IMG/VR virus record: IMGVR_UViG_2648501165_000012
DNA: 3,534 nucleotides
Reading direction: 5' to 3' (one strand)
Source: a virus
Taxonomy: Duplodnaviria > Heunggongvirae > Uroviricota > Caudoviricetes
Part shown: positions 1 through 3,534 of the stretch, piece after piece
Layout of the letters: each line of letters starts with the position of its first letter
How positions within the stretch are numbered: position 1 is the stretch's first letter
The notes under the pieces: generated by a model
Databases searched by the model: none
The model's input: the letters and a program-made list of their open reading frames with translations, nothing else
Told to the model about the DNA's origin: nothing
Made by a program: the position numbers and the translations under genes

Positions 1-342
1 ATGATGAAAAAAAGTATTCTGGCGTTTCTGTTACTCACCAGTTCTGCAGCGGCGCTGGCTGCACCGCAGGTGATTACCGTCAGTCGTTTTGAAGTGGGTA
101 AAGACAAATGGGCGTTTAATCGCGAAGAGGTGATGCTGACTTGCCGACCGGGTAATGCTTTGTATGTTATTAATCCGAGTACCCTCGTGCAGTATCCTTT
201 AAACGATATCGCACAAAAGGAAGTTGCCAGTGGGAAGACCAATGCCCAACCCATTTCGGTGATTCAGATTGATGATCCTAACAATCCCGGCGAAAAAATG
301 AGTCTGGCACCGTTTATAGAACGAGCTGAAAAACTCTGTTAA
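1..342 (+). CDS. yebY: Small exported protein with N-terminal signal peptide, 113 aa, two Cys (C48, C113); YebY-like (DUF2511-type) host gene
   Basis: Complete ORF from ATG at 1 to TAA at 340-342. The N-terminus [23 protein letters not shown] is a typical Sec signal peptide with an AxA cleavage motif. It is followed by an intrinsic terminator. The yebY assignment rests on the 113-aa length, my recollection of the protein, and the adjacent SdsR/RyeB sRNA, which in E. coli lies in the pphA-yebY intergenic region. Not verified by search. Confidence 0.7.
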
Positions 343-371
343 TTACCTAAAATAGCCTTTTGATTTCCAAT

Positions 372-413
372 AAAAAAACCGCCTCAGTTCTTTCACCAGA
401 ACGGGCGGTTTTT
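372..413. terminator. Bidirectional rho-independent terminator: A-tract, GC-rich stem with nested inner stem, T-tract
   Basis: A7 run at 372-378; outer stem ACCGCC (378-383) pairs with GGCGGT (404-409); inner stem GTTCT (387-391) pairs with AGAAC (398-402); T-run at 409-413. The A-run on one side and T-run on the other allow termination on both strands: yebY on + and an antisense RyeA-like transcript on -. Confidence 0.6.
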
Positions 414-484
414 AACATTTCAGCTGATGACCACCACGCTTTTTATTGACCATTTTGCACGCAAACTGGAAAACCTGGCGTCGT

Positions 485-499
485 CATCTATTCTTAAAG
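485..499 (+). promoter_or_regulatory. Putative sigma-S-type promoter -10 element for SdsR (TCTATTCTTAA)
   Basis: CTATTCT at 488-494 with C at the -13 position and TAA immediately downstream resembles the extended sigma-S -10 consensus (CTAYRCTTAA), positioned 6-7 nt upstream of the predicted sRNA 5' end near 500. No good -35 at correct spacing, which is typical for sigma-S promoters. Confidence 0.45.
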
Positions 500-603
500 G
501 GCAAGGCAACTAAGCCTGCATTAATGCCAACTTTTAGCGCACGGCTCTCTCCCAAGAGCCATTTCCCTGGACCGAATACAGGAATCGTATTCGGTCTCTT
601 TTT
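500..603 (+). ncRNA. sdsR: SdsR (RyeB) small regulatory RNA
   Basis: About 104 nt with no coding potential. Contains a perfect palindrome GCATTAATGC (519-528), a hairpin GGCTCT/AGAGCC (544-549 with 555-560), and a terminal intrinsic terminator: stem CCGAATAC (572-579) with GTATTCGG (587-594), then TCTCTTTTT (595-603). The sequence matches my recollection of E. coli SdsR/RyeB. 5' end approximate. Confidence 0.75.
581..603. other. Probable prophage attachment-site core (attL-type junction) overlapping the last ~23 bp of sdsR
   Basis: The host-like sRNA sequence ends at 603 and an integrase gene ends at 735, with arm-like elements between. As I recall, the last ~23 bp of ryeB were reported as an integration hot spot for prophages in Salmonella. 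The exact crossover point cannot be determined without an empty-site or attR sequence. Confidence 0.5.
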
Positions 604-615
604 AATTGTATTTAA

Positions 616-628
616 AATCAATTAGTTG
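616..628. promoter_or_regulatory. IHF-consensus site (AATCAAttagTTG), candidate H' site of the P' arm
   Basis: Exact match to WATCAANNNNTTR, located between the putative core (ending at 603) and the tandem repeats (from 637), as the H' site sits in the lambda attP P' arm. Confidence 0.4.
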
Positions 629-636
629 CAAGCGTC

Positions 637-668
637 TCCCCGAAATTCCCCGAAATTTACTCGAATTT
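637..668. repeat. Tandem direct repeats TCCCCGAAAT x2 plus a degenerate third copy (CGAATTT); candidate arm-type Int binding sites
   Basis: TCCCCGAAAT at 637-646 and 647-656 are identical and adjacent; CGAATTT at 662-668 is a partial third copy. The position, 70-130 bp from the int stop and 35-65 bp from the putative core, mirrors the lambda P'1-P'3 arm sites. Confidence 0.45.
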
Positions 669-734
669 CTGTATTCCGGTCTTTTTTGGTTATATCACAA
701 CCAATATACATTTAACAATCCATTTACGTTAAAA

Positions 735-1811
735 TCAGAGCAGTAAGTACGTTTTTTCTCGCTCATCAAGATACATTTTTGTTGTCTTCTCCGATGTGTG
801 ACCAAGTAGGCGCTGGGCAAATTCTTCTCCACATGTTTCTTTGTACAATCGTCCAGCCAGACTTCTGATCTCGTGAAAAGTTGGTGGGTTTTCACTGAAC
901 TGGATACCTGTTAATTTTCTGGCTGCGACAAATTTTTTTGTCAGGCCATCCGGGTGAATGCTGCCGTCAGGGCTGTTTTTTCTAATCCCGGCACTGATTA
1001 GATAATCTCCCCGGCTTACTAGGCGGCATCGTTCAACTACTGTACCAAGCCGTAGACCAGCGACAGGAAGGCTGAGTGACAGAGGGATAGCAATCATCAT
1101 TCCTGTCTTAATTTGCCTGATGTGGAGACGGTCATCATAAATATCACTGAACCGCATATTCGTTATGTCTTCGCGACGTTGTCCTGTTACAAGGGCTAAA
1201 TCCATAGCTAATGGGAACCATGCCGGAAGTTGATCTGCTGCCTCCCTGATGCAGTTGTATGTCTTTAGTTTCAGTCGTTCTCTTGTAACTACTATTTTCG
1301 GTGCTCTTGTTGGCGTGACTGGATTTTGAGATATACGTCCTTCAACAATGGCCTCGCGAAACATATCAGACAACACAGAACGCATTGATCCTGCCATTGT
1401 GTTTTTCCCTCCTTCAATCCACAAATCAAGAAACTCGGCAATATGGCGAGTGGTTATTTCTGTCAGTAAAATCTCTCCCAATTTTTCTTTTATTGTCTCC
1501 AGTTGATTTACCCGGATTTTATAAGTATTTCTGGACACTTTTCTCCTTATAAGAATCGTTTTGTAACGTTCAATCCAGTCTGCCATAGTAAATGAGTCGA
1601 ACCCTTTAAGCTTTTCAATTAAGGCAGCAGGAGAGTAGTTTTTGTATATATAATGATTTGCTTCAATTGCCTGCGCTACTGCATCTCTTCTTGAAATTTT
1701 ACCTAGTGTAAATTCTTCTTTCGTCAGAGGGTTGCGCCAGTAATATGCTTTGTCCCTCCTTCGATATGTTAAGTTTTTAGGCAAATTGGGATCGTATTTT
1801 TTCCGCTGCAT
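735..1811 (-). CDS. int: Lambda-family tyrosine integrase (phage integrase), 358 aa
   Basis: The ORF aligns along its whole length with lambda Int as I recall it, including the N-terminal arm-binding region ([27 protein letters not shown] versus lambda PPNLYIRNNGYYCYRDPRTGKEFGLG). Catalytic residues are all present: R in [10 protein letters not shown] in [10 protein letters not shown]-x-x-R in [11 protein letters not shown], and H and Y in [17 protein letters not shown]. Divergent from lambda Int, perhaps about half identical by eye. GGAG lies about 11 nt upstream of the ATG. Confidence 0.95.
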
Positions 1812-2058
1812 GTTTTAACTTCTCCAGTAACGGACTGTCTCTCCCTTGTCGCCCATTAGGCTGATGGTGTGTTATATCGGTATCAACCTTATTTGGGTTG
1901 ATATAGAAAGCCTCCGGAACCACCCTGTAACTCCTCCCGTGTAGTTCAGGTGCAGGATAAATGTTTCCATTCCTTGCCCATCGTCTCAGCGTTGATATTG
2001 ATGGTGGATTATCCGGATATCTGAGTTTCCCCCACGTTTTGAGTGTCACAAGATTCAT
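1777..2058 (-). CDS. xis: Excisionase (Xis), lambda-like; 3' end overlaps the int start by 35 bp
   Basis: MNLVTLKTWGKL...ISTLRRWARNGNIYPAPELHGRSYRV resembles lambda Xis (MYLTLQEW...SLETVRRWVRECRIFPPPVKDGREYLF). The start is chosen at the second ATG (2058), which has AGAGG 7 nt upstream; the 95-aa ORF-track version starts at 2064 with only a 1-nt spacer. An xis-int overlap is also seen in lambda. Confidence 0.8.
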   Translation of the reverse strand: MNLVTLKTWGKLRYPDNPPSISTLRRWARNGNIYPAPELHGRSYRVVPEAFYINPNKVDTDITHHQPNGRQGRDSPLLEKLKHAAEKIRSQFA

Positions 2059-2081
2059 TGCCATACCTCTTACGATATGAC

Positions 2082-2108
2082 CGCCAGTAAATATACAGAA
2101 TACTGGCG
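2082..2108. other. Perfect 8-bp inverted repeat (CGCCAGTA ... TACTGGCG) with 11-nt loop, immediately upstream of the xis ribosome-binding site
   Basis: Arms at 2082-2089 and 2101-2108. No flanking T-run in the direction of transcription, so it is not a canonical intrinsic terminator. Possible RNA stem-loop or protein-binding palindrome. Confidence 0.3.
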
Positions 2109-2205
2109 GACGTGATTGATTTTTAATAATCAGCTATGAAGTTCTAATTTGGATATAATGCAACTCACGAGGACAGAAGTTTCTCGCAATTAAAATTTAT
2201 CAGTT

Positions 2206-2215
2206 NNNNNNNNNN
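2206..2215. other. Assembly gap (run of 10 N)
   Basis: Ten consecutive n characters. By convention this marks a gap of unknown true length, so continuity and reading frame across it cannot be trusted. Confidence 0.95.
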
Positions 2216-2326
2216 CCCCGAGAGCATTTTTTCGCATTCCGATTTGGTTAACTTTGTTTTTGAGTACCTTGTCCAGTTAGTAGGAGTGCCACCTTCCTTT
2301 TCAATAGTGGCGGTAATTTTATACAT
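2216..2326 (-). CDS. Small hypothetical phage protein, 3'-truncated by the assembly gap (37 codons visible: [37 protein letters not shown]...); occupies the position of lambda orf63
   Basis: ATG at 2326-2324 is preceded by GGAGGT with a 4-nt spacer and overlaps the Lar stop (cATGtaTAA). The 77-aa ORF in the track starts further upstream inside lar and runs through the N-gap, so only this part is supportable. Confidence 0.45.
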
Positions 2327-2549
2327 GAACACCTCCATTATTATTTCCAGTGGTTCGTTTATTCCATCGTTCGAGTGCTTCTTTTTCACTTCCACCATAG
2401 CCGGTTCGGGATTCGCATCCGTTACACTTCGCGCGGTAATATCCTGAAATGGCTTTCACCGTTACTGATGGACAACCACAAAAAGGGCATGGTTTGACTT
2501 TTGTGTATCGCACTGGTTTTTCTCCTGTGAGCTTTGTGGCTGCGCTCAT
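2319..2549 (-). CDS. Lar-family restriction alleviation protein (Zn-ribbon-like CPFCGC...CNGC), 76 aa; positional equivalent of lambda orf60a
   Basis: Cys cluster [31 protein letters not shown] is the signature of the Lar family (Rac RalR / lambda orf60a-type). Start placed at the ATG at 2549, which forms an ATGA overlap with the exo stop and has GGGGAG 8 nt upstream. The ORF-track start at 2555 has too short a spacer. Confidence 0.8.
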
Positions 2550-3226
2550 TTCCATTGCTCCCCAAATACAAAACCAATTTCAGCCAGTGCCTCGTCCATT
2601 TTTTCGATGAACTCCGGCACCATCTCGTCAAAACTCGCCATGTACTTTTCATCCCGCTCAACCACGACATAATGCAGGCCTTCACGCTTCATACGCGGGT
2701 CATAGTTGGCAAAGTACCAGGCATCTTTTCGCGTCACCCACATGTTGTACTGCACCTGGGCCATGTAAGCCGACTTTATGGCCTCGAAACCACCGAGCCG
2801 GAACTTCATGAAATCCCGGGAGGTAAACGGGCATTTCAGCTCAAGGCCATTGCCGTCACTGCATAAACCATCGGGAGAGCAGGCGGTGCGCATACTTTCG
2901 TCGCGATAGATGATCGGGGATTCAGTAACATCCACGCCGGAAGTAAACTCAAACAGGGCTCTGGCGTCGTTCTCGTACTGTTTTCCCCAGGCCAGCGCCT
3001 TAGCGTTAACTTCAGGAGCCACACCGGTGCAAACCTCGGCAAGCAAGGTGTGGAAGTAGGACATTTTCATGTCTGGCCACTTTTTTCCTGAGCGGGGTTT
3101 TGCTATCACGTTGTGAACGTCTGAAGCTGTGATGACACCTAGCCGTAATTTGTGCCACGCATCATCTCCCTGTTCGACAGTTATCACGTCGATCCCGGTA
3201 CGCTGCAGGATAATGTCTGGTGTCAT
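2546..3226 (-). CDS. exo: Lambda exonuclease (Red-alpha, 5'-3' dsDNA exonuclease), 226 aa
   Basis: The 226-aa translation ([14 protein letters not shown]...[11 protein letters not shown]) matches lambda Exo as I recall it, with only a few substitutions. Its start ATG overlaps the bet stop as ATGA (3223-3226), as in lambda. Confidence 0.97.
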
Positions 3227-3534
3227 GCTGCCACCTTCTGCCCTGCGGCTTTCTGTTTCAGGAATCCAAGAGCTTTTACCGCCTCGGCTTGTGTCAGTTC
3301 TGACGATGCGCGAATGTCGCGGCGAAGTATCTGGGAACAGAGCGGCAATAAGTCCTCATCCCATGTTTTACCCAGGGCGATTAGCAGAGCGTTAATCTCC
3401 TGCATGGTTTCATCGTTAACCGGAGTGATGTCGCGTTCCGGCTGACTTTCCGCAGTGTATGCGGCGTTTTCGACAATGCGCTCGGCCTCATCCTTGTCAT
3501 AGATGCCAGCAAATCCGAAGGCCAGACGGGCACA
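3223..3534 (-). CDS. bet: Red-beta single-strand annealing protein (Bet), C-terminal 103 codons; 5' end lies beyond the window
   Basis: The - strand frame is open from the window edge (3534) to TGA at 3225-3223. Translation ...[103 protein letters not shown] matches the lambda Bet C-terminus as I recall it. The ORF track shows only the Met-initiated 60-aa tail. Confidence 0.95.

Follow-up and report, generated by a model that had tools for sequence, protein, structure and literature searches.

Where a host small RNA (sRNA) gene ends a short distance from a lambda-family integrase gene, the question arises of whether the end of the RNA gene is itself the phage attachment site, and of what an insertion there would do to a locus that is transcribed on both strands. 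Such an arrangement is found in a 3,534-nucleotide stretch of tailed-phage DNA (Caudoviricetes; IMG/VR virus record IMGVR_UViG_2648501165_000012), which is referred to here as the window. A first-pass annotation, made from the letters of the sequence, had read it as a prophage inserted into the 3' end of the SdsR/RyeB sRNA gene. The analysis below leads us to conclude, with high confidence, that the window is attL, the left junction, of a ~44-kb lambdoid prophage integrated site-specifically at the 3' end of sdsR (ryeB), between yebY and pphA.

On the host side, yebY (1-342, + strand) matched DUF2511 (PF10709, E = 2e-45), is annotated as yebY in both E. coli K-12 and E. coli 13E0780, and is a conserved host gene upstream of sdsR. 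It is followed at 372-413 by a putative bidirectional hairpin terminator, read from the sequence as an A-run, an ACCGCC...GGCGGT stem and a T-run, which would be common to yebY (+) and ryeA (-); the 3' end of K-12 ryeA maps by annotation to about position 370, near this hairpin, and a simple terminator scan across the region including 372-413 did not report a hairpin there. The sdsR promoter region (460-499, +) is 100% identical to that of K-12 and holds a candidate sigma-S type -10 element (CTATTCT, 488-494, by reading of the sequence); in K-12, the sdsR transcription start and its sigma-S dependence have been established by experiment.

SdsR itself is complete at 500-603 (+), as assigned by mapping of the K-12 sdsR annotation (b4433) and by Rfam. 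The first-pass annotation had claimed an intact host sRNA ending at 603 that an SdsR covariance model should recognise, and the match was strong: SdsR_RyeB (RF00111) aligned to 504-603 (+) over the full model (positions 1-100) at 116.4 bits, against a gathering score of 38 (E = 3e-23). The gene lies directly downstream of yebY on the same strand, which is the synteny of SdsR/RyeB, and the predicted fold consists of three hairpins (z = -4.2), with structure and energy equal to those of the K-12 allele. SdsR appears to keep both its K-12-identical promoter region and a Rho-independent terminator hairpin with a U tail, placed by terminator scan and folding at 569-597 (+), with an 11-bp stem (569-579/587-597) and a 7-nt loop (AGGAAUC, 580-586); within the stem, 570-579 and 587-596 form a perfect inverted repeat separated by 7 nt. 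SdsR regulates porins, mutS and other targets, and it is described as a toxin with RyeA as the antitoxin.

On the opposite strand to sdsR, the SraC_RyeA model (RF00101) matched 607-463 (-) at 178.9 bits (gathering score 37), and this match, together with K-12 coordinates, assigned 370-604 (-) to the body of ryeA/sraC, nt 38-272 of the K-12 RNA, lacking its own promoter and first 37 nt. Such a full-length Rfam match does not amount to an intact RyeA, because the model is limited to the stretch that lies opposite SdsR and past it. K-12 ryeA (b4432) maps from the equivalent of 641 to 370, with its 5' end ~37 nt past the sdsR 3' end; the native sigma-70 promoter and 5' end are absent from the window, in which phage DNA starts at 605, and the native 5' part was found at attR in 13E0780.

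The phage side begins with int (735-1811, -), which encodes a 358-aa lambda-family tyrosine integrase (PF00589, E = 9e-17; PF22022; PF09003). Its arm-binding domain (PF09003) covers residues 3-61 at 28.1 bits, against a cut-off of 22, in a region that also matches 1kjk; residues 8-353 align end to end with lambda Int (5j0n/1z1b, E = 1.5e-72), in the alignment to 5j0n every one of the lambda residues R212, K235, H308, R311, H333 and Y342 has its equivalent, and the protein is ~41% identical to HK022 Int. The excisionase gene xis (1777-2064, -; PF07825, E = 6.5e-14), annotated as such in 13E0780, overlaps int by 35 nt, and to its right lie a DUF1187 gene with RalA antitoxin RNA, ralR/lar, a lambda-type exonuclease gene and the start of bet.

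Alignment to K-12 located the junction between the two sides. Window 343-604 is identical to K-12 except at 589 (A in the window, G in K-12), no similarity was found from 605 on, and the break in host identity at 604 falls one base beyond the annotated sdsR end. The window stops short of attR, which was therefore examined in a proxy genome, E. coli 13E0780, that has 0 mismatches to window 1-2205 and diverges from it after ~2520. In 13E0780, a lambdoid prophage extends ~43.8 kb from the sdsR junction to just upstream of pphA; the annotation gives frameshifts in its terminase and capsid protease genes, and that copy may not be inducible. Its attR reads ...GACGAAA-ACAGGAATCGTGTTCGGTCTCTTTTTA-TCTGTTAAAAGCC..., followed by the K-12-identical ryeA 5' region and pphA, and repeats the 27 bp of window 578-604 with one mismatch, G for A at the equivalent of 589. 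A free-phage counterpart was found in the phage genome PP818812.1, whose int region is 96% identical at the DNA level and 98% at the protein level, and whose attP consists of a P arm, ACAGGAATCGTATTCGGTCTTTTTTTA, and then a P' arm collinear and nearly identical with that of the window. The attL core was accordingly defined as 578-604, the 27 bp common to attL, attR, attP and attB in the K-12 alignment, the 13E0780 attR, the free-phage attP and the IMG/VR markers described below, and, judged by sequence, all four sites are accounted for. The first-pass annotation had looked for an end of host identity near the sRNA end and for a second copy of the core at the far prophage end; K-12 identity indeed stops at 604, and the core is duplicated beside pphA, in the proxy genome. 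It had further given a ~23-bp core acting as attB, of which the site was confirmed and the length was not: identity here spans 27 bp (578-604), interrupted by a single mismatch at 589.

An arrangement of this kind could also be left by a prophage that has become fixed and non-excisable, in which case the junction would be the fossil of an old integration and not a working attL. We regard this as unlikely, if worth keeping in view: the annotated terminase and capsid protease frameshifts in the 13E0780 copy speak for it, as does at least one related contig (L064) in which the IHF site and arm repeats have been deleted, whereas the integrase keeps all catalytic residues, xis is intact, 13E0780 has neither att site and neither arm disrupted, and the deposited phage record PP818812.1 combines attP with an integrase 96-98% identical to that of the window. 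Sequencing errors could account for the annotated frameshifts, and this explanation bears on the present activity of the element only, not on how it arrived.

For the site-specifically integrated prophage, the interval of strand exchange was narrowed using positions that differ between phage and host. At 589, A is the phage allele and G the E. coli attB allele. Junctions at the IMG/VR loci listed for the core (at least 120) were sorted by their flanks into an attL type, with SdsR at the left, and an attR type, with K-12-like DNA at the right. Among the matches listed, attL-type junctions combined host T at 577 with phage A at 589 in 68/69 cases, and attR-type junctions had host G at 589 in 10/10, with phage A at 577 in 9/10 and T in 1/10. 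Because of these markers at 577 and 589, the exchange was placed within 578-588; the switch between host and phage DNA would be confined to this interval (ACAGGAATCGT), which includes the 7-nt SdsR terminator loop. With the position of the overlap based on the two flanking markers and on hairpin symmetry, the most economical model, and the most likely one, is that the terminator loop forms the overlap region, with the two halves of the stem serving as inverted core-type Int sites. Past the right side of the loop, identity continues for 18 bp, the stretch needed for the 3' stem half and U tail, and the last ~16-25 nt of the window SdsR would come from the phage. The predicted structure and energy of SdsR are the same with A or G at 589, and a stabilising effect of the phage A on the terminator, relative to the host G, was rejected on that ground.

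The 131 bp from the core end at 604 to the int end at 735 were compared with the arms of lambda attP. The segment 605-734 was assigned to the phage P' arm of attL by its lack of K-12 similarity beyond 604 and its collinearity and near identity with the attP of PP818812.1. A predicted IHF-like site, AATCAATTAGTTG (616-628, +), would be the analogue of lambda H' and is the only perfect WATCAANNNNTTR match in the window; at least one perfect IHF consensus occurred in 38/200 whole-window shuffles, so that the match by itself is weak evidence and not significant window-wide. It is followed by three tandem arm-type repeats (637-668, +), candidate analogues of lambda P'1-P'3, which read CCCGAAATT at 639-647, CCCGAAATT at 649-657 and CTCGAATTT at 660-668 and comprise a 10-bp tandem repeat (637-657) and a third related copy ending at 668. 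The motif CYCGAAWWW, which was derived from these three copies and whose count in the window is not independent of that definition, matched the window at these three places only, spaced 10 and 11 bp apart; it then turned up independently in the P arms of both attR and attP, ~115-155 bp to the left of the core, beside an inverted and nearly identical version of the IHF-like site (ATTCAATTAGTTA).

The same layout recurs across the integrase family. Among the IMG/VR matches listed, integrases 47-100% identical to the window integrase lie ~130 bp from the same core in every case, with three tandem CGAAA-type repeats at the matching place beside each of them. Conservation, calculated as mean identity to the window base over 22 aligned non-redundant arms among the matches listed, was 0.98 for the core, 0.81 for the repeat block, 0.49 for the IHF-like site at 616-628 (0.5-0.9 at its T-C-A and TT positions) and 0.36-0.52 for other arm segments, with 0.36-0.50 in the flanks of the repeats. 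Across the family the repeats keep their CGAAA core, and within the integrase the N-terminal domain is better conserved than the rest; co-variation between arm-binding domain and arm repeats was considered and rejected, the outcome being conservation. Taken together, the spacer looks like a lambda P' arm in its order of core, H', P'1-P'3 and int, which fits the arm-binding domain, and the first-pass claims of a lambda-family integrase ending at 735, 131 bp away, with IHF-like and tandem-repeat elements in between, hold up against the domain matches, the lambda Int alignment and the elements at 616-628 and 637-668.

Further elements were noted toward int. The right half of the core recurs in degenerate form (ATTTCTGTATTCCGGTCTTTTTT) at 665-687 (+), seen as a direct repeat (592-602/677-687) and an inverted repeat (574-585/665-676); within it, TAT.C.G at 672-678 is ~0.9 conserved in the 22 arms, and in contig L064 a deletion runs from the core to this second core-like copy, with loss of the IHF site and arm repeats. 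To our knowledge, no second core-like element of this kind is part of lambda attP. The element at 665-687 and the TTATATCACA block at 690-699 could be undescribed functional sites of the integrase family. The region 650-700 was also considered as a second terminator and rejected (-8.1 kcal/mol, z = -1.5, not significant).

The conservation of the core bears on a different account of the shared 27 bp, by which they would be passive host DNA picked up in an imprecise excision, with Int recognising some other feature and sdsR a mere neighbour. Identity extending 18 bp past the right edge of the proposed overlap exceeds what a core-type binding site needs and would suit that account, which we nevertheless consider very improbable, as the extra length is what rebuilding of the terminator stem and U tail requires, the core stays at 0.98 across arms whose integrases go down to 47% identity and whose neighbouring spacer has diverged (among the matches listed), and the two flanking markers place the exchange inside the block.

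Site occupancy was surveyed in 5426 complete E. coli genomes. Window 343-604 was matched in 5426/5426, and only 228 continue through the integrase gene; a 301-bp K-12 query across the junction found the attB junction uninterrupted in 5191 genomes and interrupted in 235. The sdsR 3' site is thus occupied in ~4% of complete E. coli genomes (228-235/5426), nearly always by a close relative of the window integrase. A scan for the core returned at least 120 IMG/VR contigs that carry it, and an integrase scan of genome contigs returned two near-identical loci, in E. coli and Shigella. That a prophage came to lie beside sdsR by chance or by non-specific insertion, such as transposition or homologous recombination, has nothing found in its favour and next to no probability, being refuted by the identical break point in 228 E. 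coli genomes, by the core directly repeated at both ends of an element with a tyrosine integrase and an excisionase, by the same core in at least 120 viral contigs and by the exchange markers.

By site-specific integration at the sdsR terminator, Int, a full-length lambda Int homologue, would recombine the attP core with the matching host sequence, exchanging strands inside 578-588, where the halves of the terminator stem would act as inverted core-type Int sites, a role we infer from their position; the P' arm, with the IHF-like site and three arm-type repeats, would serve the Int N-terminal domain. At attL, the phage-borne 3' stem half and U tail rebuild a complete SdsR of unchanged predicted fold. 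The ryeA sigma-70 promoter and first 37 nt are moved to attR, ~44 kb off, which leaves the antisense body opposite sdsR without a promoter of its own. The first-pass annotation had claimed both that insertion regenerates the sdsR 3' end and that it replaces the 5' region of the antisense partner; the first agrees with a complete SdsR that folds as the K-12 allele does, and the second with the presence of the ryeA promoter and first 37 nt at attR in 13E0780. A search for a phage-side promoter replacing that of ryeA gave only one weak match (732-703, -), within chance expectation. At attR, the ryeA promoter would produce a chimeric RNA with ~26 nt of complementarity to SdsR, running into the P arm, in which no terminator for this transcript was predicted. 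The insertion also separates pphA from the sdsR promoter, which normally transcribes it by read-through.

The mapped start of ryeA in K-12 lies beyond the junction, and its promoter further out. In K-12, the sdsR promoter is subject to interference from transcription of ryeA, RyeA and SdsR each bring about the degradation of the other, and pphA mRNA comes mainly from sdsR read-through (Choi et al. 2019). On the basis of these K-12 results, lysogens are expected to have less functional RyeA, no interference from the ryeA promoter on sdsR, more SdsR and altered control of pphA, which would be cut off from its read-through transcription. pphA may lose both promoters reported for it, namely that of sdsR, which provides most of its mRNA by read-through, and an older heat-shock promoter further upstream. 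In the text available from the literature on sdsR/ryeA and from papers citing Balbontin et al. 2008, no pphA consequence of insertion was found. We put forward as a tentative possibility, less likely than not, that insertion in E. coli reaches beyond RyeA, with pphA taken off both promoters, sdsR freed of interference and ~4% of strains re-wired, and that the P'-arm elements at 665-687 and 690-699 are functional. If true, ~4% of E. coli would carry a re-wired SdsR/RyeA/PphA circuit, with a higher level of SdsR as toxin and regulator and an orphaned phosphatase gene, in a state reversible by excision. Strain differences at the sdsR locus could affect stationary-phase physiology. The host sRNA would be restored, and the antisense RNA and the read-through gene would not; lysogeny would therefore be a regulatory change as well as a gain of genes.

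The closest known system is the ryeA/ryeB insertion hot spot of Salmonella enterica (Balbontin, Figueroa-Bossi, Casadesus, Bossi, J Bacteriol 2008). As a review relates that work, the attachment site of PhiW104 falls inside the final 23 bp of ryeB, and its insertion alters the 5' part of ryeA, lowers ryeA and raises ryeB. The integration hot spot at ryeA/ryeB named in the first-pass annotation has a published source. As far as that account goes, the E. coli site resembles it in the placing of att, at the 3' terminus of ryeB/sdsR and inside ryeA, in the regeneration of ryeB and replacement of the ryeA 5' region, and in its repeated use by different elements. The marks of an attachment site described there are also found here, namely the break at 604 and, in the proxy genome, a 27-bp repeat with one mismatch at the far end; the differences are the host, E. 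coli, and a block of 27 bp with one phage/host mismatch in place of 23 bp. The changes in RyeA and SdsR proposed above agree with those described in that account for PhiW104 lysogens of Salmonella. Elsewhere, ryeB has been listed among the sRNA targets of phages (Bobay et al.), and the GLASSgo paper describes prophages 3' of SdsR and partial SdsR 3' copies adjoining prophages. The window is an E. coli instance of an already known hot spot, whose principle and site were published in 2008; what is added here is the placing of strand exchange within 578-588, the phage/host marker at 589, the finding that the arm architecture is conserved throughout the family, and the ~4% occupancy in E. coli. 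Its value lies in confirmation, finer mapping of the exchange and an E. coli census, not in discovery.

Compared with lambda, the element has a three-domain Int with all catalytic residues and an xis that overlaps int, and, at the level of sequence, an apparently lambda-like order of core, IHF-like site, three tandem arm repeats and int, with a P arm carrying arm repeats and an inverted IHF-like site. It differs in that Int is only ~40% identical to lambda/HK022, the core and arm sequences are different, and the target is an sRNA terminator and not the gal-bio intergenic attB. A parallel for the target is the use of tRNA and tmRNA genes, for which Williams 2002 is cited as describing palindromic targets in tRNA genes and integration that regenerates the 3' end of tRNA/tmRNA genes. 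As in those sites, going by that description, a conserved structured RNA gene is used, with a symmetric stem, a 7-nt loop that probably contains the crossover and a phage-carried 3' part that keeps the gene whole; unlike them, the hairpin is the Rho-independent terminator of an Hfq-type sRNA, both strands are transcribed, and neither the antisense RNA nor pphA, which depends on read-through, is restored. The locus is a clean example of a regulatory sRNA whose terminator hairpin serves as a phage attachment site, much as tRNA genes do for other phages.

Within the P' arm, the phage DNA at window 605-734 that separates the 27-bp core (578-604) from int, the right half of the core recurs in degenerate form at 665-687 as ATTTCTGTATTCCGGTCTTTTTT, with the block TTATATCACA following at 690-699. 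Alignment of 22 non-redundant arms showed that TAT.C.G (672-678), within the core-like copy, and parts of the 690-699 block are each conserved at about 0.9, unlike the remaining spacer DNA, which has diverged among the same arms.

Two IMG/VR contigs carry the core in altered surroundings. In IMGVR_UViG_2728369554_000022 (L064), whose integrase is 99.4% identical to that of the window and whose core lies at 578 on the reverse strand, the core is joined directly to GGTTATATCAC, an 85-bp deletion that runs from the core to the second core-like copy. This deletion removes the IHF site as well as the arm repeats and would probably leave the prophage locked in its site. In IMGVR_UViG_2667528172_000001 (L019), the core occurs twice, at 557-580 and 8868-8891, with 8.3 kb between the copies and a different P' arm after each, an arrangement that suggests tandem elements occupying the same att site. 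A (CGGAAA)n repeat lies before the second of these copies.

Comparison of the window with the E. coli lysogen 13E0780 (L002) showed identity up to position 2205, and again from 2216 to approximately 2520, beyond which, near the ralR/exonuclease junction, register or identity is lost. The window prophage is therefore a mosaic relative and a different prophage from that of 13E0780. The interruption at 2206-2215 is a run of 10 Ns, replacing 37 nt found in the otherwise identical 13E0780 sequence, and it falls within RalA (2169-2320). This antitoxin sRNA, which forms a type I toxin-antitoxin pair with RalR, is present in the window, with an Rfam score of 111 against a threshold of 170. Because the N run stands for 37 nt, this sub-threshold score is an assembly-gap artefact.

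In the lysogen sequence L003, pphA lies downstream of phage tail-fibre genes and on the same strand (L003 23150-23185 and 23867). A hairpin, AAAACCGGAG...CTCCGGTTTT, which was not flagged by a simple terminator scan, is found 3' of the last tail-fibre gene, and may stop late transcripts short of pphA.

The opening bases of the Rfam consensus for RyeA, the antisense partner of SdsR (SraC_RyeA, RF00101), AauUAAAAA, agree with the phage-derived AATT at window 604-607 and disagree with K-12, which reads AGATAAAAA. In addition, the start of the model falls well within the true RyeA. A full-length RF00101 match is therefore no proof of an intact ryeA gene.

Over int and attP, PP818812.1 (L004, 'Actinobacillus phage vB_Apl-pPE4') is 96% identical to the E. 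coli window prophage. Its record names Actinobacillus pleuropneumoniae as the host, and its core is the 3' end of enterobacterial sdsR. This host assignment seems questionable and may stem from the induction of an enterobacterial prophage.

Follow-up and report, generated by a model that had tools for sequence, protein, structure and literature searches.

The locus

The window, by which we mean the whole 3,534-nucleotide stretch of DNA that we analysed (IMG/VR record IMGVR_UViG_2648501165_000012), is identical to part of the genome of E. coli strain 13E0780 (NZ_CP020106), where the prophage is about 44 kb long and ends at pphA. It contains a host gene, a pair of overlapping small RNA genes, and one end of the prophage:

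1-342, + strand: yebY, the host gene upstream of sdsR (113-aa open reading frame; annotated as YebY in the identical genome NZ_CP020106)
372-413, both strands: bidirectional terminator common to yebY and RyeA (from its sequence and the K-12 RyeA 3' ends)
378-372, - strand: U-run of this terminator; predicted RyeA 3' end at about 371
501-603, + strand: sdsR (RyeB), a sigma-S-dependent sRNA (Rfam RF00111 at 504-603, 116 bits; 103-nt annotation in Salmonella)
570-596, + strand: sdsR terminator hairpin (terminator scan match at 569-597)
607-463, - strand: Rfam match for RyeA/SraC (RF00101, 178.9 bits versus a gathering score of 37, full model length)
735-1811, - strand: prophage integrase, a lambda-type tyrosine recombinase (open reading frame; PF00589, PF22022, PF09003)
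1777-2064, - strand: excisionase (open reading frame; PF07825)

SdsR is conserved and depends on sigma-S; the targets reported for this regulator include ompD, tolC, and mutS. Overproduction of SdsR is toxic, and RyeA is its antagonist.

The integrase gene ends with TGA at 737-735 (- strand). The protein carries both the Phage_integrase and the lambda Arm-DNA-binding domains (PF09003, Arm-DNA-bind_1: 28.1 bits versus a cut-off of 22). Beyond xis, the prophage continues with RalA/RalR, exo, and bet. The RalA antitoxin sRNA is interrupted by 10 N at 2206-2215, and because this run breaks the sequence, its Rfam match scores 111 bits, which is below the gathering score of 170.

The att junction and the P' arm

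All of the complete E. coli genomes (5426/5426) match the window up to position 604, where the homology to the host stops. The phage arm beyond 604 is present in 228 of these 5,426 genomes (~4%); E. coli carriers of the junction include O26:H11, O111, and O55:H7 strains. We defined the att core by comparing attL (in the window), attB (in the K-12-like L002), attR (in L003), and attP (in L004, which is PP818812.1, a phage record with 96% identity). The integration site of the prophage is the final 27 bp of sdsR, and 604-734 is the P' arm of a lambda-like attL. The junction includes these features:

578-604: att core, 27 bp common to attL, attR, attB, and attP, ACAGGAATCGT[A/G]TTCGGTCT[C/T]TTTTTA (four-way comparison)
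570-596: core-type inverted repeat, GACCGAATAC (570-579) and GTATTCGGTC (587-596) (repeat search)
615-627, + strand: IHF-like site (H'), AATCAATTAGTTG, a perfect fit to WATCAANNNNTTR (from the sequence; assigned by analogy with lambda attP)
638-668, + strand: three direct repeats, CYCGAAWTT, putative arm-type Int-binding sites P'1 to P'3 (repeat search)
661-700: near-invariant block, with three single-base variants among 29 distinct window-type arms (alignments)

The core-type inverted repeat coincides with the stem-loop of the sdsR terminator. It flanks a 7-bp segment, AGGAATC (580-586), which is the probable overlap region; two core-type recombinase sites around an overlap region is the classic layout. 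At position 589, attL and the phage have A, whereas attR and K-12 have G, so the crossover was to the left of 589. The A at this position turns a U-G pair of the SdsR terminator stem into U-A, and the lysogen's SdsR therefore differs by one base from the K-12 type.

Positions 605-670 look like recombination machinery: they contain the IHF-like site and three Int arm-type repeats (CCCGAAATT at 639-647, CCCGAAATT again at 649-657, and CTCGAATTT at 660-668), and the integrase has an arm-binding domain. The IHF-like site is retained as TAA-N4-YTGW in most related arms, and the TTTCG core of the arm-type repeats is invariant in 28 arm clusters. Similar repeats are also found in the P arm at attR (L003).

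The near-invariant block at 661-700 contains a second copy of the right half of the core (GTATTCCGGTCTTTTTT at 671-687) as well as the -10 region that is described below. We considered two other roles for this part of the arm. A terminator or structured RNA on the + strand was rejected, as the predicted fold of 604-700 (-11.8 kcal/mol, z = -0.54) is no better than that of shuffled sequences. For a CRP or IHF site within 661-700, we found (by eye) only a TGTGA half-site, without the consensus.

Other copies of core sequences are present in or near the arms. The P' arm contains an inverted near-copy (665-676) of GAATACAGGAAT (574-585), and AATACAGGAAT recurs as a direct copy in the P arm at attR, at a distance of 185 bp from the core. 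In IMG/VR locus L066, a deletion fuses the true core straight to GGTTATATCAC, as if both copies of the core had recombined.

The phage record that we used for attP is labelled 'Actinobacillus phage vB_Apl-pPE4' (Actinobacillus pleuropneumoniae). Its integrase is 96% identical to that of the E. coli prophage and its attP bears the enterobacterial sdsR core; the assignment to an Actinobacillus host looks doubtful.

The native ryeA promoter is displaced

The RyeA of K-12 is transcribed with sigma-70 and is ~270 nt long; its 3' ends were mapped at +261 to +270, and in vitro transcripts are ~270 nt (Choi 2019, PMC6610125). The K-12 -10 element is TATGGT, with TGT before it (mutagenesis primer TGTGTGT-CTCGAG-TGACTATAAAG; Choi 2019, PMC6610125). 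This TATGGT is on the far side of the att core, at a distance of 45-50 bp. Integration has left it intact but moved it to attR, ~44 kb away from sdsR, and any RyeA that crosses sdsR in the lysogen must therefore start in phage DNA. Also, a read-through operon of sdsR and pphA has been described in K-12; this operon is split in the lysogen, with 44 kb of prophage between the two genes.

At attR (L003:43519-43529 and 43700-43830), the host ryeA promoter faces the P arm of the prophage and points toward the tail-fibre genes. A hairpin at 43406-43436 of L003 may stop transcription from the displaced promoter.

A candidate promoter in the P' arm

The features on the - strand that bear on the antisense RNA are:

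713-718, - strand: -35-like hexamer TTGTTA (4/6 versus TTGACA), 18 bp from the -10
689-697, - strand: extended -10, composed of TG (697-696), A (695), and TATAAC (694-689), or TGATATAAC
703-732, - strand: second promoter-like site, TTAACG (732-727), 18 bp, TATATT (708-703) (consensus scan; 9.51 bits with a position-weight matrix)
371-682, - strand: predicted chimeric RyeA/SraC, ~311-312 nt (RF00101 match; start inferred from the conserved promoter and published RNA sizes)
682-605, - strand: phage-derived part of the predicted RyeA
604-578, - strand: att core part of the predicted RyeA
577-371, - strand: host part of the predicted RyeA

The preliminary description assigned 604-720 to a candidate sigma-70 promoter and the 5' region of an antisense transcript. 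The letters are exactly as it claimed (TTGTTA at 718-713, an 18-bp spacer at 712-695, and TATAAC at 694-689, on the - strand); the TG at 697-696, which extends the -10, is an addition of ours. The site is indeed in prophage DNA beyond the int stop, between that stop (735-737) and the att core (578-604). It is also correctly described as pointing antisense across sdsR toward the terminator at 372-413, which matches the mapped 3' ends of K-12 RyeA. We searched for a - strand terminator between the promoter and sdsR and found none. The interval itself needs to be divided: its distal part is the candidate promoter, while most of it looks like recombination machinery. As for the assignment to sigma-70, the TG, the -35 at 18 bp, and the conservation described below favor it, but the T at -7 is absent and the match on sequence alone is not above chance.

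Specifically, TATAAC has the A at -11, but it has C instead of the T at -7 by which we recognize a sigma-70 -10 element. By a consensus scan, the window has 3 promoter-like sites, versus 5.5 +/- 2.6 expected; the scan omitted TTGTTA-18-TATAAC because the -10 ends in C. With a position-weight matrix, TTGTTA-18-TATAAC scores 8.59 bits and ranks sixth among the roughly 35,000 positions of the window; the ryeA promoter that was validated in K-12 scores lower, at 6.96 bits. Of the dinucleotide shuffles of 605-740 (32% G+C), 39% reach 8.59 bits, and the match to a promoter on sequence alone is not significant. The candidate is at best a weak or atypical extended -10 sigma-70 promoter. Another match in the arm, TTGCAA-15-TACAAT (631-605, 8.30 bits), was rejected as a promoter, both for its lack of conservation and for its overlap with the IHF-like site.

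Overall, we think it probable (roughly 75%) that an extended -10 sigma-70 promoter in the P' arm yields a chimeric RyeA in the lysogen. The preliminary description had already suggested that the antisense RNA is a phage-host chimera, and the location of the native promoter, ~44 kb away at attR, supports that interpretation. Our comparisons show the layout of the junction, the move of the native promoter to attR, and the conserved promoter elements; we infer the start site, the activity of the promoter in this strain, and its physiological effect, as follows. The promoter (TTGTTA, 18 bp, TG-A-TATAAC) would fire toward the host and start at ~682/681. RNA polymerase would traverse the arm sites, at about +14 to +45 relative to this start, and the att core, continue antisense over sdsR, and halt at the yebY/ryeA terminator near 371. 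The product would be a ~311-nt RyeA/SraC in which the first ~78 nt are encoded by the phage, 27 nt come from the core, and the rest comes from the host. (The RF00101 model begins at the att core, and the phage-derived 5' segment falls outside of it.) Because the host ryeA promoter has moved ~44 kb to attR, the phage promoter would set the level and timing of RyeA in the lysogen. RyeA would then act on SdsR via pairing, RNase III cleavage, and transcriptional interference.

The promoter motif is conserved across related arms

[quoted passage not shown] The 52 distinct arms that we compared, which come from E. coli and Salmonella, all have the pattern [A/T]TGT[T/G]A - 18 bp - TG[A/G]TATAA[C/A/G], with a spacer whose sequence varies. 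The spacing between the -35 and the -10 is 18 bp in 51 of the 52 arms and 19 bp in the other. Position -7 is C, A, or G across the 52 arms and is never T. Given the C at -7 in the window and the lack of T in any relative, the promoter is probably weak. TG[A/G]TATAA[C/A/G] is also found in six Salmonella contexts.

The spacer, the core-proximal arm, and the 3' end of the integrase gene diverge among related arms. In an alignment of 11 diverged representatives, conservation reaches 90% or more in 11 of 14 promoter columns, versus 8 of 30 columns in the spacer and flank (Fisher p = 0.0016); because the -10 and TG columns anchored this alignment, the independent part of the test is limited to the -35 columns and the spacing. 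Of the promoter-like elements in the arm, TTGTTA-18-TATAAC alone is conserved in the related arms of E. coli and Salmonella phages. Because the motif is non-coding here, coding constraint does not explain its conservation. TGnTATAA adjoins the conserved core-like repeat, and part of its conservation could serve recombination, not transcription.

Among more distant relatives (Yersinia, Serratia, Pantoea, and Cronobacter), the promoter motif is not general. The Cronobacter arm retains the -10 and lacks the -35. In distant relatives from Serratia and Pantoea, we found no convincing -10 at the corresponding spot.

Six of the six contexts beside one widespread allele of Salmonella yebY carry an arm with the promoter motif. 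In the Salmonella yebY contexts L163-L168, the arm-type repeat CCTCGAAATT is present in 2, 3, or 4 copies, and the number of repeats moves the predicted start of RyeA in 10-nt steps (offsets of 68, 78, and 88 from the SdsR 3' end). Several of the Salmonella yebY contexts are remnants in which the integrase is truncated or absent and the promoter motif is still present.

Published SraC RNAs have the predicted size

According to the passages on SraC in Frohlich 2012 (PMC3333887), Shigella flexneri BS176 and Salmonella SL1344 make a form of this RNA that exceeds the one of E. coli K-12 by ~35 nt, and there is a 'potential -10 box ~35 bp further upstream' for the longer form. The -10 of the phage sits 40 bp farther from the core than the K-12 -10 does. 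Furthermore, one S. flexneri genome (L006) carries the same arm as the window, and the Salmonella arms are homologous to it.

For S. Typhimurium 14028, the coordinates given in Levi-Meyrueis 2014 (PMC4014581) are 1979458-1979560 for SdsR and 1979380-1979690 for SraC, which is 311 nt. By these coordinates, SraC starts 78 nt past the 3' end of SdsR and ends 130 nt past the 5' end of SdsR. When mapped onto the window, the start offset corresponds to 681, a G (in GACCGG) that is 8 nt downstream of TATAAC, and the end offset to 371, immediately beyond the U-run. For the three-repeat arms of Salmonella, an offset of 78 falls exactly 7 nt past TATAAC.

Thus, the SraC sizes in these published passages match the phage promoter. 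This support is strong but indirect, as the comparison goes through other genomes of the same species. If the phage promoter is responsible, then the start of SraC in 14028 or SL1344 is expected to read GACCGGAATAC, 7 nt after TATAAC. The dRNA-seq supplements of PMC3293720 have no entry for SraC. The passages on SraC in Frohlich 2012 and Levi-Meyrueis 2014 do not link the longer form to prophage DNA; Frohlich 2012 cites Balbontin 2008.

ryeA promoters may descend from the ends of integrase genes

In relatives of the integrase from Yersinia, the gene ends with ...GTA ATG CTA TAA-AAGACCGAATA, and TGnTATAA corresponds to the last codons of int. (In Yersinia, TGCTATAAA comprises the M-L-stop codons of int and directly abuts AAGACCGAATA.) In Cronobacter-type and window-type arms, the true int stop is ~40 nt upstream and there is a non-coding copy of TGnTATAA (this comparison draws on L156:2269-2295, L159:2269-2345, and 689-700 of the window). 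This suggests that the non-coding copy reflects an old replacement of the integrase gene.

A similar relationship is apparent for K-12. The region of the K-12 ryeA promoter aligns with the 3' end of a second lineage of integrases that target sdsR (...GAG TAT GTT ATG GTT TAG). The alignment pairs L002:1805-1868, in the K-12-like spacer between sdsR and pphA, with L008:679-741 and with L056:951-1014; it spans TGT-TATGGT and ~60 nt upstream of it. The local alignment score is 31, versus 16.4 +/- 2.2 for shuffles, and the best blastn E-value is 2.4e-4. The position and orientation of the integrase-end match relative to the core are constant in many loci. The 'native' K-12 promoter looks like a fossil integrase end, and these alignments suggest that ryeA promoters in general descend from the ends of integrase genes.

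It is possible, if rather unlikely, that RyeA was never truly host-encoded: its promoter would always have come from the living or fossil integrase 3' end of an element that targets the sdsR terminator, and phages would have been selected to re-create the antagonist of SdsR. Under this scenario, TGT-TATGGT in K-12 would be the decayed ...Y-V-M-V-stop end of one integrase lineage. TGnTATAAC in this prophage family would be a fossil ...M-L-stop end that was selected after its coding role was lost. Phages that target sdsR would be selected to re-create the antisense antagonist of the SdsR 'toxin' at each integration, and the copy number of the arm repeats (2-4), along with Int binding downstream of the start, would tune the antagonist.

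Alternative explanations

The relationship to integrase ends also raises the issue of whether 661-700 has any promoter activity. It might be a recombination element or a fossil, with a decayed int 3' end and a second core-type Int site; GTATTCCGGTC (671-681) would be the extra core-like site. Antisense RNA would then be absent from the repressed lysogen, or it would arise only by read-through from int and xis on induction. This would account for the terminal int codons in Yersinia-type relatives, for the non-coding copy of the motif ~40 nt from the true int stop in Cronobacter-type and window-type arms, and for the near-copy of a core half-site inside the block. It would also fit with the absence of T at -7, with a promoter match that is not above chance, and with the lack of a terminator between int and sdsR, which makes read-through possible. 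However, an unconstrained fossil should decay like its flanks, and instead both hexamers, the TG, and the spacing are kept while the spacer varies. The analogous int-derived TGT-TATGGT of K-12 is an experimentally proven ryeA promoter. And Shigella and Salmonella produce, by the published passages described above, a discrete SraC of the size that the phage promoter predicts. We judge that a block without promoter activity is improbable. The discrete SraC RNAs in species that carry the same arm (again, from those passages) and the conservation over diverged arms also argue against a chance match of the hexamers in AT-rich DNA, with a lysogen that lacks RyeA. Chance would explain why 39% of dinucleotide shuffles match as well or better and why the consensus scan yields fewer sites in the window than expected, but we give this explanation very little credence.

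Alternatively, the phage arm might supply the promoter from a different site. If the main antisense start in this strain came from TTAACG-18-TATATT, then it would be near 696 and the RNA would be ~14 nt longer. This is the sole - strand site in the arm that the consensus scan reported, it has the best position-weight score in the arm (9.51 bits), and its -10 has both canonical bases, A at -11 and T at -7. The T at 705, which is found in a minority of arms including the window (most have A), is what turns TATTTT into TATATT. But the site is not conserved: most E. coli-type arms have TATTTT, pPE4 has CATTTT, and the Salmonella arms lack the site altogether. Also, 21.5% of shuffles reach its score, and it leaves the published RNA sizes unexplained. 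We think it quite improbable that this is the main start, and we favor the conserved extended -10 promoter at 689-718.

Comparison to known systems

The concept of a prophage that supplies the promoter for RyeA has already been published for the Salmonella phage PhiW104, and the prophage described here is an instance in E. coli. According to a passage in a review (PMC7380047, citing Balbontin 2008), PhiW104 integrates in the last ~23 bp of ryeB/sdsR, internal to ryeA; lysogeny replaces the 5' portion and the promoter of ryeA, and RyeA goes down while RyeB goes up. The change in the RyeA/SdsR balance that the preliminary description suggested was thus reported for PhiW104. The ryeA/ryeB locus is a recognised phage target in Salmonella and Pectobacterium. 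As in that account of PhiW104, integration here is within the 3' end of ryeB, and the 5' portion of ryeA is replaced. Unlike in that account, the host here is E. coli and the prophage is a different lambdoid phage, with a rac-like early region (RalR/RalA, exo-bet-gam). We compared the two by description, and the family-wide conservation of the promoter that we report is in silico only. Because the principle was already published for Salmonella, what we add is breadth: the E. coli case and the conserved architecture of the promoter.

The candidate resembles the K-12 ryeA promoter in being a sigma-70, extended -10 type (TGA-TATAAC here versus TGT-TATGGT) with a weak -35 that faces sdsR and uses the same terminator, and probably in its descent from the 3' end of an integrase gene. 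The K-12 promoter is 40 bp nearer to sdsR, has T at -7 where the phage site has C, and gives a 270-nt RNA, versus the ~311 nt that we predict here. Outside of TGnTAT, the two sequences are unrelated. The SraC of Shigella flexneri and Salmonella, as described in the passages above, shares with our prediction the additional ~35-40 nt relative to K-12, the 311-nt annotation, and a putative -10 that is equally far upstream.

As in lambda attL (BOP'), there are inverted core-type sites around a 7-bp overlap, an IHF-like H' site, and three direct putative arm-type Int sites beside the 3' end of int; the integrase has an N-terminal arm-binding domain, and xis is upstream. Unlike in lambda, an sRNA gene's terminator hairpin serves as the core. 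Another difference is that an extra ~65 bp lie between P'3 and the int stop, and these contain the promoter-like block and the second core-like half-site.

Phages with tRNA or tmRNA genes as their targets bring along a new 3' end for the gene, and they thereby restore the part of the target that they displace. Here, the core restores the 3' end of sdsR, and the P' arm would restore the promoter function of ryeA. But in this case the promoter and a non-homologous 5' segment of the antisense RNA are replaced, so the RyeA product is altered, not restored.

Work in K-12 and Salmonella suggests what the consequences would be: RyeA would be altered in amount and timing, SdsR would be altered through pairing, RNase III cleavage, and transcriptional interference, and read-through from sdsR to pphA would be lost. 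If our prediction is correct, then RyeA would differ as a molecule, and would be under phage control, in ~4% of the complete E. coli genomes. This would be lysogenic conversion that acts on a pair of host sRNAs, in a form concrete enough to be tested.

Finally, no terminator follows int (604-735, - strand), so upon induction, transcription of int/xis should continue across attL and yield RNA that is antisense to sdsR. As pure speculation, by loose analogy to sib of lambda, pairing with SdsR and RNase III might act on the 3' end of the int mRNA in the integrated state.

Follow-up and report, generated by a model that had tools for sequence, protein, structure and literature searches.

A Putative Lambda-Type P' Arm with Three Phased Arm-Type Sites in a Lambdoid Prophage at the sdsR Terminator of Escherichia coli

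Positions 616 to 668 of a 3,534-nucleotide stretch of viral DNA (IMG/VR record IMGVR_UViG_2648501165_000012; hereafter, the window) very probably represent the H' and P'1-to-P'3 module of an attachment site P' arm, which belongs to a lambdoid prophage inserted in the sdsR terminator and is seen here as attL; the reading is built on sequence comparison. In phage lambda, the heterobivalent integrase (Int) places its N-terminal domains on arm sites and its catalytic domains on core sites, with IHF-induced bends forming the bridge (PMC4880445). The element is solidly supported as a new example of a well-known type, and its recognition sequence was not found described: reviews on the sdsR hot spot mention the 23-bp core only, and no description of arm sites for sdsR-inserting integrases was found in the searchable literature, outside which the original 2008 hot-spot report lies.

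Prophage and integration locus

The open reading frame listing, Rfam, and a 100% identical RefSeq genome placed yebY, SdsR/RyeA, the attL end of a lambdoid prophage, int, and xis in the window. On the E. coli chromosome side lies yebY (1 to 342); the SdsR (RyeB) small RNA gene (504 to 603, plus strand; Rfam RF00111, 116 bits) overlaps the antisense SraC/RyeA small RNA in its short Rfam form (463 to 607, minus strand; Rfam RF00101, 179 bits). Beyond int and xis, the window holds Rac/lambda-like early genes. Ten consecutive N's (2206 to 2215), inside a small open reading frame annotated as DUF1187 in the identical RefSeq genome, are masked or unresolved bases and are nonbiological.

With boundaries set from attL, attR, and the empty K-12 site, the prophage spans 44 kb in E. 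coli 13E0780, which matches the window at 100% identity; its left end is in the window and its other end adjoins pphA. At least 80% of the query was found in 228 of 5,426 complete E. coli genomes. The same target, the last 23 bp of ryeB/sdsR, is used by Salmonella elements such as PhiW104 and by other elements of the ryeA/ryeB (sraC/sdsR) hot spot, and lysogeny there replaces the 5' part of ryeA, according to the portion of PMC7380047 that summarizes Balbontin 2008. The present prophage displaces the 5' part of the native RyeA together with its promoter; in K-12, RyeA is annotated as starting 59 bp past the crossover, on the pphA side. The flanking gene 3' of sdsR differs between enterobacteria (PMC3333887).

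The int gene (735 to 1811, minus strand) encodes a heterobivalent tyrosine integrase of 358 amino acids, and xis (1777 to 2064, minus strand) encodes an excisionase (Pfam Exc PF07825, 52 bits; annotated likewise in RefSeq). The original prediction had called the integrase diverged; domain and structure matches identify it as a lambda Int homologue. Int matched Arm-DNA-bind_1 (PF09003, 28.1 bits; cutoff, 22), Phage_int_M (PF22022), and Phage_integrase (PF00589) in Pfam, the lambda Int structures 1Z1B/5J0N over residues 8 to 353 (E = 1.5e-72), and the structure of the isolated lambda N-terminal domain, 1KJK (E = 3.9e-4). Identity to the Int proteins of lambda, HK022, HK97, and 434 was 39 to 41%, with HK022 Int (about 41%) the closest characterized integrase. 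Because Int keeps the arm-binding N-terminal domain, arm-type sites are expected somewhere in its attachment site. The share of invariant residues in the family was 0.37 in this domain versus 0.28 and 0.27 in the other two regions. Protein searches showed that the homologues form a large Enterobacterales clade spanning Salmonella, Citrobacter, Enterobacter, Serratia, Yersinia, and other genera.

Attachment site core

The crossover was delimited by aligning attB (K-12), attL (the window), attR (prophage locus L001), and attP, the last taken from a GenBank record with an Int 98% identical to that of the window ("Actinobacillus phage vB_Apl-pPE4"). Counted from the center described below, host and phage differ at -6 (T/A) and +6 (G/A), bracketing the exchange; since each difference stays with its own arm, the exchange is confined to 11 bp, ACAGGAATCGT, at 578 to 588. 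The bacterial attachment site is the SdsR terminator hairpin, which folds at -15.8 kcal/mol (z = -4.3) with a 7-nucleotide loop, AGGAAUC, and the exchanged stretch contains this loop, between perfectly symmetric stem halves, GACCGAATAC and GTATTCGGTC. The attL core thus read would run from 570 to 596, with the stem halves as core-type sites (B half-site GACCGAATAC, 570 to 579; C' half-site GTATTCGGTC, 587 to 596) and the loop as the probable overlap (AGGAATC, 580 to 586), centered on position 583.

At window position 589 (+6), the terminator stem of SdsR in the lysogen carries the phage A (GTATTCGG), where the empty K-12 site and attR carry G (GTGTTCGG); lysogeny therefore alters one SdsR nucleotide, turning a G-U pair of the terminator stem into A-U. 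The attP record itself (PP818812.1) is labeled as infecting Actinobacillus pleuropneumoniae, and it combines the near-identical Int with an intact attP bearing the E. coli sdsR core. The assigned host seems doubtful, and vB_Apl-pPE4 may be an induced E. coli prophage.

P' arm: IHF site and repeats

Between the small RNA and int, the original prediction had described an exact IHF consensus site followed by two perfect adjacent 10-bp repeats and a degenerate third copy. The IHF site, AATCAATTAGTTG (616 to 628, plus strand), does match WATCAANNNNTTR exactly, is preceded on its 5' side by the A/T-rich TTGTATTTAA, and is the sole exact match on either strand of the window. Shuffled sequences contained 0.22 such matches on average and at least one in 38 of 200 cases (19%), so the match alone is nonsignificant. 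The two perfect copies of TCCCCGAAAT (637 to 646 and 647 to 656, plus strand) are likewise present, as the only tandem repeat that TRF reported in the window. As for the third copy, placed at 662 to 668 in that prediction, it is real, and these positions cover its conserved half only; in register with the others, it is TACTCGAATT at 658 to 667 (plus strand), with its CGAA at 662 to 665. It is conserved as well as the first two. The int stop codon lies 68 bp past this copy, and the array is at the prophage end beside the core and int.

Three of the four matches to YCGAAWT in the window fall within 28 bp on one strand. With both strands searched, this is the only place in the 50-kb region holding the whole prophage where at least three YCGAAW motifs occur within 30 bp, against 0.003 such clusters per 50 kb expected from block shuffles. 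Matches to the full 10-mer TCCCCGAAAT with one or two mismatches, elsewhere in the window and in the 50-kb prophage region, were no better than chance. The weight of the evidence therefore falls on the YCGAAW clustering and on the comparison with relatives, not on the 10-mer itself; the conserved unit is shorter than the 10-mer and was revealed only by comparing relatives.

The array was also predicted to parallel the lambda P' arm in order and spacing, and here the agreement is within 1 bp throughout. Positions were counted from center 583 in the window and from the center of TTTATAC in lambda (NC_001416). The H' equivalent occupies +33 to +45 (lambda, +32 to +44), and the equivalents of P'1, P'2, and P'3 occupy +54 to +63 (+53 to +62), +64 to +73 (+63 to +72), and +75 to +84 (+74 to +83), respectively, with the P' sites spaced 10 and 11 bp apart in both phages. 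A shared offset of one base pair in all four features supports the reading as arm sites and also the position chosen for the overlap. The likeness to lambda attP extends to the succession of core, IHF site, three direct arm-type sites, and 3' end of int, in the same order, to a homologous Int with an arm-binding N-terminal domain, and to a lambda-type Xis. The repeat itself is, as had been noted, unlike the lambda arm-type consensus (YHCGAAWTT here versus C/AAGTCACTAT in lambda).

One helical turn past the third repeat, at 671 to 682 (plus strand; +88 to +99), lies GTATTCCGGTCT, a direct repeat of the C' half-site (compare GTATTCGGTCT at 587 to 597); an extra C'-like copy past P'3 is a difference from lambda. 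Nearly all relatives retain a similar sequence, TAT(T)C(C)NGTCT, among them the clade whose Int is 50% identical (and also L004, L005, L006, and most of L007 to L099). The third repeat and GTATTCCGGTCT were considered as a second terminator hairpin mimicking that of SdsR, and this candidate was rejected for the window: positions 655 to 695 fold at -2.6 kcal/mol on the plus strand (z = 0.18) and -2.7 kcal/mol on the minus strand (z = -1.1), and the stem is not conserved across related loci.

The same folding values, no better than those of shuffled sequence on either strand, speak against the array being a transcriptional element, i.e., a promoter, operator, or terminator supplied by the phage beside sdsR/ryeA or downstream of int. 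Its position between the int stop codon and the small RNA would suit such an element, the P' arm does replace the native RyeA 5' region in lysogens, and RyeA and RyeB levels are reported to be altered by lysogeny at the site (in the part of PMC7380047 that cites Balbontin 2008). The far arm, however, carries the motif too, at a set distance from the core, which a promoter or terminator role leaves unexplained, and we hold a transcriptional function to be highly improbable.

Related attachment regions

About 210 loci were gathered from IMG/VR and GenBank phages and reduced to 17 nonredundant P' arms and 46 nonredundant P arms; some of the retrieved P-core-P' sequences may come from the junctions of tandem prophages and not from true attP sites. 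Beside Int homologues of 48 to 100% identity, CGAA stood exactly at +58, +68, and +79 in 16 of the 17 P' arms, and almost nowhere else within 150 bp. The architecture described above is thus kept among related prophages, including Salmonella prophages with an Int 70 to 75% identical to that of the window. Across lineages, the repeat took the forms TCCCCGAAAT, TCCTCGAAAT, TGTCCGAAAT, TTTCCGAAAT, TACACGAAAA, and AACCCGAAAA, giving an arm consensus of YHCGAAWTT in which G is absent from the two positions 5' of CGAA; the base after the CGAA of P'3 is usually T, not A, in relatives. An IHF match with at most one mismatch was found at +32/+33 in 10 of the 17 nonredundant relatives, and in the clade with 50% Int identity the consensus at +33 was poor or absent. 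Where the flank was at least 1,300 nucleotides long, an int homologue accompanied three CGAA copies in 103 cases; the only case lacking one, L177, retains a fossil Int C terminus.

Within E. coli, the IHF sites of 40 distinct E. coli-type P' arms showed no change in ATCAA or TT, changes at all four N positions, and only G or A at the final R. Variation also fell in the T run that follows the core, in the H'-P'1 spacer, and in the opening bases of the repeats, and CCGAAAT and ACTCGAATT were free of variation, as would be seen if both the IHF site and the protein-binding repeat were functional.

These comparisons bear on whether the repeats arose by chance or by slippage in A/T-rich DNA and have no function. 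Replication slippage could make two perfect 10-mers, and copy number in relatives ranges from 2 to 5. Against such an origin, CGAA is fixed at three positions despite differing flanks and integrases only 48 to 77% identical, a divergence that rules out recent copies of a single sequence, and the cluster is unique in 50 kb where 0.003 are expected. The comparative data already contradict a functionless duplication, which we consider extremely unlikely.

Among Salmonella-type P' arms, L219 carries five arm-repeat copies (TTTCCGAAAT four times and TTTTTCCGAATT), and L121, L183, and L210 carry only two; this variation suggests slippage in the array.

The lone exception among the 17 P' arms, L025 (IMGVR_UViG_2728369554_000022), is an E. 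coli prophage with a clean deletion running from the core GTATTCGGTCTTTTTT to the core-like copy (the equivalent of window positions 598 to 682). The deletion takes the IHF site (H') and all three repeats and leaves int intact (99% identity). This may be a natural armless, possibly locked-in prophage.

P arm

The motif was also found near the other prophage end, where the original prediction had proposed to look for it and where its absence was to count as a refutation. In E. coli 13E0780, the sequence GACCTGAAAT-ATTCCCGAAAAT-TTCTCTAAAAA-ACTCGAAAAA makes up the P arm of attR, and an inverted copy of the IHF-like site comes next. Locus L001 has GACCTGAAAT ATTCCCGAAAAT TTCTCTAAAAA ACTCGAAAAAAATGG TAACTAATTGAATG, and within the last of these elements, TAACTAATTGAATG, 10 bp (AACTAATTGA) repeat the middle of H', TCAATTAGTT, in inverted orientation. 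On the strand that bears the P' sites, CCGAAA is found at -148 and TCGAAA at -127, and two degenerate copies occur, CTGAAA at -159 and CTAA at about -136. These copies are weaker than those of the P' arm, the middle one (CTAA) being degenerate.

Among relatives, CGAA was present between -156 and -118 in 45 of the 46 nonredundant P arms (at least three copies in 21, two in 20, one in 4, and none in 1), with same-strand peaks near -150, -138, and -127; the middle site reads CG[AT]CG in 19 arms. Among 47 clustered upstream flanks (one of them a host flank, not a P arm), 39 had an inverted IHF-like site at -120 to -109 and 23 had a second IHF-like site at -48. None of these motif and IHF-like positions requires alignment gaps. 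In the prophage studied here, the two IHF-like sites, each with one mismatch and on the opposite strand, are an H2-like site at -47 to -35 (lambda, -48 to -36) and an H1-like site at -114 to -102 (lambda, -126 to -114), the latter displaced by 12 bp relative to lambda.

That the motif occurs on both arms argues against its being bound by excisionase, or another accessory protein, instead of by the Int N-terminal domain. In favor of such binding, the prophage has an excisionase gene, and tandem direct repeats are the typical target of directionality factors, which in some phages, such as P2, bind the int-proximal arm. The count and geometry of the repeats, however, match the lambda Int sites P'1 to P'3 within 1 bp, the lambda Xis sites lie in the P arm only, at about -100 to -60, and a different conserved block, GCAATGGTAAGTRTT, holds the Xis-like position in related loci (-92 to -78). 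Binding by excisionase or an accessory factor is accordingly rated very unlikely, and the repeats are best read as Int arm-type sites.

The GCAATGGTAAGTRTT block of the P arm lies between the H1-like and H2-like sites, at the position of the Xis sites of lambda. Its counterpart in the prophage studied here is TGTAATAGTACGTGTT, at about 44620 to 44634 of L001. The block is a candidate excisionase binding region.

The two arms also help to judge whether the repeats could be additional core-type sites, derived from duplicated core sequence and recognized by the core-binding and catalytic domains of Int. The arm and core motifs are less unrelated than the two motifs of lambda: YHCGAAWTT and the core half-site GACCGAATAC have CCGAA/CGAA in common and differ elsewhere. 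CCGAA is common to the arm motif and GACCGAATAC, the CCGAAAT of the arm resembles the core half-site ACCGAATAC, a clear C' copy (GTATTCCGGTCT, 671 to 682) follows the repeats in phase, and one natural deletion (L025) fuses the core to the C'-like copy. Even so, CGAA alone is invariant, many P-arm sites reading CACGAA or CTCGAA; the rest of the core half-site (TAC) is absent from the repeats; their spacing is that of the lambda arm sites; and a highly conserved arm-binding N-terminal domain would be left without a target. An origin as core-type sites thus seems as improbable as binding by excisionase, and we retain the arm-type reading. The proposal that the repeats define the arm-site specificity of this integrase is supported, each computational check suggested with it having turned out favorably, with the likely recognition core being YHCGAAWTT and not the whole 10-mer.

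Predicted recombination complex and comparison with lambda and HK022

We infer that the Int N-terminal domain and IHF bind these sites, and likewise how the sites would divide between integration and excision. The three phased repeats would serve as arm-type sites for the small N-terminal domain of Int. By analogy with lambda, IHF on AATCAATTAGTTG would bend the DNA, letting an Int protomer whose N-terminal domain is docked on a P' site put its catalytic domain on the core, i.e., on the stem halves GACCGAATAC and GTATTCGGTC around the loop AGGAATC. The arm sites about 120 to 160 bp away across the core, together with the H1-like and H2-like IHF sites and Xis, would supply the rest of the integrative and excisive complexes.

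The P arm differs in layout from that of lambda, so the pattern of Int bridges may differ as well. In lambda, this arm has the order P1-H1-P2, with P2 inverted; here, three or four direct P-arm sites from about -159 to -122 all lie distal to H1, and there is no inverted P2. The bacterial sites differ too, being the terminator hairpin of a small RNA gene here and the gal-bio intergenic region in lambda. The attP of HK022 has a lambda-type layout and lambda-like arm sites, and differs in core specificity; in the present prophage, both arm and core sequences differ from those of HK022.

The analysis yields YHCGAAWTT as an arm-site consensus open to testing, along with a complete attP map of a widespread integrase group. 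Marked on the map are the terminator-loop overlap, H' and the sites resembling H1 and H2, the three P' sites, and as many as three or four P sites. The map would aid the delimitation of prophages at the sdsR hot spot, the design of integration vectors with a specificity orthogonal to those of lambda and HK022, and the study of how N-terminal domain and arm-site specificity coevolve under a fixed lambda geometry. It leaves the understanding of how such integrases work unchanged and will not surprise specialists; its use lies in annotation and vector design.

Other elements and a prophage fossil at the K-12 site

Some loci (L115, L118, L198, and L216) have the same core and a CGAA-type P arm, and their downstream flank, free of CGAA repeats, bears two strong IHF consensus sites and CCTGTTAC/TTCCTGTTC repeats. 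In L118 and L125 (a duplicate of L115), whose flanks are long enough for the search, no int homologue was detected over 1.8 kb. Either the host flank differs in these loci, or the stretch is the arm of some unrelated element that uses this hot spot.

The "empty" site of K-12 MG1655 (L221, 722 to 767, the pphA-sdsR spacer) is not truly empty. Translation of the spacer on the RyeA strand gives KTLDSDSRVCVMV, to be compared with KKYLDSRGQEYVMV and a stop at the Int C terminus of an intact relative, and the annotated RyeA start (L221, 767) comes directly after this fossil of the Int C terminus. Aligned directly with intact P' arms from the clade whose Int is 50% identical, the K-12 flank gave a nonsignificant score (20 versus a null of 16). 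K-12 against L177 scored 42 (null, 15.4 +/- 2.3), and L177 against the intact L140 scored 131 (null, 16.5 +/- 2.3), so the homology is visible only through the intermediate L177. One tentative reading, which we think rather doubtful, would take the P' arm beyond a recombination scaffold: the sdsR-pphA DNA of K-12 may be a decayed P' arm with the last codons of int, and the promoter and 5' end of RyeA a domesticated scar. If so, each new lysogen would swap the RyeA promoter and 5' end for a fresh arm bound by Int and IHF, and the swap would couple the prophage state to SdsR/RyeA regulation.

Follow-up and report, generated by a model that had tools for sequence, protein, structure and literature searches.

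Among the systems described, the closest to the locus examined here is the RalR/RalA type I toxin-antitoxin pair of the E. coli Rac prophage. In the Rac copy, RalR is a non-specific DNase toxin, and its antitoxin RalA is a 179-nt Hfq-dependent small RNA whose gene is contained entirely in ydaC, on the opposite strand (Guo et al., 2014; PMC4041452). A stretch of 16 nt in RalA, nucleotides 63 to 78, pairs with the coding region of ralR and blocks its translation; the RalA start site lies 62 nt upstream of this 16-nt repeat, which was tested by mutations at T63 and G64 (PMC4041452). The experiments on Hfq-dependent neutralization of RalR were carried out on the K-12 Rac copy only, and the same paper states that ydaC encodes no protein (PMC4041452, 2014).

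The window analyzed here, a stretch of 3,534 nt from the IMG/VR virus record IMGVR_UViG_2648501165_000012, carries a locus of the same kind. Its left part holds yebY (1-342, plus strand) and the tyrosine integrase gene int (735-1811, minus strand), both assigned from Pfam and from the RefSeq annotation of closed genomes, followed by the excisionase gene xis (1777-2064, minus strand; PF07825 Exc, 52.1 bits), whose RefSeq start maps to 2058. On the right stands the lambda-type exonuclease gene exo (2546-3226, minus strand; PF09588 YqaJ, 108.3 bits), and beyond it the 3' part of bet, assigned in the same manner as yebY and int. With exo, the right-hand boundary of the interval, ending in its stop codon at 2546 and xis starting at 2064 (ORF list) or 2058 (RefSeq mapping), the space between the two genes measures 481-487 bp as drawn, in agreement with an earlier note on this DNA that had set about 480 bp here against more than 2 kb in phage lambda (2269 bp by our count). 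The interval is filled by known parts, namely ralR, a 62-aa ORF resembling DUF1187/RcbA (YdaC) and the 179-nt RalA small RNA gene, and would constitute a compact Rac-type module of ralR and DUF1187/rcbA with the RalA gene on the opposite strand. The complete layout yebY-int-xis-DUF1187-ralR-exo-bet is found in ten closed genomes, and the identical gene arrangement is already present in RefSeq.

The toxin gene ralR (lar) occupies 2319-2513 on the minus strand, begins with a GTG and encodes 64 aa (RefSeq WP_001307771.1). Its product matches PF14354 (Lar_restr_allev) with 53.4 bits against a cut-off of 28.6, and RefSeq names the identical protein a type I toxin-antitoxin system endodeoxyribonuclease toxin RalR; judged by these assignments, the ralR of the window encodes the predicted DNase toxin of the RalR/RalA type I pair. 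The RalA target within it, the 16-nt sequence AAGTGAAAAAGAAGCA, lies at 2376-2391 on the minus strand and is the pairing partner of RalA nt 63-78. The neighboring DUF1187/RcbA (YdaC)-like ORF spans 2165-2326 on the minus strand and is 62 aa long when intact (RefSeq WP_024165285.1). The RefSeq start in closed relatives maps to window position 2326, an ATG that opens the product MYKITAT..., and this is where the earlier note had placed the start of the small minus-strand gene that it saw interrupted by a gap. Codons 38-49 and the first base of codon 50 fall in that gap; once they are restored, the 62-aa product matches PF06688 with 127.8 bits against a cut-off of 20.7, covering profile positions 1-61 of 61. 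The 77-aa ORF of the mechanical list (2165-2398), in which the Ns are translated as XXXX, owes its 24 additional N-terminal residues to an upstream in-frame ATG inside ralR, and the distrust already voiced about it was well placed, the closed-genome product being 62 aa.

The start of the DUF1187 ORF overlaps the ralR stop by 8 nt (2319-2326; ATGTATAA). In two diverged homologs, L136 and L139 (2501-2513), the overlap with the upstream gene amounts to 13 nt, the gene overlapped being in L136 an ORF of 64 aa, the size of RalR, and in L139 one for a Dam-type methyltransferase; that an overlap is kept suggests translational coupling. A tblastn search of the phage collection with the 62-aa protein returned only six relatives, all with at least 93% identity, and a literature search under the DUF1187 name gave no match. 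We also note that GenBank record PP818812.1, labeled 'Actinobacillus phage vB_Apl-pPE4', carries this E. coli xis-DUF1187-ralR stretch at positions 89-740, with 97.4% identity in nucleotides and no difference in the DUF1187 protein; the host assignment of this record looks doubtful.

The window contains a single run of Ns, ten in number, at 2206-2215, just as the earlier note had reported. The run belongs to neither strand and is a placeholder for a stretch that the assembly did not resolve, which measures 37 nt in closed genomes (TTACTTTCTGCTCTCTGGAAACGCCTGCTTCTTTTTT). Window positions 1-2205 and 2216-2516 recur with 100% identity in the closed genome of E. coli 13E0780, and exactly 37 nt, TTACTTTCTGCTCTCTGGAAACGCCTGCTTCTTTTTT, separate the two flanks there; direct comparison with E. 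coli R1, likewise closed and with identical flanks, gave the same 37 nt at the gap. A megablast search with a 661-nt query covering the gap region found both flanks together in about 1900 (1921) of 5426 complete E. coli genomes, with five genomes among the matches listed reaching 99.8-100% identity. Matches in two pieces were examined for the best 30 entries and for 55 more taken at even ranking steps over the 1921 genomes. In 84 of these 85 the span in the genome record equaled the query span plus 27, and the sole exception among those listed was 13E0780, with plus 26, where a 1-nt indel at window position 2517, outside the gap, makes up the difference; each of the 85 two-piece matches listed, all from closed E. 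coli genomes, hence implies 37 nt in the gap. Viral contigs point the same way. The exact 45-nt left flank occurs in 16 IMG/VR contigs, every one of them uninterrupted and free of Ns, and past the flank they continue with the same sequence, save for a single-base difference in one of the 16. The 45-nt flank had no counterpart in the genome_contigs collection, nor had the pattern of flank, ten Ns and flank in metagenome_contigs.

On the strength of this collinearity with closed relatives, the N-run is very probably a scaffolding or assembly placeholder for about 37 nt, with no gene hidden in it, and the content of the gap in this strain is most probably the 37-nt sequence of those relatives. 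The net shortfall of the drawn sequence would be 27 nt, in frame, and since 10 and 37 both leave a remainder of 1 on division by 3, ORF callers stay in frame across the gap and draw a continuous ORF. If the ten Ns stand for about 37 nt, the true length of the exo-xis interval is about 510 bp, which leaves no space for a hidden gene. The earlier note had offered the choice between a much shorter accessory region and missing sequence, and had thought that unknown accessory genes might lie concealed. The shorter region stands; a sizeable loss does not agree with the 37 nt of closed relatives, and the idea of concealed genes finds no support, every listed match with both flanks implying 37 nt only. 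Because the N-run is a property of the record rather than a statistical pattern, a test against chance does not apply to it.

Other readings of the N-run deserve to be weighed against this one. A real insertion, whether an IS element or accessory cargo, might have broken the assembly and left genes out of the record; IS elements often cause contig breaks, and other lambdoid lineages do carry extra genes nearby, such as a 138-aa ORF between DUF1187 and xis or the contents of the 2269 bp in lambda. Those genes, however, lie outside the DUF1187 ORF and not within it, and on either side of an insertion the flanks would be expected to abut or to be duplicated, whereas here the flanks match the closed relatives right up to the Ns, show no foreign end sequence and are separated by the absence of 37 reference bases. 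Every closed genome and viral contig listed has only 37 nt at this place, and we regard an insertion as extremely improbable. A second possibility is that the length of the gap is nearly literal, so that the strain would carry an in-frame deletion of about 27 nt and with it either a RalR without functional antitoxin or a module in decay. The arithmetic permits it, a loss of 27 nt preserving the frame, and a natural 12-nt in-frame deletion does occur in this stretch in 2 of 108 IMG/VR copies. Ns denote unread bases, though, and not a measured length; the flanks, some 2.5 kb of them, match without a difference those of a closed genome with 37 nt at this place, and no allele with a 27-nt deletion is found among 41 unique alleles, all of which makes such a deletion very unlikely.

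It could also be supposed that the Ns were introduced by a database or a data provider, as a mask or an edit, over sequence that was known, and the description of one of the collections used does mention a few stretches that were masked to N. Masking normally preserves length, while here 37 nt have become 10 N, and the hidden sequence is unremarkable and stands unmasked in the 16 IMG/VR contigs and in the closed genomes. We would give this reading hardly any credence, and the biological conclusion would be the same under it as under that of an assembly placeholder.

The reason for an assembly break at this very place may be sought in the allelic variation of the module. In an alignment of 41 unique alleles, drawn from 120 IMG/VR loci, the hidden block varied only in rare alleles (a few SNPs, and the 12-nt in-frame deletion mentioned above). 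The nearest sites at which variation is common were found 2 nt away from it on the left and 1 nt away on the right, and the hidden stretch almost coincides with the segment that these two sites enclose. In one IMG genome with two paralogous prophage copies, an exact 38-nt block is common to both copies here, with mismatches on either side, and a second copy of the module is present in 12 of 30 closed genomes (the best 30 matches). In a short-read assembly graph, the gap would then appear as one common node between two allele-specific branches, and it is this node that a scaffolder would span with placeholder Ns. Gaps are commonly written with ten Ns, as a minimum or as a placeholder length. 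In the closest closed genome among the matches listed, 13E0780, the module is present only once, so that this cause is not assured, and we put the odds that a paralogous module copy provoked the break at about even. An IS insertion as the cause of the break was rejected on account of the reference bases that are missing at the flanks.

What the gap does to the record is best seen on the plus strand, where the RalA gene, which the first reading of this DNA had missed, runs from 2169 to 2320 (RF02694). The gene lies wholly inside the DUF1187 ORF and antisense to it, and adjoins ralR on the opposite strand. RalA nt 1 corresponds to window position 2169, and the hidden 37 nt are nt 38-74 of a small RNA that measures 179 nt when intact. 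The Rfam model RF02694, whose gathering score is 170 bits, matches the window with 111.2 bits (E = 1e-24) and the closed genome L001 (2770-2948), which is identical to the window around the gap, with 216.7 bits over model positions 1-179. The window score falls short of 170 because 37 nt have been replaced by 10 N.

The loss falls on the toxin-recognition core of RalA. Twelve of the 16 seed nucleotides (RalA nt 63-74), including all 11 contiguous Watson-Crick pairs, are in the gap, and only the last four, CCCC at 2216-2219 on the plus strand (RalA nt 75-78), are left in the record. A direct complement search between RalA and ralR, register by register, found that the longest perfect complement in any register is the 11 nt from RalA nt 63; relatives with identical flanks have this 11-nt perfect complement, and 13 of the 16 seed positions pair in them. 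The bases mutated in the Rac work, T63 and G64, both map into the gap, at exactly the expected bases. In the Rfam consensus structure, the long-range helix and the seed hairpin also lose their 5' strands to the gap (nt 42-56 and nt 63-70, respectively), and the loop of that hairpin loses one half (nt 71-74). The functional core of the antitoxin would in this way be lost from the record, and with the core taken out the antitoxin becomes invisible to RNA annotation that relies on thresholds. In practice a known antitoxin is under-reported and a small DUF1187 ORF is corrupted and mistranslated, and the record can be misread as a RalR toxin without its antitoxin, or as a phage with missing cargo, neither of which is real.

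Upstream of RalA, a TATAAT at 2154-2159 stands 9 nt before the mapped 5' end of the RNA (2169), with no recognizable -35 element; the Rac-type allele has TACAAT at this place. This TATAAT is likely the -10 element of the RalA promoter. A scan of the exo-xis interval of a closed genome for promoters and terminators called none: the TATAAT before RalA has no acceptable -35 for the scan, and the RalA terminator hairpin fails its T-run rule. The 100 nt that separate the xis start from the DUF1187 stop contain a perfect 9-bp inverted repeat at 2081-2109 (neither strand; CCGCCAGTA, 11 nt, TACTGGCGG), which was read directly from the sequence. It was not called as a terminator by the scan and no T-run follows it; it may serve the early-left transcript as a site of RNA processing or of protein binding, or else insulate the RalA promoter.

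The stretch that the gap conceals is also coding sequence on the other strand. The ORF is intact in 107 of 108 readable copies, with 62 aa in 64 copies, 69 aa in 41 and 65 aa in two, the last through an in-frame deletion, and the one remaining copy is frameshifted. E. coli-type alleles differ by 24 synonymous and 14 non-synonymous polymorphisms, distributed 8/7/23 over the three codon positions, where a random expectation would be 21% synonymous (binomial p = 2e-8). A large protein search found homologs at 59-65% amino-acid identity, one of them annotated as Klebsiella oxytoca, which occupy the same prophage position and have Lar/RalR, a Dam-type methyltransferase or another ORF upstream. Between the E. 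coli gene and these homologs the synonymous sites are saturated (pS 0.57-0.95) and pN is 0.19-0.28, dN/dS is about 0.2 where computable, and differences are about twice as frequent at third codon positions as at first or second ones. On the homolog loci the RalA model scores only 24-36 bits, with many broken pairs.

These patterns of substitution show that the DUF1187 ORF is under purifying selection at the protein level. It is probably a genuine protein gene, and the gap stretch may well be doubly functional, with one strand specifying the RalA seed and the opposite one a conserved K-x-EAGVSR motif of the DUF1187 product. As the ORF persists without an upstream ralR and where the RalA model barely matches, the comparison suggests that the protein has a function independent of the toxin-antitoxin pair. 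The result is compatible with RalA as an antitoxin and contradicts only the stronger statement that no protein is made. While it is a side result of the present analysis, it bears on a question in the Rac literature, whether a protein or RalA is responsible for the rcbA phenotype.

The module resides in a lambdoid prophage with lambda-type Red genes that is integrated at SdsR/RyeA. Full-length Rfam matches place the SdsR/RyeB small RNA at 504-603 on the plus strand and SraC/RyeA at 607-463 on the minus strand. The attachment junction (about 604/605) falls exactly at the 3' end of SdsR and the 5' end of RyeA, because homology to prophage-free E. coli genomes ends at window position 604. The same integrase is found at the SdsR/RyeA site in 228 of 5426 closed genomes; the locus is a known insertion hot spot in enterobacteria. 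Apart from the gap, the 2516 nt on the left are identical to 13E0780, and all differences between the two lie to the right of ralR, namely the 1-nt indel at 2517, in the spacer that follows between ralR and exo, and nine SNPs (2612-2897) within exo itself, a distribution suggestive of a recombination boundary that separates the ralR module from the Red genes. In the closed relatives L001 and L002 (3174-5688), lambda-type exo, bet and gam are followed directly by a gene for a RecE-family exonuclease, and in these genomes two recombination systems lie side by side. The diverged prophages L137-L140 carry their additional 138-aa ORF, which has no Pfam match, between DUF1187 and xis (about 2692-3116); cargo does vary near here in other lineages, yet outside the position of the gap.

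Set beside known cases, the gap itself resembles ordinary scaffold gaps of draft assemblies, in which a short N-run of fixed length likewise joins contig ends that are collinear with closed relatives and the sequence concerned occurs in more than one prophage copy per genome; no feature was found that distinguishes it from these, and the gap is an ordinary assembly artifact in a known system. The xis-exo region of lambda has the corresponding place in the early-left operon, with the recombination genes on one side and xis/int on the other. Its 2269 bp (29079-31347) hold six ORFs (lambdap35, ea8.5, ea22, orf61, orf63 and orf60a), while the interval in the window has two ORFs and one small RNA in about 510 bp, and none of the six is common to both.

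The likeness to the Rac RalR/RalA locus is far more detailed. Gene order and orientation are the same, with ydaC/rcbA overlapping the ralR stop and RalA lying antisense inside ydaC, and the relatives of the window share with Rac an identical 16-nt target, AAGTGAAAAAGAAGCA, and the 11-nt perfect RalA complement. The restored product is 94% identical to RcbA, for which NCBI gives the name double-strand break reduction protein RcbA. The differences are ones of setting and detail. The module sits in another prophage, one that is integrated beside yebY, at SdsR/RyeA, with a lambda-type exo-bet-gam set upstream where Rac has recT; the 3' end of the seed reads CCCC here and ACCT in Rac, with 13 against 15 of the 16 positions paired; and the DUF1187 ORF is 62 aa long, in contrast to 69 aa in K-12. 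The locus is a member of the published, and hence already known, RalR/RalA family with DUF1187/RcbA.

Follow-up and report, generated by a model that had tools for sequence, protein, structure and literature searches.

What does the short gene directly downstream of a lambda-type exonuclease gene in this tailed-phage sequence encode, from which codon is it translated, and what would its product do in an infected or lysogenic cell? The window analysed here, the whole stretch of 3,534 nucleotides from the IMG/VR record IMGVR_UViG_2648501165_000012 (Caudoviricetes), carries the gene on its minus strand, and all positions are those of the window unless a locus is named. A preliminary description, made from the letters alone, had read the gene as encoding a 76-amino-acid (aa) anti-restriction protein of the Lar family, translationally coupled to exo and delivered early together with the recombination functions.

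Identity of the gene product

The open reading frame (ORF) occupies 2319–2549 on the minus strand, from an ATG at 2549–2547 to a TAA at 2321–2319, and its 76 codons agree with the preliminary description. So do the cysteine cluster of its product (CPFCGC, 2489–2472; CNGC, 2426–2415) and the C-terminal ending, an N-rich linker followed by GGVHV. Membership of the Lar family, for which a profile search had been proposed, is borne out by matches to Pfam Lar_restr_allev (PF14354; 52.6 bits against a cut-off of 28.6, E = 5.4e-14), TIGR03655 anti_R_Lar (54.7 bits, cut-off 39.6) and PHROG 599, 'Lar-like restriction alleviation protein' (E = 3.9e-17). The product also matches the NCBIfam RalR equivalog NF007260 (157.6 bits, cut-off 113, E = 9.2e-47), and this profile aligns from end to end (1–64 of 64) with residues 13–76.

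Over this 64-aa core the protein is identical to the Lar/RalR protein of the K-12 Rac prophage at 62 of 64 positions, D4T and N5K being the sole differences besides a GTG start codon in place of ATG. The preliminary description had called the behaviour of the protein untested; that statement does not hold, because this K-12 protein is the basis of both published claims about its function. Positions whose substitution abolishes toxicity (14, 37, 39, 49, 51 and 52 in the 64-aa numbering; PMC4041452) are identical to K-12. In an alignment of 66 family sequences, C21, P22, F23, C24, G25, C42, C45, W62 and R65 are invariant and K19, P20 and N63 nearly so; all are present here, and the Lar signature KPCPFCG...C..C...WN.R is complete. 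From the family alignment and an AlphaFold model (AF2), a probable four-Cys zinc-ribbon core is placed at 2415–2489 on the minus strand (CPFC, 2489–2478; CNGC, 2426–2415). In the model (mean pLDDT 69, about 80 in the core), a beta-hairpin leads into a helix, and residues 1–12 and 69–76 are disordered.

A homolog search with the single protein returned 20 close relatives only, and a profile search was needed for the distant Lar members. Many of these distant proteins have two to six tandem Lar domains and reach up to about 430 aa; the enterobacterial RalR is single-domain. A PDB sequence search proposed the chitin-binding protein CbpD (E = 7e-5), which was rejected as spurious, its Cys ligands being unaligned. 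Judged by its sequence, the ORF is RalR (= lar), a Lar-family member and a known gene of the Rac prophage. The gene, its RNA partner RalA and the exact 64- and 76-aa sequences are already known publicly under the RalR name, the two proteins being found in NCBI on 997 and 300 contigs, respectively.

Anatomy of the exo–ralR junction

Upstream of the ORF lies a gene for a lambda-type exonuclease (Red exo; 2546–3226, minus strand, 226 aa; Pfam YqaJ, E = 5.5e-31) with about 95% nucleotide identity to lambda exo. As had been noted, the ATG of the ORF overlaps the exo TGA (2548–2546) in a common ATGA (2546–2549, minus strand). Similarity to lambda reaches 2535, 11 nucleotides (nt) beyond the exo stop, and similarity to Rac starts at 2524; the roughly 10 nt between them (2525–2534, minus strand) form a linker that is unique to the junction. 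The exo/orf60a (DUF1317) junction of lambda has the same last exo codons, the same GGGGAG Shine–Dalgarno sequence (SD) and the same ATGA overlap, but the next gene there is DUF1317, whereas here it is ralR and the sequence is unrelated after about 11 nt. In lambda-type prophages, DUF1317, the lambda gene next after exo, has its start at this very ATGA with GGGGAG ahead of it; ATG 2549 was therefore inherited as a coupling site and is not a chance ATG.

In this rare prophage lineage, the Rac cassette ralR–RalA–rcbA/DUF1187 follows straight on from the 3′ end of a lambda-type exo. K-12 Rac (b1348) has the same 64-aa core, a downstream RalA, the 11-nt pairing core and an overlapping DUF1187/rcbA ORF, and its ralR is placed alike, after the recombination genes and before xis–int. 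The upstream neighbour in K-12 is recT; here it is lambda-type exo, and the 56-nt recT–ralR spacer of K-12 is missing together with its hairpin. Because spacer and hairpin are gone, there is no room for a ralR promoter of its own outside exo, and a consensus promoter and terminator scan gave nothing useful near the junction. The junction with its dual starts is a minor variant of a known arrangement, and the fusion to exo is its only unusual feature.

Prevalence and genomic context

The gene ralR is present in 1,905 of 5,426 complete E. coli genomes (about 35%), normally after recT, and the exo–ralR junction in 16 of the 5,426. A pattern scan for the junction yielded 13 viral and 3 metagenome contigs; in one-genome-per-species contigs, the pattern scan found no junction copy. 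Our junction set, formed from the E. coli loci and the scan contigs, comprises 22 loci with 15 distinct alleles. One contig of a junction-bearing prophage (L019) also has a match to the DicF sRNA at 7355–7406 (60.9 bits, gathering score 48).

A locus of E. coli R1 (L001, hereafter the twin) is 99.7% identical to the window. The prophage of the twin is Rac-type (racR, kilR, ydaE and a recE remnant) and carries lambda gam–bet–exo. Upstream of the lambda-type gam–bet–exo, the twin also keeps a 665-aa gene of the 'RecE family' (8216–10213), which overlaps gam at its end. With remnants of both recombination systems, the twin is a naturally occurring mirror image of lambda reverse, a laboratory lambda/Rac hybrid recombined in the recombination-gene region, in which Lar function, according to Toothman 1981 as cited in PMC4041452, goes along with the segment that was exchanged: lambda reverse has Rac recE–recT–lar in a lambda backbone, whereas here a Rac-type backbone (seen in the twin) holds lambda gam–bet–exo with ralR.

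The junction occurs with an integrase of the yebY/ryeA–ryeB site type and an Exc-type xis in the window, the twin, L007 and L009, and an identical junction occurs with the Rac intR/xisR module in L008 and L010. With one junction found beside two integration modules, it follows that the junction predates a module exchange or moved across it. K-12 Rac differs from the window in this respect, its int being of the type that uses ttcA. In the window, the host sRNAs SraC/RyeA (463–607, minus strand; Rfam, 178.9 bits) and SdsR/RyeB (504–603, plus strand; 116.4 bits) lie between yebY (1–342) and the prophage integrase (735–1811, minus strand); the prophage has therefore inserted beside the sRNA locus, and the att site is expected at about 607–735. 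The excisionase ORF (1777–2064, minus strand) and the start of the integrase gene share 35 nt, as they do in the PGAP annotation of the twin. Just after yebY, a hairpin and T run on the plus strand (368–412; AAAAAACCGCC...GGGCGGTTTTT) looks by eye like an intrinsic terminator.

Choice of start codon

The 76 aa of the preliminary description are one of three possible lengths, namely 78 aa from ATG 2555, 76 aa from ATG 2549 and 64 aa from GTG 2513. The longest, a mechanical ORF call, was rejected because its SD (−7.7 kcal/mol) lies at a gap of 1 nt, which is unusable; its exact sequence is also absent from a collection of 15 billion proteins. For ATG 2549, the SD is GGGGAG at 2558–2563 (minus strand), inside the 3′ end of exo (−7.7 kcal/mol, 7-nt gap), and both energy and gap are identical to those of the DUF1317 start in SE15. 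For GTG 2513, the SD is AGGAGA at 2521–2526 (minus strand; −7.4 kcal/mol, 7-nt gap), and the coding sequence that follows (2319–2513, minus strand, with GTG at 2513–2511) is the canonical 64-aa RalR called by PGAP in the twin. K-12 ralR, also 64 aa, has an ATG with a weak SD (−2.7 kcal/mol, 6-nt gap), whereas the GTG here has a much stronger one; unlike in K-12, an in-frame ATG at the exo stop adds 12 residues. The coupling proposed earlier is plausible, given the ATGA overlap and an SD at a fitting gap inside exo, but the proposal left out an equally good SD and start at 2513, which is the canonical one.

It is conceivable that only the 64-aa form is made, from GTG 2513, in which case the ATGA and the frame left open upstream would be side effects of the recombination between the exo and ralR modules. 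The GTG lies exactly at the position of the K-12 ATG, all family models begin there, its AGGAG SD is strong, and RefSeq/PGAP places the gene start of the twin at this codon. By our own estimate, a 12-codon open frame would arise by accident about 1 time in 5 (1/3 for being in frame, multiplied by about 0.56 for the absence of a stop). In strain 13E0780, an A5-to-A4 deletion at 2517–2521, which could be a homopolymer sequencing error, leaves the 64-aa ORF alone.

Exclusive use of the GTG is nevertheless doubtful. ATG 2549 has the SD and ATGA of lambda-type DUF1317, where ribosomes would be expected to initiate and read on into the Lar domain. The GTG is moreover lost in two alleles, to GAG (L011 and L015, two independent genomes) and to GTT (L020), the latter a silent change for the long product; both alleles have the upstream ATGs as their only in-frame starts before the zinc ribbon, and their gene is intact. 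Fourteen of the 15 alleles, and 21 of the 22 junction loci, keep the 76-aa frame open. Variation in the 36-nt extension amounts to one non-synonymous change and one indel, too little for a test of coding selection. None of the homologs from a search of 1.84 billion representative proteins aligns to residues 1–12. A 16-residue N-terminal tag on K-12 RalR did not abolish its toxicity (PMC4041452). ATG 2549 and GTG 2513 are probably both used, and we think it reasonably likely that the coupled 76-aa product is made.

The RalA antitoxin RNA and its pairing site

The preliminary description was silent on RalA, an antitoxin sRNA gene that adjoins ralR downstream on the opposite strand (2169–2320, plus strand). 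In the window it matches Rfam RF02694 ('RalR antitoxin') with 111 bits, under the gathering score of 170, because a run of 10 N (2206–2215) replaces 37 nt, as a comparison with the twin reveals. The full-length RalA of the twin (179 nt) scores 216.7 bits, and that of nine other junction loci 206–224 bits. The 37 nt behind the N run read AAAAAAGAAGCAGGCGTTTCCAGAGAGCAGAAAGTAA in the twin (minus strand), and the window is thereby 27 nt shorter; the run masks exactly the pairing segment of RalA and part of DUF1187.

The target of RalA within the ralR coding region, AAGUGAAAAAGAAGCA (2376–2391, minus strand), is identical to the site defined by mutagenesis in K-12 (PMC4041452). On the RalA side, masked in the window, the twin shows the 11-nt core and a G·U pair to be intact. 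Pairing between RalA and ralR in the twin comprises 12 Watson–Crick pairs and one G·U of 16 positions, versus 14 and one in K-12, so that the flanks, and by way of the twin those of the window, pair more weakly than in K-12. Changes of the core on the mRNA side across alleles are A-to-G only, by which pairing is kept as G·U. These pairings were read directly from the two sequences; folding full-length RalA against the ralR mRNA produced a meaningless 170-nt pseudo-duplex and was set aside. A TATAAT hexamer at 2154–2159 (plus strand), 10 nt ahead of the 5′ end of RalA, is a candidate −10 box that the consensus promoter scan passed over for want of a good −35.

RalA is fully antisense to the next ORF, DUF1187/ydaC/rcbA (2165–2325, minus strand; Pfam PF06688, 80.6 bits; NCBIfam NF007283), whose ATG overlaps the ralR stop. 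This ORF has a strong GGAGGUG SD, and its counterpart in the twin (6066–6254) is under strong purifying selection at the protein level (pN/pS about 0.03–0.06); between L001 and L009 there are 10 synonymous differences and 1 non-synonymous difference. Several of the synonymous changes break stem pairs of the Rfam RalA model at model positions 89–123.

The unconventional type I pairs TisB/IstR-1, ZorO/OrzO and ShoB/OhsC, with short pairing of the trans type, resemble this pair in having an sRNA beside the toxin gene with about 16–21 nt of complementarity; an involvement of Hfq has been reported for RalA. Toxins of the TisB/IstR-1 type are small membrane peptides, whereas RalR is a soluble zinc-ribbon protein; unlike in those pairs, RalA pairs inside the coding region and is in addition a full cis-antisense RNA to the next ORF.

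Anti-restriction protein or toxin

Two functions have been published for RalR. According to King & Murray 1995, as cited in PMC4041452, Lar alleviates EcoKI restriction and enhances modification. Guo et al. 2014 recast RalR as the toxin, a DNase, in a type I toxin–antitoxin pair (PMC4041452). They reported that K-12 RalR is toxic to the cell and cuts DNA in vitro, with a dependence on Mg/Ca, that a K52Q mutant is inactive, that RalA and Hfq block RalR synthesis through a 16-nt site in the coding region of which 11 nt pair perfectly, and that compensatory mutations in this site restore control by RalA. Current RefSeq and NCBIfam names follow suit with 'type I toxin-antitoxin endodeoxyribonuclease toxin'. 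The function of RalR is disputed in the literature, and the anti-restriction reading of the preliminary description was right about the Lar family but missed that the same protein is now named a toxin.

In K-12, lar is listed in a recET–lar–ydaCQ operon (PMC3141248), and silencing of racR derepresses lar together with recET, xis and int (bioRxiv 10.64898/2026.09.06.749655). The early delivery that had been proposed fits the co-orientation of ralR with the recombination genes in an early-left operon; the repressor in the twin is RacR, and not lambda CI acting on pL, the promoter that had been named.

On the toxin literature, RalR could be purely a non-specific DNase that RalA keeps under control and that serves prophage stabilisation or stress survival, with anti-restriction not its function. 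The toxicity, in vitro cleavage, K52Q, RalA/Hfq and compensatory-mutation results of Guo et al. 2014 (PMC4041452) speak for this, the current database naming agrees with it, and the linkage of ralR with RalA is conserved. We nonetheless hold it to be unlikely. The host used, BW25113, is hsdR514, and the main text of that study contains neither EcoKI nor efficiency of plating (PMC4041452); the earlier anti-restriction claim was therefore not directly re-tested. RalR is also a predicted 64-aa zinc ribbon with no recognisable nuclease fold. Its family is widespread in phages beside early and recombination genes, often in tandem, which a role in host takeover fits better, and the gene here is wired into a phage early operon with no promoter region of its own.

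The closest functional parallel is Ral of lambda, for which the same phenotype is reported, alleviation of type IA restriction with enhancement of modification; like Lar, it is a small protein made early, from genes of the leftward operon (PMC3874165, PMC12707154). Ral has no sequence relationship to Lar (24% identity is quoted in PMC4041452), lacks the CxxC...CxxC zinc ribbon and has no known associated antisense sRNA. It acts on HsdM and allows de novo methylation, a mechanism that has been described for Ral and not for Lar.

Proposed explanation

The account we favour, and regard as a likely one taken as a whole, combines a ralR cassette joined to exo, an operon under RacR, dual starts, damping by RalA and modulation of host restriction. 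The sequence comparisons establish the family and orthology of the protein, the make-up of the cassette and the anatomy of the junction; the rest is inferred. In this account, ralR would be transcribed with gam–bet–exo and xis–int from the RacR-repressed early-left operon. Translation would begin by re-initiation at ATG 2549 coupled to exo termination or at GTG 2513, most likely at both. RalA would damp the output by pairing with the 11–12-nt core at 2376–2391, and would additionally act as antisense to the rcbA part of the same mRNA. Once the operon is on, RalR would act on host type IA restriction–modification, with less restriction and more modification, and unmodified phage or recombinant DNA would thereby be protected. 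In excess RalR would be toxic, reportedly as a Mg/Ca-dependent DNase, and RalA would hold it down in the lysogen.

Taken literally, the first reading describes a stand-alone 76-aa anti-restriction protein that is made through coupling to exo only and has no toxin–antitoxin aspect, and it draws on the ATGA overlap with its good SD, on the long frame kept in 14 of 15 alleles with the GTG lost in two, and on the Lar-family profile matches; it is improbable given that a full RalA with a conserved pairing core lies beside ralR in every junction locus tested, that RefSeq takes the GTG start and one allele has the short form alone, and that residues 1–12 have no homologs and are predicted to be disordered. 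Equally improbable, in our judgement, is that three further propositions hold jointly: that translated RcbA/DUF1187, reported to reduce double-strand breaks, may be a second brake on RalR beside RalA; that limited DNA damage by RalR could trigger the damage-induced, ClpXP-dependent restriction alleviation of the host, which would make the two published activities one; and that RalR synthesis is tied to that of exo. If true, the chimeric ATGA would tie RalR stoichiometrically to the Red exonuclease, and restriction would be relaxed exactly when recombination makes unmodified DNA.

An annotation of 'Lar anti-restriction' needs RalA and the toxin literature to be complete, and the dispute over function concerns a very common E. 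coli prophage protein, present in about 35% of complete genomes. The rare exo–ralR junction provides natural one-start alleles, which are ready material for testing the coupling to exo.
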